DNA from: a virus
DNA: 64,000 nt
Strand: one strand, 5' to 3'
Virus record (IMG/VR): IMGVR_UViG_3300031539_000002
Shown one piece after another: positions 1 through 64,000 of this stretch (its first letter is position 1; each line of letters starts with the position of its first letter). A program made the position numbers and the translations under genes. The notes beneath the pieces are model-generated. The model saw only the letters and a program-made list of their open reading frames with translations, made no database searches and was not told the origin of the DNA.

Positions 1-264
1 CGACGAGGGGAGCTGCATGGGATCGCAAAGCTGCTGGATGCCCACCTGTCGCGGAACATCTTCAAGAAGCTCGATGGCGACAGTTTCAAGATCATGTTGA
101 CGGCCCGGAGCTACGAAGGAACGGCCACGCAATTCAAGAAGCGTGTGGAGGACATCGAAGCCACCCTCACAGAGATGAGCTTTGACGTGGACAAGGTGAT
201 CGTGGAGTTTTCCGTTTACGACACCCAAGTCAACCACGACTCGTCGTGGCTCCAACGCGCGTAG
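1..264 (+). CDS. 3' part of a hypothetical protein (truncated by window start)
   Basis: Frame 1 is open from base 1 to TAG at 262-264 (…AHLSRNIFKK…EFSVYDTQVNHDSSWLQRA*); codon usage matches neighbouring genes. Confidence 0.7.
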   Translation, partial: RRGELHGIAKLLDAHLSRNIFKKLDGDSFKIMLTARSYEGTATQFKKRVEDIEATLTEMSFDVDKVIVEFSVYDTQVNHDSSWLQRA

Positions 265-321
265 CCCAACGGTGAAACTCGTGGCCCGTGTCGGACTACG
301 CTGCGTGGGTACAAGTGGTGC

Positions 322-957
322 ATGGCCGACGAAAAGAAGGACATCCCACCCCTGCGCCTCAAGCCCGTTGTGTTCCCCGACACGGAGACCACTGGTTTGC
401 TCGACAACCCTCATGCCGAAGTGATCGAGATCGGCATTGTCGGCATCGAGGGGGACACTCTGCTCGACACGAAGATCAAGCCCGTCAACCTTGATGCCGC
501 CATGGCCTTCAACGAAGAAGGCACCAAGCGCGCGCTCGAGATCAACGGATACACGGAGGAGGCTTGGAAGGACGCCCCGACCTTCGCGGAGCTCGTGCCG
601 CAGATTGTCGAGATCTTTCAGCACAAAGTCATCATCGGACAGAATCCGAACTTCGACCGAAGCTTCCTCCTTCGCGGGCTTGAGACAGCCAAGGTGGAGA
701 AGGCATACCGCATCTTGTCGCGTCACGTCATCGACACGACCACCCTTGCGTGGGAACACTTGGTCCCTTGCGGCCTCAACCGACTCAACCTCGATGCCAT
801 CTGTCACTTCCTCGGCATCAAGTTGGATCGCAGCGAGCGTCATGGGGCCCTCGAGGACGCCAAAGCAACTCGGGCTGCGTACCTGATGATGCTGCGTGCC
901 ACCGAGGAGCAGCGGTTCGCGTGGCGTGACCGTGGGAAGACTTTGGAACTCGACTAG
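322..957 (+). CDS. DEDDh 3'-5' exonuclease (DnaQ/epsilon-like)
   Basis: ExoI DTETTG, ExoII QNPNFD, ExoIII HGALEDA. Confidence 0.9.
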   Translation: MADEKKDIPPLRLKPVVFPDTETTGLLDNPHAEVIEIGIVGIEGDTLLDTKIKPVNLDAAMAFNEEGTKRALEINGYTEEAWKDAPTFAELVPQIVEIFQHKVIIGQNPNFDRSFLLRGLETAKVEKAYRILSRHVIDTTTLAWEHLVPCGLNRLNLDAICHFLGIKLDRSERHGALEDAKATRAAYLMMLRATEEQRFAWRDRGKTLELD

Positions 958-1100
958 CGTTTTCCTAGTCTCCTGGAGCGCCACTCCCAAACAGCCAGCA
1001 GGACGAGCCCTACCCCGAGTGCCGCAAGCACGAAAAGGAGACGCTCTGCCTCCGTTTCCGTCACCTCGTACGCAAAGGGATAGAACGGCCCTGGCCCCAT

Positions 1101-2408
1101 CTAGTCCCTCCCAAACATGCTGAGGATGTCGGAGACGTTCTCTTCGTCTTCTTCATCCAGCTCGACGGGCTCGGGTTCCGACTCCACAGCAGGCGGATCG
1201 GGCTCGTGCTGTATGAGGCTCTGTACGTCCTCAGGAACCTCGCTGGCCTCGCTGAGGAACAGAGGCACCACCTTGGCGTCTTCCTCGTACCGACGCTCCA
1301 CGACGCCGTACAGGTGCTCTACGAGCTTCTCGAGCCCCGGCCAGTCATACTGCTCGGCCTTGGCATCGTGGATGAGGGGCACGACCTCCTCCATCACCTT
1401 CTCAGGGAACTTGTCGATGCCGACGTGAGCCCCCACCATTGCTCCGGCCATCGCCGCGATGGTGTCCGAATCTCCTCCGACCCACACCGCCAATTCGATG
1501 GCCTGCCAGAAGTCCTTGGGGTAGGCCATGAGGCAGTAGAGACTCCACAGAACGCTCGTGCGTGCCCACGGACTCACCCCGCTCCAACGGGGGTCATCAT
1601 CCTTGAGAACCCACTTGGCGACCGTGCGTCGTTCAGCGGCATCTCCGGGTGCGCACCGGTCCTCCCCCTTGCGACCGTTGAACACCATGTCGGTCAGCGT
1701 GCGGATGTCCTCGGCGTAGTCCTTGTCGCAACGCTCTACGAACCTGGCGAGCCATTGCCACCACCCAGGCTCGTGAGGCCCGCTGGTGGATTTGCTCGCA
1801 TTGAGGCACATGGCGGTAGCTGCTGCAACAGCCACTGCAGCGGCCACGGACATCGGAGCTTTGTGGGTGATGACCGCCTGTTCCATCGTGGACACCACAA
1901 GGCCGTCCACGTCGTTCCAGAACAGCAGGCCCATCGGGGAGGCCCGCATGGCTGCTCCGTTCCCGGCGCGCGGAGGAGGCGTCCCAGACTCCTTCCAGGA
2001 GCCGCCGTCGATGAGCTTCACGGCAGCCTGCATGGTGGCGCCTCCGTAGCCCACGACGCCCTCTCGAGCGAAGATCCGGGCGATTCGATCGGCGAAGTCT
2101 TCGGGGTTCCAATCACCTTCGTCGATGAGGGAGAGCATGAGTTCGCGGGTGAGCTGAGTGTCGTCGGTGTACTGACCGAACGTCATGCCGTGATGGTGTT
2201 TGCCCGTCTCGGAGAAGTCGCAGTCACGTAGGTTCGTTTCAGCGAACTTGCGGGCTTCATGGGAGGGCCGGGCCTCAGCCCATGCCCCAACGCAGTCTCC
2301 GATGGCACATCCAAGGATGGCCCCTTTGAACTGTTCGATGCGAGGGAGTTGAGGGCGATCGGAGGGCGGCACGTCACCGCTGCGGGTAGCAATTTCACGT
2401 AGGCTCAT
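1101..2408 (-). CDS. ADP-ribosylglycohydrolase (DraG/ARH family) with acidic C-terminal tail
   Basis: GxAIGD, YTDDT, GNGAAMR and GGDSDT motifs. Confidence 0.92.
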   Translation of the reverse strand: MSLREIATRSGDVPPSDRPQLPRIEQFKGAILGCAIGDCVGAWAEARPSHEARKFAETNLRDCDFSETGKHHHGMTFGQYTDDTQLTRELMLSLIDEGDWNPEDFADRIARIFAREGVVGYGGATMQAAVKLIDGGSWKESGTPPPRAGNGAAMRASPMGLLFWNDVDGLVVSTMEQAVITHKAPMSVAAAVAVAAATAMCLNASKSTSGPHEPGWWQWLARFVERCDKDYAEDIRTLTDMVFNGRKGEDRCAPGDAAERRTVAKWVLKDDDPRWSGVSPWARTSVLWSLYCLMAYPKDFWQAIELAVWVGGDSDTIAAMAGAMVGAHVGIDKFPEKVMEEVVPLIHDAKAEQYDWPGLEKLVEHLYGVVERRYEEDAKVVPLFLSEASEVPEDVQSLIQHEPDPPAVESEPEPVELDEEDEENVSDILSMFGRD

Positions 2409-2662
2409 GGTTTCCTTTTGGCGTCTTCGAGGCAGCGTGCTCGGAACTCGGGGTCGTTGTGATACTTGAGGTACTTGCGGAGGCGTTGTGCCTCACGGAC
2501 ATGCTCCAAGTTCCGTTCTTTGTACTCAGCCTGGCGGTGTGCTGCGAGCCGACGATGGCACTCGGAACAGACATTCCGTGGACGTAATTTACCCTTCGCG
2601 TCCTTGTAGTGCGCAAAGGTGTCGTCGGGCCCTTCATGGGGGCAGTGCAGACAGGTCCTCAT
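2405..2662 (-). CDS. Small Cys-rich protein resembling the zinc-binding N-terminus of phage HNH proteins; no nuclease domain
   Basis: CLHC…CSEC followed by a basic helix; ATGA overlaps with both neighbours. Confidence 0.55.
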   Translation of the reverse strand: MRTCLHCPHEGPDDTFAHYKDAKGKLRPRNVCSECHRRLAAHRQAEYKERNLEHVREAQRLRKYLKYHNDPEFRARCLEDAKRKP

Positions 2663-3222
2663 CGAGGAAAGACAGGCACGGATACCAGGAACATCGGGTT
2701 GAGCGCGACAGAGTCCGGGTTGAAGGTATGGTCGATGGATGCCACCACCGTCGGAATGAGGGCGACGCCTTTCGGCAAAATGAATGCGAAACCGACCCCT
2801 GTGTAGAGGTAGTGAGAGACGCTGTCCACACCTCGTTGGTCGAACAAGCTAACCGCGTTGAGGAGGTAGCCGATTTGAGGTTCGATGGCGACGGTGACCT
2901 TGGGTCGTTCTGCGATCACTTGGTCAACGATGAAGCCCGCAACGGGTCCCCACTGGAGCCCATCGCTGCCGAGCTCGCCCACCTCGAACCCCGGAGAGAA
3001 GATCAGCGTCGTCCCTCGTTTGCCTACGGGGACCAAGAAGTCCGAACTGAGCATGAGGTAGAGCCCGTAGTGATCCCCGGTCGCGGGCGAGAAGGACTCG
3101 AGCACCCCCGGAGTCAGGTTGACGAAGAACTTCGGCTCGCTCTCCGTGGAGACCGGCTCAGGAGCGACAGGGGCTTCGGGAGGGGCGAAGGAAAGCAGAA
3201 GTGACAGCGCAAGTGTGTTCAT
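2659..3222 (-). CDS. Putative secreted or outer-membrane beta-barrel protein
   Basis: Start re-called at ATG 3222 (MNTLALSLLLSFAP, signal-like), then a Pro-rich linker and alternating hydrophobic strands with Gly/aromatic residues. Confidence 0.55.
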   Translation of the reverse strand: MNTLALSLLLSFAPPEAPVAPEPVSTESEPKFFVNLTPGVLESFSPATGDHYGLYLMLSSDFLVPVGKRGTTLIFSPGFEVGELGSDGLQWGPVAGFIVDQVIAERPKVTVAIEPQIGYLLNAVSLFDQRGVDSVSHYLYTGVGFAFILPKGVALIPTVVASIDHTFNPDSVALNPMFLVSVPVFPR

Positions 3223-3229
3223 GGTCGTT

Positions 3230-3958
3230 TCACTCGGAGAACTTGTAGAGGCGTGCGGGTCGGCCGGCGCCACGGTGTTCTTTCGTCTCATCGAGTTCGA
3301 CGAAACGACCATCCTCGACCATCCGTCGGAACCTCTTGGAGAAGTTCGATTTGTCGTAGGTGATGCCCTTGACGATCTCGTGGACACGTCGGAATTCTTT
3401 AGCGGTGAACTCCTCAGGGAGTAGCGCCCGCACAAGTCGGGGGTCGTAGTCGATCTTGCCCCGAACCCTGTCAACGGCCGTGTGCAGGATCTTGCCGTGA
3501 TCGAACGCGAGCTCGACCCCGCCTGTCTCTCCGACGACATCGGACACGTCGAACCATGCGGCTTCTTTGGCATCGTCTCCAGCTTCGACGCGGTGGTACG
3601 CCTCGGGGGAGATCAGCGCGTAGTAAGCGATGGTGATGACACGACCCCGGGGGTCACGCCCTGGTGTTCCGAACGTGTAGAGCTGCTCGAGGAACACTTC
3701 GTCTCGATCACGGCGCAACCCTGTCTCCTCGAGGAGTTCGCGCTCTGCGGCTGCATCCAGGTCCTCTCCTTGGTCCCCCTCGGGGGCGTGGCCGACACCG
3801 ACCTCGACGAAGCCGCCTGGGATGGCCCAGTGGTCTTGGAAGGGGTCATCGCGTCGCTTGATCAGGAGCAGTTTGAGGGTGTCACGGCGGATAGTGAAGA
3901 TCACCATGTCGACCGTGTTGGCCGGAAGGGGATACGCGTAACTGAACTTCTTCTTCAT
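3230..3958 (-). CDS. nrtR: NrtR-family regulator (Nudix domain + C-terminal winged helix)
   Basis: WAIPGGFV…RELLEETGL, LEQLYTFG, RDPRGR, LAFDH, then LLPEEFT…DKSNFSKRF…GRPARLY. Confidence 0.9.
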   Translation of the reverse strand: MKKKFSYAYPLPANTVDMVIFTIRRDTLKLLLIKRRDDPFQDHWAIPGGFVEVGVGHAPEGDQGEDLDAAAERELLEETGLRRDRDEVFLEQLYTFGTPGRDPRGRVITIAYYALISPEAYHRVEAGDDAKEAAWFDVSDVVGETGGVELAFDHGKILHTAVDRVRGKIDYDPRLVRALLPEEFTAKEFRRVHEIVKGITYDKSNFSKRFRRMVEDGRFVELDETKEHRGAGRPARLYKFSE

Positions 3959-4248
3959 GTTTCGGACTCCAGGTCGTCAGCCACCTTCGTACAGAGCGTG
4001 GCAATTCCACGCACCGCAGAGGGGAAGCTGTCGAAGATCTTGGTCATCTCAGAGAACTCGCCGGTGTTGCGTGCTTTGAGTTCCACGGAGTAGGCACCAT
4101 CGTCAAGCTCGGACAAGTGGATGCTCAAGCGTTCCTTGGCTCGCATCATGTTCTCGTGTTCTGACTTGGCGCGACAGAGCTGGGAACAGAACCCGTCATC
4201 GACGACGGGCATCTTGTAGGAGTCCCGACAGTAGCGACAGTTGCTCAT
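3955..4248 (-). CDS. Hypothetical protein with N-terminal CxxC…CSxxC zinc motif
   Basis: Start re-called at ATG 4248; overlaps flanking genes by 4 nt. Confidence 0.6.
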   Translation of the reverse strand: MSNCRYCRDSYKMPVVDDGFCSQLCRAKSEHENMMRAKERLSIHLSELDDGAYSVELKARNTGEFSEMTKIFDSFPSAVRGIATLCTKVADDLESET

Positions 4249-4820
4249 GCGGCCTCGGATTCTCGATAGAGCCCGTGCATCTCGATGTAGCGACGCACGG
4301 GAAGGGGGACGTGGTGCTTCCAGGCATCCACGCCGTCGTGGATCATCTGGCGCAGTTTGGTGGCGCGCATCGACTGGACGGGGAGATGGGCGAACCCGAA
4401 GTCGCGCTCGATGTCCTCGACTCGAGCCCACTTGTGAAGCTCGTCGGGGATGTCGGGACCGATGGCGAACTTGATTTCGTCCTCTTTGGAGTAGCCCTGC
4501 GCCAGCTCTTGGAGAAGCTCGTAGGTGCGGATCGGAGCAGGCTGCTTCGTCAGCATGTGCATTTCAATCTGGCTCACCATCACCGTGGACTCAAAGGGGA
4601 GGCTCGGCACCCCGTTGTACCGTAGGTGATTCACCCCGAGCTTCGCCATGTTGTAGCGGTGCAAGTACTCGGGAAGGTCGTCCTTGAGCGCGTGGGCGGC
4701 AGAGGGCACCACGATGACGACATTGAAATCCCCTTCCGTCACGAGCCAGCGGACGATGTCCGCGTGGTGATCACAGAAGGGGTTGAAGGAGCCTCCGTAA
4801 ACTGCGATGCGTCGTCCCAT
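4245..4820 (-). CDS. nadD: Nicotinate-nucleotide adenylyltransferase (NadD-like)
   Basis: IAVYGGSFNP, HRYNM, IRTYELL, FAIGPD…LHKW, RATKLR, VRRYIEMHGLY; the HxGH motif is altered to CDHH. Confidence 0.85.
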   Translation of the reverse strand: MGRRIAVYGGSFNPFCDHHADIVRWLVTEGDFNVVIVVPSAAHALKDDLPEYLHRYNMAKLGVNHLRYNGVPSLPFESTVMVSQIEMHMLTKQPAPIRTYELLQELAQGYSKEDEIKFAIGPDIPDELHKWARVEDIERDFGFAHLPVQSMRATKLRQMIHDGVDAWKHHVPLPVRRYIEMHGLYRESEAA

Positions 4821-4821
4821 A

Positions 4822-5199
4822 TCAGCCAGTCCCTTCCACCGCAGTCAGGCGTCCTTCGGGGATGCCTTGCGGGTCCTGCTCGAGCACAATCACGTAGTCC
4901 TCTCGGCTGTCCCCGTACTTCAAGATGCGGTCGCTCCCTTCAACTGCGATCCAGTTCTGACCCGGGCGGGGGCCCGAGCCTTGTTCGCCTCCGGTCGCAA
5001 CGACACGGCCGCAACGCGTCCTCTTGACGATCTTGCGGTCATCCTCAGGCCCTTCGACCTCCTGCACCTCGTAGATAAGGTGGTCGTTCACTTTGACGGC
5101 ACCAGCGAACTTGCGTACGAGCTTCATGTGGTGGTCGTCGGCCAAACGTCCGAGGCTCTTGGTGAGTCGATCGAGTTCTTGTTGGAGATTCGTCATCAC
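4822..5199 (-). CDS. Hypothetical protein
   Basis: 125-aa ORF tightly packed within the operon. Confidence 0.6.
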   Translation of the reverse strand: MMTNLQQELDRLTKSLGRLADDHHMKLVRKFAGAVKVNDHLIYEVQEVEGPEDDRKIVKRTRCGRVVATGGEQGSGPRPGQNWIAVEGSDRILKYGDSREDYVIVLEQDPQGIPEGRLTAVEGTG

Positions 5200-6887
5200 T
5201 TCATCCTCATCTTGTAGACTTTGTTGCCGCGGTAGAACAGGACGGTGCCCCCATCCTTGGCGAGGCGCATGTCGCCTCCGAGCACCGGGTCACTGATCGT
5301 CTTGATGGTCTTGGAGCCCTTCTTCACGGAGAACAACTCCATCTCCTCGTCCTCGTTGACGCAGGCGCAGACGCCCGAGTCGAGGACCACGAAGTTCAGG
5401 TCGGTCGGAGACACGTCCTCGACCTTGCGCAGATCGTAGCTCGTGTAGTCCGTGTCGAAGCGGAACACGAACCTGTGGTACGTGCCCTTCTCGGCCGCGA
5501 GGACCATCAGGACACCGCCCTCGTGTTTGGCTTGAACGACCTTGTGGCCCTTGAGCTCGGGGATGGTGAGCTGGTAGCACACGCCCTGCCTTGGGAAGAT
5601 GCTGACGTGGGGCTCTCCGAGAAGGCTCTGGATGGCGACGCCTTCGTAGAGCTTGCACGCGTGCTCGAGCACGTTGGCTGCGACCCTGGTGGACGCGAGC
5701 ACCTTGTTGCCGGCCTCCGCAAACGTGACCTCAAGGATCTTGTCCCGGCTGCGGACGTAGATGGTGTCGTTGGCAGACATCGTTTCGCCCTCGGGAAGGG
5801 TGAACCCATCGAGCATCTGCTTGGTCGTGGCATCCATCAACCTGGTGCCGAGGTGCTTGGCAGTCAGAGCCACCATCGGGTGCCCGTGCTTCGGGGTGAA
5901 CCCGACGGCGATGGGGGTAGGCCAATAGCCGGCATGCCGGCGGTCTATGAGGACCTGTTCCCCGTCCCAAGCCACGGTGTGGCCCGCACCCACAAACAGG
6001 TCTCGGATGGCTTCGGCGTACTCCGCGACTTCGGTGATCTCGAAGTTGTCCGTGCCAGTGATCTTGCGAATGGTGGGTCGCAAGACGATGACGTGATGGG
6101 TCCCATCGGGAGGTGCGCCACGGCCACCACGAGCAAACATGTCCTCGTACCAGTCGCGGTAGCTCGAGGGGATGGCGTCGAGCCCGTAGGCAGTCTTCGG
6201 CATCCTCACGTCCTTGTCGAAGACAGAGACACCGGCCTTCATGCGCTCTTCGAGCCCCTTGATGCTCGGGTGCTTGCCTTTGAAGGGATGGATGCCGACG
6301 AAAAGTTGGAAGCTCACCACGGCGAAGGAGAACCAATCGCTGTTCTCCGTGAAGTCGAGACCCTGCACTTGAGGGTCACGGACGGACGGCATGATGGCCG
6401 TCGCCGGGTAACGCGGGGTCTGGTAACTGTCCACGTCGATGAAGTACGGCGTGGTGAAATCCTTGCTGACGAGGAAGTTCATCTCGTTCAGGTCCACGAT
6501 CAGGATGCCACCCTTGTGGACCGCCCGGACGCCGGCTTGGATCTGCTGCACGAGCTCGAGTGCCTTCTTGTGGTCGAAGCCCTCACGATCGCGGAAGGCT
6601 CGGGGAAAGAGCTGGCAGAGCGTCCAGGTATCGGGGACGAATTTGAAAGTGTGACCGACGTGGATCGCTTTCTTGCCGTTGTAGAGAGCATCCACTGGTG
6701 CGATAACCCGGTAGTCCTTGATGCGGGACAGGTCTTGGATTTTCCCGAGCGGGATGGCCTTCTTGGGATCGTGGAAGACCTTGTAGCCGGTGGTGCCGCG
6801 TACGAAGACCTTGCCTTCGCCGCCTTCTGCGACGAAGTGGCTCTTGGTGAGGCTGACCTCGGGTTGCCCCTTAACGTAGACCTTCAC
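5196..6887 (-). CDS. YegI-like Ser/Thr kinase with a beta-rich C-terminal domain
   Basis: AEGGEGKV glycine loop, YKVF lysine, IVDLNEMNFLV catalytic loop, FIDVDSYQ, SDWFSFAV…GIHPF. Confidence 0.85.
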   Translation of the reverse strand: MKVYVKGQPEVSLTKSHFVAEGGEGKVFVRGTTGYKVFHDPKKAIPLGKIQDLSRIKDYRVIAPVDALYNGKKAIHVGHTFKFVPDTWTLCQLFPRAFRDREGFDHKKALELVQQIQAGVRAVHKGGILIVDLNEMNFLVSKDFTTPYFIDVDSYQTPRYPATAIMPSVRDPQVQGLDFTENSDWFSFAVVSFQLFVGIHPFKGKHPSIKGLEERMKAGVSVFDKDVRMPKTAYGLDAIPSSYRDWYEDMFARGGRGAPPDGTHHVIVLRPTIRKITGTDNFEITEVAEYAEAIRDLFVGAGHTVAWDGEQVLIDRRHAGYWPTPIAVGFTPKHGHPMVALTAKHLGTRLMDATTKQMLDGFTLPEGETMSANDTIYVRSRDKILEVTFAEAGNKVLASTRVAANVLEHACKLYEGVAIQSLLGEPHVSIFPRQGVCYQLTIPELKGHKVVQAKHEGGVLMVLAAEKGTYHRFVFRFDTDYTSYDLRKVEDVSPTDLNFVVLDSGVCACVNEDEEMELFSVKKGSKTIKTISDPVLGGDMRLAKDGGTVLFYRGNKVYKMRMK

Positions 6888-7753
6888 GGTTCGGGCTCTC
6901 CCATCCAGATGGCTGCGGCCGAGAAGTCATCGGAATGCTGCCACTCGTTGAGGGCACAGTACTTGGAGATGAACTTGTGGCACCGGCGTTGAAGGAAGGC
7001 GCCCGTGGTGCCTTTGATTTTGAGGAGCTGCTCGACCACGAGCTCGGTGGGAACCCTGTCGAGCATCTTGCTTGTCCCGGTCCTGACAAGGCGTTGAAAA
7101 TCCATGACGCCATCCGACATGACGATGACAAGGTCGTGGTCGTAGGCCGGGAAAAACCAGTCGTCGTGATGGCCATTGAATTCAATGCCTTCTTCAGAGG
7201 TCCAGCCGATGCCTTCGTTGTAGATGCGTACACGCGCTCGGTCTCCGAACTTGGCCATGTAGCCGCTTAGCCGGTCTGATTGAAGGTCGTAGCTCAGATA
7301 GCGTGGGGCGTTGTGTTCGTGCTCAATGACGAACATGTACCAAGTCCCGTGAGTGCGGCTCCTGGCCACGATGACACCGTCTCCTCGGAGGGAGACACGG
7401 ACGCCCTTGTTGCCGTCCTCGTCCATGCTGCGGTACGCGGCGAGGAGCGTGGAGTCCAAACATCGCATGTCCACGTCGATCTCGTTGGCCGCATTGGCGG
7501 CCGCGTCGATGATCATCTTCTCGCGGTCCGCGAATCGGGGCTCAATGGTGTGCAGCCATCCCATGTGGAGGGCGGCGGAGTGGGCAAGCAGCCGCGCTCC
7601 TACGTCAGTGCTCGGAGACGACGAGCAGCCGTCACACACGATGGCGTAGGTGAGCGCGTCGTTGCCGTCCTTGGGCGCTCGAGCGACGGCATAGTCTTCA
7701 CAGACAGGGTGGGTCTTCCCTTGTGCGAAGAAAGCGTCTGCGTTCCATTTCAT
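6884..7753 (-). CDS. PP2C-like protein phosphatase (YegK-like)
   Basis: GKTHPVCED, IVCDGCSS, STLL, RGDG, MSDG, HSDD metal-binding motifs. Confidence 0.85.
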   Translation of the reverse strand: MKWNADAFFAQGKTHPVCEDYAVARAPKDGNDALTYAIVCDGCSSSPSTDVGARLLAHSAALHMGWLHTIEPRFADREKMIIDAAANAANEIDVDMRCLDSTLLAAYRSMDEDGNKGVRVSLRGDGVIVARSRTHGTWYMFVIEHEHNAPRYLSYDLQSDRLSGYMAKFGDRARVRIYNEGIGWTSEEGIEFNGHHDDWFFPAYDHDLVIVMSDGVMDFQRLVRTGTSKMLDRVPTELVVEQLLKIKGTTGAFLQRRCHKFISKYCALNEWQHSDDFSAAAIWMGEPEP

Positions 7754-8244
7754 GTGAGAAGTCCCATCTTCCTGAGGCGCTCAGCGTTTTCGGGTCCGTA
7801 GGGGCCACAGGTGAGTCGGTGGAGTGGCCCCCATTCAACAGGGGCCTCGTGCTCTGCGACCGTGAACGTGTCGGGCAGTTCCATGCCCGTCGTGTCGAGT
7901 AGGTAGAAGGTGGTGAAGTAGCCCCCGCTGTCGAGGACGGTTCCTTGCGGGATGAACCGGTTGAGGTTCCCGAGGTATTCGCCGTGGGGGATGTCGAGGC
8001 CCGTCTCTTCGCGGAGTTCCCGGTAGGCGGCCTCGATCGTGGTCTCCCCGCGAGGCTTGCCTTCCCCAATACAGATCGTGCCGGGTTCAGGCGGAGGGGG
8101 CGGAGGATCGACTTTTCCGCCTGGGAGGCTCCAGCGTGTGTGGTCGTCTTTGCGGGCGACCAAGATGCACTCCCATCCCCCCTCCACCGCATTGTTACGG
8201 CGGAGGACGATGACAGCGACAGCGAACTTGGCGGGAGTGCTCAT
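7750..8244 (-). CDS. Nudix hydrolase
   Basis: WSLPGGKVD…GETTIEAAYRELREETGL, with a Pro-rich insertion inside the box. Confidence 0.85.
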   Translation of the reverse strand: MSTPAKFAVAVIVLRRNNAVEGGWECILVARKDDHTRWSLPGGKVDPPPPPPEPGTICIGEGKPRGETTIEAAYRELREETGLDIPHGEYLGNLNRFIPQGTVLDSGGYFTTFYLLDTTGMELPDTFTVAEHEAPVEWGPLHRLTCGPYGPENAERLRKMGLLT

Positions 8245-8247
8245 GGC

Positions 8248-8454
8248 TTACCACCTCTCCGTGATGATCTTGTGCGTGCACCCGCGGTTGGGGCAGGTGA
8301 AGCCTTTGGCCCCATCCGCCCCTCCACCGTAGTCCGTGCCTGACCAGAGCAGCTTCACGTCGTTGGGGACGTATTCAACGGTGGCGCCACACCCTCCGCA
8401 GACAATCTCTTTCTTCACGGAAGGGTGTGGCTCTTTTTTGACTACTCGAGGCAT
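8248..8454 (-). CDS. Small zinc-ribbon protein
   Basis: CGGC…CPNRGC; lies within the operon. Confidence 0.65.
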   Translation of the reverse strand: MPRVVKKEPHPSVKKEIVCGGCGATVEYVPNDVKLLWSGTDYGGGADGAKGFTCPNRGCTHKIITERW

Positions 8455-8461
8455 CTCTCTC

Positions 8462-9202
8462 TCAGAAGGACAGGCTCTGACTCGGGCCGCCTGTACCGAG
8501 CGCTTGGCTCTGCGCGCTGATCGACCGACTCACGAAGTCCGCAAGTTTGGCGAGAGTGCTCGCGTCCGCATTGCCGAGTTCGACGTACTGGGTGAACCCG
8601 GCCGACTGTGAAAAGTCGTTGAGGCGTTGACTGAGCCCTGGGTCCTGCACGTTGACCCCGACCAAGATGGTCACGATCGACTCAAGCGACTCACTTTGCA
8701 CGGCGCGTTCCAGGCTCTTACGAACCTCTCCGGGGGTCATGGCCGAGGCGTTATCGTCCCCGTCCGTGATCACGAAGACGATGCCGTTCACGTCGAAGTC
8801 GTTCTTCACGAGATCGGCGCCGTACTGGCTCACGGAGTCCATCATGTTGACGGCAGCGTCGTACAGGGCAGTGCTGCCTCCGGTATGGACAGAGCCGGTG
8901 TACTTGTCCACGTCGCACTCCGAGAGCGGGCGGAACCCGTGAGTCTCGGCGAGACGACTGTTGAACAGGGTCATGCGCATCAGGAGGTTGTCGGAGCGCG
9001 GGCTGTGGCGGCACGCCTTGACGATCTCCTTGACGCACTTCTCCATCTCGTCGCGGAAGTACGTGACGGAGCTGGAGCCGTCGCAGGCGATGCCCACGAG
9101 GGTGTACTCGGTGGCGCCGAGGTCATCGATGCGCTTGGCCGAGAAGCCGTAGTTGGAGCCACCGATGGCGTGGCTGTCCATGTTGTCTGTGAAAACTGGC
9201 AT
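8462..9202 (-). CDS. vWA domain protein (TerY/YegL-like)
   Basis: Complete MIDAS: DGSSS, GGSTAL, ITDG. Confidence 0.88.
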   Translation of the reverse strand: MPVFTDNMDSHAIGGSNYGFSAKRIDDLGATEYTLVGIACDGSSSVTYFRDEMEKCVKEIVKACRHSPRSDNLLMRMTLFNSRLAETHGFRPLSECDVDKYTGSVHTGGSTALYDAAVNMMDSVSQYGADLVKNDFDVNGIVFVITDGDDNASAMTPGEVRKSLERAVQSESLESIVTILVGVNVQDPGLSQRLNDFSQSAGFTQYVELGNADASTLAKLADFVSRSISAQSQALGTGGPSQSLSF

Positions 9203-9225
9203 TGTATTTGTCCTTTATTCTCGCG

Positions 9226-10026
9226 CTAGGCGGCGAGGAAGTCCTTGGTCGTGGTGACCTTCATGCCCTTGGCGGTGAGTTCCTTGATGAAGTCCTCGCC
9301 GTACTGATCGAAGCCGGGGACGTTCCCGGTGGCGTCCTTGAGCAGGTAGATTTTCTGCACGTACTTCGGGTCCGAGAACTCGGCCGCGATGTCGCGCACG
9401 GTGTTGGCGAGGCAGTGGCTCAGGGCCTGCCCGGCCATGAGGATCACGTCGGCGTCCTCGAGGGTCTGGATGAAGCTCGTGTTGACCTGCGTGGAGGGGT
9501 CCTCGGGATCGGGCACCTCGGCCTTGACGCCGGAGAAGTGCTCGGTCCAGGGGTTGCTCCCCTTCGTGATGAAGTCGGCCTGTGCGAAGCGGTCCTCCCA
9601 GTCGTGGATGGCCGCCGACAGCTCGGGCACGACGTTGTGCCCTTCGTCACCGATCAGGCAGTGGTACGGCCAGATGACGTGCGGGTAGCGGCCGGCCTTC
9701 TCGAGCGTCTGCAAGTACTCGAGCGAACGCGAGAACATGCCGGGCTGAGCCGTGTTCCACTTGCCGTCCTTGAGGTCCTGCGCCGTGACGACCGAGAAAG
9801 GATCGGGGCTCTTGCCCGAGGAGTCCTTCCACCACATGGGATGGCTGATGTCGACCTTGCGGTGGGAGTCGAGGGTGACGTGGATGTCCGCGATCTTGTC
9901 CTTGAGCCGCGTGACCATGCCGGCGAGGCGCTTCATGTCCTCGTCTGCGCCGGGCACGAACAGGCTGCCGTTGGGGTTGCAGAAGTCGTTCTGCGGATCG
10001 ATAAACACTGCGTGAATTTTCTGCAT
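9226..10026 (-). CDS. pncA: Nicotinamidase (PncA / isochorismatase-like)
   Basis: Start re-called at ATG 10026; IDPQNDF, DSH, WPYHC, KG, GQALSHC catalytic Asp/Lys/Cys and metal ligands. Confidence 0.85.
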   Translation of the reverse strand: MQKIHAVFIDPQNDFCNPNGSLFVPGADEDMKRLAGMVTRLKDKIADIHVTLDSHRKVDISHPMWWKDSSGKSPDPFSVVTAQDLKDGKWNTAQPGMFSRSLEYLQTLEKAGRYPHVIWPYHCLIGDEGHNVVPELSAAIHDWEDRFAQADFITKGSNPWTEHFSGVKAEVPDPEDPSTQVNTSFIQTLEDADVILMAGQALSHCLANTVRDIAAEFSDPKYVQKIYLLKDATGNVPGFDQYGEDFIKELTAKGMKVTTTKDFLAA

Positions 10027-10046
10027 CTGTCTGTTCTCCTTCCGGC

Positions 10047-11066
10047 TCAGAGTGCCGGCAACTCGTTGGTGATGATGCCGGCGTCGAGAAGCTCTTGACG
10101 GCTCCCGAGTGACGGACAGTTGGGGTTCATTTTGTGACGAGTGATGCGCTCCCACTTGCGCGCGGAATCCAGGTGCTCGACCGTGACACCGAACTTCTCA
10201 AAGAGTTCAACGAGGCGCAGGTTCATGTTCCCGAGGAAGAGGGGGCCGAAGAGCCAGTCCCCGATCGTGGGGTAGTCACCGATGATGACGTGGGTGGCGA
10301 CCGGCTCATCGAGAAGCCGGCTCATGCGCTCGATGGTCCCGACGCGCATGTACTCGCCCGTCTCCGGGTTCACCCGGCTGTAAGTCCATGGCACCCCCGA
10401 ACTCTTGAGCAACTCAGATTCGTCGTTGTGCTCTTCACCGACGCCCCACAGGTCGGGGGTGGGAAGCGCGGTGATGATCTCCGTGGGGACCTTGAGTGCG
10501 ACTGCGAGCTGGTAGACCTCGCCCTTGCTGAGCATGGCCAGAGGGTTCGTGTCGACCTCGCCGTCACCGCCCTTCTGGTAGAAGCGGAGCCACCGGTCTT
10601 CGCACTCGTTACCGGTGCCGTGACGGATGCCGCCACCGCTCATGCGGTTCACGTAGCGGCCGACAGGGGCGCGGAGGGTCGAGCGGAGAGAGCCGTCCAC
10701 GGAGGCGTCACCCTCCATGAACTTCACGATCTTGTCGGTGTCGAAACCGGCTGCTCCGAACGCGCGCATGGCCTCGAGACCGATGGCCTCAAAAATGTCC
10801 CCGAGTTCCAGTTCAAGGAGCTTGACGCCGGCCGCTTTTGCGACGAGACGCGCTCGGTCGCGGGACTCGGTGGAGGAGTTGATGCCTTGGTACGCCGCGG
10901 TCACATTGTCGGGACCGAGGGCCTTGACCAGGAGCATGAGCATGACGGCCGAGTCGATGCCACCAGACACGTCCAGTTCGGCGCGAGCTATTCCCGCGTC
11001 CGAGTGGTACTTGCGGATGGTCTCGACTCGGTTGGTGATCAGGGCGTCTGTGTTGAGTACGGGCAT
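10047..11066 (-). CDS. nadE: NH3-dependent NAD+ synthetase
   Basis: SGGIDS PP-loop, GTGNECED, FYQKGGDG, KGEVY, PTPDLW; no glutaminase domain. Confidence 0.9.
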   Translation of the reverse strand: MPVLNTDALITNRVETIRKYHSDAGIARAELDVSGGIDSAVMLMLLVKALGPDNVTAAYQGINSSTESRDRARLVAKAAGVKLLELELGDIFEAIGLEAMRAFGAAGFDTDKIVKFMEGDASVDGSLRSTLRAPVGRYVNRMSGGGIRHGTGNECEDRWLRFYQKGGDGEVDTNPLAMLSKGEVYQLAVALKVPTEIITALPTPDLWGVGEEHNDESELLKSSGVPWTYSRVNPETGEYMRVGTIERMSRLLDEPVATHVIIGDYPTIGDWLFGPLFLGNMNLRLVELFEKFGVTVEHLDSARKWERITRHKMNPNCPSLGSRQELLDAGIITNELPAL

Positions 11067-11078
11067 CTTCGTGTCTCT

Positions 11079-12512
11079 CTAGCGGTTGAAGGTGGTCACG
11101 AGACGCTGAGTCTCAGGCGAAAGGGTGTAGGGTTGCTCCCCTTCGCATCGGACGTTGCAGATGCGAAGCTGTTGAAGAGCCTCAGGATTCCCGCTGAGGA
11201 CAACGTGGTTCTCAGCAACTCGCTCGCCGTCTTGGGCGATGACTGAAAGAGGGCCCTCGCCACGAAGGCGTCGCCAGATGACGGGACGGCCCGGAATGCT
11301 GACCTTGCCGAGCCCGGCTTCATTGCCGAACTTCATGCGAGGCTCACTGCTCGTTTCGGTCAGTTTGTAGACAGCGCTGACACGGTCACGGGTGAGGGGG
11401 TTGGTCCAGTGGGCACTCACCCACAGGCCGCCCGCACCGTAGACCTGCTTCTCGGGGGCAAGCCCGGTGTGGTTGCGCAGGTTCTCGAACTTGGCGATGG
11501 TGTCGTAATCAAGCCCGTCTTCGATGATGTGGGTGGGCTCCAATCCCTGACGCTTGAACTCGCCGTGCGCGTAGATGTACTGCCCGAACTTGTCACCGCT
11601 GTCGTAGCGAATCGAACAAGGGTGGGAGCGTTCTTTCATCACTTTGATGGCGGCCGGGATGCCGCTCGTGATGGTGTCGAAGGTGTCAAGCAAGTAGGAG
11701 GGCGCCCCAACTCGCATGTCCCTCATCGCTCGGTAGGCATCGAGATCGTTGCCCCATCGTTGGATGTGCTCGTGGCCCATGGTGCCCACGGGTTTCATGT
11801 CCAACTGTTGCGCGAGGGAGACGTTGCTCGTGGCCATGATGCCAAGTTCGCGGAGCGCCTGGAGCACGAGAGCGTGCTGCCCCTCGCAGGTGGCGGCTCG
11901 CATCCCGACTTCAAAGAGCCGAGAAGGGTCCTTCACCACGTCCAAGATCTGCTTGGCCTGTGCGGTCACACTGTCGGAGTAGCGACGGTCCGCGACCACG
12001 ATGCGGTCGTAGAGAACATTCTCCTCATTGGGGCACACCGCCTTGATGACGCGCAACATGATGTCGCGCTGCTCATTGCAGGTGGCGAGCAGCATCTCGT
12101 CAGGGATGTTGGTGCCGTGCTTTTTGAGTTCGGTGGCGAACTGGATCGGGAAGAACAACCGGAGAGCCAGAGGCTCAAGCCACGACACGAGAAAACTCGG
12201 ACCCGTGATGGTGACGATGGGCTCACGTTGGTAGACCCAAGTGCCGGCAGGGGCCGCCTTGATCTTCACCGGACGACCGAGAGAAGATTTCATGGCATCG
12301 TTTAGTCCGTAGCCATGTTTCGCTGCGAAGCTCTCGTCTGGAACATGAATGTCCGCATCGGGGAGCGTGCACATGAGCAGCTCCTCAAGATCAAACGGGA
12401 TGTACTGCCAGCCTCCCTTCCGAAACGAGAGGTAGAATGTTTCACGGCGCAAGGGGAAGCCCGCCTGCGCCATGCTGAACTTGTATCCGTCGGTGGTGAG
12501 TTTGTTTGGCAT
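11079..12512 (-). CDS. pncB: Nicotinate phosphoribosyltransferase
   Basis: TDGYKFSM, EVGMR, TSNV, GTMGHE (phospho-His position), LLDT, RYDSGD, VYKL. Confidence 0.85.
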   Translation of the reverse strand: MPNKLTTDGYKFSMAQAGFPLRRETFYLSFRKGGWQYIPFDLEELLMCTLPDADIHVPDESFAAKHGYGLNDAMKSSLGRPVKIKAAPAGTWVYQREPIVTITGPSFLVSWLEPLALRLFFPIQFATELKKHGTNIPDEMLLATCNEQRDIMLRVIKAVCPNEENVLYDRIVVADRRYSDSVTAQAKQILDVVKDPSRLFEVGMRAATCEGQHALVLQALRELGIMATSNVSLAQQLDMKPVGTMGHEHIQRWGNDLDAYRAMRDMRVGAPSYLLDTFDTITSGIPAAIKVMKERSHPCSIRYDSGDKFGQYIYAHGEFKRQGLEPTHIIEDGLDYDTIAKFENLRNHTGLAPEKQVYGAGGLWVSAHWTNPLTRDRVSAVYKLTETSSEPRMKFGNEAGLGKVSIPGRPVIWRRLRGEGPLSVIAQDGERVAENHVVLSGNPEALQQLRICNVRCEGEQPYTLSPETQRLVTTFNR

Positions 12513-12534
12513 GGGTCGTCCCGAGTTCTCAGTA

Positions 12535-12569
12535 GTTATACCCTTATTTAGGGTAGTCCTTACCTAAAT
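12535..12569 (-). promoter_or_regulatory. Promoter of the NAD operon with a candidate NrtR operator
   Basis: TATAAC -10 on the minus strand (12540-12535); inverted repeat ATTTAGG(12546-52)…CCTAAAT(12563-69) enclosing GT-N7-AC; AT-rich island in a GC-rich genome. Confidence 0.65.
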
Positions 12570-12872
12570 CAAGGTGCCCATGGCGTGATTTTAGTCACAG
12601 ACTCCACCAGAACGGCTCTGGGAGTCGGTGGCAGCGGTTATACGGCGCAATTCTCCGTCACCGCGCCTGAGGCCACAGGGCGCCTCACAGGCTCGTTCGT
12701 GAGACGCCCCGTTGATCCCTCAGGTCAGGCGGTGCCGCCGTCTCGAGGCTTGAGACCGTGCTTGCGGAGCACGATAACGGCCTGGTGACGCGCAGAGACG
12801 TGGGGCGCCTCTGTGGTCCAGGCCGTTACGTCGAGCAGGTCTCGTAACGCGAGGAGGGCCTGCTTGAGGTCG

Positions 12873-13139
12873 TCAGAAGAATTTGATGGGGGTGATGTAG
12901 GAAGCGTTGAATTCGTCATTTGGGTCGTCGGCCTTCACGGCCTCGGACTTCTTCTCTCGTGCTTCCATCGCCTCTCCAAATTTCTGACGATCTTCGTCGT
13001 CAGGCTCCCCGAGCTTCTCAGCGAGTAGCGTTTCGATGAAGCCAGACACGCTGCCGTCCTCACCGACGTGCTTCTTGAGGCGTTGGTAGGTGAGACCTTT
13101 GACGCTCACACTGCGTCGGGTCTGTCGCGCTCTTGCCAT
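12873..13139 (-). CDS. Small ribbon-helix-helix-like DNA-binding protein
   Basis: RRSVSVKGLTYQRLKKH…SVSGFIETLL strand-helix-helix pattern. Confidence 0.6.
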   Translation of the reverse strand: MARARQTRRSVSVKGLTYQRLKKHVGEDGSVSGFIETLLAEKLGEPDDEDRQKFGEAMEAREKKSEAVKADDPNDEFNASYITPIKFF

Positions 13140-13676
13140 CTATTCGTCTTTCCTTTTGGGCAACTCATGCCGTTTGAAGCTCACTCGCGGAGTAGGTTCC
13201 ACCCGTGCGACTGAGTTGTGAAGAATCTGCTTGTGCAGAGGGTTTTGGAGCGCGGTGACGCGGTCCTCGAACTCCTTGCGTGGTTTTACCGTCGTGACCT
13301 CCTCGAAGAACAGCCCGAAGTCCGAGCCGAGCACCTTCTTGAGGTCGTCGATGTTGGTCCCCTTCGGAACGCGCAGGGATGCCTCAGGGATGGTGACCGT
13401 TGCCTCACCGAGGTCGTCCCCATCCAGCTTCGTGTTCCCGGCTTGACCCTTGAGCTCAGCTACCGCTTCGACGCGCACGTCGGATTTGATCCGGTCGAGC
13501 ACGTCTTTCACAGCGTCTCCGAGCTGCCAGAGCACGCTGCCGATTTCGACTTTGCGCTCAAGGGTGGATTCGTCGAGTGACTTCTTGATCGTTTCGAGCC
13601 CATCGAGAAGGGCCCCGTGGGCTACACGGGTGTCGAACGACTGAGTCTTGTCGCTTTGCTTTTTTGCTTTGGACAT
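13140..13676 (-). CDS. Hypothetical protein
   Basis: Long ORF; ATG 13676 has a GGAG 9 nt upstream. Confidence 0.7.
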   Translation of the reverse strand: MSKAKKQSDKTQSFDTRVAHGALLDGLETIKKSLDESTLERKVEIGSVLWQLGDAVKDVLDRIKSDVRVEAVAELKGQAGNTKLDGDDLGEATVTIPEASLRVPKGTNIDDLKKVLGSDFGLFFEEVTTVKPRKEFEDRVTALQNPLHKQILHNSVARVEPTPRVSFKRHELPKRKDE

Positions 13677-13696
13677 TGACTTCATCTCCGTCTTAG

Positions 13697-14569
13697 TTAG
13701 ACCCCATCTGGGGCGTTGATGCACTCTGGGTGAAAGATGCCCTCACCCTCTACCCAAAAGCAAGAAGCGCCTTCGGGAATCTTTTCGTTGCACTGCGCGC
13801 AAACCGACTCTTGTTGAGCGAACGCGTCAGACACAATTTGTTCAGGAAGAGGGTTGAACTTGCCCTTCTTCCCGAACTTCGCAGAGGTATTGTCGGTGCC
13901 CTCCATCGAACCCATCAGTTCGTCGATGGAGGCGTCTTGCTGGTCCTTCTTCTTGGCCTTGGTTTTCGCCGCCTCCCTCGCGACCATTTCGTCGCGCTCG
14001 AGTTCCGAAGCGATTTCAGCTTTGCGGACGGAGATGGCAACGAGGCAGTCCTCAGCAAGGAGGCATCCTTTGCACACGTCGCTGCGAACGGAGTGTGCTC
14101 CGAAGCAGGCAGTCTGCTCAACAGCGAGCCCACGAATGTACGGGTCGTCGCTGTAGGGGTGTTCGTTTCCAGGGTCGGAAAGGTGTACCACGTTGTCGTC
14201 CGCATCCTCTTCGGCCGCTTGTGCTTTGACGGCTGCAAGGGCGGCGGCCGTCGGTGCTTCGGGTGTGTGGTCTGGCTTGAGCTGCTCGACCCCCTCCTGG
14301 GTCAGGGCCCAGTGCCCGCGCGAAGCATATTCCCCGAGCCCGTTGTCACGCATCTGACGGAACGCGAGTCCGATTTGTCGATACACCCACGGGGTCTTTT
14401 TCCCTTCGGCGGTTCCGAAGTTGGAGACCTGGAGGCCCATGCGGGCGCACACGAACTCGAAGGTGTCCTCCATGGGGATGGCCACACCGGGGGTGCGTTG
14501 GGACAGGTCCCCCAGAACCTGCATCAAGTGCGGAACAAAATCCTTGGGGGTCATTTTGCGAGCGTTCAT
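13697..14569 (-). CDS. Mrr-N-like winged-helix protein with two Cys/His zinc motifs
   Basis: LMQVLGDL…YRQIGLA…RGHWALTQEG; CKGC…C and CAQC…HPEC. Confidence 0.65.
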   Translation of the reverse strand: MNARKMTPKDFVPHLMQVLGDLSQRTPGVAIPMEDTFEFVCARMGLQVSNFGTAEGKKTPWVYRQIGLAFRQMRDNGLGEYASRGHWALTQEGVEQLKPDHTPEAPTAAALAAVKAQAAEEDADDNVVHLSDPGNEHPYSDDPYIRGLAVEQTACFGAHSVRSDVCKGCLLAEDCLVAISVRKAEIASELERDEMVAREAAKTKAKKKDQQDASIDELMGSMEGTDNTSAKFGKKGKFNPLPEQIVSDAFAQQESVCAQCNEKIPEGASCFWVEGEGIFHPECINAPDGV

Positions 14570-14608
14570 ACGTGGTGTTTCCCGTGGGCTGCGTCGTGCG
14601 AGTGAGCC

Positions 14609-15847
14609 TCAGGTGATCTTCAAGGGTTCCTTCTGAACACCCGTGGTCTTGCCGCGGGGAAGCGCACCGCCCTTGATGTAAGGGTCCACAAGACTTTCCG
14701 CGAGTGCCTTGTTTTCCGCATCCGCGAGACCGTCGGAGTAGGACTGGAACGCAAGACTCAAGATGTTGCGAGGAAGTGCCCCCGCCTCGAACCTATCGTG
14801 GAACGCGATGATGTCTTCGCAGTCTCCGATCCAGCCGCACAGGTCTCGATGCGAAAACTCTCCGTAGAGATCTTCATCCTCGACCGCGCTCCGTAAAGCG
14901 GAGGTTGCGTTTCCGATCTTGTCGAGAACATGACCGTACCGTTCCGCGAACAGGGGGAACTTGGCTCGGATCACGGGCTCTTCATCACGCCAGTCGATCA
15001 GGTGGAACCGAAGTTTCCGTTCGATGCGGTTGAGGATGGAGGTGTCGAGCACGTTGGCGCTCACAGATTTCCCCGAAGCATCGCCGCCTCCCATCGTATT
15101 GGCGGTGATGATGAGACGCGTGCCAGGGAGCACAGGGTACGTCTCTCCTCGAGGCCCTTTCACTCGACCTTGGATGGTGTCCCCCACGAGACGAAGTGCT
15201 TCTGCCTGTGCTCGTCCTGCACGGTCGAAGTCCGAAAGCACAACGGCCATCGGAACCTGCCTTCCACTGATGGGGCTCGTGTACCCGTTGACGAGCGCGT
15301 TGAACAGTTCTCCGTAGACGTAGAAGGTGCCGTCCTTGTTGATACCGCGGTCGTAGAACCACGCCATGATGTCGACATCGGGATTGATGGGGAACAGCGC
15401 GGATGGGGTGCGCGTCCAGGCACACAAAGCCGAGGGCAACGCATCTTTGCCACATCCGGTGGGTCCCCAAATCCAGTGGCTCCGTCGAGCCAGGAAATAG
15501 CGGAGAGCTCGCTTTGCATCTTCGGCAAGAGGCCCGTGTGTTGGGAACCGGTAGTGCGCCGGCAACGGCAGACAAGCCTCAGCGGGGACATCGGGATTAA
15601 CAGGAAACTTGAGGCCGCCGATTTCGAGGGTGAGCTGCTCTGGGGGCGGGGGCGCGACACGTCGGATGTTTTTGATCGAGGCTTCGTACCGATCGTTCAC
15701 TTCTGTCGATTCGATCGATGCGTTGGGGAACTTCTTGAGGTACTCCTCAACCGTCATCCCGTGCTTCTCTGCGAGGTAAGTCGAGAGGTAGTGGACCTCA
15801 ACCCCGTCGAGTTCGCATTTCACCTTGGCTGTAGCTGTCTTGGTCAT
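14609..15847 (-). CDS. CobS/MoxR-like AAA+ ATPase with N-terminal Ros/MucR-like finger
   Basis: Start re-called at ATG 15847; GPTGCGKD Walker A, TANTMGGGD, ILNRI, FSHR; degenerate Walker B (VLSDFDR); KHGMTVEEYLKKFP. Confidence 0.8.
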   Translation of the reverse strand: MTKTATAKVKCELDGVEVHYLSTYLAEKHGMTVEEYLKKFPNASIESTEVNDRYEASIKNIRRVAPPPPEQLTLEIGGLKFPVNPDVPAEACLPLPAHYRFPTHGPLAEDAKRALRYFLARRSHWIWGPTGCGKDALPSALCAWTRTPSALFPINPDVDIMAWFYDRGINKDGTFYVYGELFNALVNGYTSPISGRQVPMAVVLSDFDRAGRAQAEALRLVGDTIQGRVKGPRGETYPVLPGTRLIITANTMGGGDASGKSVSANVLDTSILNRIERKLRFHLIDWRDEEPVIRAKFPLFAERYGHVLDKIGNATSALRSAVEDEDLYGEFSHRDLCGWIGDCEDIIAFHDRFEAGALPRNILSLAFQSYSDGLADAENKALAESLVDPYIKGGALPRGKTTGVQKEPLKIT

Positions 15848-16029
15848 CGGGTCCTGCCTCTGGCTTCTACCCCTTTGGGGTTTTTGCCGTGGGTCTGTCG
15901 GTGATGGGCCGAAGCGCGGCAAGCGCCCAACTCGGCTCACTTGTTGTACTCCATTTTGGAAAACGTGCCCGAATCGTCCTCTCGCTTCCCGTTGTGCGTA
16001 AAAGGAATGGAGGCGTAGCCCCCACCGCG

Positions 16030-18840
16030 ATGAAGAAGGACAAACAGCTACCCGGAACCTTCCCAGGGCACCGCTACTGGAAGGCCATCCAAGGGTCGGT
16101 AAACGCGATCCTTGCCCCGATGGGGATCAAGAGGCGCGTGGTGTCGAGGGGCACGCAGTTCGTGAACTACGACGCCTGGACGTGGACTGCTTTTACCGAA
16201 TTTCTGTGTGACGACCTCTCGAAACACCCTACTCGAGGGCCTACCCGAAGCGAGCTCAAAGAGATCCTCCGGCGCACCAACTCAGTCAAGTGCAGTGATC
16301 CTTACATCCAAGTGGCCAAGATGCCCGAGCGCGTAAATCACCGGGTCGCGCTCGCCATCATCGGAGGCGGTTACCACGAAGCGTGGCACACGAAGTACTC
16401 CAAGCGAGATCGGATGCGCCTGTCGGAGGTCCACGACATCGTGGATATGATCGATGAAGTCGCGCTCGCTGGTGGCAAGTTTGACGAAAAGATGCGCGGC
16501 CTTTTGATGACGGTGCATCACCTGGTCGAAGACATCCGAATCGAGCGTTGCGGCAACGAGGATTTCCCCGGTGCCGCTCAGCCGATGCGAGACCTTCAAG
16601 ACTTCATCCTCGACCTTGAGTCTCGAGGCCGGGGCCGTGGTGCGAAGGTCAAGAACATCACCGTCTCGGGGAATGCGAGAAGCATCCTTCTGTGCGCCAT
16701 GCGGGATCTCGGCTTGGGCTACAACACCCACAAGGCTCGGGAGATGATCGCGTACTACAAGCAGGCTGCACCGGGTGCCGTTGCTTTGCTTGCGCCCGGT
16801 GGGTTGCTTGCTCCGATGCTCCACGAGTCCACGGTGCTCAAGGCCGACGACAAGATGGGGAGTCTGCGGGTCGCCATGAAGATCGTTGTCGCTTTGTGGC
16901 GCGCAACTCAAGGTGAATCTCAGGACGAAGAACAGCCCAAGATGTCATGCCCGCAGTGCGGGGCAACAGCGAAAAACCTCATCATCCGTTCGGTTCGCAA
17001 CGAGAAGGGGCAGAAAATCCATGGCCGCGCTGAGATGGAGTGCAAGGCCTGCGGATTCAAACACGAGTTCCCGCTGCCTGACCAGAGCCTGGACTTCGAT
17101 CAGAACCAGCCCGAGCCCGACGAAAATGAAGAACGTCCTGAGGTAGAGGACCTCTATCGAGAGGACGTGGATGGAAGCGATGGCTTCGGATACGACAACC
17201 GCGAGAAGGCTCGCGAGCAGCTCCGTAAGCAAGAGAAGCAAGAGAAGCAAGAGAAGCAAGAGTCCTCAAACGAAGGCACTGAAAATGAGGAGCCTTCTCA
17301 AGGCAGTGAGCCTCTCCCTTCCGATGAGGAAGTTCCGGGCGATGCGCCTGACGAAGATTTGGGTCTTGAAGACCTCGATCCGATGGAGCACTCCGAGGAA
17401 GAGGGGGCCGGCGACGACCAAGAGTCCTCCGAAGACAATCCGTCGGAAGACAATCCGTCGGAAGAGTCCGAAGGCGGCGACGGCGAAGAGGGGAACGAAT
17501 CACAGGACCCGCAGAACTCCCCCGACTCGCAAGATGACAGCGGTACGTCCGACGGAGAGGGCGATGAATCGTCCGCGGAGTCCCCGAAAACACGCCCCAC
17601 GATGCCTACTCCTGAAAAGGGAGAAGAGGATGCGGCTGCGTCCAGCGACGGTGAAGAAACGGGAACCGAAAGTGCCGAGGGCGACGACTGGGAGATGTCC
17701 GGCGAAGAACTCTTGGAGAGGTTGGAGCAACAGGGAGCTGGGGGCATCAACCTCGACCTTGGACAAGACCCCGACAGTTTCCTCAAGCAGGCTGCGGATG
17801 TGATGGACGGGGATGAGTCCGATGGCCGCATGGATGGCATCAAGGCGCTCGAGGAAGTGTTTGCAGCTCACGCGAAGTTGCAGATGCGAGACCTTCAACG
17901 CGGAGAGATGGTGTGGAACCCCTATGACCCGATGCTCGACGAAGCGCGCGTCGTTCGCTCAAGCCACAAGGACGCGGACCTCAAAACGGCCAATGAGATG
18001 CTCGGTGAGGTTCGGGGGACCGTCACCTATCTACGATCACGCCTACGCATGATTGTACGGGCGCAGGAGATGACCGACACCGTCCACGGGATTCGTCGAG
18101 GTCCCAAGCTCAGCCCACGGATGCTTGTGGACACGTCCATCTCCCTGCGATCTGAGCAGAAACCTGCGCGAGCGTTCCAAGTCACGGACACGCAGACAGA
18201 TACGAGCTTCGCGCTCGCCATGTGTCTCGACCAATCGGGGTCCATGTGGAGCATCGCTCGGGAAGTGGCACAGTGCATGATGGTCATGGCCGATGCTGTC
18301 GAAGGCATCAGCGGCAAAACGATGGCCTTCGGGTTTCGCAACGGAGACAACGGCGACTACAGAGGCACCTGGGACTACGAAGCCAAGTGGCATCGGGTCT
18401 GTGGTGTTCGCTACGACGTATTCAAAGTGTGGGAGGAGAAGTTCGTGAACTCCAAGTGGAGATTCGCCCATACGCAAGCCGGGGGGAGCACCCCGATGGC
18501 TGATGGCGTGCAGTTCGGAATCGCTGCTCTCAACGAACGTCGTGAAGGGCATCGTGTCTTGGCAGTCATCACGGACGGCATCCCCGACTCTCCTCACGAG
18601 CAAGTCATCGCTCGCCAGGTACGCCTTGCCAAAGCCGCCGGTATCCATGTCATCGGAGTTGGCATTGGAAGGGGTGCACGCTACGTCCAGAAGTTGTTCC
18701 CAGACTCCGTGTGGGCCGACTCCGTTGAGGAGTTGCCGAAGCCCTTGCTCAAGAAGCTCAACGAACTCTGCGATTTCCAAGGTCGTTACCGAGGACGCAA
18801 AGCGCGCCTCGACGGCAAGATCACCCGAAAGGTGTCCTAG
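16030..18840 (+). CDS. CobT-like protein: HExxH N-domain, zinc ribbon, acidic linker, C-terminal vWA
   Basis: HEAWH, VEDIRIER, CPQC…CKAC, D/E-rich linker, DQSGSM / GSTP / ITDG MIDAS; start taken at ATG 16030. Confidence 0.82.
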   Translation: MKKDKQLPGTFPGHRYWKAIQGSVNAILAPMGIKRRVVSRGTQFVNYDAWTWTAFTEFLCDDLSKHPTRGPTRSELKEILRRTNSVKCSDPYIQVAKMPERVNHRVALAIIGGGYHEAWHTKYSKRDRMRLSEVHDIVDMIDEVALAGGKFDEKMRGLLMTVHHLVEDIRIERCGNEDFPGAAQPMRDLQDFILDLESRGRGRGAKVKNITVSGNARSILLCAMRDLGLGYNTHKAREMIAYYKQAAPGAVALLAPGGLLAPMLHESTVLKADDKMGSLRVAMKIVVALWRATQGESQDEEQPKMSCPQCGATAKNLIIRSVRNEKGQKIHGRAEMECKACGFKHEFPLPDQSLDFDQNQPEPDENEERPEVEDLYREDVDGSDGFGYDNREKAREQLRKQEKQEKQEKQESSNEGTENEEPSQGSEPLPSDEEVPGDAPDEDLGLEDLDPMEHSEEEGAGDDQESSEDNPSEDNPSEESEGGDGEEGNESQDPQNSPDSQDDSGTSDGEGDESSAESPKTRPTMPTPEKGEEDAAASSDGEETGTESAEGDDWEMSGEELLERLEQQGAGGINLDLGQDPDSFLKQAADVMDGDESDGRMDGIKALEEVFAAHAKLQMRDLQRGEMVWNPYDPMLDEARVVRSSHKDADLKTANEMLGEVRGTVTYLRSRLRMIVRAQEMTDTVHGIRRGPKLSPRMLVDTSISLRSEQKPARAFQVTDTQTDTSFALAMCLDQSGSMWSIAREVAQCMMVMADAVEGISGKTMAFGFRNGDNGDYRGTWDYEAKWHRVCGVRYDVFKVWEEKFVNSKWRFAHTQAGGSTPMADGVQFGIAALNERREGHRVLAVITDGIPDSPHEQVIARQVRLAKAAGIHVIGVGIGRGARYVQKLFPDSVWADSVEELPKPLLKKLNELCDFQGRYRGRKARLDGKITRKVS
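17227..17262 (+). repeat. In-frame 9-bp tandem repeat (AAGCAAGAG)x4
   Basis: Read directly; encodes (KQE)4 in the CobT-like linker. Confidence 0.9.
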
Positions 18841-18842
18841 AC

Positions 18843-19163
18843 TTGGCAGCATCCAAGAAACCACCGCCTGACACGGTGGAGAATGTCCTTGGTCGCATCA
18901 GTGCTCTCAAACAGACTGCGCGACAGAGCGCCTCGATGGATGCCAAAGAAGGTGCGGATAAGATGTCCGCGCTCGGCAAGCACATGAAAGCGATCGAGCC
19001 CGCGCTCAAGAAGCTCCAGCGGCGCCTTGAGCAGGCTCGCAAACTGACACCGCCGAAACCAAAACCCGAAGCCTCGAGCAAGAAAGCGCGCAAGCGAGCG
19101 AAGGAAACGCCGAAGGACGAAGAAACCGACGACGATTTTCTCTCGAAACTCGACTCTCTGTGA
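18843..19163 (+). CDS. Hypothetical Lys-rich coiled-coil protein
   Basis: ORF starts immediately after the CobT-like stop. Confidence 0.65.
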   Translation: MAASKKPPPDTVENVLGRISALKQTARQSASMDAKEGADKMSALGKHMKAIEPALKKLQRRLEQARKLTPPKPKPEASSKKARKRAKETPKDEETDDDFLSKLDSL

Positions 19164-19185
19164 AGCCGCGTTACGCTTAACTTTG

Positions 19186-19569
19186 ATGGGAATGCCCCGT
19201 AAGGGATCACGTCGAGCCGAAATTGGAAACCATCTCTACCTCTGGCGCGTCAGGAAGGCGGCCTCGTTCTCTCCTCTGGGGAGATCGAAAGGCCTGCACT
19301 TTGTTTTGATGGTGCAGCGAGAGACAGAGCACTTCACCAGGCCGGGCAGCGTTGCGCTGTTCCATCTTGAGTCCCGATCGCCGTGGTTCAAGATGATGCC
19401 CCTGGAAGGTGACAAACCGGGGACCAACGTCTCAAGCACTGATGTACGCGAACTCGTGGAGTTTGCCTTGGACCAAGGCTGGCAGCCTGAGGATCGAGGG
19501 CCGCCTTTTTGGGTGCCCTCAGACGAAGGACCAGAGCTCGTGAAGTTCAACCTCGCATCTGCGGCCTGA
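19186..19569 (+). CDS. Hypothetical protein, paralogue 1 of a tandem pair
   Basis: MGMPRKGSR…WRVR…V…ALDQGWQP…G..F. Confidence 0.75.
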   Translation: MGMPRKGSRRAEIGNHLYLWRVRKAASFSPLGRSKGLHFVLMVQRETEHFTRPGSVALFHLESRSPWFKMMPLEGDKPGTNVSSTDVRELVEFALDQGWQPEDRGPPFWVPSDEGPELVKFNLASAA

Positions 19570-19587
19570 GCTGGGTAGAGTCCCGGC

Positions 19588-19965
19588 ATGGGAATGCCAC
19601 GCAAAGGCTCGCGGAAGATCGAAGTCAACGGTGAGCAGTTCTTGTGGCGCGTTCGTGGAGATGCCTACTCCAAGCAGTGGGTCAGCGGTCTGTCTCCCAT
19701 CCATCTGACGCTCACTTGTCAGCGTGATGAAGAACGCCCTGGCTGTGTTATGCAGGCGACGTTGAGAACCCTCAACCCTCCTGATGGAGATCCCGACATC
19801 GCGGAGGGGCACCGAGCCACGCTGCACCCTTCGGAGGTGAAGCAGATCATCGCTCATGCTGTGTCCAAAGGATGGGACCCGTCTGAGCGCGGGTCTGCAT
19901 TCCAGCTTCGACCACTGCACAAGCAACCGCTCCCTGACCAGTACGAAATCGTGGAGCCGATCTGA
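19588..19965 (+). CDS. Hypothetical protein, paralogue 2 of a tandem pair
   Basis: MGMPRKGSR…WRVR…V…AVSKGWDP…G..F. Confidence 0.78.
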   Translation: MGMPRKGSRKIEVNGEQFLWRVRGDAYSKQWVSGLSPIHLTLTCQRDEERPGCVMQATLRTLNPPDGDPDIAEGHRATLHPSEVKQIIAHAVSKGWDPSERGSAFQLRPLHKQPLPDQYEIVEPI

Positions 19966-20189
19966 TGGCAACTCAAGAAGCACAGGCGTTCCTAGAGAAG
20001 TGGATCTCGAAGATCAACATTGAAGAACAGCTCCTCGATGTCATGGTCATGGAAGGTGTCCCGCTCAAGCACCCGCGCACCGGAAAGTGGCACGACCGAA
20101 GCGGGCTTGGGTTCGATACCTACGATGATCTCGTGAAGTACGGCGACGCGTTCATCTTCAACGATGAGCGTCCGTTTGAACTTCGGTAG
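19965..20189 (+). CDS. Hypothetical protein
   Basis: TGATG coupling to the upstream gene. Confidence 0.65.
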   Translation: MATQEAQAFLEKWISKINIEEQLLDVMVMEGVPLKHPRTGKWHDRSGLGFDTYDDLVKYGDAFIFNDERPFELR

Positions 20190-20301
20190 GGATCAGTCCT
20201 TCGCAGCCCAATTCGTCCTCTCCCCCCCGTCTGCGTGGGAGATTGAGGGCGCGGAGAACCCGCGTGTGTAAAATGTTCAGAGGCTCCGTACCTCCCTTGA
20301 G

Positions 20302-20547
20302 ATGCCCCAGTCCCCTCTGATCCGCTACGCCCACCTGACCCCGGTGGGGCGTCCCATGCTGGCTGAACTCCGAGACGAAGGACCGATGGACGAGGAGCGG
20401 CTACAGGACGCTCTCATGTTCGACGAGGGCCAGTACGAAAACGCCTTGAACGAACTCACGACGCACGGCCTCGTGATCCGCAAGGACGATGGCGTAGAGA
20501 TCACCGGCGCCGGCATACGCGTGGTGGACGAGGAGCGCAACAACTGA
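20302..20547 (+). CDS. Small winged-helix-like protein
   Basis: ALNELTTHGLVIRKDDGVEITGAG wing pattern. Confidence 0.6.
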   Translation: MPQSPLIRYAHLTPVGRPMLAELRDEGPMDEERLQDALMFDEGQYENALNELTTHGLVIRKDDGVEITGAGIRVVDEERNN

Positions 20548-21695
20548 TGCTCAGGACTCCGAAACTCCATTTCGATTTCGTTCGGGGACAGATCCCGGAG
20601 ATCGAAGAGTTCCATCGCATGATGATGAGGGAGCACGAATCGCTCACCGACGACGAACTGCGGCATGGTCTTTTGTCGCCTCTCGCCCAACAGATTGTTG
20701 GCTCACCCAAGTACATGAGCTACCAGATGATGCTGTACGACCGCTTCGGTCAGAACAGCTACGTCGTGGGGCCGCGCGTGCAGGACCTTTTTCGACGAAC
20801 GGATTTGTCGAAGATCACTCCCGACATGGTGGTTGATCCGCAGACGAGTTTCTACATCGCGCTCCCCGATTGCCCGTGGAAGATCTGGGGTGGTGACAGG
20901 ACGCAGTGGCACAACCTCCAGGGCATCTACGTCGGGTTCGTTGATTCGGTGGACAGCGGGCACGCTGCGCCTCGCGACCTTTCCACGATCTCGTTGAAGA
21001 AGCTCATGGATGAGCGCGAGAAGTGCATTCAGATCTTGTTGTGGGGTGGCGCGAACGAGCGGTCCCTTGCACCCACTGACGACGCGATGCTCTGGTTCGC
21101 CATCAACTTGGACAAGTGGGTCCGTGAAGGCGAGGACATCGAGACGTTTTTCCGTCAGAACGCGGTCATGACTGCGGACCGGAAAAACGATGGCCAGTGG
21201 GACGGCGAACTCGATCCCCTTGACCCGTTCGCGGCGCCTTTGATGCCCGGCGACCCGGCGGACGTGACCACGCAGCGAGAGACTATCGTGAATGCGGTAC
21301 GACTGATCTTGAACCTGTGTCTCTACATGGGTTCCGACGATCCTGAGTTTGAAACGGTGGACAACAAGGACGAGGTCGAGAAAATCAAGAAACAGATCGA
21401 GCGCAAGAAAACAGGAGGCAAGCGCAAGAAGCTCGAGCGCCGCTTGGCCAATCTTCCGCGCACGAAGATGGTCTACGTGGGCCCCCTGTTTGAGCAGCTC
21501 GACAAGAAGACTCGGGAACAGAACCGAAGTTCCGGCGGTACCCATGCCACGCCCATCGAACACGCCGTGCCGCCACACTGGCAGCACTATTGGGTAGGGT
21601 CAGCCGAGGACCGGCGAAAGATCCTGCGCCACAAAGGCATGTATCGCCGTGGCACTGGGAAGCCCGACCGAACCATCGTGAAAATCCGCGAGTAG
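20547..21695 (+). CDS. Hypothetical phage protein
   Basis: 382-aa ORF, TGATG-coupled; C-terminal HAVPPHWQHYW motif. Confidence 0.75.
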   Translation: MLRTPKLHFDFVRGQIPEIEEFHRMMMREHESLTDDELRHGLLSPLAQQIVGSPKYMSYQMMLYDRFGQNSYVVGPRVQDLFRRTDLSKITPDMVVDPQTSFYIALPDCPWKIWGGDRTQWHNLQGIYVGFVDSVDSGHAAPRDLSTISLKKLMDEREKCIQILLWGGANERSLAPTDDAMLWFAINLDKWVREGEDIETFFRQNAVMTADRKNDGQWDGELDPLDPFAAPLMPGDPADVTTQRETIVNAVRLILNLCLYMGSDDPEFETVDNKDEVEKIKKQIERKKTGGKRKKLERRLANLPRTKMVYVGPLFEQLDKKTREQNRSSGGTHATPIEHAVPPHWQHYWVGSAEDRRKILRHKGMYRRGTGKPDRTIVKIRE

Positions 21696-22556
21696 ATGCT
21701 CGGTTCCAGATACATGACATCGAACACTTCCAGCCCCGTTGTCCTCGAGCAGGCCCGCCTTCGCAAAGCCGAGCAGGCGATGGACGTGTACTGCACCGAC
21801 CTCGCGGATGTGTGCGGTCGCCCGGAGCGTGACGAGCTCACGGCCAAGATCTACAAGGCTGCGCGTGAAGCTCGGAACCCGGACGAGAAGGTCGAGGACT
21901 CCGAGACTCCGAGCTGGGTCTCCGAGGCGGGTCGCGGGCTCGTGCCTCTCGCAGCGAAGGTGAAATGGAACACGCGGAACCGCATCGACAATGTGCTCCG
22001 GTACGACAAACAAGAGGAGAGGAAAGAGTTGGAGGCAGAGGCGGCCGAGGAAACACCTGCGCGGACCTCAGAGAGTTACGAGTTCTTGGCCCAACACTCG
22101 TTGATGATGGCGATGCTGGAAATAGCGGACCCCGCTGACCAAGACGCACGACGATGCTTGGCGCGGGCTGAGGAGTTCTTCGACCCCCACACTCCCCGCC
22201 CACAAGACCGCCAGAACCTCGCGGTCTGCCTGCTCGACTTTGCGTTCGTGCGCATCGATGAGTTCAAACTCGAGCCGAAGGTCACCGCGATCAAGAAGGC
22301 GCCCTTTCCCGGCCCTGTGCTCATCCCGCCTCACGAGGTGGGCCTGATGGAAAGTCAGATGATGCTCGGACGCACCATTCGATGGGGAGGGACTGCCCTG
22401 TGTCTGATGGGCCTCGTCCTCACCAAGGCGGTGTGGCTCATCCCCATGCTTTTGGTGGCCCATCTCATGGCGTGGGTGCTCATCGACAAGAAGGCCATCG
22501 AACGAAGAATAGCCCTCGAGGAAGCTTCTAAACAGAAGGCCCTCGAGGGCGACTGA
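21696..22556 (+). CDS. Hypothetical protein with C-terminal transmembrane hairpin
   Basis: Two hydrophobic segments near the C-terminus; exact start uncertain. Confidence 0.7.
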   Translation: MLGSRYMTSNTSSPVVLEQARLRKAEQAMDVYCTDLADVCGRPERDELTAKIYKAAREARNPDEKVEDSETPSWVSEAGRGLVPLAAKVKWNTRNRIDNVLRYDKQEERKELEAEAAEETPARTSESYEFLAQHSLMMAMLEIADPADQDARRCLARAEEFFDPHTPRPQDRQNLAVCLLDFAFVRIDEFKLEPKVTAIKKAPFPGPVLIPPHEVGLMESQMMLGRTIRWGGTALCLMGLVLTKAVWLIPMLLVAHLMAWVLIDKKAIERRIALEEASKQKALEGD

Positions 22557-22557
22557 C

Positions 22558-22767
22558 CTACCACCAGATCCAGGGCAGGTAGCGACGGAACGGGATGGGG
22601 TCTTTGCCGGCACGGACGCGGAGTTTGTTGCGGCGTCGGTCTCGGCGGTTGTACTCACGACGTGTCACGGACGAGCCGTGCTTGAGCCACCAGCGGTACT
22701 TCCAGTAGGGGTACTCCTTGTGGCCGGTGAAGTCGTTTTGGATTTTGACGTTGTAGGTGCGTGACAT
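22558..22767 (-). CDS. Small basic, aromatic-rich hypothetical protein
   Basis: 69-aa ORF filling the gap between genes. Confidence 0.5.
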   Translation of the reverse strand: MSRTYNVKIQNDFTGHKEYPYWKYRWWLKHGSSVTRREYNRRDRRRNKLRVRAGKDPIPFRRYLPWIWW

Positions 22768-23154
22768 TGCTAATATGTCATCGGCGCACCCTCCTTCCGC
22801 TGCTCCCGAGCTCGGGGCAGTTCTTCAAGATAGGGGAGCTGGGCTTGGGGTACAAGTTCCAGATGGACCGCTGCCCTCCCAACCGTGTATGGCGAGACCA
22901 ATGCGACGAGACCCTGGCCTTCGTGGTCACCCACCCGGGCTGTACGGCCGAGGATGTGGGGGCTGAGATCTACCCGTGGCCCAACCCTCACGATGGGTAC
23001 CGCCTCCGAGCCCCTGAGAGGACGAGGACGGCTTTCGCCAGGCGGAGGCTCCTGACCCTCCTAGACGCCCGCGAAGTCCTCAGGAGCCGTGAGGACGGCC
23101 TGACGCGATGGCAGGCCGCTAACCCCGCATCGTGAAAAGCAGCCCCAGAAGCGC

Positions 23155-23186
23155 GGTATCTGGTCTATGGCGTCCCTCCAAGTGAG
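23155..23186 (+). promoter_or_regulatory. Candidate phage-specific promoter motif
   Basis: GGTATCTGGTCTAT-N13-GTGAG; related copies at 27516, 30787 and 27510 (minus strand). Confidence 0.5.
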
Positions 23187-23195
23187 AGTCGCACC

Positions 23196-24797
23196 ATGCG
23201 CAGAGCCGGAAGCGATCAGCACTACTTCACCGTTCGGGGCCGAGGGTTCGACCTCAAGGAATGGAGCCGCATCCTGTCCGTGGTGGAGGGGGTCGTTGAA
23301 GCTGCCAAGAAAAGTGGCTTTCAAGCGACGTTTAAGGGCAACGCATGGGAGCTCGTGGTGGGCGCCCCCGGTTCCCCAGACTTGAAAATCATCCGCAAGG
23401 GCGAGCCGAACATCCCCAAAGAGATTCGGACCGAGGGGATGTTCGATGTTGTCGTTCAAACTGTGCTCACAGCGATCAAGAAAATCGCGCCAGATATCTT
23501 CGAGATGACGAGCCCCGACGGTCGCGATTACCGACGCCTCCTCGCCAAAGCGCCCGTCCCTCGAGGCCAAGGTTCGTGGTCCCGTATGAAGCGGCTCGAC
23601 CACGCCCCCAAGACGAAGGAGGAAGCATTCCTTCGCGCCATGTCCAAACAGAAGTGGCGCCACTCTGAGACCGGCAATCAGGTCGAGTTCGTCAGTCTCC
23701 CGAAGAAAGAGCAGACGAAGCTCCGCCAGCGTTGGGAGCAAGAGTTTGGGGACCAGTATCAGCGTGCGCTCGAGAACGCCAAAGAAGAGTCCGAAGAAGC
23801 GCAGAAGGAGATGCAGGAGGCTGGTAAGGCGGTCACTCATCTCGACCGTGAGAAGGAAAAGGCCGAGGAAGCCCAAGGTCTCGAAGAGGCTTACGAGAAA
23901 ACCCTCCAAAAGATGGCGAACTGGCCTCAGGAGAGGCGAGAGGCAAGTACCATGAACGAGGACATCATCCGCAAAGCGGCCATTCGCGTGGCCAAAACGA
24001 CCGAAGACCCCGAGCTCAAGCGTGAGCTGCTTTCCATCCTGCGCCCGAGCGCAAGGTCGGCTAAGGGGGAAGGCACCCACGTCCAGGCCAAGGACGACAG
24101 TGAGAAGGAAAGCCGGTTCGAGGAAGGCAAGTCCGTGGACATCGGTACTTGGCTCAAAGACAACGGCTACGCCGACGCCGCCAAAAAGTGGGAGAAGCAT
24201 GAGGGAGAGATCGCAAAGAAGGCGAGCTCCGTGCTGTTCCCCGAGATGCACAAGCTCGCATGGCATCACGTCCTCGCTTTCGCCAAAGCCAACCCTGAGT
24301 CCAAAGTGGCTTCGGGTTCAACTGCGGAGCGCGTGACGGCTGCCGACACCCTGGCTCGCAAATGGATCGTGTCTGCCTCCGACAACGTCCACAAGTACGC
24401 CGAGGCTTCCGCAGAGGAGTTGGAGACAGCGATCTCCAAGGCCGCGAGCAATCGCGACACCGGTACCCTCTACACGCTCCAGTTCGCCAAGGCGCTTCGA
24501 GGGATGACCAAGAAGACCTCCGCTGACGATGCGTGGCTCAACGTGGAGAGCTTCACGAAGGCTGCGACCGAGGTGTGGGGCTCCGAGCACCTCGCCAAAG
24601 AGTGGATTCAGGAAGCCATCGAGCGTCCTGGCCGTGTCCGCAAGTACCTCGGGGTTCCTGAGGGCGAAGACATCGCATCAGGTAAGCTCGACTCCGCCAT
24701 CGAGAAGGTGAAGGGCACCGGCAACAAGAGCCTGCTTTCGGCTCTGCTGCTCGCCAAGCGCCTCAAGAAGATGCACAAGAACGCGGAAGCTGCGTAG
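23196..24797 (+). CDS. Modular charged protein (putative head-internal virion protein)
   Basis: Carries the shared ETGNxVxFxSLP module and an IRVA…PELKRELL helical hairpin. Confidence 0.75.
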   Translation: MRRAGSDQHYFTVRGRGFDLKEWSRILSVVEGVVEAAKKSGFQATFKGNAWELVVGAPGSPDLKIIRKGEPNIPKEIRTEGMFDVVVQTVLTAIKKIAPDIFEMTSPDGRDYRRLLAKAPVPRGQGSWSRMKRLDHAPKTKEEAFLRAMSKQKWRHSETGNQVEFVSLPKKEQTKLRQRWEQEFGDQYQRALENAKEESEEAQKEMQEAGKAVTHLDREKEKAEEAQGLEEAYEKTLQKMANWPQERREASTMNEDIIRKAAIRVAKTTEDPELKRELLSILRPSARSAKGEGTHVQAKDDSEKESRFEEGKSVDIGTWLKDNGYADAAKKWEKHEGEIAKKASSVLFPEMHKLAWHHVLAFAKANPESKVASGSTAERVTAADTLARKWIVSASDNVHKYAEASAEELETAISKAASNRDTGTLYTLQFAKALRGMTKKTSADDAWLNVESFTKAATEVWGSEHLAKEWIQEAIERPGRVRKYLGVPEGEDIASGKLDSAIEKVKGTGNKSLLSALLLAKRLKKMHKNAEAA

Positions 24798-24806
24798 GAC
24801 CGTTTG

Positions 24807-26291
24807 ATGGGTGCCGCCGGCAAAGAAGGGCCTCGAGCCCTCGGCGCCCGCAAATGGCGCGCCTCAGACCACGGTGCGGCACGGCATCGCCTCGCCCGTA
24901 TGGTCGAGTCGGAGCGCGTCGCCAAGTCCAAGAGCGACGAGTTCTACGACAAGGTTGAGGGTCAGCGGTTCCAGCACCCCGAGACAGGGAACCGGGTCTT
25001 GTTCTGGTCACTGCCCGACAAAGAGCAGAAGAAGATCCGTGAGCGGTACGACCAGGGTCAAGAGACGGGTGGCACGGAGAAAGCCAACCAGAAACCCACC
25101 AAGGCGCCGTCGGCTTTCGCTGACTGGCTTGGGTCGGTTGTAGGGGACCAAGGGAGTTCGGGCCGCCATCTCAAACGCAAGCTCAAGGGGCTCGCTGAGA
25201 AAGGCAAACTCGACGATGCCCAGCTCACCCAAGGGGGTGTGCGGGTCAAGTCTCTCGATGCGCTCGCTGAAAAAGCCGGCCACAAGCAGGGTGTTATCCC
25301 CCATCGCAACTACGCAGACGCCATGCGTGACGCGGGCAAATGGGACGACGACCAGCACAACAAGTTCATGACTGAGAATGCTCTTGGATCACCAGAGCAG
25401 ACGACGCACGACCGCGACAAGTCCAAAAAAGAGCGAGAAGAAGCGGCCGAGAAAAAACACGAAAACGAGAAGCGTGAGAAGGCGCAGACGCAGGACTCCA
25501 AGCATCAAAATGGGCTTGAAAATCAGCGACAAGACGACTGGCAAAAGAGCGACGAGCACAAGACCCGTCGCGAGCAACTTCAAAGAGCTCGGGACAGCTA
25601 CCACCGGCAGCTCAAGCAGGTTCCTCCGGGCGCAAGCCACGAGGACAAACGCAACCGACTCAAGCAGAAGCTCAAGCAGCTCGACCGCGAAGACAACACC
25701 AACCAAAAGGCGCCGAAGGATTGGAAACCGAAGCGTTGGGCTGCGGCGAAGGACCCCGGTGGAGACAAGTGGAAAGGGCCGTTGCCGAAGGGCTGGACGG
25801 ACGCGTCACGCAAGAAGTTTTGGGATTCCCTCACTTCCGCGGCTCCCAAGCACAAGGTGACCGAGTGCATCGAGAAGATGAAGGGCACGGACATCACAGA
25901 CCCCGGTGCTTTCTGTGCTTCCTTGGCCGACCGTGTCATCCCCGGATGGCGTGAAGAAGCGGCCAAGGATCGCAAGAAGAAGGCGCTCGAGGAACTGGAT
26001 GAGGTCATGGCGAACCTCAACCAACCGCTCAAAACGCGCCGAGACTACGGGAAGTTGCCTCCCGAAGAAAAAGACCCTGACAAGAAGCACTCAACTCTTC
26101 CTGGTGCTGACACGATGTCGGTTGGAGACCAAGAGACAGAGTCGCCGACCAAGCTGGCGGCCTCGGCTTGGATCTCCCGTGAAGAGATGGAACGCTTGTG
26201 TCCTCCGTGCGCTGAGAAGATGCGCAAGGCAGGGTTCAAGCGCGTTCGTGCCTCTACGGTAGAGCGGATGCTCCGACAGACCTCGGGGTAG
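24807..26291 (+). CDS. Modular charged protein (putative virion protein)
   Basis: HPETGNRVLFWSLP module; ECIEKM…DPGAFCASL and LCPPCA segments. Confidence 0.75.
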   Translation: MGAAGKEGPRALGARKWRASDHGAARHRLARMVESERVAKSKSDEFYDKVEGQRFQHPETGNRVLFWSLPDKEQKKIRERYDQGQETGGTEKANQKPTKAPSAFADWLGSVVGDQGSSGRHLKRKLKGLAEKGKLDDAQLTQGGVRVKSLDALAEKAGHKQGVIPHRNYADAMRDAGKWDDDQHNKFMTENALGSPEQTTHDRDKSKKEREEAAEKKHENEKREKAQTQDSKHQNGLENQRQDDWQKSDEHKTRREQLQRARDSYHRQLKQVPPGASHEDKRNRLKQKLKQLDREDNTNQKAPKDWKPKRWAAAKDPGGDKWKGPLPKGWTDASRKKFWDSLTSAAPKHKVTECIEKMKGTDITDPGAFCASLADRVIPGWREEAAKDRKKKALEELDEVMANLNQPLKTRRDYGKLPPEEKDPDKKHSTLPGADTMSVGDQETESPTKLAASAWISREEMERLCPPCAEKMRKAGFKRVRASTVERMLRQTSG

Positions 26292-26300
26292 GGTGTTCCC

Positions 26301-26717
26301 ATGACAGACACCTGGACGAGGGGCGTTCACTCCGACCACACGACCTTTGTGATGGAGGTTTACGTGCGCCGCGACAAGGGCGGAAAGGTCTCGAGCTACC
26401 GCGCGCTCCAGAGCCCCGAGGATCACCAAGTGGCTCAGACCATGGAGGGATCGCACGGAATGGTGGAGGGATCTTGGGCTCTTCTCACGGAGGCGGCCCG
26501 TGCAGAGCTCATGTTGCAGCTTTTAGTGAAACTCTCCAACGACCCTGAATTCAAAGAGAAACTGCTGTCTGGAGACAAGATTGACGAAGGCTTGCTCGGA
26601 AGTTTGTCGAAAGATACGCTACAACAGATGACGAAAGGGCTCGAGGAGCTTTTGCCGCATCTTGCGCGGGAAGCGGCCGAGACCGTGAAGCATGGACTCC
26701 GAAACGAAACTGAGTAG
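26301..26717 (+). CDS. Hypothetical protein
   Basis: 138-aa ORF. Confidence 0.65.
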   Translation: MTDTWTRGVHSDHTTFVMEVYVRRDKGGKVSSYRALQSPEDHQVAQTMEGSHGMVEGSWALLTEAARAELMLQLLVKLSNDPEFKEKLLSGDKIDEGLLGSLSKDTLQQMTKGLEELLPHLAREAAETVKHGLRNETE

Positions 26718-26973
26718 AAGAGGGGAGGACCCCTCCTCTATGCTTGAGGTCATTCGAGAGAAACTGCGTCCGCTGTTCCTGCGGAAGTTCCGCGTCTCCA
26801 AACGTGGGGCGCTCGACAATGCGGTCAAGGCAGGTATGACACCGCGCGAACGCAAACTCTACCTCTCAGGGTTTGAGCACGGGTGGATGCAGGGAGCTGT
26901 TGATGCCACCACGGTGAAGGCTAAAGATCTTCATCCTCAGGCTCCAGATCCTGAGGAGCCCCCGGTCCACTAG
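26692..26973 (+). CDS. Hypothetical protein
   Basis: 93-aa ORF; start uncertain. Confidence 0.5.
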   Translation: MDSETKLSRRGEDPSSMLEVIREKLRPLFLRKFRVSKRGALDNAVKAGMTPRERKLYLSGFEHGWMQGAVDATTVKAKDLHPQAPDPEEPPVH

Positions 26974-27472
26974 CGTCGCCGTCGAGCAGCTTCTGGAGCC
27001 GTTTGCCGGGTCGCAATCGAGCTTGAAGACGTTCAGGTGAGAAGGTCCAGCGCCCTTGCGGGTCCTTCACTCGCTTGCGTTTCCGACGAACCATCTTGAT
27101 GACGCCGAGATACGTTTTGACCTGTTCGCCTTCTTCGCACTCCATGAGTACGTCGGGCAAGAACCGGAGCACTCTGCGTACGCTCTCCTCATCAACACCG
27201 GGATCGTAGAGCTCCCAAGCTACATCGCTATCGCTGACCGGGAAGGAGTCTGCGACGTGAATCTCGGAGCCCGAAATGCGCACGACTTGGTACGTGCCAC
27301 GCGCGTCACCCTCGGTGATTTTTAGCCAACCGATCTGCGTGTCGAAAACTTCACGAACATCGATCTCCGCTACGAAGATGGTGGAACTTTGATCGAACTT
27401 GCCACCCCTTCCCCGCGTTACCAGAGTCCGGCTGACCTCGGCGATCCGGGCAACGAGCTTGGCGTACAGCAT
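26921..27472 (-). CDS. HU/IHF-like DNA-binding protein with an inserted domain
   Basis: MLYAKLVARIAE (helix 1)…GVDEESVRRVL…GEQVKTYLGVIKMVRRKRKRVKDPQG…ARLRPGKRLQKLL. Confidence 0.7.
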   Translation of the reverse strand: MLYAKLVARIAEVSRTLVTRGRGGKFDQSSTIFVAEIDVREVFDTQIGWLKITEGDARGTYQVVRISGSEIHVADSFPVSDSDVAWELYDPGVDEESVRRVLRFLPDVLMECEEGEQVKTYLGVIKMVRRKRKRVKDPQGRWTFSPERLQARLRPGKRLQKLLDGDASGPGAPQDLEPEDEDL

Positions 27473-27496
27473 TTAGCCACTCTCAAAGGGCTTCCA

Positions 27497-27547
27497 ATAG
27501 ACGCGAAACCGGGCCGTTATCCCGTCTATGGGTTCCCCTTCGGTAGG
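27497..27547. promoter_or_regulatory. Back-to-back pair of the candidate phage promoter motif
   Basis: Minus strand GGTTTCGCGTCTAT (27510-27497) facing the HU gene; plus strand GTTATCCCGTCTAT (27516-29)-N13-GTAGG. Confidence 0.55.
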
Positions 27548-27563
27548 CAACGGGGACCCGACA

Positions 27564-27848
27564 ATGGATCATACCGACTTCAAGAAGGCCCTCCGAGAGC
27601 TCTGTGAGCGCCGGCCAGACTTTCGGAAAAAGCTGGCTGCTGAGGTTCGGACCGTTCGTGAAGCCTCCATTCACGACGACTACATGAGCTGGCAAGCCCT
27701 CCACAAGCTGACGGATCGCGCTCCGCAGATTCTCGAACTCCTCGCGGAGAAGGGTGAAGACCTCGAGGATTGGCAAGAGACGAAGGTGCAGCTCGCCGCC
27801 GAATACCTCGATGCGGTCTACGACTCCCTCGCTTACGGCCCCGACTGA
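27564..27848 (+). CDS. Small helical phage protein (putative virion component)
   Basis: N-terminal hairpin module (KALRELCERRPDFRKKL), then LEDWQETKVQLAAEYLDAV. Confidence 0.7.
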   Translation: MDHTDFKKALRELCERRPDFRKKLAAEVRTVREASIHDDYMSWQALHKLTDRAPQILELLAEKGEDLEDWQETKVQLAAEYLDAVYDSLAYGPD

Positions 27849-27857
27849 GAGCACCTG

Positions 27858-28664
27858 ATGGACCGTAGTGCCAGGGCCAATGTCGATCCGGTTCGTCAGC
27901 GCACGCAGTACACCTGCATGAGCGCAAGCATGTGCATGGCTTTGCGTGCGCTCGGGATGGACTGCACGGAAGACGAGGTCAACAAGGTCATGGGTGCGCG
28001 GCCGATGAAGGGTGCCGCGTGGGAGCATGCCTTGGCTTGCGGGCAGCACTATGGGATGCGTTGCACTTTGACCGTGCCCTCGACCGTCAAGCAGCTCAAA
28101 GAGTGGACCGACCGCGGCATCCCCGTGATGATCGCCTGGAACCCCGAGGGCCGTCCTTGGTCTCACGCATCGCTTGTCTTCGATGTCGAAGATGACGGCA
28201 CGGTTCATGTTGCGGACCCGAACATCCCCGATCCTGATCGGACGGTTCGCGTGGTCCCCAAATCCGAGTTCTACAACAAGTGGTATGAGAAGTGGCCCGA
28301 CTACATGGTGCGCCGCCCGGCGATGGCTGTGGAGCGCGAGGTGACGAGCGATGGGCGGCAGGTCATGGCCTCTGATTGCCGCCGGCTTGTGGCGTCGCAC
28401 GGAACCGAAGCTCGGGAAGCTGTTGAAGCCTACGTGCAGGCGGTGTCTGATCTCGAGGCGACGGCCGACATGGTCGTGGTCGCTACCAACAAGATGCGTT
28501 CGCTTGGTCTTGAGCCCAGGGACGATGACTACCCGTTCACGGAGGACATCGAAGTCGTTGCCTCCGACATTTACCGCTGGCGTGGCGAAGTGGACCGCCG
28601 CTACCCTACGCATATCGCCAAGATGGCGAGCCGCGTCGCTCAGCGCTACATGAGGAAAAAGTGA
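27858..28664 (+). CDS. C39-like (papain-fold) cysteine peptidase
   Basis: QRTQYTC (Gln/Cys), WSHASLV (His), VHVADP (Asp). Confidence 0.8.
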   Translation: MDRSARANVDPVRQRTQYTCMSASMCMALRALGMDCTEDEVNKVMGARPMKGAAWEHALACGQHYGMRCTLTVPSTVKQLKEWTDRGIPVMIAWNPEGRPWSHASLVFDVEDDGTVHVADPNIPDPDRTVRVVPKSEFYNKWYEKWPDYMVRRPAMAVEREVTSDGRQVMASDCRRLVASHGTEAREAVEAYVQAVSDLEATADMVVVATNKMRSLGLEPRDDDYPFTEDIEVVASDIYRWRGEVDRRYPTHIAKMASRVAQRYMRKK

Positions 28665-29194
28665 TGCCAGCTCAATACGCACATCTCGATGGAAGGCGCT
28701 ACGTCAACGCGGATTTCGTGGGCAAGGTCCGCGAGCACTACCCCGCCACCACGAAGAAGATCCCGCTTGGGTACTCGACGTACACGGGCTGGACGGGCAA
28801 GGACGAGGTGCTCTTCACCGAGCACCAGCCGCTTGACGATCTCGCGCACTTGGCCGGCCAGCTCTACGAAGTCACCTTCGACCCGTCGCACCCTGAGTGC
28901 TTCGAGGAGGACATCCTTGGCCGGGTGAGCCACACGACCGTCGAGAAGCAGGCGTCTCCTGCTGAGGGCTCCAGGGCCCGCACGGGGAGTGAAGTGACGC
29001 TCGAGCAGCGGTGGGGCGGCACGTTGGGGGATGCGCAGGGTCGGGTCGCTGCGAGGAAGCAGCGTGAGGACCAATTGCGTCGTCGCCGGGCCTTCCTCGC
29101 TGGGATTCTGGAAGAGCGCAAACGAGTCACGGCAGCCGGGGAAGCCCCGACTACCGTGAATGAGTGGCTCGCGTGGGACGCTAGCGGAGAATAA
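28661..29194 (+). CDS. Hypothetical protein
   Basis: 177-aa ORF coupled to the peptidase stop. Confidence 0.6.
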   Translation: MMPAQYAHLDGRRYVNADFVGKVREHYPATTKKIPLGYSTYTGWTGKDEVLFTEHQPLDDLAHLAGQLYEVTFDPSHPECFEEDILGRVSHTTVEKQASPAEGSRARTGSEVTLEQRWGGTLGDAQGRVAARKQREDQLRRRRAFLAGILEERKRVTAAGEAPTTVNEWLAWDASGE

Positions 29195-30500
29195 CGTCGT
29201 CGAAGTCGCCCTCTTCCCGAGCACGCAGCATCACGTCGCGCACACGGTTGAGGGAAACGGTGACTTCGCGTTCGTCAGTGAGACCATGAGCCTCCGCGAT
29301 TTCTCGCACGGTCATCTCTTTGACGAACCGCTCCACCATGAGTTCGTGATGGAACTCGGGGTCAAGGTCGGGGTCGATTTCGTCCCTGATGATCTCGGCC
29401 ACGCGTCCAAGCACGTCTTGGAAGGAATTCTCGTTCATGATGGTGGTTTCGACATCCGCGAAAGCATGGTCGTCACGCAGGTTGTCGATGGGGTCCCCCA
29501 CGAAGTCGTCCTCGCTGTGCTCCGCGTAGGAGTTCACGGAGAGATTCTCGGACTCGTTGATGCTCCTCGGGATCACGACCTCGGTCCAGTTGGAGGGGTC
29601 GTACTGCCCGATCTCTTTCTTCGTCAGGGCGCCGTGGAAGGTGCGACAGACGGGTTCGCGCCCTTCGTTGCGGATGTCGGTGTAGGCCCCGCGACGGGCC
29701 CATGCTTGGACCTGTGACGGTGGGATCGACTTCCCGGCTTCGATGCGTCCGCGCAGACCGTCGCGCTGCATGATGCGCTCAAGCCAGTTCATGGCGTGGT
29801 CTTCGACCTTCCCGAATTCCTCGGAACGGGGCATCTTGCGGCGCAGGTGCAGCGTGATGCGGCCCCACATCGTGTCCCAACGGTCCCCGAAGAATTGGGC
29901 CGTCTGGTTGGGGCCTGCGGAGAGCACGATCTTGCCTTCGTACTTCTCCTTGAGGAGCTTGGCCTTCTTGACGCCGAGTTCAGTGAGGGCCCATTCGCCG
30001 CGGCCGCTGAGCTGGCTCATCTGCGCTTTGAGGTCTGTGAGGCGTTCCCGACGTTTCTTGCTCAGGTTTGCGGTGTTGCGCTTGATCTTGGCACGGACCC
30101 GCTGCTTCTCTTTGGGGGCTTCGTTGGGGTCGCGCAAGGTCGAGGCTTCGGTCTGAGTGACCCCCAACAGCCGGTAGCATGCTTCCTCAAGACGATCGAG
30201 CTCGGGGAGCATCGGCTTCGCACAGAGGGCGTCGCTGTCGGGTCGGTATTGCCTGGTCTGGTGGTACCAAGCAAAATGGACGACCCGATACAGGCCGTCC
30301 CGACTTTTGGAAGAGCGCGACTTGAGGGGCCACGGGCAGTCAGCAGGATCGATCCCGGCGAGCCGTAGCACGTCGTCTTGCACTGCCTCGTGGGGGACAC
30401 CAACGTAGGCTTTGAAGCCTGTCAGCTTGCCCAAGAGGTAGAGCATGGGTTCGTAGAAGGAGGATTCCTTGGGACGTGGTCCCAGAGCAGTGTGCGTCAT
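29181..30500 (-). CDS. Sigma70/ECF-like factor fused to an N-terminal Mrr-N-like winged helix
   Basis: Region-2-like VEDHAMNWLE…AWARRGAYTDIR; region-4 HTH RFVKEMTVREIAEAHGL…VSLNRVR; RGEWALTELG. Confidence 0.65.
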   Translation of the reverse strand: MTHTALGPRPKESSFYEPMLYLLGKLTGFKAYVGVPHEAVQDDVLRLAGIDPADCPWPLKSRSSKSRDGLYRVVHFAWYHQTRQYRPDSDALCAKPMLPELDRLEEACYRLLGVTQTEASTLRDPNEAPKEKQRVRAKIKRNTANLSKKRRERLTDLKAQMSQLSGRGEWALTELGVKKAKLLKEKYEGKIVLSAGPNQTAQFFGDRWDTMWGRITLHLRRKMPRSEEFGKVEDHAMNWLERIMQRDGLRGRIEAGKSIPPSQVQAWARRGAYTDIRNEGREPVCRTFHGALTKKEIGQYDPSNWTEVVIPRSINESENLSVNSYAEHSEDDFVGDPIDNLRDDHAFADVETTIMNENSFQDVLGRVAEIIRDEIDPDLDPEFHHELMVERFVKEMTVREIAEAHGLTDEREVTVSLNRVRDVMLRAREEGDFDDVILR

Positions 30501-30613
30501 TTTGATGTCCTTGCTTGGGCGCTCAGCGCCGCAGCTAAGTGGGTTCTCGGCTTGGAATGCTCGGGGTCCGAGACGTGCCGGTGTAGGCGAGTCGGATGGA
30601 CTTGAGCCCTCCT

Positions 30614-30642
30614 TTTCTAGGTGAGGTACGGAGGGGTGTCAA
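30614..30642 (-). promoter_or_regulatory. sigma70-type promoter for the sigma-like gene
   Basis: TTGACA-N17-TAGAAA on the minus strand. Confidence 0.5.
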
Positions 30643-30760
30643 GATTTACAGGAACTCGGGTGCAAGACGATGTTTGCGTCGTCATGACGGGGAGTTGGGG
30701 GCCTATAGCTCAACTATTGCAAGCAACGGCCCACGAGATTTTCTCTGTGGAAAGCTCTGG

Positions 30761-30792
30761 GGGAGATCTCTTCGTCGGGATCTCCCATTTTC
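30761..30792 (+). terminator. Possible intrinsic terminator hairpin
   Basis: GGGAGATCTC-TTCGTC-GGGATCTCCC followed by ATTTTC. Confidence 0.4.
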
Positions 30793-30818
30793 CCTTCTAT
30801 CGGCGCCACTCAGGTGAG
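30787..30818 (+). promoter_or_regulatory. Candidate phage-specific promoter motif
   Basis: ATTTTCCCTTCTAT-N13-GTGAG, upstream of ATG 30842. Confidence 0.5.
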
Positions 30819-30841
30819 GCCAAGCCTCGGGAAACGGCCGC

Positions 30842-32131
30842 ATGCCCACCACAGAACGAGAAATTGTGCTGCGCTGGATCGCCTCCGCGGTGGCGGGTCG
30901 ATTCCTTGCGGCCTCGGTCGGGAAAGTGGCGGCCTGGAACATGGACATGCTCGCGCGTCTCAGCGTCCTTGAAGGGGCCGCGGGGGTCTCTCCGGGAACG
31001 TGGCTTCGGAAAAAGGCGGCCGGTTTTGGTGCGGCCCTTGACTACTTCGGACCGAAGCTCCCTGCCGCGTGGACCACGACTCAAGATCAGGGGCTCTACA
31101 ACAAAGCGTTGGCGACGGCGACCCGAGCCCTCCGGTCAGCGCAGGGCACCGACGCCACGGATCTCGTGCAGGACATGGTGTCGGGATCGAACACAAGTTC
31201 GGGGCCTGCGCGAACTCGGGTTTTCTACTCGGTGGGGGCGGCCCTCCGAAAGTACGAGACCGATCTGATCGCCGGCCAGATGACCCCGGACCACCGGCGC
31301 GTCAAGGGTGTCATCGACAAGTGGGTGACTCGAGCCGCGCTCGACGTGCTGTTGTCGCAGAAGGAGCAGAGGCACCATCAAGTGCGGCCGGATGCTCGCA
31401 GCCCCCTCCAAACCCATTCGGTAAAAGAGCTTGACGACGATGAGCGCAGCAACTTGATGCTCTTGGCGCTCCAGAGCCCAGGGGGGCCCGGGGCTGAGGT
31501 GCGTCGCATCATCGACCACGAAATCGACCGCGCCTTCACGAAGGCGGATCGAGCCATCGTCCGCGCTTTCCTCGAGAAGATTGCACAGCCCAAGTACCGG
31601 TCCACTGCGGAGATGAAGCGCCTGGTCTCTCGGTTCAACCCCGCCAAGTGGTTCACCCAAGCGTATGGCCTGGTCCGTAGGGACATCATGGACGAGCTTG
31701 GTGTTTCGGCTCAGCAGCTCACCAACGCGCTCGGTGGCAACGCCAAGAACGTGTTCAGGTTCATGCGCGAGAAGGTCGGCAAGAACTCGAGGGTGCAGAA
31801 GATCATATTGGAGCTTGCGGACCAGATCGAAATCCTCGAGCCCGGTGTTTCTCGCATGGCGCAAGCCTCTCCCGAGAAGGACGAGGAGCCCAAGATGCGC
31901 CACTCGGTCTTGCGCCGCTGGCTTGAAAACAAAGAGCGCGAAGCCAACCTGTCCTCAGGCAACGCTTTCGCCACCCACCACGAAGGCCCCGACGATCACG
32001 GTGTCCAGGACCAATTCGAGATGAACGAACACATGGACTGGTCCACGCAAGTCGGACCCCATACGCAGCACGGTCGAGGGCCGTCTCCTCTGCGCGTGGC
32101 CTCGGCTTGGATGGAGGCTCAAGACGCGTGA
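30842..32131 (+). CDS. Hypothetical protein, possibly a divergent sigma-like factor
   Basis: DATDLVQD and KWVTRAALDVL resemble ECF region 2; IMDELGVSAQQLTNAL is HTH-like. Confidence 0.6.
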   Translation: MPTTEREIVLRWIASAVAGRFLAASVGKVAAWNMDMLARLSVLEGAAGVSPGTWLRKKAAGFGAALDYFGPKLPAAWTTTQDQGLYNKALATATRALRSAQGTDATDLVQDMVSGSNTSSGPARTRVFYSVGAALRKYETDLIAGQMTPDHRRVKGVIDKWVTRAALDVLLSQKEQRHHQVRPDARSPLQTHSVKELDDDERSNLMLLALQSPGGPGAEVRRIIDHEIDRAFTKADRAIVRAFLEKIAQPKYRSTAEMKRLVSRFNPAKWFTQAYGLVRRDIMDELGVSAQQLTNALGGNAKNVFRFMREKVGKNSRVQKIILELADQIEILEPGVSRMAQASPEKDEEPKMRHSVLRRWLENKEREANLSSGNAFATHHEGPDDHGVQDQFEMNEHMDWSTQVGPHTQHGRGPSPLRVASAWMEAQDA

Positions 32132-35100
32132 GACTCTTGGCGCATTCTCATCGGGTAGCACTTCGTCGTCCCGAGTCCCTTGCGGCGATCCGACCCCTCT
32201 TGATCGAGGCGGCTGTGTTGTTGCGCGTGGGCAAGGAGCCCGGGGTCAGCACGGACCCGGAGTTTGCGCAGTGGGTCGAGAAGCAGAAGTTCCGGTCGCA
32301 GGCTGGGAATGATGTGCAGTTCAAAAGCCTCCCCGTAGAGGAGCAGGCCAAGATCCGTGCGCGATGGCAGCAGGCTAAGCAGGAGCAAGGGCAACAGCAA
32401 GAACCGAAGAGTCAAAAATGGGACGGACTTGCGCGAGAAGAGTCCAAGGCATTCGGAAAATGGCTCGGCCAACAGGGAGCTGACTCGGAATCTCTCTGGA
32501 GTTCCCCCGGCAATCGGCCGGCGAAAAAGGAGATCTGGCGCAATTTCCAAAAAGACCGAAATCGGACACCCACCGTCTCCGAACAAATGGCAGAGCAGCG
32601 CAAACGGGAGGAAAACAAGACCCCCGAGGAGCGTGAAAAGGAAAAGGCTCAAGGTGAAAAGAAGGAGCAAGAAGGTGCCGCCAAACGCAAAAAGCTCCAA
32701 GAAATGTCCCCGAACGATCGCCCTCAAAAGTGGGTGAGCGTCGATAACGGAAACTCGATGTGGCATCGAGGAGAGATCGGCGACGACGCGAAAGTCAAAG
32801 ACTCTAAAATCGTGGGCACCATTGACGGGTCAGCAACCGTTGAGACGTCCCGAGTGGGCGCTCGAGCCCGTGTCGGCGGGGAAGCGCAGGTTCGCGGGTC
32901 CGACATCGACAGCGGCGTCGTTGAAGACAATGCCAGAGTCACCGGCTGTGAGGTTGGAGGGGGGGCCCGTGTCCGAGGTGACAGTGACATCAGCGATGCC
33001 AAGATTCGTGGAGGAACTTGGGATGGAGTTCAACTCAAGGGGCGCGGAGGCATCTACCACGACTCCTACGACCCGAAGACGCTGGAAACCCTCAGCGGGG
33101 TTCGTGGCAACCCGAGCCCCGGCGATGGGCCTCTTCGCGCAATGGAGCGCTACTTTGCGGACGGTGGTCGTACGAAGGGGTGGCTCGGAGGAGACTACGA
33201 CCGCAAAAAGCTCCAGCGGAAGATTCAGGAGCACACTTACGATCGGTACGATCGCAAAGACCCGTGGCTTGGTCGCGGGGCGAGTTTCATCGATCAGCTC
33301 GACGATGAAGGGTTCGACCATCTCATGGGGGTGGCGCAACGCAGGGCCGACGAGAGCCAAACTAAGAAGAGAAGGAAAAAAGCAATGCTGTACCAACTGA
33401 CCAAGACGGCGCTTGAGCATCCCGAATTTCGTGAAGGCCTCTTGCCCCTTGTGAAGCTTGGCAAAGATGTGCGAACGGCTTCGGGAGGAGCCAACCTGCG
33501 CCAGGCCGTCATCCGAACTGCTTTTGAAGCAACCGATCCCGAGTTCAAAACTCTCCTCGTCCGCTGTGTGATGGCGGCTGACCGGGCCCCTGAGCCGTCC
33601 AAGAAGGTGGCTCAAACAACTGCCCTGTCGGCTGCGGAGCGCAAGCGTCTTGTGCGGGTGGCCTACGAGTCCAAGGACTCCGCAGCACGCAAAGAAATCC
33701 TCGAGCAGATCAAAACTGCGGATGCCCGTCATGACGAGCTGATCGAGGCGAACCTGGTCGAGAACGACTCCTGGGAAGGCCCTCTGGCCATCGAAGCGTC
33801 CGAGTACAAAACTCTCGTTCGTGTCGCCTACAGCACCAAGGATCTCGGCCGTCGTCGAGAGATTCTCGGACTCCTCAAGGAGGCCAAGTACAGCCCTGGC
33901 TTCATGAAGTACGTCGAGAAGCAGCAGTGGAAACACCCCGAGACGGGCAACATGGTCCAGTTCGTTTCGCTGCCTCCCAAGGAGCAGAAGAAGATCCACG
34001 AACAGTGGAAGGCGGGCAAGAAGGACTGGGCCCAGAAGTTCAAGCCCGACGGTCTCGGTGAGGAGACGGAGTTGAGTCCCGAGAAGTTCGATGACCTCAA
34101 GCCCGGCGACCGTCTGTGGATCTCTTGGGCCCCGCACGTCGAACACAAGGTCACTGGCTTCAACAAGACCAAGACGGGCAAACCCGTCCTCGAGATGGTC
34201 ATGGTGAACCCGGAGACGGGTGAGGAAGGCGAGGAGCGATACATGCACCGTTCCTCCGCTGGCAACCCGAAGCACGACATCCACATCCTGCCCGAAGGCG
34301 CCAAGCCCAAGGACCCCGCCAAAACCGAAGATGCTAAGGCTGAGGCGCCCAAGGAAGAGCCCAAGGCCGAAACTCCAAAGTCTGCGATTCCGGCCGCGGC
34401 AAAAGAGAGCCTCGAGATCATGCACGCGAATGCAGGGTCGTGGATGAATGCGCCCGGAATGCCGGGGTACGGGGCTAGCTTCAGTGCCGAGGATGCTCCT
34501 TTCTCGGAGGGGGACATCATTGAAATTGAAGAGGGCGGCTATCCCCCCATCAAGTACAAGGTCCAGGCTGGCAAACTCGTGGTCGGACCCAACGGCAGCG
34601 CCATGATGGCCACACCTCTGCCTGGGCAAAAGGTCGAAGGGACCACACTCATCCCGATCGGCGGTAAATATGAGCCCCAGAAGATGAAGGGATTTGATGA
34701 ATCTGGGAAACCTAAACCCGCAAAGATTCCTTCGAGTGCCAAGCCCATGAAGAGTGCGGAGATCGGCCCCGGGGATACTGTCTACCTGAACGGCAAACCC
34801 TACGAAGTTCTGACCTCGAAACCCAACCCCAATGCTCACGGTGACATTTTTGAGCTCAAAAACGGCCCTGACTCCGCGAGCATCTTGGCTCTCGATGGCC
34901 CCAAGGACTCAAAAGGATCGGCTTTCGTCACCCAAGGCAAAAAGCCAGAGAAGGTCAAGGAGCCAGAGAAGGCCAAGGAGCCCGAGAAGACCGAGGCCCC
35001 CAAGGCCATGAAGCACAAGGACCGCAAGGAGCTCCGTGGGGTTCCCAAGCCGGATTCCGACAAGGTCAAGCTCACCGCGAAGGTCAAGCAGGGGTTCACC

Positions 35101-35565
35101 CCTGATGGGCTCAGCGACGAGGCCAAGAAGGCCACCGAGGCTGGCTTCAAGGGTCTCACCTACGGCGGCCTCAAGCAGCTTGCTACCAACGTCCAAGCGG
35201 CTGTGGACGACCCCGAGGGAGCCTACGCGAAGGCGCTCGCCGGAAGCGGCTACTCCCCCGGTGACCTGTCCGAGATGCACAAGACCATCAAGACCCTCAT
35301 GCGAGGGGCTGAAGGTCGCAAGTACACGCAGCCGGTGCTCGACATCGCCAACAAGTACGACCTTGAGTCCGAGGATGCGGACGAGCTGTACGATTTCAAA
35401 GACGACAAGCCGGGGCGCGGCAAGAAGCTGACGGACCAACAACTGTTCGACAAGTTCCTTGCCAAGGCCAAGCCAGAAACTCGGGAGCGCATGCAAGGCA
35501 TGAACCTGAAAGACTTCATGATCATGTACGCCTCGATCATGGATGAGGAAGACGAAGAGGTTTGA
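32128..35565 (+). CDS. Large modular protein (putative head-internal polyprotein)
   Basis: GTGA-coupled start; two xGNxVxFxSLP modules, hexapeptide beta-helix segment, several helical hairpins, C-terminal domain paralogous to that of the next gene. Confidence 0.8.
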   Translation: MRLLAHSHRVALRRPESLAAIRPLLIEAAVLLRVGKEPGVSTDPEFAQWVEKQKFRSQAGNDVQFKSLPVEEQAKIRARWQQAKQEQGQQQEPKSQKWDGLAREESKAFGKWLGQQGADSESLWSSPGNRPAKKEIWRNFQKDRNRTPTVSEQMAEQRKREENKTPEEREKEKAQGEKKEQEGAAKRKKLQEMSPNDRPQKWVSVDNGNSMWHRGEIGDDAKVKDSKIVGTIDGSATVETSRVGARARVGGEAQVRGSDIDSGVVEDNARVTGCEVGGGARVRGDSDISDAKIRGGTWDGVQLKGRGGIYHDSYDPKTLETLSGVRGNPSPGDGPLRAMERYFADGGRTKGWLGGDYDRKKLQRKIQEHTYDRYDRKDPWLGRGASFIDQLDDEGFDHLMGVAQRRADESQTKKRRKKAMLYQLTKTALEHPEFREGLLPLVKLGKDVRTASGGANLRQAVIRTAFEATDPEFKTLLVRCVMAADRAPEPSKKVAQTTALSAAERKRLVRVAYESKDSAARKEILEQIKTADARHDELIEANLVENDSWEGPLAIEASEYKTLVRVAYSTKDLGRRREILGLLKEAKYSPGFMKYVEKQQWKHPETGNMVQFVSLPPKEQKKIHEQWKAGKKDWAQKFKPDGLGEETELSPEKFDDLKPGDRLWISWAPHVEHKVTGFNKTKTGKPVLEMVMVNPETGEEGEERYMHRSSAGNPKHDIHILPEGAKPKDPAKTEDAKAEAPKEEPKAETPKSAIPAAAKESLEIMHANAGSWMNAPGMPGYGASFSAEDAPFSEGDIIEIEEGGYPPIKYKVQAGKLVVGPNGSAMMATPLPGQKVEGTTLIPIGGKYEPQKMKGFDESGKPKPAKIPSSAKPMKSAEIGPGDTVYLNGKPYEVLTSKPNPNAHGDIFELKNGPDSASILALDGPKDSKGSAFVTQGKKPEKVKEPEKAKEPEKTEAPKAMKHKDRKELRGVPKPDSDKVKLTAKVKQGFTPDGLSDEAKKATEAGFKGLTYGGLKQLATNVQAAVDDPEGAYAKALAGSGYSPGDLSEMHKTIKTLMRGAEGRKYTQPVLDIANKYDLESEDADELYDFKDDKPGRGKKLTDQQLFDKFLAKAKPETRERMQGMNLKDFMIMYASIMDEEDEEV

Positions 35566-35567
35566 TC

Positions 35568-38003
35568 ATGGCCTTGACCCCCGCACAGCGAGAACTCGTC
35601 AGGATTGCTGCCCGGACTTCGGACCCCGAGCGGCGTCGGGGACTGTTGATGCGTCTTGTGGATGCCCTTCCGAGAACCCCTCTTGTCCGTGGGGCTGGGG
35701 AAAAGGTGCTTGCTCGGAGTCTGGACCAGTTCTCGCGCGGCGGTGAGGTGCCCATGACCCCATTTGCCAAGCGAATGGTCCGTCTCGCTTACGCGACGAC
35801 AGACAAAGTGCTTCGCCAAGGGATCCTCGAGTCGGTTCGCGTTGCGGCTTACCCGAAGGAGTTTCTGGAGGCGGTCAAGCAACAGAAATTCCGCAACCCA
35901 GTCACAAACAATCAAGTGAAGTTCGTCTCTCTGCCTGGCACGATGCAGACGCAGATCTACGAGCAGTGGAGGCAAAAGAACCAGCCCCCTACTGGTCTTG
36001 AGAATGTGCAGGTGCCTCAGGAGGTCCTGACGGAGGCCCGTGAAACTATTTACGGTCACCTGCCGCAAGCTGTCTCGTCTATGGAAGAGGCGATGAAGCT
36101 GCAGGAGCAGGGCAAACCTTGGCGCACCACGATGATTGCGAAGGGGGCGAAGGGGGGCATGAAGTTCTGGGAGGCGTCGAGCGACGGGAAGACGATTCTG
36201 GCGCGGTGGGGCCCCATGGGGCCCGCGGGCGACTGGAAACAGAGCAAGGAGATGAAGAGCGTCAAGGACGCTTTCAAACGGCGCGACTCCAAAGAGAAAA
36301 AGGGCTACATGAGCGCCGGCTTCAACATCGCCATGGCGGTTACGGACGGCCCAGTTGGGCTGACGACGGACGGTGTGTGGGCTCAGCTCGAAGAGAAATT
36401 CGGCAGCGATCCTGAAAAAATGGGGCAGGCGGTCAAAGGTGCTTTGGCCAGCCTCACGCAGCTCGATGCCTGGAATCCCGGTGGCTGGGACTCCGTGCAT
36501 GACACGGCGAACGGGCTCGTGCAGAAGTGGAAAGAGCACCAAGCCGGGGCCGACTCTTCGACCGCAGAGGTCCTGAAGGAAGCCCCCAAGCCGAAGAAGG
36601 ACAAGCCGAAGCCGAAGAAAACGAAGGCCCCTGAGATGGTCGACATGACGGCCGACGTCATGGATTTTCTCAAGCAGATGGGGACCAGTCCCTCGAAACT
36701 GCCGGATCTCGACAGCGGGCTCGTCTCGTTGGTGTCCGAGTGGGAAGGTTCCGATGCAGATTTCGACAAAATCGACGAGCTCGGGAAAGAGGTCTTCGGC
36801 AACAACTTCGATGACACTCGGCGCGTTGAAATGATGCGTGCTGTTGCGGATGGTCTTGAGAATCAGGTGAAGCAGGCGGAGGCCGAAGGTAACAAGGAGC
36901 ACGCGGCGAATCTCGAGGAGATGATCGGCATCGCTCGCAAGAGAGCCGACTTCCTTGAGCATGATGTCAAGACGAAGAAGAAGAAGAAGAAGACCCAGGC
37001 CCCTCCGATGGTTGACATGACGGGCGACGTCATGGAGAAACTCAAGCAGATTGGCGAGGAGTTCGACGAGAAAGGTGAGGCGGCTAAGAAGAAGCTGGAA
37101 AAGGCCAAGGCCAAGCCCAAGCCGAAGAAAACCGAAGCACCGAAGCCTGAGAAGACCGAGGCCCCCAAGGGCAAGCACAAGGATCGCAAAGAACTTCGTG
37201 CCAAGCCGAAAAAGAAGATGGCTGATTCGGTCAAAGTCAGTGATGAGCTCTCAGGGATTCTGATTCCCGACAGCATGAGCGATGCGAAGAAGGCTCAGGC
37301 CAAGCAACAGCTCAAATCCGCGAACTTCCAACTCCTCTCAACCCTTCGGGAAAACGCCCAACACGCTCTGGACAGCCCTGGGGGTGCCTATGCCAAGGCC
37401 CTCAAGAAGGCCGGTTACACCCCGGAGGGCATCCGAGACATGCACACGGCCCTGTCCAAGGCCCTCGTGCCCGCGCTCGGCAAGAAATACCACCCCGACG
37501 TGCTCCAGGTTGCCAACCTGCACGACCTTGAGTCGGAAGATGCTGACCAACTCGCAGCTTTCAAGGGCGACAAGCCTGCTCGAGGCAAGAAACTCACGCC
37601 ACAAGAACTGTTCAACAAGTTCATGGCGAAAGCCAAGCCGGAGACGAAGGAGCGCATGCAGGGTATGCCTCTCAACGATTTCATGGCCATGTACGCCGCG
37701 ATCATGTCCGAGGAAGACGAAGGGTTTGACGCTCCGGGCAAGACAGCCGGCCGTCTCCCACAAGAACCTCACAGCGTCGTCCAAGATGCGTTCGAGGAAG
37801 GCGTCCTTGCGATGGATGACACCGTGAACGACATCCTTGCAGGTGAGGATGAAGACGCTGGCGGCATCACCATCTTCGACTCCCCCGAAGAGGCGAGGAC
37901 AGCGAAGTTGTCCGATGAGGATCGACAAATCGTCCGGCTGGCCCACTCCACGGGCAATGTGAATCTTCGGCGACGCCTGCTCGCCATGTTCCGAGCTTCG
38001 TAA
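35568..38003 (+). CDS. Large modular protein with a WGR-like domain
   Basis: KFWEAS…ARWGPMG…KEKKGY; NPVTNNQVKFVSLP module; three hairpins; shared C-terminal domain. Confidence 0.8.
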   Translation: MALTPAQRELVRIAARTSDPERRRGLLMRLVDALPRTPLVRGAGEKVLARSLDQFSRGGEVPMTPFAKRMVRLAYATTDKVLRQGILESVRVAAYPKEFLEAVKQQKFRNPVTNNQVKFVSLPGTMQTQIYEQWRQKNQPPTGLENVQVPQEVLTEARETIYGHLPQAVSSMEEAMKLQEQGKPWRTTMIAKGAKGGMKFWEASSDGKTILARWGPMGPAGDWKQSKEMKSVKDAFKRRDSKEKKGYMSAGFNIAMAVTDGPVGLTTDGVWAQLEEKFGSDPEKMGQAVKGALASLTQLDAWNPGGWDSVHDTANGLVQKWKEHQAGADSSTAEVLKEAPKPKKDKPKPKKTKAPEMVDMTADVMDFLKQMGTSPSKLPDLDSGLVSLVSEWEGSDADFDKIDELGKEVFGNNFDDTRRVEMMRAVADGLENQVKQAEAEGNKEHAANLEEMIGIARKRADFLEHDVKTKKKKKKTQAPPMVDMTGDVMEKLKQIGEEFDEKGEAAKKKLEKAKAKPKPKKTEAPKPEKTEAPKGKHKDRKELRAKPKKKMADSVKVSDELSGILIPDSMSDAKKAQAKQQLKSANFQLLSTLRENAQHALDSPGGAYAKALKKAGYTPEGIRDMHTALSKALVPALGKKYHPDVLQVANLHDLESEDADQLAAFKGDKPARGKKLTPQELFNKFMAKAKPETKERMQGMPLNDFMAMYAAIMSEEDEGFDAPGKTAGRLPQEPHSVVQDAFEEGVLAMDDTVNDILAGEDEDAGGITIFDSPEEARTAKLSDEDRQIVRLAHSTGNVNLRRRLLAMFRAS

Positions 38004-38005
38004 AA

Positions 38006-38188
38006 ATGCGACTGCGAGGAGACATCGAGCTCCACCTCGGGATCGACCGCAGGTGGTACGTCGTCGAGCGCCGAACCTTCAATCCAGAGGGCCGGATCAT
38101 CGGGCGCCCCGAGGGCTACAGCTCCCATCATGAAGCCAGACGGTGGAGAACCCTGTACCGCGCTGTCCGCGAACTCCAAGTCGCCTAG
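38006..38188 (+). CDS. Small hypothetical protein
   Basis: 60-aa ORF starting 2 nt after the upstream stop. Confidence 0.5.
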   Translation: MRLRGDIELHLGIDRRWYVVERRTFNPEGRIIGRPEGYSSHHEARRWRTLYRAVRELQVA

Positions 38189-38211
38189 GGAGAGTAAAAC
38201 CTCTGCTAGGG

Positions 38212-38790
38212 ATGATTTCTCGACCTGAAAACCTCCAAGAGCGGTTCATCCGAGTTTCTAGGGAGCAAAAAGCTACCTTGGTAGTGTCTCCTGACGACTT
38301 CCGAACTGACGACCAGGGCATCTACGAACAGGTAGGGGACATGGGACTCATTGGCTGGAGCATGGCTACACGCGTGTTTCAGGAGCTTTTGCCGACCGTG
38401 GATGAGGTCCGGGTCCTCGCGGGGGCGCCCGGTTCTGGCAAGACTACGTGGCTCGAGCAGCATGGTGTTGCCGGTGTTCTCTACTTCGACAGCACGGGAA
38501 GCGCGAGGAAGAGCCGACGAGAACTGTGCAGGATGGCGGCCGACGCCGGCAGGGAGATCTCTTGCGTGTTCCTCGACGTGGAGCTCGCGGTGTGCCTTGC
38601 GCGCAACGCCACTCGACCTGAGCATCGACGTGTGCCTGAGGAGGTCCTCCGCGGTATCCACCACAGGCTTGCTGAGTGCCCTCCAGACGTGGATGAAGGG
38701 TGGCATCGCGTGCTCAGGGTGGGGGCCGACCCGAGGGCTCTCGGGGGCCTCTGCGGCCGCGTGCTTGACAGCCCGGGTGACGACCCCTAG
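38212..38790 (+). CDS. P-loop kinase (polynucleotide-kinase/AAA_33-like)
   Basis: LAGAPGSGKTTW, FDST, CLARNATR…RVPEEV; start uncertain. Confidence 0.75.
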   Translation: MISRPENLQERFIRVSREQKATLVVSPDDFRTDDQGIYEQVGDMGLIGWSMATRVFQELLPTVDEVRVLAGAPGSGKTTWLEQHGVAGVLYFDSTGSARKSRRELCRMAADAGREISCVFLDVELAVCLARNATRPEHRRVPEEVLRGIHHRLAECPPDVDEGWHRVLRVGADPRALGGLCGRVLDSPGDDP

Positions 38791-38793
38791 CCT
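38765..38793 (+). promoter_or_regulatory. sigma70-type promoter
   Basis: TTGACA(38765-70)-N17-TAGCCT(38788-93). Confidence 0.65.
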
Positions 38794-38798
38794 CGTTC

Positions 38799-39270
38799 GG
38801 CTGTCTTCCCTCCGTCCTCGACGGAGGCGAACCCCGCAGGTGGGGAGACCATACGCAAGATGGTCAACCCTGGGGTCGAGCGGAACGCTCGGGCGCGCCT
38901 AACGCTGGGCATCCAGGTCTCCCGACGAAAACCTCGACGGGGACTCTCAGTATCGACGCGCTCGTAGTGGGGAAGCTGGGGAAACCCAGGAGGGACAACG
39001 AAGCCTCCAAGACAGCCCCTCAATGCCGCCTACGCAAGAGGCCAACAGGCGAGGGAAAAGGTTGCACGCGAACGGGCTGATCCTAGCCACGCAGGGTCTT
39101 CGGGATGACTCGACTTCAACACACAGCACAGCAAACAGGACGGGACCAACAGGTCTTGTCCTCCGTGTCGTTGTCGGGACACTCCTCCGTTTTCTATTCG
39201 CTCCGACGAGAGAGCCTGAACCCTGAGTCTGCTTCCCTGGATGGAAACAGCTCAGGGTTTCTCTCGTCGC
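38799..39270 (+). ncRNA. Candidate large structured non-coding RNA of unknown class
   Basis: Nested helices found by eye, GNRA loops, G-U pairs favouring the plus strand, 5' helix beginning at the predicted +1; no credible ORF. Confidence 0.6.
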
Positions 39271-39560
39271 CCCTCTCCCGGGGTTAAGAGTTAAGAGAAT
39301 AGAGATGGTTGTTTGAAGTAGTAGTCCAACAAATCAAAATCCAAATCCTCCTTCAGCTTCTGATCCAGATCCTCATCATCCTCGTCATCCAACTACTACC
39401 AACCGACAATCGAAGAAGACTCCGGGTTTCCGTCTTGGAAACCTCCTAAACGGGGTCAAAACACTACCTGGGGGCAGTTTCCCTGTTTGCTGGGAAGTCA
39501 GACCCTGTTTGAGATCTTTCTTGAGCCGGTGCTTCGCCTATGGGGAGACCTGTTTGAAGG

Positions 39561-39971
39561 ATGTCCGACAAACGCAGAGCAAGGCAGGGGAGTAAGGGAG
39601 GCAACTTCACCCCCACGCAGGCGAAAAAGCTCCTTGCGCTGCCGGTTTACGCAGTGCTGCGAGGTCAGGCTGTCCCTATTTTTCCGGGAACCTCCCTGGC
39701 TGCACCTTCGGGCCTGGTGGGGATCTTCATGAAACCGGGCAGCTCCTGTCGAGGGCTGCCCGGAGGGAGGGGCATAGTTCTCCCTGTTTGGTTGAACGAC
39801 CGACAGTGGGAGCGCGCTGTCCTGCCTGTTCTCCAAGACCCCCGGTGGTCAAACAGCAACCCGACCTTCGTTCAAACCGCTTCGGTCAACTTCCCCTCTG
39901 TGGTGGACATGATCGGCAACGAGCTCGCGGCTAGTTTCCACGCTGCGGGCTACGGGCCCTTGCCGACGTAG
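39561..39971 (+). CDS. Hypothetical protein
   Basis: 136-aa ORF; a partial copy of the CTAT motif lies upstream. Confidence 0.6.
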   Translation: MSDKRRARQGSKGGNFTPTQAKKLLALPVYAVLRGQAVPIFPGTSLAAPSGLVGIFMKPGSSCRGLPGGRGIVLPVWLNDRQWERAVLPVLQDPRWSNSNPTFVQTASVNFPSVVDMIGNELAASFHAAGYGPLPT

Positions 39972-39980
39972 AGTGACAAG

Positions 39981-40187
39981 ATGCCGAGCAATGTGAAGCC
40001 ACCATCGAAGCAGCCCACCGGAATCGTGCGCCCTGAGGACGAGATCGTGTGGACGAAGTGTCGCGGTTCTTCAAAGTGCGAAGGCAATCGCGCGCAGGTG
40101 CTTTTGAAGAAAAACGAAGGCCTTCGTGGAACTTGGATTCAGTACGTCTGCATGACGTGCAAGCGCACCTTTTCCATTCACTTGTAG
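39981..40187 (+). CDS. Small zinc-ribbon protein
   Basis: CRGSSKC…CMTC. Confidence 0.65.
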   Translation: MPSNVKPPSKQPTGIVRPEDEIVWTKCRGSSKCEGNRAQVLLKKNEGLRGTWIQYVCMTCKRTFSIHL

Positions 40188-40201
40188 GGCGTATAAGGGA
40201 G

Positions 40202-40804
40202 GTGCCCCCGTACTCGTCCGCGATTCTCTTCCATGGACCCGGTGCCCGTGCTGCTGCCATGCGGGCTGCCAGCGGCCTCGGAAGGCTGCTTCATTCCCCT
40301 TTTGGGGAGGCTGGGCTCAAGATTGCGGAGAGCCGAGAGATCATCAGCATCATGAACAACACCCCGGTCGGCGACCGTGCGGGTGTCCTCGTGATCGGAC
40401 CTGTGGATCGAGCGGCCCCGGCCTCCACGGATGTTCTCCTCAAAAGCATCGAGGAGTTCAACCCCAACATCGTGCGCCCTGTCCTGTGGGCCCATGACGA
40501 GACCGAGGTGAGTTCCACGATTCGCTCAAGATGCCTGCGACGATGGTGTCCTGGTGAGCGACTCGTGGATGAGGATGTGATGGAGGCCGCGCGACAGCTC
40601 GTCTCCGAGAGTTTGGGTGGGCACCGGGCGTCCGTAGTGGAACTCCTGAACGATCGAGACCCTCGAGATATCCTGGTCGGCGCTGCACAAGCTCTCCATG
40701 AGCGCGGGATCGACAAAGAGACCCAATACCTTTGGGAAGGCGTCCGTGCGGCGCTTCGTTTTCGCAACCCGACCGAGACGGAAGCTCTCTCGGCGTTCTT
40801 GTAG
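40202..40804 (+). CDS. Clamp-loader delta-prime-like subunit (shortened HolB)
   Basis: ILFHGP, LLKSIEE, TIRSRC; GTG 40202 with AGGGAG upstream. Confidence 0.7.
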   Translation: MPPYSSAILFHGPGARAAAMRAASGLGRLLHSPFGEAGLKIAESREIISIMNNTPVGDRAGVLVIGPVDRAAPASTDVLLKSIEEFNPNIVRPVLWAHDETEVSSTIRSRCLRRWCPGERLVDEDVMEAARQLVSESLGGHRASVVELLNDRDPRDILVGAAQALHERGIDKETQYLWEGVRAALRFRNPTETEALSAFL

Positions 40805-40806
40805 CC

Positions 40807-41817
40807 ATGAGTCAGTGGAGTAGCCCACCTCCCGTGGTGGTCTTGTCGGGGGACGAGGAGTTTTTGCGAGTGCGAGAACTCCGCGAAGCCATTGCTGTGG
40901 CGGATGAGGCAGGGCGCTCCGTCGAGTACGTCAATGGTGACGATCGAGAAGAACTGTCGCGAGTGCTCTCGAGCGCGGGGATCTTTTTCCAAGATGACAT
41001 CTTGGTGGTCATCGAAAACCCTGAGAACGTGGATGACGGTCTTGTTCTTCGTCACCATGAAGCTGGCAACAGCAGTGTTGTCATCCTTCTCTCGCAGAAG
41101 GGAGCCATCAAAAAGAAGTCGAATTTGTCGAAGATAGCTGCGGGGCTTCCGAAGAACCTCGTGGCCAATTTCGAGAAGCCGAAACCGTGGGACGAAGCTG
41201 ATCGAGCTGTGCAGTTTTGCGTGTCTGAGGCACGCAAACGCGGCGTAGGGCTTGAAGACAAGTTCGCAGACGCACTCGTGAAAAACGTAGGTCTCGACCT
41301 TGGAATTCTCACCTTCGAGATCGACAAGCTCGCACGCTACACAAAGATCGAAGGAGCGCGGGACGTAGGTGTGATGCACCTCAAGGCCACCATTGGCGCG
41401 TTCTCCGAATTGGGCCCAAAGCCCGTTGTGGAGGCCCTGGAGCGCTTCGACGCGAAGGGCGTGTCCAACGCATTGGCAAACATGCGACGAACTCATGCGG
41501 GAGCGCTTGGCGGCGCAACACTGCGAGCATGTGCGTTCGTGAGCAGGTCAGCTACGAAGTGGCTGCACATTGCAGCCCTTCTCAACGAAGGTGCAAGTCA
41601 GGATGAAATCGCCTCGCGAACTGGTTTGCATCCCTTTGTGCTCCGCAAAACCCTCCTTCCCGTTGCAAAACGGTGGGGCGAGGGAAGGTTAGTGACCCTT
41701 CTAAAGTCGTTGGCCCGCGTAGAGCGGTCTGTAAGGAGCGGTCATCTTAATTCTTGGGTCCAGCTTGAGTGTGCTTTGCTGGACTCGTTCACCGTCGAGG
41801 CGTCTCGTGTCGGGTAA
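40807..41817 (+). CDS. holA: Clamp-loader delta-like subunit (HolA)
   Basis: VVLSGDEEFL, VGLDLGILTFEIDKLARY, GLHPFVLRK, ERSVRSG…LE. Confidence 0.75.
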   Translation: MSQWSSPPPVVVLSGDEEFLRVRELREAIAVADEAGRSVEYVNGDDREELSRVLSSAGIFFQDDILVVIENPENVDDGLVLRHHEAGNSSVVILLSQKGAIKKKSNLSKIAAGLPKNLVANFEKPKPWDEADRAVQFCVSEARKRGVGLEDKFADALVKNVGLDLGILTFEIDKLARYTKIEGARDVGVMHLKATIGAFSELGPKPVVEALERFDAKGVSNALANMRRTHAGALGGATLRACAFVSRSATKWLHIAALLNEGASQDEIASRTGLHPFVLRKTLLPVAKRWGEGRLVTLLKSLARVERSVRSGHLNSWVQLECALLDSFTVEASRVG

Positions 41818-41938
41818 GATCAAATCCCGTCCCGGTAGGTGGCCTATACGACGACCACCTATGCGCGCTGCGTCGAAACGACCACACGCCGCCTTCTCGT
41901 AGACAATCGAACCCCGCAAGGACAGGTCGAGGCACCTC

Positions 41939-44557
41939 ATGCTCCAGACGACTCCACAGGACGTTGCCGTCACAATTCCACAATCCGACTCCAAGAAGAA
42001 AAAGGAGTCGACCCCCAAAATCTCGACCATCACTGTTGATGAGGGAGGAGACCTATCGGTGAAACGACAGAGCTACTCGTACGAGGAACTCTACGGGGCG
42101 ACTCTCAAATACTTCGACGGCGACGAGTTGGCGGCGAATGTGTGGGCGACCAAGTACGCACTCAAGAACCACGAGGGGGAGTTCCTCGAGAAGACGCCGG
42201 CCGACATGCACCGGCGTCTTGCGCGTGAGTTCGCCAGGATCGAAGCGAAGTACCCGAACCCGATGAGTGAAGATGAGATCTTCACCCTCCTCGACAGGTT
42301 TCGGTACATCGTGCCGCAGGGTTCACCGATGAGCGGCATCGGGAATCCCTACAAATTCCAGAGCATTTCCAACTGCTTCGTGATCGAGAGCCCCGCGGAC
42401 AGCTACGGAGGCATCCTCGCCACGGACCAGGAGCAGGTCCAGATCATGAAACGTCGTGGAGGGGTCGGGTTCGACCTCTCTACAATTCGGCCCAAGGGAT
42501 TGCCGACGGCCAACGCCGCGCAGACCACTGACGGCATCGAGATCTTCATGGACCGGTTCAGCAATAGCTGCCGGGAAGTTGCACAAGGAGGGCGCCGAGG
42601 CGCTCTCATGTTGTCTCTGGATGTGCATCACCCTCAAGTTCGAGACTTCGCGAAGATCAAGCGTGACAAGACCCGCGTGACGGGAGCCAACATCTCGATC
42701 CGCCTCTCAGACGAGTTCATGGAAGCCGTCGAGAAGGGCGAGAAGGTGCACCTCCGCTGGCCATGTGAGCCTGGTGTCAAGCACACCGTCGAACAGTGGG
42801 AAGATGCTCGAGAGATCTGGAACGAGATCATCGAGAGCGCTCACGGATGCGCCGAGCCCGGACTCCTGTTCTGGGGCAACGCGAAGAAGTACTCGCCCGC
42901 GGACATCTACGAGGATGAGGGCTTCGGCTCAGTTTCCACAAACCCTTGTGGCGAAATCATCCTGAGTCCCAACGACTCGTGCCGTTTGATGGTCGTGAAC
43001 TTGGCGAACTTCGTGACCGACGCGTTCACTCCCGAAGCTGATTTCGATTGGATCAAGTACCACGACGTCGTCATCAAAGCGCAGCGGCTCATGGATGACA
43101 TGATCGATCTCGAGCTGGAGCAGGTCGATAAGATCATCGCCAAGATCAAAGCAGACCCGGAGCCCGAGCACGTTAAGGTCCACGAGCTCAACCTGTGGAA
43201 GAAGATCCGAGACGCAGCCGTTCGTGGTCGTCGTACAGGTCTCGGAGTGACCGCCGTTGGCGACACCACGGCCATGATGAATCTTCGTTACGGCTCCGAC
43301 GAAAGCATCGAGTTCGTGGAGAAGATGTACCGCGCGCTCGCGGTGGGGTCCTACGACTCCTCCATTACGATGGCGCAGGAGCGCGGGTGTTTCCCCGTCT
43401 ACAACTTCCGCAAGGAACACGACCACCCCTTCATCCAGCGCATCCTCGACGCCGGCGGTGAGGACATGCGTGAGCGATACGAGGCCCATGGTCGTCGCAA
43501 CATCGCCAACACCACCACAGCCCCGTGCGGCTCCGTGTCACTTCTGACGCAGACCACAAGCGGCATCGAGCCCGCTTACCTGGTGGTCTACAAGCGCCGC
43601 AAGAAGATTAACCCCAACGACGAAGACGTGTCCGTGGATTTCACGGATCTCATGGGGGACCGGTGGACGGAGTTCACCGTTCGGCATCACGGCTTTGCTC
43701 AGTGGCAGGCAGCCAACGGAAAAACGGACAAGGACCTCGAGGAGAGCCCCTACTGGAAAGCCACGTCCAACGATGTGGACTGGGTTCAGAAGGTGAAGAT
43801 GCAGGGAGCTGCGCAGAAGTGGATCTGCCATGCCATCTCAAATACGACGAACCTGCCGGCCGACGTGGACATCGAGACCGTCAAGAGTGTCTACGAGGCA
43901 GGGTGGAAAGCTGGCTGCAAAGGGCTCACGGTTTACCGCGATGGGTCGCGCTCAAACGTCCTCGGGGACAACCACCTGTTCGTGCAGCATGACGCACCAA
44001 AACGACCGGACCGTCTTCCATGTGAAGTTCAGCGCAGCAGCGTCAAGGTGGGCCACGACGCCAAAGGGAACCCCATCATGGAGGACTGGCTGTTCTTCGT
44101 AGGGTTGTTTGAGGGCAAGCCTTTTGAGATTTTCGGTGGCACGACTGAGAACATCGAGCTCCCCAAGAAGGTCGAGAAGGGCGTCATCGTCAAGCGGACG
44201 TTCAAGAACGGCGGCAAGTACGACTTCTACTACGGTGAAGGCGACGATCCGACGAAGATCAAGAACATCGTGCGGCAGTTCGACAATCCCGACCAAGGGT
44301 GGGCGACGCGCATGATCTCACTGTCTCTGCGGCACGGTTCGCCGATCCAGTACATCGTCGAACAGCTCGGACGAGACAAGGAGGCGGACATGTTCGCGTT
44401 CTCCAAGTGCATCGCTCGAGTGCTCAAGAAGTACATTCCCGACGGCACTCCTGCGACCGCCGAGAAAGTATGCCCCGGCTGTGGCGCTGAGGAGAGTTTC
44501 ATCTACGAGGAAGGCTGCTCCAAGTGCCTCTCGTGTGGCGACAGCAAGTGCGGGTAG
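41939..44557 (+). CDS. nrdJ: Class II (adenosylcobalamin-dependent) ribonucleotide reductase
   Basis: SNCFV, RRGGVG, RRGALM, TNPCGE, RRTGLG, TAPCGS…SGIEP, KGLTVYRDGSR, C-terminal zinc ribbon; no beta subunit nearby. Confidence 0.92.
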   Translation: MLQTTPQDVAVTIPQSDSKKKKESTPKISTITVDEGGDLSVKRQSYSYEELYGATLKYFDGDELAANVWATKYALKNHEGEFLEKTPADMHRRLAREFARIEAKYPNPMSEDEIFTLLDRFRYIVPQGSPMSGIGNPYKFQSISNCFVIESPADSYGGILATDQEQVQIMKRRGGVGFDLSTIRPKGLPTANAAQTTDGIEIFMDRFSNSCREVAQGGRRGALMLSLDVHHPQVRDFAKIKRDKTRVTGANISIRLSDEFMEAVEKGEKVHLRWPCEPGVKHTVEQWEDAREIWNEIIESAHGCAEPGLLFWGNAKKYSPADIYEDEGFGSVSTNPCGEIILSPNDSCRLMVVNLANFVTDAFTPEADFDWIKYHDVVIKAQRLMDDMIDLELEQVDKIIAKIKADPEPEHVKVHELNLWKKIRDAAVRGRRTGLGVTAVGDTTAMMNLRYGSDESIEFVEKMYRALAVGSYDSSITMAQERGCFPVYNFRKEHDHPFIQRILDAGGEDMRERYEAHGRRNIANTTTAPCGSVSLLTQTTSGIEPAYLVVYKRRKKINPNDEDVSVDFTDLMGDRWTEFTVRHHGFAQWQAANGKTDKDLEESPYWKATSNDVDWVQKVKMQGAAQKWICHAISNTTNLPADVDIETVKSVYEAGWKAGCKGLTVYRDGSRSNVLGDNHLFVQHDAPKRPDRLPCEVQRSSVKVGHDAKGNPIMEDWLFFVGLFEGKPFEIFGGTTENIELPKKVEKGVIVKRTFKNGGKYDFYYGEGDDPTKIKNIVRQFDNPDQGWATRMISLSLRHGSPIQYIVEQLGRDKEADMFAFSKCIARVLKKYIPDGTPATAEKVCPGCGAEESFIYEEGCSKCLSCGDSKCG

Positions 44558-44563
44558 CGCCGA

Positions 44564-44737
44564 TCAGATGAAGAAGTCGATGACGGCGATCCCGCGCTCA
44601 GGGATCTCTTTCTCGGCTTCTTCATCTTCTCCATCCTCGGAACGGTGACGACGCGGCAGATCGATCTCAAGCTCAAGGCGAGGTCGAGGTTGCGGGCGTT
44701 GGCGCTCGGGGAGGCGTCTGAGATGTCGGCGTTCCAT
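44564..44737 (-). CDS. 57-aa protein missing from the ORF track
   Basis: MERRHLRR…PRLELEID…ERGIAVIDFFI*; fills the gap after nrdJ and has a TAAGAC -10-like box upstream. Confidence 0.6.
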   Translation of the reverse strand: MERRHLRRLPERQRPQPRPRLELEIDLPRRHRSEDGEDEEAEKEIPERGIAVIDFFI

Positions 44738-44821
44738 GTTCAATGAACGGGATCGAGTTAAGTCTTACACGGTTTGGGTCTCTTTTCACGTTTAGCAAGC
44801 CCCAGGTGGGTAAATTCCTTG

Positions 44822-45370
44822 ATGGCCGAGACATTCACAGGACTCAAGGTGAAGGACTTCCTTGGGGTCTTCTACCGCGAAGATCGCCGCCTGATGCTCG
44901 CAGATGAGTTCGATGGCGTGCGGGACGTGGACGCTGAACTGGCCTCATACGAGGGTCAGGAGATCCGACTGCTGGCGCACCATCGCCCACTGGAGCCGGC
45001 AGACAACAACCGGTGGGGAGGTGGGTGCTGCATGTTGGAAAACTCTGGGCACTGCCACTTCGGTCATCACGAAGATCCACGAAGAGCCTTCACGTTCAAT
45101 TCCAAGGGCGTACTACGAAGGAGGGAAGACCGTTGGTATCTCGAACACGAAGAAGACGAAACCGAATGCTTGGTCGACTGCCTCGTCGGGCACCGCTCGC
45201 AGATCATCATCACGACGGTTCCCGATCTCGAGGGCCTCGAAGAGAAGGTGAAATCCTTCGACCCCTCCACAACACAACCCGAGACCCTCGACGAGATGGC
45301 TGAGCAGATCAAGAATTTGCGCGACACCCTCGCCGAAATTAATCACCTGAAGAACGATATTGATGTCTGA
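44822..45370 (+). CDS. Hypothetical protein with a Cys/His cluster
   Basis: WGGGCC…HCHFGHH; ATG 44822. Confidence 0.7.
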   Translation: MAETFTGLKVKDFLGVFYREDRRLMLADEFDGVRDVDAELASYEGQEIRLLAHHRPLEPADNNRWGGGCCMLENSGHCHFGHHEDPRRAFTFNSKGVLRRREDRWYLEHEEDETECLVDCLVGHRSQIIITTVPDLEGLEEKVKSFDPSTTQPETLDEMAEQIKNLRDTLAEINHLKNDIDV

Positions 45371-47732
45371 GTATCATGCAGGCCGAGTCAGGGCCGTCAT
45401 TTTTGAGAACGCCGCGCAGTCGTTCTACATCATCGAGATGGTGCTCGATGGCCAAGCGACCGTAGATTCCACGGAGGCCAAAGGGACCACCGTGCGGGGC
45501 AGCGTTCCAGGCCTCGATGTGAAACCCGGATGTTGGTTTGGGTTTGAGGGGCACTGGGTCGATCACGACAAGTACGGGCGCCAACTCCTCATTGACCGCG
45601 CTCCTGTCATCGAGGGTTCGTGGGACTCCGAGAAGGCGCTCAAGATGTTGCAGAGCCACGGCGTCGGAGCGCGCACCTGCGACAGCTTGCACGAGCAGTT
45701 CGGCGACGACTTGCTCGACGCGCTTTCGGACGCCACGAAGCTCCAAACGGTGCCAGGGATCTCCGAGTTCTCCGCACAGCACATCGTCAGTCGATGGCGC
45801 GCTGTCCGGGCCATGTTTCAGAGTCTTGAGTTCCTCGGTGAACTTGAACTCCCCAAGCAGCGCATCGAACAGATCTACGCGCACTTTGGAGACGAAGCCG
45901 AAGAGATGCTGTCCGAAAACCCTTGGGCTCTCGTTGAGATCGACGGCATCAACTTCGACCAGGCCGATGAGGTTGCCCGTAAACTCAGTCTCGATCTCTC
46001 CAGCGAAAGCCGTATTCGAGGCGCCGCGCTCTACACCTGCAAAGCCAAGCGGGGCATGGGGCACCTCTACTTGAGCTCAGGCGAACTCGTGAAGGGCATC
46101 ACCCACTACGCCCCTGAGATCGACAAGAGCAAGATCGCCCAAACCCTCAAAGACCTCCACGACGAGAACCTTCTGCTCATCGACAACAAGACTCGTGAAG
46201 GGGTCACTGCGATTTACGAGCCATGGTTCTACCAGCTCGAGCTTGAGTCAGCCCGACTGTTGGCCGAACGAAAGGTGAGGGCCAGGATCACGGAAGAAGA
46301 CCAAGCCGAGTACCTCGAACGCTTGGGGACTGTGGGACCCAAAAGCGAGAAGGCTGCCAAGCGCAAAGACGCCAAGATCAAAACGGTTGCGAAAGCTGCC
46401 ATCAAAGAGTTCGCCGAAGGCGGCACTACCTCCCTGTCCGAGGCTCAGCTTGATGGTGCCGTCAACGCCATCACAGAGTCCCTGTCGGTTCTGACCGGGC
46501 TGCCCGGCACCGGCAAGACAACGACGCTCAGAGTCGTTGTGAAGGTGCTCCAAGACGCCGGTATCCCTTTCCTTTTGGCGGCTCCCACGGGCATTGCCGC
46601 CAAGCGCCTCACAGCCGTCACAGGGGCCGAGGCGTCCACCATCCACCGAGCCTTCGGAGCCAAGGGAAAAGACCGTGACGATGGTCGTGAGGCCACCTAC
46701 GCGGGCATCGTGGGCTTCGGGGACCGGGAGGTGGATACCGACGGTTCACGGGAGTTCTGGGAGTTCTCCGCGCACCAACCGCACCCGGCCAAAGTCGCCA
46801 TCATCGACGAGAGTTCGATGGTCGATCAGCACTTGCTGTTTCGAGTGCTGACCTGCACCGCGAAGGATTGTCGCATCGTGTTCGTGGGGGATGCCGCACA
46901 GCTCCCCTCAGTCGGTCCCGGCAATGTCCTGCGGGACCTGATCGACAGCGGCAAGATCCCCGTGACCGACCTACGGGAGATCTTCCGGCAGCACGAGGCC
47001 AGCGATATCGTCATCGCGGCCCATGCCATCAACCGTGGGGATGTGCCCGAGTTTGAGCACAAGAGTCGGGACTTTTCGGTGGTGGAAGTCCGTGACGAGA
47101 ACAAGATCCTGGCGACGATCACGGCCACGGTCCAGAAGCTCTACGACCTCAGGGTCAACTTCCAAGTACTCAGCCCGCGCCATGGGGGGACGCTCGGGGT
47201 CACGAGTCTCAATCTCCGCATCCGAGAGTTGCTCAATCCCAAGGCCCCCGGTCTCCGTGAAATGCGTCTCGGCTCCGAGATGATTCGCGAAGGGGATCGA
47301 GTCATGGTGGCGAAGAACAACTACCGGTTCGAGATTTTCAATGGTGATGTGGGGAAGGTCGTACGTCTGGACCCGAAGGCAAAGATCGTGGAAATCAAGA
47401 TCCACGGACCGCCGGTGATGCACGTCCAGATGCCTTTCAAGGAGGCACCCTCACACCTGCGGATGGCGTACTGCACGACTGTCCATAAGAGTCAGGGGCA
47501 GGAGTACGACATGATCCTGATGCCCTGGACGAACTCGTTCCGGCATCAGTTACAGCGGAACTTGCTGTACACGGCCATCACCCGAGCCCGTAAAAAGGTC
47601 ATTTTGGTAGGGCATCCCGAGGCGATGGCAAAGGCCATCGACAACAACAAGGTCGATGCTCGCAACACGCTTTTTCCCGATCGGCTTCGGCATTTTATCG
47701 ATCAGGGGTTGGTGCCCCGATCGAAGGGGTAA
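45363..47732 (+). CDS. recD2: RecD2-like SF1B helicase
   Basis: GLPGTGKTT, APTGIAAKRL, STIHR, IIDESSM, VGDAAQLPSVGPG, FNGDVG, TVHKSQGQE, YTAITRA. Confidence 0.93.
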   Translation: MSEYHAGRVRAVIFENAAQSFYIIEMVLDGQATVDSTEAKGTTVRGSVPGLDVKPGCWFGFEGHWVDHDKYGRQLLIDRAPVIEGSWDSEKALKMLQSHGVGARTCDSLHEQFGDDLLDALSDATKLQTVPGISEFSAQHIVSRWRAVRAMFQSLEFLGELELPKQRIEQIYAHFGDEAEEMLSENPWALVEIDGINFDQADEVARKLSLDLSSESRIRGAALYTCKAKRGMGHLYLSSGELVKGITHYAPEIDKSKIAQTLKDLHDENLLLIDNKTREGVTAIYEPWFYQLELESARLLAERKVRARITEEDQAEYLERLGTVGPKSEKAAKRKDAKIKTVAKAAIKEFAEGGTTSLSEAQLDGAVNAITESLSVLTGLPGTGKTTTLRVVVKVLQDAGIPFLLAAPTGIAAKRLTAVTGAEASTIHRAFGAKGKDRDDGREATYAGIVGFGDREVDTDGSREFWEFSAHQPHPAKVAIIDESSMVDQHLLFRVLTCTAKDCRIVFVGDAAQLPSVGPGNVLRDLIDSGKIPVTDLREIFRQHEASDIVIAAHAINRGDVPEFEHKSRDFSVVEVRDENKILATITATVQKLYDLRVNFQVLSPRHGGTLGVTSLNLRIRELLNPKAPGLREMRLGSEMIREGDRVMVAKNNYRFEIFNGDVGKVVRLDPKAKIVEIKIHGPPVMHVQMPFKEAPSHLRMAYCTTVHKSQGQEYDMILMPWTNSFRHQLQRNLLYTAITRARKKVILVGHPEAMAKAIDNNKVDARNTLFPDRLRHFIDQGLVPRSKG

Positions 47733-47749
47733 ACCGAGGGAGGACAGTC

Positions 47750-48187
47750 ATGGCCGAAGACGGACCGCAAGAGATAGACAAACGCCAGATCAAGGAGCGT
47801 CTTCGTCGCATCCGCGATGGGATTCGCATCACAAAGATCACCTGCAGCCGGGCAGTGAAAGGGCGCAATGGGGATTCGTTCGTAGCGTTCTCTGCGGCGT
47901 ACCAGTCGGTGCAGGATGACAAGGGAGGGATGGGGGGAGACACGCATGCCACCCCTGAGGAGGACGGGGCCTACGCGGCACAAGGCATCAAGATGAAGGA
48001 CGCGAAACTCGCTCGGTACATGTTGTCGATGGAGTGCGACCTAGCGGCCCTTGAGTCGGCCGCAGCGAACGGCAGCATCAGTCCTCAGATGTTCCAAGAC
48101 TCCGTCCGAGGGGTTCGAGAGACCTACAACCGACTCGTTCTGCGAGAGATGGGAGCGACCAATGGGAACGCCAGCGACCAAGCCTAA
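47750..48187 (+). CDS. Hypothetical protein
   Basis: 145-aa ORF with a GGAGG SD. Confidence 0.7.
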   Translation: MAEDGPQEIDKRQIKERLRRIRDGIRITKITCSRAVKGRNGDSFVAFSAAYQSVQDDKGGMGGDTHATPEEDGAYAAQGIKMKDAKLARYMLSMECDLAALESAAANGSISPQMFQDSVRGVRETYNRLVLREMGATNGNASDQA

Positions 48188-49184
48188 GCCAGAGCCTCTC
48201 GCTATCCCCGTTGTGGATCTTGACCGTATCCGGGAGACCTACGCGGAACTCAAAGGGATGCAGGTCAAGCTTGACCCCAATCCCATTCTGTACGGGCCGA
48301 AACGGTTCAACAACCGAATCGCTTCCGTGCGGGCCATGCTCAACCGGGTCGATCAGATCTTCCTCCAAGTCTCCGAGGACCTGCATCTCTTCAAGCGCAT
48401 CATCAACGCCAAGCGCACACTCTACGATTTTGAGAAGCGCGAACTCATGGTGAACGACACCCGGGTTCGGGTGGGTCGATCACAGGCCGAGCGCGAAGCC
48501 CTGGCCGATGTGCAGCTCAGAGACACCCTCGAGGACTTGGCCGAGCTCGAGCGGGCCGCTCACGACCTTGAGACCATGATGATCTCCATCAAGTCCAAGC
48601 GCACGGACCTCAAGGACGCGCAGGGACGGATGCGAGACCAGATGAAGATGATTGAGCACGACCTCGGAATGGGGGCTCGATGGGGCTCCAACGCGGGGCC
48701 CTCTTTAGAGGCAGCGAGTGTCACTGACATCGACAGCATGCTCGCAGACGTGGATGCCAGCCTCGGTATTGTGGATGGCGACGACGAAGAAGAGGACGAA
48801 GAAGAGGACGAGGACGACGAAGAAGAGGAGAGCGAGGACGAAGAGGTCGTCGTGGACGATGCGGGCCAAGACCCCTCTCCTCATGCAGAGGAGCCCGTTC
48901 TGGTCTTCGGCGAAGAAGCCGAAGAGGACGAAGAAACCGAGACCGAGGACGAAGAAGCCGAAGAGGACGAAGAAGCCGAAGAGGACGACATCGAAAAACT
49001 CTTGCCCGACGAAAAGGACGATGGGGATCTACCCGACGACGACAACACGCCATCCGACGTGAGTTCGTTCCTCGATTCGATTGGCTCGAGTGACGAAGAA
49101 GATTCCGAAAGTGACGACGAAGACGACGCCGACGAGGTGATGGGCATTGAAAGCCTGATCGCTAGCCTCGCCGACGATGATTGA
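48162..49184 (+). CDS. Coiled-coil protein with a very long acidic tail (possible UvsY-like mediator)
   Basis: Helical ~170-aa core followed by a D/E-rich tail; lies directly before SSB/RuvC/RecA. Confidence 0.55.
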   Translation: MGTPATKPKPEPLAIPVVDLDRIRETYAELKGMQVKLDPNPILYGPKRFNNRIASVRAMLNRVDQIFLQVSEDLHLFKRIINAKRTLYDFEKRELMVNDTRVRVGRSQAEREALADVQLRDTLEDLAELERAAHDLETMMISIKSKRTDLKDAQGRMRDQMKMIEHDLGMGARWGSNAGPSLEAASVTDIDSMLADVDASLGIVDGDDEEEDEEEDEDDEEEESEDEEVVVDDAGQDPSPHAEEPVLVFGEEAEEDEETETEDEEAEEDEEAEEDDIEKLLPDEKDDGDLPDDDNTPSDVSSFLDSIGSSDEEDSESDDEDDADEVMGIESLIASLADDD

Positions 49185-49272
49185 AAAGTTTCCGTCGTTT
49201 TTTGCGCGTAGAAGAAATGAACAGGCAACGTCTAACCGACACTGCCCCTCACCAACGAAAGAGAACAAGACA

Positions 49273-50034
49273 ATGAGTGCATCAACTTTTGGATTCGGAC
49301 AGAACGACGCCGGTATCGGCGGCAAAACCAAGAAGTTCAAGGCGGACGAGGGCAAGACCTACCGTCTCGGCTTCGTCTGGTGGCCCGGCATGGAAGAAGG
49401 CAAGAAGGTCACGACTGCGACCCTGACGCCTCCTGAGGGTGAGGACGATGAGAAGCTCACCCCCCACTTCATCGGAGCTCGCCAGTTCTACGTGGAGGGC
49501 GTCGGCTATGTCATCGACACCGGCCCTGAAATCGGACAGCTCTTGGGGCAGCAGTCCAAGCCCAAGATCGCCACCATCGTGGTCTCGTGGGCGCTTGGGA
49601 AGAAAGGACAGCCGACCAAGGAGTCGCTGTTCGAGGACCTTCCCGAGGTCATGCCGTGGATCTTCTCGGGCGACAAGTACGAGAAGCTCAAGAAGATGCA
49701 CCTCTCGGGCTACCCCATGCACGAGTGGGATGTCCAAGCGGACGTGGAGAAGGGCGGGGCTCAGTTCCAGAAGCTGACCTTCCTTCCTGCCAAGCAGTGC
49801 ATCTTCAAGGAGATGCTCAAGAACGACAACGAGCGTGCGCAGGAGATCGCCAATCACATCATCGCGCAGGTCCGGGCTCTGGCCCCGAACCTCGAGGGTG
49901 AGATCGGTCGAAAGTACACGCTCGACCAGCTCAAGGAGAAGCTCGGTCACGAGGTCTCCTCACCGGTCGGCAATGCGGTGGCCGGCGGCGATGTCGAGGT
50001 GGACAACCTGCTCGGCTCGATGCTGGACGACTAG
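49273..50034 (+). CDS. Putative single-stranded DNA-binding protein (gp32-like)
   Basis: KFKADEGKTYRL start, aromatic beta core, acidic LLGSMLDD terminus, replication context. Confidence 0.65.
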   Translation: MSASTFGFGQNDAGIGGKTKKFKADEGKTYRLGFVWWPGMEEGKKVTTATLTPPEGEDDEKLTPHFIGARQFYVEGVGYVIDTGPEIGQLLGQQSKPKIATIVVSWALGKKGQPTKESLFEDLPEVMPWIFSGDKYEKLKKMHLSGYPMHEWDVQADVEKGGAQFQKLTFLPAKQCIFKEMLKNDNERAQEIANHIIAQVRALAPNLEGEIGRKYTLDQLKEKLGHEVSSPVGNAVAGGDVEVDNLLGSMLDD

Positions 50035-50052
50035 GTCTCGGTAGGGTTCCAG

Positions 50053-50697
50053 ATGCGGATTTTAGGTCTGGACCCGTCACTGAGGAACTACGGATGGGCA
50101 CTCCATGACACGGAGGCAAGCGGCCCCGACCGATGTATCGATCGGGGCCGCTTTCAAACGGAGAAGAAACAGTTCTCAGACGAGATCGGTCGCTACATGC
50201 ACCTGCGAGAGTGCCTCCGAGCGAAGATCCAAGAGCTTGAGCCCGACAACATGGGCCTCGAGCATCCCGTCATGAATGAGGACTACTCCGAGGGCATGTA
50301 CGGACTGTTTTTGTTCACCATGGAAGCCATCAAAACCGAAGCCCAGAATCTGGTGCTTGTGGGACCCCCGCAGATCAAGAAGTGGGCGTTCGATTTCATG
50401 GACCGCCCCAAGGGTTGGAAGATGGGGAAAATGGACATGTGCATGACCGCGTCCGAACACACGGGCGGCGGTAACTGGGACCACAACGAGGCCGATGCGT
50501 ACATCGTCTCGATCTTCGCGGGTCGGTTCTGGAATTTCTACGTGGGCAATCTGAACGAAGACGAGCTCACACCGTACGAGTTGAAGACGTTCACCAGCAT
50601 CAGGACCATCACGAAAGGCAAACGCGCCGGACAGCAAGAGGCCAAAGGTTTCTTGCACCGCGAGGGCGATCGCTTTTTCCTGTGGTCCGTGGAGTAG
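50053..50697 (+). CDS. RuvC-like Holliday junction resolvase
   Basis: ILGLDPSLRNYGW, GLE, PPQIKK, HNEADA. Confidence 0.85.
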   Translation: MRILGLDPSLRNYGWALHDTEASGPDRCIDRGRFQTEKKQFSDEIGRYMHLRECLRAKIQELEPDNMGLEHPVMNEDYSEGMYGLFLFTMEAIKTEAQNLVLVGPPQIKKWAFDFMDRPKGWKMGKMDMCMTASEHTGGGNWDHNEADAYIVSIFAGRFWNFYVGNLNEDELTPYELKTFTSIRTITKGKRAGQQEAKGFLHREGDRFFLWSVE

Positions 50698-50707
50698 AAG
50701 GCTAGCC

Positions 50708-52057
50708 ATGGCGACAACAAAAAAGACCACGAAGAAGAAAGCAGCGACCAAGAAGAAGGCAGCCAAGAAAGCTCCTGCTCCCGCTGCTGCCCCCAAAAAG
50801 ACGGCGAAGAAAACCACAGGGAAGACGAAGACCTCCGGGAAGGGAGGGAAAGCCTCGTCTCCCCTTCTCCAGGGCAAGGCGATGCTCAAGGACGCCCTCA
50901 AGTCGATGGACTGGAAAACAGACCTCGACCCGAAGCAGGCGAGAAAGTCCTTGCCGGTTCTCTCCACCGGTTCGACCGTCATCAACATCCTCATCAGCGG
51001 CAAGGCCAACGAGTACGGGGTGCTCCCCTGTCCGGGATTCCCCAAGGGCCGCATCGTGAACCTCTACGGCAAGGAGGGATCGGGCAAGACCACCATTGCA
51101 CTCCAAACCGCGGTTCAGACGATCAAAGCCGGGGGCACCGTCTGCTACATCGACTGGGAGCACGAGATCGTGCCGGGCTATGCCATGGCCCTCGGGGTGC
51201 CCATCGGTGACGACTCCAAGTTCATGCTGTGTCAGCCCGACACGCTCGATGAGGGTGTGGCGATCATCTGGACGATGGCATCCGCAGGCGTTGACCTGAT
51301 CGTGCTCGACTCTGTGGGAGCCGGCGTTCCGAAAGCGTACTTCGAGAAGGCGATCAAGGAGACCGCCGAGCAAGGGCGTGTGGGGATGAACGCTGCGGTG
51401 TGGTCGGCCTTCTTGCCAAAGCTCAAGGGGCGCATCAGCAAGACCAGCACGACCATCATCGGGATCTCGCAGATCCGCGACTCCATCAACACGATGGGCT
51501 ACGGCGACAACTTCACAGTGCAGGGAGGCAAGGCATGGAAGTTCTACTCCGCGCTTCGCATTCGTCTCCAGCCGATGGGGGTTGAGAAGACCTCCGAGTA
51601 CTCCTCCGTGGTCAACAAGACCGCCGATCAAGTCGTGGGGGTCAAGGTCAAGGTCAAGCTCGACAAGTGCAAGGTCTCTGCGCAGCAGAACAACGAGACC
51701 ATGTTCTACATCCGCTACGGCGAGGGCATCGACGACCTTCGATCCCTGATCGAAATCGGCATCGCCCACAAGGTCATCAAGAAGGCAGGGGCGTGGTTTG
51801 AGTGGCTTGACCCTGAGGGTGTCTCCTACAAATTTCAGGGTATGGAGAACTTCCGCGGGGCGTTCGCCAAGGATGCAAGGCTCGCCAAGCTCCTTGAGAA
51901 ACAGGTTCTTCCCTACCTCGGTTCCTCGAGCAGCAGTGTCGGGGAGGACGAGGAGGACGAGGAGGAGTTGTTCGGGAGCGATTCGTTCCAGAACGATGAG
52001 GAACTCAAGCAGATCCTGTCGTCCATCAGTTCCGAACCGGATGACGAGCCCGCCTGA
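50708..52057 (+). CDS. recA: RecA recombinase with Lys/Ala-rich N-terminal extension
   Basis: GFPKGRIV, GKEGSGKTT, YIDWEH, QPD, IVLDSV, SQIR, GGKAWKFY, KAGAWF. Confidence 0.93.
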   Translation: MATTKKTTKKKAATKKKAAKKAPAPAAAPKKTAKKTTGKTKTSGKGGKASSPLLQGKAMLKDALKSMDWKTDLDPKQARKSLPVLSTGSTVINILISGKANEYGVLPCPGFPKGRIVNLYGKEGSGKTTIALQTAVQTIKAGGTVCYIDWEHEIVPGYAMALGVPIGDDSKFMLCQPDTLDEGVAIIWTMASAGVDLIVLDSVGAGVPKAYFEKAIKETAEQGRVGMNAAVWSAFLPKLKGRISKTSTTIIGISQIRDSINTMGYGDNFTVQGGKAWKFYSALRIRLQPMGVEKTSEYSSVVNKTADQVVGVKVKVKLDKCKVSAQQNNETMFYIRYGEGIDDLRSLIEIGIAHKVIKKAGAWFEWLDPEGVSYKFQGMENFRGAFAKDARLAKLLEKQVLPYLGSSSSSVGEDEEDEEELFGSDSFQNDEELKQILSSISSEPDDEPA

Positions 52058-53301
52058 TGCCTATCAAAGTTCGTGTCCGTGACTTCCAGTCCATCGAAGA
52101 CGCCACCATCGTCATCGACGGCTTGACTGTGGTGACGGGCACGAACAATGCCGGCAAGTCTGCTTTCTTCCGTGCCCTTCGGGGAGCCCTGACGAACGCC
52201 AGGGGTTACGACTTCGTTCGCTACGGGGCCAAGTTCTGCACCGTCGATATCGAAGACGTTCCTACAGGGCGCACCCTCACCTGGCAGAAAGGGAAGGGCG
52301 TCAACACTTACATCATCGACGGTAAGGAACTCCCGAAGGTTGGGCATGGTGTCCCCCCCGAGGCGCAGATCTTCGGCGTCGAGTCCATCAAGGCCGGCAA
52401 CTCGGAGCTGTGGCCTCAGATTGCCGCGCAGATTACGGGCGTCAGCTTCCTGCTCCACGAGTCGGGGTCCGTGGTGGCCGAAGCCGTGGCCGATGTTGAC
52501 CGTGTGAACCAACTCAGCCGGGCACTCAAGGACTGTGAGTCCGACAAACGCAGCACCCGAGCCAACCTCAAGGTGCGCCGCAAAGACTCCAAGACCCTGG
52601 CAGAGCGCATGGAAGGGTTTGCGGGTTTGGACGCCGCGGTGGAGGCTGTCGACGCGCTCGATACGCGCCACAAGAAGGCAGAGAAGATCGCCAAGGCCAA
52701 CGCCAACCTCGTGCGTCTCGGGGACCGTGTGACTCGCGCACGTACCGAGGTCCGGGCTCTTGATGGGCTTGAAGAGGCGGCCAAGCGAGTTCCTCCCTCT
52801 GAGCGCATCAGGGGGGTCCGAGAGACCGGCCGGGAGTGGGCTGCTGCGACACACCTCAGCACCCGCCTGGGCACCGCACGAAGCGACGTGCGCACGCTGG
52901 CGGGGCTTGAGGACGTGGAGGGCCTGCTGCCTTCCACAAAGCGTATGGGCTACGTTCAGCAGTTCAGGAAGGCCATCGGAGTGACCGTTGGGCTTGCCAT
53001 GCGCTACGAGGAGGCCAAAACCGAATTGGCCCGTGCGGAGGCTGCGCAGAAAGCTCTGAAAGGCATCACCCTCGACGACAAGAAAGTCGTCCGCATCGGG
53101 AAGTTCAGGAAGGCCCTCGACAACGCGAAGCGGATGCGCAAGAGATACGTGGAGCATCGAGACTCCGTGACGACCCTGGATCACCAGATCAAGGTGATGG
53201 AGGCCGAACTCGCGAAGCTCACAGAACGCGCCGCAGAGGTACTTGGCACCTACCAGGAGTGCCCTACGTGTGGCGGCGGTCTCGACCACGTTCACCAGTA
53301 G
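52057..53301 (+). CDS. SbcC/Rad50-like ATPase, N-terminal half ending at a zinc hook
   Basis: VRDFQSI, GTNNAGKS Walker A, Q-loop, coiled coil, terminal CPTCG; no signature or Walker B. Confidence 0.85.
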   Translation: MPIKVRVRDFQSIEDATIVIDGLTVVTGTNNAGKSAFFRALRGALTNARGYDFVRYGAKFCTVDIEDVPTGRTLTWQKGKGVNTYIIDGKELPKVGHGVPPEAQIFGVESIKAGNSELWPQIAAQITGVSFLLHESGSVVAEAVADVDRVNQLSRALKDCESDKRSTRANLKVRRKDSKTLAERMEGFAGLDAAVEAVDALDTRHKKAEKIAKANANLVRLGDRVTRARTEVRALDGLEEAAKRVPPSERIRGVRETGREWAAATHLSTRLGTARSDVRTLAGLEDVEGLLPSTKRMGYVQQFRKAIGVTVGLAMRYEEAKTELARAEAAQKALKGITLDDKKVVRIGKFRKALDNAKRMRKRYVEHRDSVTTLDHQIKVMEAELAKLTERAAEVLGTYQECPTCGGGLDHVHQ

Positions 53302-53318
53302 GCGTAAAAGGGACGGCC

Positions 53319-53540
53319 ATGCCGTCGATCAACCTCAGGAAGTACAACCGAGTCGCGCTCGAGGCAGAGCTCGCAGGGAAGTCCAACTACGAGGGGCCCC
53401 CTTGCAAGGCTTTTTCCAAGCATGTGGGCTCGGCTGGTACGACGACACGCGACACTGTGCGCCGCACTTGCAACCTCTGTGAGAGGCAGAAAGTGAAGGC
53501 GTGGCAGGAAAGACAGACAGAACGATGCACTTCGACGTAG
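53319..53540 (+). CDS. Small Cys/His protein
   Basis: YEGPPCK…H…R…CNLC. Confidence 0.5.
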   Translation: MPSINLRKYNRVALEAELAGKSNYEGPPCKAFSKHVGSAGTTTRDTVRRTCNLCERQKVKAWQERQTERCTST

Positions 53541-54679
53541 ACAGTCACACCATCTTCCTCGCCGTCACGGGTTCCCATGCCTATGGGATGGCACGACCCA
53601 CATCCGACGTGGACATTCGAGGCGCTGCCGTTGTGCCTCGTGATGTGCGGGATAGCTTCTACTTGAATTTCGACCAGTTTACGGCCGCGACTCAGCAGGG
53701 GCCATGGGGGCCGAACTCAGAGTTCGCCCTCAAGCAGATGGAGCACCACGAGACTGCGGGCCCTTGCTACCGGGGCGAGACGGACCTGTGCGTCTACTCG
53801 CTGACGAAGATGATTGCGTTGGCGGCGAACAACAACCCCAACGTGCTTGAGCTACTGTTCATGGACAACCGGGACGTGTTGTTCGCCACCGGGAAGTGGG
53901 AAGAGATCCTCGAGGGACGCGATCTGTTCCTCTCCAAGAAGTGCCGCCACTCCTACACGGGGTATGCGATGTCGCAGCTAAAGCGCATCCAAGGGCACCG
54001 GGCTTGGCTACTCAACCCGCCTTCGGCACCCCCGACACGGGAAGAGTACGGACTGCCCAACGAGTCTGTACTCCCGGCCGACGTGCGCAATCAGATCGAT
54101 GAAGCCGTCAAAAAGATCATTGCGCAGTGGCAGCTCACCGATGGATTTGAGGATTTGCTCGTGGGCGGTGCGCTCGACTCACTTGTGAATCGCATGAGGG
54201 ATTTCCACTCGACGATGTTGCAGTGCGAAGACGGCATGCTCGATGAGAAGGTGTACGAGCTCGCGGGGGCGAGCATCGGTTTGTCGAAGGACATGCTCTA
54301 CGCCATCAAGCAGGAGCGGAAGTACCGGGCCGCGCTCAAGCACTGGCAGCAGTTCAAGACGTGGAAAACGGAACGCAACGAGAAGCGAGCCGAACTCGAG
54401 GCCGAACATGGCTACGACACGAAGCATGCGTCGCATCTCATTCGCCTTCTGCGGACAGGGCTTGAGATTCTGACCGAGCACACGGTCAAGGTGCGTCGCC
54501 CCGATGCCGAGGAACTCATGGCGATCCGGGATGGGCGCTGGAGCTACGACGAGTTGATGGAACAGGCCGAGAATCTCCAAGCGGAGATCTCCGAAGCCTA
54601 CAAGACGAGTACGTTGCGCAAAGCTCCCGAAGTGGCCAAGATTGACGAACTTCTTCTGTCGGTTCTGAGCGGGGTGTAG
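53525..54679 (+). CDS. Pol-beta-superfamily nucleotidyltransferase (YcgL/Nuc-transf type)
   Basis: GSHAYG…[35 protein letters not shown]. Confidence 0.88.
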
Positions 54680-54689
54680 AACCGATACG

Positions 54690-55643
54690 ATGGACAACTT
54701 CGCCGACGACCCTTACCTCGACATCCTCAAAGCTCTCCTGACGGAGGGCATCCGCAAGGGAGACCGCACCAAGACAGGGATGCGGGAGATCTTCGGTGCC
54801 CCGCAGATGGTGTTTGATCTCAACACAGGCAAGTTCCCGCTGTTGACGACCAAGAAGATGTTCACGAAGGGGATTTTGGTTGAGCTGCTTTGGTTCCTGC
54901 GTGGCGACACCAACATCAAGTTCCTGCACGACCACGATGTTCACATCTGGGACGAATGGGCTGACGAGAATGGAGACCTCGGCCCGGTCTACGGTGCGCA
55001 GTGGAGGTCATGGTCGACAGCGCCAGATGACGGCAACAACAACGACGTGCCACCGGTCATTGATCAGATCGCGGACCTCATTGAGGAGATCAAGACGAAG
55101 CCGGATTCGCGCCGCATGATGGTGACGGCTTGGAACCCCTCTGAGATCCCGAACATGCGTCTTCCTCCGTGCCACTGCATGTTCCAGACGAATTCGCAGC
55201 CCATGTCGCATGAGCGTCGGGCTCAGTGGGCCACTTCGCAGGGCTGGTACGACCCGTCGAGTCTCAACTCGGACACCTCCAAGGCGTCGTTGGACGCATG
55301 GGGAGCCCCCACACGCGAGCTGCACCTCAAGCTCTACCAGCGGAGTGCAGACTGGTTCCTCGGAGTGCCCTTCAACATGGCCAGCTACGCGATGCTGACC
55401 ATGATGCTTGCCAAACTCTGCGGCATGGCCCCTGGCCGATTCATCCACACATTCGGCTCAGCCCACCTGTACGAGAACCACCTCGAGCAGGCCAAGATGC
55501 AGCTTGAGCGCACTCCGTTCGCGGCTCCGACCATGAAGATCCTTCCCAATGAAGTGAGCAGCATCGACGGGTTCCGCCTTGAGGACTTCGCGCTCGAAGG
55601 CTACGAACATCACCCGGCGATCAAGGCTCCGATCGCCGTCTGA
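54690..55643 (+). CDS. thyA: Thymidylate synthase
   Basis: [53 protein letters not shown]. Confidence 0.96.
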
Positions 55644-55660
55644 GCAGGGTAAGATGGGGC

Positions 55661-55906
55661 ATGTCCTGTCACGACGACCGGGTCTCGGCGCATAAGGCCG
55701 TGGCCAAAGAGGTGTTCCCTCAACTAACCGAGGCACAGCTTGAGGGAGTCTGGGCTCTGTGGGCGTACCACAGTCCTAAGGCGTATCGACAGGACCACGA
55801 CGATGCTTTGTGCGGCTACTTGACGACGGAGTGTGGAGTCCCACACATCGAAGAAGCCCGGAAGCTCATTCGGGCTCTTCACAAATACGACCTGTGTTTG
55901 TTTTGA
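55661..55906 (+). CDS. Hypothetical protein
   Basis: 81-aa ORF with a -10-like box 5 nt upstream. Confidence 0.55.
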   Translation: MSCHDDRVSAHKAVAKEVFPQLTEAQLEGVWALWAYHSPKAYRQDHDDALCGYLTTECGVPHIEEARKLIRALHKYDLCLF

Positions 55907-56129
55907 GGCGCGGGGCGAGCTCGTCGTAGTTCGTCCACTTGACGTAGGGGTGGCCGCATGGGCAATGCGCCCCTGAGTAAGTGGGAGGGAGCCTGCCGTC
56001 GGCACGCATCCGGGACCGTTCGGCCAAGTTCTCTCCCCATTTGCGGCCGCACCTAAGACACTCGTAGAGCGCGATCGGGTCCCCTTGGTCCTTCTTCCGA
56101 CCGGGCTTTTTTCGTTTCCATCGAGCCAC
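55866..56129 (-). CDS. Small zinc-ribbon protein
   Basis: YECLRCG…HCPCGHPYVKWTNY. Confidence 0.55.
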   Translation of the reverse strand: MARWKRKKPGRKKDQGDPIALYECLRCGRKWGENLAERSRMRADGRLPPTYSGAHCPCGHPYVKWTNYDELAPRLKTNTGRICEEPE

Positions 56130-56198
56130 GCCAAGGAACCTTACCGAACACAGAAGGTAGTTTTACGAAGCCGGGGAACTCGTCGGGTAGAATCCCTG

Positions 56199-57182
56199 AT
56201 GATTCGTCTCCTCTGGCGCACAGACGTGCACACCCGAGACTCGGGCCCTGAGTCTCGTACGGACGATTGGGCCGACACGGTGATGGGCAAGCTCACCGAA
56301 GTCGGGCAGATCGCGCGTAAGCACGAATGTCACGCCGTAATCGATGGCGGCGACTTTTTCGATGACAAGACCCCCATCAGGACGACGCACCGTCTCGTGA
56401 GCCGCGTGGCCCGTGTTCACCAGGGCTACCCGTGTCCGGTGTTCGCCAACGTCGGAAACCATGACGTGCGCCTGGCACAGCTCGGCAACCTCCATGAGAA
56501 CCCACTTGAGGTTCTGTACGCCACGGGAGTGTTCTACCGCCTGTACGACGAGCACGAGTGTGTGATCGACAAGGAGGGCGTGAAGGTCCGCGTGGTGGGC
56601 ATCCCCTACCACGGCCCTCGCTACGACCTTGAGCGGTTCAAGGCCATCGAGCGCGGGGACGAGGACTATCTGATCTGCAACGCTCATGTCCTCGCGTCGC
56701 CTCAGGGTGGCGAGATGTTCAAGGGCGAGGACATTCTGCGCTACTCCGATCTGCCGAGCCTCAACCCAAACGTGGATGTTTGGTGTTTTGGCCACTGGCA
56801 TAAGAACCAAGGCATCACGCAGATCGCCGATGACAAGTGGGTGGTCAACACCGGGAGCCTCACTCGAGGAGCCCTGACCGAGGACAACGTGGAGCGCGAG
56901 CCCGGTGTCGTCGTCATGGGATTCTGGCCGAGGGATCGCAACATGCCCCCCACCCTGGAGTTCGTGAAAATCGGGGTGAAGCCCGCGAAGGAGGTATTTG
57001 ACATGGAAAAACGCGTCCGAGAAGAGGCCCGAGCCGTGACTGTCGATGCCTTCGTGGAGTCCGTGAAGAAGGAATTGCAGACCTCCTCCGACAAGCCCTT
57101 TCCCGAACTCATTCGCGAGCTCGACATGCCCTCCAAGGTCAAGGAACGAGCACTTGAGTACCTCGACAAGGCCCGTAGGTAG
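56199..57182 (+). CDS. SbcD/Mre11-like metallophosphoesterase nuclease
   Basis: TDVH, GGDFFD, GNHD, AH, FGHWH, NTGSLTR. Confidence 0.88.
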   Translation: MIRLLWRTDVHTRDSGPESRTDDWADTVMGKLTEVGQIARKHECHAVIDGGDFFDDKTPIRTTHRLVSRVARVHQGYPCPVFANVGNHDVRLAQLGNLHENPLEVLYATGVFYRLYDEHECVIDKEGVKVRVVGIPYHGPRYDLERFKAIERGDEDYLICNAHVLASPQGGEMFKGEDILRYSDLPSLNPNVDVWCFGHWHKNQGITQIADDKWVVNTGSLTRGALTEDNVEREPGVVVMGFWPRDRNMPPTLEFVKIGVKPAKEVFDMEKRVREEARAVTVDAFVESVKKELQTSSDKPFPELIRELDMPSKVKERALEYLDKARR

Positions 57183-57191
57183 AGTGATTTC

Positions 57192-58118
57192 GTGACGGTG
57201 AAGCATCTCAGGACCCTGTACTGGTCGCATCTCCAGGCTTACGAGGAGTGCCCTCAGAAGTGCTTCTGGCAATACGGATGGGGCGACATCGATCAAGGAC
57301 GAGGCCCCGGCAAGGGGCGTCCTAAGCCCGAGGACAAGTCCATGCACCATGCGGTCATGGGCATCGTCATCCAGGCCGTCCTCGAGGATCTCTACAACAA
57401 GGAGATGTGGAAGCAGCCGCAGGAGCTCAAAAAGCGCCTGATCGAACTGACGAAGGAGAAGCTCACATCGTCGTTGCCACGTTTCTACATCGACTGGGAC
57501 CAGACTTCGTTCTCCGAGATGGAGGAAGTCTGCATGGATGGCGTCTTGGGCTATCTCAAGACGATGAAGGCCCACAACCTGCTGGGGGTCTATGCGCGCA
57601 GTGAGGTCGAGCTCTACGGGTTTGCCGCCAACTGGCTCCCGCTCGGGGGCCGGGCTGACTTCGTGATTCGCCGGGATGACACGGGCATCACTTTGCTCGA
57701 TGGCAAGAACAGCGGAACCAAGCTCAAGTACGTCGATCCCGACCAGCTCCGGTGGTACGCCCTGTGCTTCTCACTGGCCTACAGGAAGCTTCCTGACCGT
57801 TTGGGGTTTGCGTGGTTCCGCTATCCGACGGACGCCGAGGCGGGGGAGCCGGGGATCGATTGGGTGGATTTCACGAAGCGGGATCTCGTCGCCCTGGTGG
57901 ATCGGGCCAAGAAAGTACGCCGGGGTCAAGAGGCCGGGAAGTTCAAGGCAACGCCCTCCTACAAGGTCTGTCGCTTCTGTGACTACGAGTCTGTGTGCGA
58001 GGAGAGGCAACAGGCCAAAGCTGAGAACTCGGCCAAACGACAACGTAAAGTTAAGAGCCTCCCAATTATTGACGAAGCTGAGGGCGGCGTCATCCAGTTC
58101 GGGTTCGGTAGCGAGTAG
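57192..58118 (+). CDS. PD-(D/E)XK nuclease (AddB/Cas4-like) with Fe-S-type cysteines
   Basis: YEECP, GRAD, LDGK, QLRWYA, CRFCDYESVC. Confidence 0.85.
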   Translation: MTVKHLRTLYWSHLQAYEECPQKCFWQYGWGDIDQGRGPGKGRPKPEDKSMHHAVMGIVIQAVLEDLYNKEMWKQPQELKKRLIELTKEKLTSSLPRFYIDWDQTSFSEMEEVCMDGVLGYLKTMKAHNLLGVYARSEVELYGFAANWLPLGGRADFVIRRDDTGITLLDGKNSGTKLKYVDPDQLRWYALCFSLAYRKLPDRLGFAWFRYPTDAEAGEPGIDWVDFTKRDLVALVDRAKKVRRGQEAGKFKATPSYKVCRFCDYESVCEERQQAKAENSAKRQRKVKSLPIIDEAEGGVIQFGFGSE

Positions 58119-58129
58119 AAGGAGGGAGC

Positions 58130-58411
58130 ATGTCGGAGAACCTCGACCAAGAGCTCGACCAAGTTGTCGAGCGTCGCAAAAAGGTGGCCGAGGCCATCGA
58201 GCGACTCAAGGGCCGCAAAGAGCAGGCCGAAACCAATCTCGCAGCCGTCGAAGAGGAGTGCCGGGCGAAGAACATCGACCCGGACAAGATCGACGACATC
58301 ATCGCCCAGCTCGACGGAAAGTACCGCGAGCAAATCGAAGAACTGAAGAATGACACCGAAGAAGCAGAACGGGCTCTTGCGCCGTTCATCGGAGGAGAAG
58401 CAACCCCATGA
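58130..58411 (+). CDS. Small coiled-coil protein
   Basis: Heptad pattern throughout; GGAG SD. Confidence 0.7.
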   Translation: MSENLDQELDQVVERRKKVAEAIERLKGRKEQAETNLAAVEEECRAKNIDPDKIDDIIAQLDGKYREQIEELKNDTEEAERALAPFIGGEATP

Positions 58412-59556
58412 AAATCGAAGTCGCGAAGCCTGATCTTGAGGCGGCCCTCCAAGTGGTGTCTATTGGCACCGCCTCGACGGGGTCGGACCTCACCACCCAC
58501 TTTGTCTTCCGCCGTCGTGACGGCGTGGTCGAAGTGCTCTCCAACAACAACCGCCTTGGGTGCTCGATGCCCATCGCCGGCTGCAACGTCGAAGAAGGCG
58601 GCGCCGATGCGTTCACAGTAGAGTCCTCTCGTCTCAACAAGTGGATCTCTGCCGTCGAAGACGCATCCCTCACCCTCGAACTCGAAGACGGCACCGTCAG
58701 GGCGACGAGCCCCAAAGGTTCGGTCAAGTTCCAATCCCTCGACCCGGCGCAGTTCCCCTACTGGGACGAGACACTGGGGGACACTGCCGACGGCATCTCC
58801 CTCAACGCCAAGCGTCTTCAAAGTGCCCTGCGGCATGTCAAGCTCTTCATCTCCGACAAGGACACCACGACTCCTAAGCTCGCGGTGACGGAGATCTCCA
58901 ACGGGTCCTTGCAAGCCACGGACAAGGGGGCTTTGGCGGTCGTCACCATCAAAGAACTCGCCAAGAGCAATCTCCGCATCCACGGCAAGGACCTTGCGCA
59001 AGTGCTGGCCTTCCTCGGCTCGTGCGGAGAGGATGCTGTTGAGATCAAAGAGCACGAACGCTGCTTGTTCCTGGTGCGCCAGGACGGCGGTGTTTTGTCC
59101 GTGGGCCGTCCACACCACGCGTTCCCTGACATCCAGCTCGACAAGAAGCCAGGCGACCCGCATTGGTGGTCCCTCAAGGCCGATGACTTGCAGTCGGCCA
59201 TCAACGCATTGTCGGCATCGGCATCAAAGGAAGACACGCGTCTCACCTTCAGTCTTGAAGGGGGCACCGTGGGGCTTTCCATGACGAGCGCCCCCGGAGA
59301 CAAGGTCACTCTTCATCTCGAAGCCATCGAACACGGCGCCGCAGAGGACGCCAAGATCGACATGCCCGAGAAGGGCTTCGACATCGCGTATCCGTACTTG
59401 CTCAAGCTCCTCGGCCAGCATCGAGGAGAGACGATCAAGTTCGGGCTCAACCCGCAGCTCGACAAGAAGACAAAAAAGCCGGGCGGTGGTTGGGTGCGGT
59501 TCCGTGAGGACCGTGACGGCGACGATTACCTCACCCTCCTCGTCTGGCTCCTGTGA
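58408..59556 (+). CDS. dnaN: DNA polymerase III beta-like sliding clamp
   Basis: 382 aa; MKIEVAKPDLEAALQVV, LDPAQFP, LQATD, FPD, YLLKLL three-domain pattern. Confidence 0.8.
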   Translation: MKIEVAKPDLEAALQVVSIGTASTGSDLTTHFVFRRRDGVVEVLSNNNRLGCSMPIAGCNVEEGGADAFTVESSRLNKWISAVEDASLTLELEDGTVRATSPKGSVKFQSLDPAQFPYWDETLGDTADGISLNAKRLQSALRHVKLFISDKDTTTPKLAVTEISNGSLQATDKGALAVVTIKELAKSNLRIHGKDLAQVLAFLGSCGEDAVEIKEHERCLFLVRQDGGVLSVGRPHHAFPDIQLDKKPGDPHWWSLKADDLQSAINALSASASKEDTRLTFSLEGGTVGLSMTSAPGDKVTLHLEAIEHGAAEDAKIDMPEKGFDIAYPYLLKLLGQHRGETIKFGLNPQLDKKTKKPGGGWVRFREDRDGDDYLTLLVWLL

Positions 59557-59560
59557 GGCG

Positions 59561-60232
59561 ATGTCGCTTCCTGAGCTTCCAGACTTGACTCGAGTGAGGG
59601 CCAAGGCCACCAAGGCTTTGGCTCTCCGCTCGGCGTTGGAGGCTCAGATTGCGGAGAACGACGCAGAGGTTAGCGACCTCGAGAACGAGGATGAACTGCT
59701 CGAACTCGTGGGCAGTCTGATCCGTCGGCTCATCGACGCAGAGGTGACCGATGGGGTCAAGGCTGTGGAGAAGCTCCAGACCGAAGGGTTGCAGGAGATT
59801 TTCCACGACCAAAACCTTTCGGTGCGTGCGGAGGTCGAGGAGTCTCGAGGAAAGGTGTCCGTTACCTTCTTCACTGCGCGCGAACGCAAGGATGGGTCTG
59901 TAGTGGAGGGGGTGGCCGACCAGTCCTTCGGGGGCTCCATCCTGACGATGCAGAGTGTCCTGATGCGTATCACCGTCATCTTCCGCCGGGGTATGCGCCC
60001 ATTGCTCCTGCTGGACGAAACACTTGCGGCGGTGGCCAATCGCTATGTCGACAGGGCTGCAAAGTTCCTGTCCACGCTTTCCAAACGCCTGGATCTCGAC
60101 ATCTTGCTCATCTCGCACGATGAAGCCCTTGTGGGGGCTGCGACCAACGCGTACTACGTCACCTATGTCAAAGACCGAGCCCGCTTCCGTAAGGTGACGG
60201 CTGAGGATCTGAAGAAAGATGGTGTGCGGTGA
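59561..60232 (+). CDS. SbcC/Rad50-like ATPase, C-terminal half
   Basis: Short coiled coil, SFGG signature, LLLLDE Walker B, LISHD H-loop; no Walker A. Confidence 0.85.
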   Translation: MSLPELPDLTRVRAKATKALALRSALEAQIAENDAEVSDLENEDELLELVGSLIRRLIDAEVTDGVKAVEKLQTEGLQEIFHDQNLSVRAEVEESRGKVSVTFFTARERKDGSVVEGVADQSFGGSILTMQSVLMRITVIFRRGMRPLLLLDETLAAVANRYVDRAAKFLSTLSKRLDLDILLISHDEALVGAATNAYYVTYVKDRARFRKVTAEDLKKDGVR

Positions 60233-60750
60233 AAAGCGAGGGTCAAGTCAAGCAGAAGCTCAAGCAGGTGATCTACCGTCACCGGAAGAGCCATGTCGAG
60301 CGAGGCATGACGCGCATCCCAGAGAACTGCACGCACAACAGGGCTGTGCGTCTGCCAGTGCATACAGGCAACCGTGCCGTCATCCATGTGTGCGCCTACT
60401 TGGTCTCTGAGACGGAGCCCAACGACGTGGTGTGCGATTCGACGATGGCGGGGGAAGTGCAGGCTCGTGAGTGCCCGTATTTCGAGGGATGCCATTCGGC
60501 CGAGGATCTCAAGGACGAGTTCACCCGGAACCTTGGGCTTGACGGGAGCCCCGTCAACATCGGGGTCATCGCCAAGGAATACCCGGACGTGGCCGCGCTC
60601 ATGTGGGCACTCGGCCCGGATAAGAAGATGGACACGAAGGCCCCTGCGGAACCCGGCGACTCGGGCATCCTTGCGTTCTTCGGTGAATCACTCGAGGAAC
60701 CTGACGTGGTTCCTGAACGCCCGCTCGTGGAGGATTCCGATGACCGCTAG
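60229..60750 (+). CDS. Cys-containing hypothetical protein
   Basis: GTGA-coupled ORF; PENCTHN…C…VCD…CPYF. Confidence 0.7.
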   Translation: MKSEGQVKQKLKQVIYRHRKSHVERGMTRIPENCTHNRAVRLPVHTGNRAVIHVCAYLVSETEPNDVVCDSTMAGEVQARECPYFEGCHSAEDLKDEFTRNLGLDGSPVNIGVIAKEYPDVAALMWALGPDKKMDTKAPAEPGDSGILAFFGESLEEPDVVPERPLVEDSDDR

Positions 60751-61360
60751 CCTTCTTGAAATCGTCAATTTCGACAGCACGGTGAAGCAAACTCGCCGAG
60801 GAGCCGCAGCCCCTCTCATGATGGAGTTCCAAGTCAACGCCGAGCTCGCCCCGTTTTTGGTCTCGAGTACCAGGTCGGTCCAGTGGGTGAACAGCACGTC
60901 GGAGACGGGAACCATTCGAGCCGCCATACGCAAGCGACACGGCATCGAGTCCGAAATCATCGCCGCCATTGTCGATGCCGGGCAGCAAGCCGGGTGGGGC
61001 AACGTCCACGATCTCACCTCCGAGGGTGTGCTCAAATGTCTTGAGCACGTCGCGTCCTACGAGCTGGCTCCTTTGGAGATTCTCGTGGCTGAGGATACGA
61101 ACCTTGAGGGTGTCGAGATCCCCAAGGATGTCGGTGTTGTGACGGCCTCGTGGATGCCTCAGAACGCTCTGGCCGTCGTCCCTGTAGACCGCGGCTTCGT
61201 GGGAACACTCGGAACCATCGGCAAACACAAAGCCGTCTGTGTCCTTCACAACCCAAGCCGCGGCATCGCAGTGGCTGCTCGTCTTGAGGAAACTTCGGTG
61301 ACTTCCGCGGAGAAGCCGCCAGAGTCCGCAGGACATGAGACCGCGGAGGTCGAGGCATAG
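60740..61360 (+). CDS. Hypothetical protein
   Basis: ATG 60740 with a GGAGG SD. Confidence 0.7.
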   Translation: MTASLLEIVNFDSTVKQTRRGAAAPLMMEFQVNAELAPFLVSSTRSVQWVNSTSETGTIRAAIRKRHGIESEIIAAIVDAGQQAGWGNVHDLTSEGVLKCLEHVASYELAPLEILVAEDTNLEGVEIPKDVGVVTASWMPQNALAVVPVDRGFVGTLGTIGKHKAVCVLHNPSRGIAVAARLEETSVTSAEKPPESAGHETAEVEA

Positions 61361-62055
61361 TGGCAGCAAGTGCCCTGTCCGCGTGGCTCGCTGCCGCGCT
61401 CCAGTTGTGCTCCCTCTCAGAGGACGCACGCGACTACCTGATGGGTCGCGGAGCTACCCCCGAGGTCATCGAGCAGTGGAAGCTCGTGACCTTTGAGGCG
61501 CCTCCTGAGCCCTGTCCTGACGAGCGCCTCCACAAGCATTACGGGACGAACTTCGACCGGTTCGAGGGCAAGGTCATCTACCCGCTCTACAGCCCCCGAG
61601 GACGACTCCTGGGTTTTGACAGCCGCACGCCCTACGCCAAGGACGACGACCGTTACCTGCTGCCTGAGAGCCGCTGGAATCCCGTGTGGATCGGCATGCC
61701 GGCGGCGATGCCCGCCATCTGGAAAGGCGCCGACATCATCGTGGTCGAAGGACGGTTCGACGTGTGGGCGATGCTGCACGCCACCACCCGAGGCCAAGCG
61801 GTGCTTGGATCAGGGCCAGCTCACCTGTCCTACAAGCAGACTGAGTTTCTGCGGCGATGGGCTCAGAGCGATGTCTACATGGGATACGACAATGATGCCG
61901 CCGGCAAGAAGGGGATTGCCGACGCGCTCAAGCACCTGGAGATGAAGCGGGTATCGTGCAATGAGCTTCGCTACGGGCGTACTGGAGACGACCCGGGAGC
62001 TATCTGGGATCGTGGCGGCGTTGAGGCTCTTCAGGAAGCATTCCCCCACCTGTAA
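61360..62055 (+). CDS. DnaG-type primase catalytic/TOPRIM domain lacking a zinc-binding domain
   Basis: YLMGRG, IYPL…GFDSR, VVEGRFD, YDNDAAG, DDPG. Confidence 0.85.
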   Translation: MAASALSAWLAAALQLCSLSEDARDYLMGRGATPEVIEQWKLVTFEAPPEPCPDERLHKHYGTNFDRFEGKVIYPLYSPRGRLLGFDSRTPYAKDDDRYLLPESRWNPVWIGMPAAMPAIWKGADIIVVEGRFDVWAMLHATTRGQAVLGSGPAHLSYKQTEFLRRWAQSDVYMGYDNDAAGKKGIADALKHLEMKRVSCNELRYGRTGDDPGAIWDRGGVEALQEAFPHL

Positions 62056-62066
62056 AGGAAATCACC

Positions 62067-62633
62067 GTGGATTTTTGGAAAGCCGGCAAAGAAGTCATGA
62101 GCATCGTGCAGAAGCTCATCGCAGATCACCATCCCCATCTCGCGCTCATCGAGAAGGACATCACCGTCGTCTTCAAGGACAAGGCTACGGAGAAGTGCGG
62201 TCTGATCATCCCGGGCAACACGAAGAAGGCGCCTCCGCTGATGCGTGTGCTGACGGACAAGAAGTTCGACTACAAGTTCATCATCGAGCTTGGAGCAGAT
62301 GCTTGGAACGAGCTCGACGACAAGCAACGTGTTGCGCTGCTCGACCATCACATGTGCGCGATGAAGGTCGAAGAGGACGAGAAGGGCGGCGGCGTCAAGT
62401 GCTCGATCCGACCCCCGGACTTCGTCGGCTACAAGGAAGAGGTCGAGCGTCACGGCATGTGGCGCCCGATGGACGACGAGACCCTCTCCATCATCGAGGA
62501 CATGTTCGGCAAGAAGGCCGACGAGCATTCAGCCGAAGTGCGCAAGCGAGTGGCAGATGAGGATGGCCTGAGCGGTGTCCTTGAGGCCCTCAACGATAAC
62601 GAGGAGGGGGATGACGACGACGATGCCGCCTAG
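62067..62633 (+). CDS. Putative phage metallopeptidase-like protein (degenerate site)
   Basis: FIIELGADAW…QRVALLDHHMC…PPDF…EVERHG. Confidence 0.65.
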   Translation: MDFWKAGKEVMSIVQKLIADHHPHLALIEKDITVVFKDKATEKCGLIIPGNTKKAPPLMRVLTDKKFDYKFIIELGADAWNELDDKQRVALLDHHMCAMKVEEDEKGGGVKCSIRPPDFVGYKEEVERHGMWRPMDDETLSIIEDMFGKKADEHSAEVRKRVADEDGLSGVLEALNDNEEGDDDDDAA

Positions 62634-62685
62634 CGCGCATCGTGAAACTCAGCGATCCCCCAGACTCGCGTAGAACAAGAGCCCC

Positions 62686-64000
62686 GTGAGTCTCGATACC
62701 AAGTACCGCCCTCTCCGCTACGCGGATGTCCTCGGCCAAGATGCGACCATCAAGGTCTGCAAGGAGTATGTGCGCAGTGGGCATGGCTTCCGGCAGTCCT
62801 ACGTCTTCGCAGGCGCTCACGGTGGAGGCAAGACGACGTGCGGCCGCATCCTTGCGCGAGCTCTGTTGTGTGCGGACCCCAAAGAGGGGGAGCCGTGCGA
62901 CGAGTGCCCGTCATGCTTGACGATGCTGGCCGACAAGTCCGAGAACTTCGTAGAGGTTGACGCCGCCACGAACTCAGGCAAGGACGATGTCCGTCGCATT
63001 ACGGAGGAGGCCCAGTTCGGGAGCTTCTCAGGCAAGCGGAAGGTCTACCTGTTCGACGAGTGCCATGAGCTGTCGCGTCAAGCCATGGACGCGATGCTCA
63101 AGCCCCTCGAGGACAATCTCCGGGGTACGCAGGACAAGCAGCTCGTCTGCATCTTCTGTACGACGGAGCCTGAGAAGATGCGGAGCGCTATCCTGTCCAG
63201 GTGCGCGCCCTTGTTCCGTATTCGTCAGAACACCCCTGACGAGATCGCCATCAGGCTCGCGTACATCTGCGAGCATGAGAAGATCGAGCACGACCCGGCA
63301 GTTCTCCCCCTCATCGCAGAAGTGGTGGAGTGCCATGTGCGCGATGCCATCAAAGCGGTCGAGGGGGTGTCGATGCTCGGGCTCGTCAGCCGGGAGAACG
63401 TCACGACGTATCTCCACATGGATGCGAACGCGCTCTATCTCGACGTGCTCGAAAAGATCGGGTTCGACCTGCCTGGCCTGATCCAGACGCTTGAGGAACT
63501 CGATCAGAAAGTTTCGCCAGCCACTTGTTACGAACGCATGGCCGACGTGTGCATGCTTGCGTATCGGCTTGCGAACTTCGGGGCTGCTGCGGTGCCGTCG
63601 TACTGGGAACGGGATCGACTCAAAGCGGCAGGAGATCTCCATCGGGAATTTCTGGTGACGTTTGCGAGGAGATTCGCGGAGCGCCCTGCGCACTCCTCCG
63701 CGGCCATGTTCGCCTGCGATGTTTCGACCCTTCACCAGGAGCGTGCGGGCATCGTTGTGGTCGCACAGCGCAGTGAGGTGGCCGTACCGACGGCCGTAGC
63801 CCCTCCAGCCGCGCCTGCGAGTCAGCCAGTCTCGGCTCCGGCATCCGAAGTTTCACGAAGGGATCCTCCTCCCGCCGCGGAGCCGCCTTCCGCGCCTATC
63901 GAACCATCACCGAGCCCGACGCAAGAAAAGGCGTCGGTAGTTGAAATTCAAACGCCGAGTCCGGGTAGGGTGCATGCGGACCCGGTCGTGACCAAGATGG
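62686..64000 (+). CDS. dnaX: DNA polymerase III gamma/tau clamp-loader subunit (runs off window end)
   Basis: GTG start, LDTKYRP…VLGQ, GAHGGGKTT, C…CDECPSC, EVDAA, LFDECHEL, LKPLE, ILSRC, Pro-rich linker. Confidence 0.92.
   Translation, partial: MSLDTKYRPLRYADVLGQDATIKVCKEYVRSGHGFRQSYVFAGAHGGGKTTCGRILARALLCADPKEGEPCDECPSCLTMLADKSENFVEVDAATNSGKDDVRRITEEAQFGSFSGKRKVYLFDECHELSRQAMDAMLKPLEDNLRGTQDKQLVCIFCTTEPEKMRSAILSRCAPLFRIRQNTPDEIAIRLAYICEHEKIEHDPAVLPLIAEVVECHVRDAIKAVEGVSMLGLVSRENVTTYLHMDANALYLDVLEKIGFDLPGLIQTLEELDQKVSPATCYERMADVCMLAYRLANFGAAAVPSYWERDRLKAAGDLHREFLVTFARRFAERPAHSSAAMFACDVSTLHQERAGIVVVAQRSEVAVPTAVAPPAAPASQPVSAPASEVSRRDPPPAAEPPSAPIEPSPSPTQEKASVVEIQTPSPGRVHADPVVTKM

Follow-up and report, generated by a model that had tools for sequence, protein, structure and literature searches.

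The locus considered here raises the question of what is encoded in a 770-nt stretch (38791-39560, + side) of phage DNA in which inspection of the open reading frames revealed no credible protein gene. The stretch lies in the window, i.e. the whole 64-kb piece of viral DNA that was analysed, which has a G+C content of ~60% and appears to derive from a very large phage; the nearest matches of its class II ribonucleotide reductase (RNR) are 'uncultured phage' records of 462-635 kb. The initial annotation of the window had placed at this position a highly structured RNA of ~470 nt with its own promoter, and had offered two readings of it, a novel phage non-coding RNA or a replication pre-primer comparable to RNA II of ColE1.

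Genomic setting and distribution

Directly upstream of the gap, a + strand gene (38143..38790) codes for an AAA_33 / polynucleotide-kinase-like protein (Pfam AAA_33, 7.8e-12; PHROG 'polynucleotide kinase'), i.e. the phage encodes a PNK-like, RNA-end-modifying kinase. On the downstream side follow, on the same strand, p136 (136 aa, 39561..39971), p68 (68 aa, zinc-ribbon-like, 39981..40187), DNA polymerase III delta' and delta homologues, RNR and a RecD2-type helicase. For comparison, 13 distinct lineages (the window included) were gathered via homologues of the kinase and of p136 and via DNA patterns, a pattern scan of JGI metagenomes contributing three of them. Identity to the window proteins amounts to 42-65% for the kinase, 49-72% for p136 and 61-83% for delta', and all 13 lineages belong to one clade. 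The order RNA, p136, p68, delta', delta, RNR was common to all of them and always on one strand; p136 was invariably found 3' of the RNA, and p68 adjoined p136 in every lineage checked. The kinase gene precedes the RNA in nine lineages and is missing from three others (L055, L056 and L057), which keep the RNA. Consequently, it is p136, p68 and the replication genes that the RNA accompanies, rather than the kinase gene.

The gene-free gap that holds the RNA measures 750-1000 nt across the 13 lineages. Gene callers leave it empty, with the exception of short opposite-strand calls in L055-L057, which were taken to be spurious, and no ORF within the gap is conserved between lineages on either strand. 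Hidden small ORFs in the tail, including one from the AUG of a conserved hairpin loop (13-20 codons), and an acidic 33-aa ORF on the minus strand (39291-39392) were considered and rejected, neither being conserved between lineages.

The RNA is uncommon and restricted to a single clade of ~230-kb environmental phages. A blastn search of GenBank phages with the region returned no match, scanning 185,579 cellular genomes (species) with two patterns did not recover the RNA, and in IMG/VR it was present in only two contigs, both from one lineage; the remaining 15-mer matches in IMG/VR were attributable to chance. Likewise, four metagenome pattern matches (L047, L050, L051 and L052) proved to be a single low-GC sequence, rich in repeats, that has no relation to the RNA. 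In L001 and L002, more distant phages with a delta' of 41% identity, the RNA is absent, and so are the kinase, p136 and p68; a distant kinase homologue (P0018, 38% identical) was set aside, its context being different and gap-free. A full-text search of the literature with the invariant motifs gave nothing relevant, and the main text of a 2023 catalogue of phage structured RNAs, the motifs of which average 67 nt, gives no sign of the RNA.

Fold and covariation

The gap almost certainly holds a genuine, strongly constrained structured RNA gene that belongs to no described family. The + strand of 38799-39270 folded to -213 kcal/mol and was compared with dinucleotide shuffles; it folded better than these on the + strand (z = -4.5) and also on the reverse strand (z = -3.0). 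The consensus structure was scored against slid controls, in which the 3' partners were moved by 1-3 columns, and against 500 column shuffles. For 10 sequences, the 107 consensus pairs were 96% paired, compared with 39-50% in the slid controls, and 37 pairs were doubly changed (slid, 5-10). For 13 sequences, the corresponding values were 120 consensus pairs that were 90.4% paired (slid, 41-52%), 59 of them with compensatory changes (slid, 18-28), and none of the 500 shuffles was as good in either case. Compensatory changes were thus more frequent than in the slid and shuffle controls, and cross-lineage duplexes, described below, agree. The covariation among homologues in the 13 lineages supports P1, P2, the GNRA hairpins and the long arm of the structure. 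Many of the conserved pairs are G-U, which would turn into A-C mismatches if the opposite strand were transcribed, so that the RNA is read from the + strand. The core of the RNA is nearly invariant while the flanking proteins are only 42-85% identical, and the same near-invariance across lineages applies to the first ~350 nt of the gap.

The 5' domain (38800..39016, + strand) is closed by helix P1, formed by 38800-38807 with 39009-39016. The two strands initially read as pairing, GGCTGTCTT (38799-38807) and AAGACAGCC (39009-39017), are both present, and P1 is 100% paired across the lineages with two compensatory pairs, its variants being GCUGUCU/AGACAGC and GCCGUCU/AGACGGC. Within the domain lie the P2 hairpin, a P3/P4 arm, a long irregular arm, a GNRA hairpin (38976-89) and an invariant GGAGG...CCUCC hairpin. 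Double changes were observed in seven of the eight pairs of P2, and the stem of the GNRA hairpin occurs in four variants (CUGG/CCAG, CAGG/CCUG, CCGG/CCGG and CUGC/GCAG). The loop and 3' strand of the GGAGG/CCUCC hairpin constitute the block ACGAAGCCUCC (38998..39008, + strand), which is identical in 13/13 lineages. The same holds for GGGAAAAGGUUGCAC (39053..39067, + strand), comprising a junction and a small hairpin; at the matching position, a divergent contig from a metatranscriptome, described below, carries GGCUAAGGUUGC. Further universally invariant blocks are GGAUGA (39103-08), UCGC (39198-201) and the loop C(U/C)CUGG (39235-40). The first of these opens helix 21 (39103..39185, + strand), in which GGAUGA.. 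(from 39103) pairs with ..CACUCC (up to 39185); its nine pairs are 92% paired, four of them with double changes, and it encloses a hairpin that is variable and lineage-specific (39137-62 in the window).

The hairpins annotated at 38809-27, 38847-65, 38976-89 and 39028-42, as well as the long hairpin at 39204-39269, were all located at these positions in the window. However, those at 38847-65 and 39028-42 are optional elements that are missing from some lineages. A local CGAGCG/CGCTCG hairpin, also annotated, had to be given up, as it does not belong to the consensus and CGCUCGGGCGCG pairs long-range with CGCGCUCG(U)AG instead. The alternative pairing GGGAGACC/GGTCTCCC appeared in no consensus fold. 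No function-defining motif was identified in the RNA.

The 3' domain (39187..39308, + strand) was judged by independent folds and duplex energies, the MAFFT alignment being too poor here for counting pairs. Minimum free energy (MFE) folds of the last ~140 nt, computed independently for each lineage, gave one 3' architecture in 13/13 cases. A closing helix joins 39187-39204 with 39280-39308 and contains an asymmetric, purine-rich UAAGAG-type bulge; it encloses the long hairpin (39204-39269), with the conserved loop C(U/C)CUGGAUGG (39235-44), and a small CCCC/GGGG hairpin (39270-83). The strands of the closing helix vary between lineages in a coordinated manner (UCUAUUC/GAAUAGA, UUCUCUC/GAGAGAA, UUCCUUC/GAAGGAA, UCUACG/CGUAGA, UACCUG/CAGGUA and GGCUC/GAGCC). 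Duplexes of native strands had a mean energy of -19.6 kcal/mol, compared with -12.6 kcal/mol (sd 3.5) for cross-lineage combinations, and the native partner ranked first or second in 11 of the 13 lineages. Since this covarying closing helix extends past 39270, where the RNA had been thought to end after ~470 nt, the 3' boundary shifts to ~39309 and the whole folded unit spans 38800-39309 (+ strand), ~510 nt.

Predicted transcription signals around the RNA

The RNA is preceded by a sigma70-type promoter (38765..38793, + strand), with TTGACA as -35 element (38765-38770), a 17-nt spacer and TAGCCT as -10 box (38788-38793). The promoter had been read in the same way in the initial annotation. In the pattern CTTGACA-N17-TAGnnT, CTTGACA as well as the T, A, G and final T of the -10 box are invariant in 13/13 lineages, T-12, A-11 and T-7 included. 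By sequence, the site agrees with the sigma70 type (-35 TTGACA, a spacer of 16-18 nt and -10 TAnnnT with A-11 and T-7), and the predicted +1 is ~G38800, the first base of P1. The TAG of the -10 box is not kept as stop codon of the kinase gene, because three lineages without an upstream kinase gene share it. The pattern TTGACA-N16-18-TAnnnT has a single site in the whole window, namely the RNA promoter. The only other TTGACA-N17-TAG of the window (30617-30642) is found on the minus strand, upstream of a gene whose product gives a weak match to sigma70 region 4. In a 230-kb relative, eight TTGAC-type sites were counted vs 3.7 expected. Such a low number of sites fits a small class of promoters that would be read early and by the host polymerase. 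A simple consensus promoter scan of 38000-40500 reported no promoter-like site on either strand; the scan also misses the + strand promoter of the RNA, because the -10 box of the latter is TAGCCT.

The RNA is followed on the + strand by a C-rich, G-poor tract (39310..39420), which is rut-like in composition and predicted to be unstructured. Its segment 39325-39404, with 4 G and 31 C, is the most G-depleted + strand 80-mer of the window, the next lowest having 12 G, and the homologous tract of the 230-kb relative is likewise the extreme of its genome (7 G vs 12). A short purine-rich stretch followed by ~100 nt of C-rich, nearly G-free sequence was seen in all lineages; the composition of the tract is kept in all lineages checked, the sequence is not conserved. 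In MFE folds the tract is mostly unpaired. Long-range helices around it, obtained in single-sequence folds of some lineages, were inconsistent and were not retained. A rut site is typified by C-rich, G-poor RNA that stays unstructured over at least 70-80 nt, and the composition and predicted folds of the tract correspond to this description. No intrinsic terminator was found 3' of the RNA. From its composition, we propose that the tract would act as a Rho-dependent terminator and insulator behind the RNA. Further downstream, a phage-type promoter-like motif, GGTG-N6-CTAT (39528..39541, + strand), ends exactly 19 nt before the ATG of p136. CCTAT or TCTAT stands at this fixed distance of 19 nt from the start codon in 13/13 lineages, and in 11 lineages GGTG or GGTA precedes it at N6 spacing. 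Because of the rut-like tract and of p136's own motif, the RNA and the replication operon seem to be transcribed as separate units, each from its own class of promoter.

Since the RNA is without exception collinear with p136, p68 and the replication genes, there is room for read-through and hence for a role in cis. The RNA would then be a leader of the early replication-operon transcript and would control whether transcription passes the Rho-type site, acting in the manner of a riboswitch attenuator or, like put of HK022 or EAR of Bacillus, by processive antitermination. Like put and EAR, it is a structured RNA directly 3' of an early promoter and before a terminator-like site and a long operon. 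In line with such a function, the collinearity in 13/13 lineages also takes in the promoter and the rut-like tract, an intrinsic terminator is lacking 3' of the RNA, and UCGCUCC has two alternative partners, GGGC on its 5' side (helix 19) and a GGAGU-type strand further downstream, i.e. it may constitute a switch. Conversely, the RNA structure closes on itself before the rut-like tract, p136 is preceded, at 19 nt from its start codon, by a conserved promoter-like motif of its own, and no riboswitch family matched. Size points in the same direction. The known cis regulators and the put and EAR RNAs measure, to our knowledge, 65-250 nt and are thus shorter than this RNA of ~510 nt with several self-closed domains; compared with put and EAR, the RNA is 4-8x larger, has no Rfam match and is followed by an operon with a promoter-like motif of its own. 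The bacterial and phage RNAs of such size and complexity that we know of (RNase P, tmRNA, group I/II introns, OLE, GOLLD, ROOL and HEARO) all act in trans, as catalysts or in an RNP, and none is a leader. A leader function is therefore considered unlikely.

The same surroundings bear on the pre-primer reading, in which the RNA would be an origin transcript that primes or activates replication at the odd tract 39283-39556, with p136 and p68 as origin-binding factors. RNA II of ColE1, oriF of T4 and the primary-origin transcripts of T7 provide precedents. The likeness to RNA II is considerable, i.e. ~500 nt with a sigma70 promoter and defined stem-loops, near replication functions and before an unusual DNA tract. 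The locus is directly upstream of replication genes, a strong promoter lies ~500 nt before a tract that is genome-unique, A+T-richer and strand-asymmetric, a purine-rich RNA segment (39283-39309) precedes the pyrimidine-rich tract, and two basic proteins of no assigned function always adjoin. However, in ColE1 a G-rich segment of RNA II hybridises persistently with a C-rich template, and an antisense RNA I is produced from a promoter on the opposite strand. Here, the RNA precedes a G-poor tract, the RNA-like strand of which has the 4 G and 31 C per 80 nt given above in place of a G-rich segment, and this disfavours a persistent R-loop. A minus-strand promoter for an antisense regulator was not found either, albeit by the very scan that misses the real + strand promoter. 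The cumulative GC skew of the window rises steadily across the locus with no inflection, and in the 230-kb relative the skew minimum is at ~60 kb and the RNA at 162.8 kb, skew being a weak origin marker in phages. Moreover, the tract is just ~55% A+T and conserved iterons are absent, each lineage having its own short repeats at chance level; the three copies of CCTGTTTG in the window, considered as iterons, are without counterpart in other lineages. The invariant loops and tetraloops are also conserved far beyond the needs of priming alone. In combination, these observations make an origin transcript quite unlikely. Of the two readings in the initial annotation, the non-coding RNA is thus upheld by covariation and promoter, and the ColE1-like pre-primer is disfavoured by the G-poor tract, the lack of an antisense promoter in the scan and the absence of a skew inflection.

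Comparable RNAs and the proposed role

Known families were searched with the 4227 models of Rfam 15, including RNase P, tmRNA, SRP, 6S, group I/II introns, GOLLD, ROOL, HEARO, OLE, raiA and the riboswitches. No match reached the gathering score in the 64-kb window. With lax filters and E<=10, 38600-39600 gave five matches at chance level (14-18 bits vs the 38-77 needed), all on the minus strand, and eight relatives searched at E<=1 gave a single, irrelevant match elsewhere. ARAGORN detected no tRNA or tmRNA in the window and no tmRNA in the 230-kb relative. The Infernal comparison of the window and eight relatives with Rfam hence yielded no family, and Rfam and ARAGORN concur with the initial failure to recognise tmRNA, RNase P, SRP or 6S. 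Together with the strong covariation and the invariant promoter, the lack of an Rfam match sustains the description of a novel, highly structured phage non-coding RNA.

A housekeeping RNA such as RNase P or tmRNA might still be so divergent as to be missed by current models. The size and complexity of the RNA suit a ribozyme, the phage carries the PNK-like RNA-end-modifying kinase, and one relative (G001) encodes 36 tRNAs. The hallmarks of tmRNA are a tRNA-like acceptor and T arm made from the 5' and 3' ends and a tag reading frame, and those of bacterial RNase P RNA are P4 between CR-I and CR-V and a P1 that joins the 5' and 3' ends. The 5' end of the present RNA, however, pairs with nt ~210-217 and not with the 3' end, at odds with tmRNA, and ARAGORN reports none. 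Pairing of the RNase P P4/P1 type is absent from the consensus structure, no Rfam RNase P model matched, and on reading the alignments no P4-type long-range partner emerged for the invariant GGUUGCAC block. As Rfam gave no family match on 1 kb at E = 10 or in the eight relatives at E = 1, an overlooked housekeeping RNA is regarded as very improbable.

Among large RNAs, GOLLD and ROOL offer the closest parallels: they too exceed 400 nt, consist of several domains with GNRA tetraloops and long invariant single-stranded blocks, are encoded by phages between protein genes, and have no established biochemical role. In contrast to them, the RNA described here has no match to their Rfam models and no adjoining tRNA genes, is limited to one clade of ~230-kb high-GC phages, and occupies a fixed site upstream of clamp-loader and RNR genes that is followed by a unique C-rich tract. 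With 6S and other decoy RNAs it shares a promoter of the stable-RNA type, expression that is probably early and abundant, and possibly a role in sequestering protein; however, it is multi-domain and branched rather than a rod with a central bubble, and the Rfam 6S model did not match.

The two small proteins encoded next to the RNA are both basic (p136, pI 10.6; p68, pI 9.7) and accompany it in 13/13 lineages. For p136, no Pfam or PHROG family was found. The AF2 model (pLDDT 80, pTM 0.73) had no meaningful neighbour when compared with the PDB and ESM Atlas by Foldseek and VIA-align (best Z 3.2), and no RNA-binding fold was recognisable. The smaller protein, p68, contains a CxxxxC...CxxC motif; its sole PHROG match is weak and to a family with no assigned function. 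Both proteins are possible candidates for partners of the RNA, yet their co-occurrence with it could be mere shared ancestry, the 13 lineages representing one clade.

A weak hint that the RNA is expressed in marine sediment came from metatranscriptome data. In one marine-sediment run, a 260-nt contig matches 38962-39221 with nine differences, although DNA carry-over is possible, and the same run contains a 243-nt contig of a more divergent member that lies wholly inside the RNA. Similar pieces were present in a second run labelled RNA, and a marine-sediment DNA run contained a 540-nt contig of a relative. Such contigs can only hint at expression, because they cannot show transcript ends and because DNA may contaminate RNA libraries.

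The reading that we favour, with a probability of roughly 55%, is that of a stand-alone RNA that acts in trans, the host polymerase transcribing it early and Rho terminating it at the C-rich tract. Host sigma70-RNA polymerase would transcribe the RNA early in infection, Rho would end transcription within 39310-39420, and the 3' end would probably be processed back as far as the closing helix. The replication operon (p136, p68, clamp-loader delta'/delta and RNR) would be driven separately, by the phage-type GGTG-N6-CTAT promoter. The RNA itself, with a tertiary structure, could then act in trans as an RNP scaffold, as a decoy or in a ribozyme-like manner, with p136 and p68 as possible partners. 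A more specific proposal, which we put forward with little confidence, is that it represents a new class of large ornate phage RNA working in the start-up of replication, as an RNP with p136 and p68 or as a ribozyme-like molecule. Under this proposal, the host polymerase would make the RNA before anything else, and the phage would depend on it for loading or licensing its clamp-loader/replisome or for disarming a host factor.

Large, highly conserved RNAs with tertiary structure are rare, and nearly all of those that have been solved functionally are either ribozymes or the core of an important RNP; GOLLD, ROOL and OLE are still open problems. The features of the present RNA are unusually clean in this respect, with predicted defined ends, the sole host-type consensus promoter in 64 kb and a genome-unique terminator-like tract, and an invariant gene set, p136 and p68, adjoins the clamp-loader genes. 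For an uncultured clade of ~230-kb phages, the RNA would provide a first handle on early gene expression.

Genes flanking the RNA

The structured RNA gene (38800-39309, plus strand) lies between a kinase gene and a small-gene cluster leading into the clamp loader, and the first possible start codons of the kinase ORF and of the clamp-loader delta' ORF are probably not the ones used. The kinase ORF (38143-38790), whose family according to PHROG is polynucleotide kinase, comprises 215 codons when read from its first GTG, whereas homologues span 155-192 aa; the true start probably lies downstream of this GTG. The -10 box of the RNA promoter shares bases with the stop codon of this ORF. For the clamp-loader delta' homologue, the longest ORF (40049-40804) opens with a GTG at 40049 and overlaps p68, the second gene downstream of the RNA. 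Delta' homologues align to this ORF only from approximately residue 48, and judged from these alignments translation is therefore likely to begin near 40190, directly after the p68 stop codon.

The 230-kb relative and recurring sequence patterns

In the related phage genome G001 (the IMG/VR contig behind locus L011; 230,069 bp), 36 tRNA genes occur in several clusters, one of which, at 121-125 kb, is located immediately upstream of the region homologous to the window; the window itself contains no tRNA genes. Besides the RNA promoter, the only TTGACA-N17-TAG site in the window is found at 30617-30642 on the minus strand, upstream of an ORF (29181-30500, minus strand) with a sub-threshold match to Sigma70 region 4 (E = 0.009). 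A TTGACA site is present in a similar place in the 230-kb relative (155053, minus strand). Four loci retrieved with the 23-base pattern used to scan metagenomes for further RNA copies (L047, L050, L051 and L052) were rejected as chance matches unrelated to the RNA; they represent one low-GC, repeat-rich sequence found in several metagenomes.

From the RNA to p136 and p68

Directly behind the RNA lies a G-poor tract (39310-39420), within which positions 39325-39404 contain 4 G and 31 C, the lowest-G 80-nt stretch on the plus strand of the whole window. The homologous tract is likewise the compositional extreme of the 230-kb genome, and in all lineages checked the composition was kept but not the sequence. 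The RNA is always followed by p136 and p68 (together 39561-40187), which encode two small basic proteins; more distant relatives lack both genes. For p136 (pI 10.6) a confident AF2 model was obtained, yet no known fold was matched, while p68 (pI 9.7) displays a zinc-ribbon-like CxxxxC...CxxC arrangement. A promoter-like GGTG-N6-CTAT motif of phage type (39528-39541) ends exactly 19 nt upstream of the p136 start codon, and this distance from the CTAT is identical in all 13 RNA-carrying lineages.
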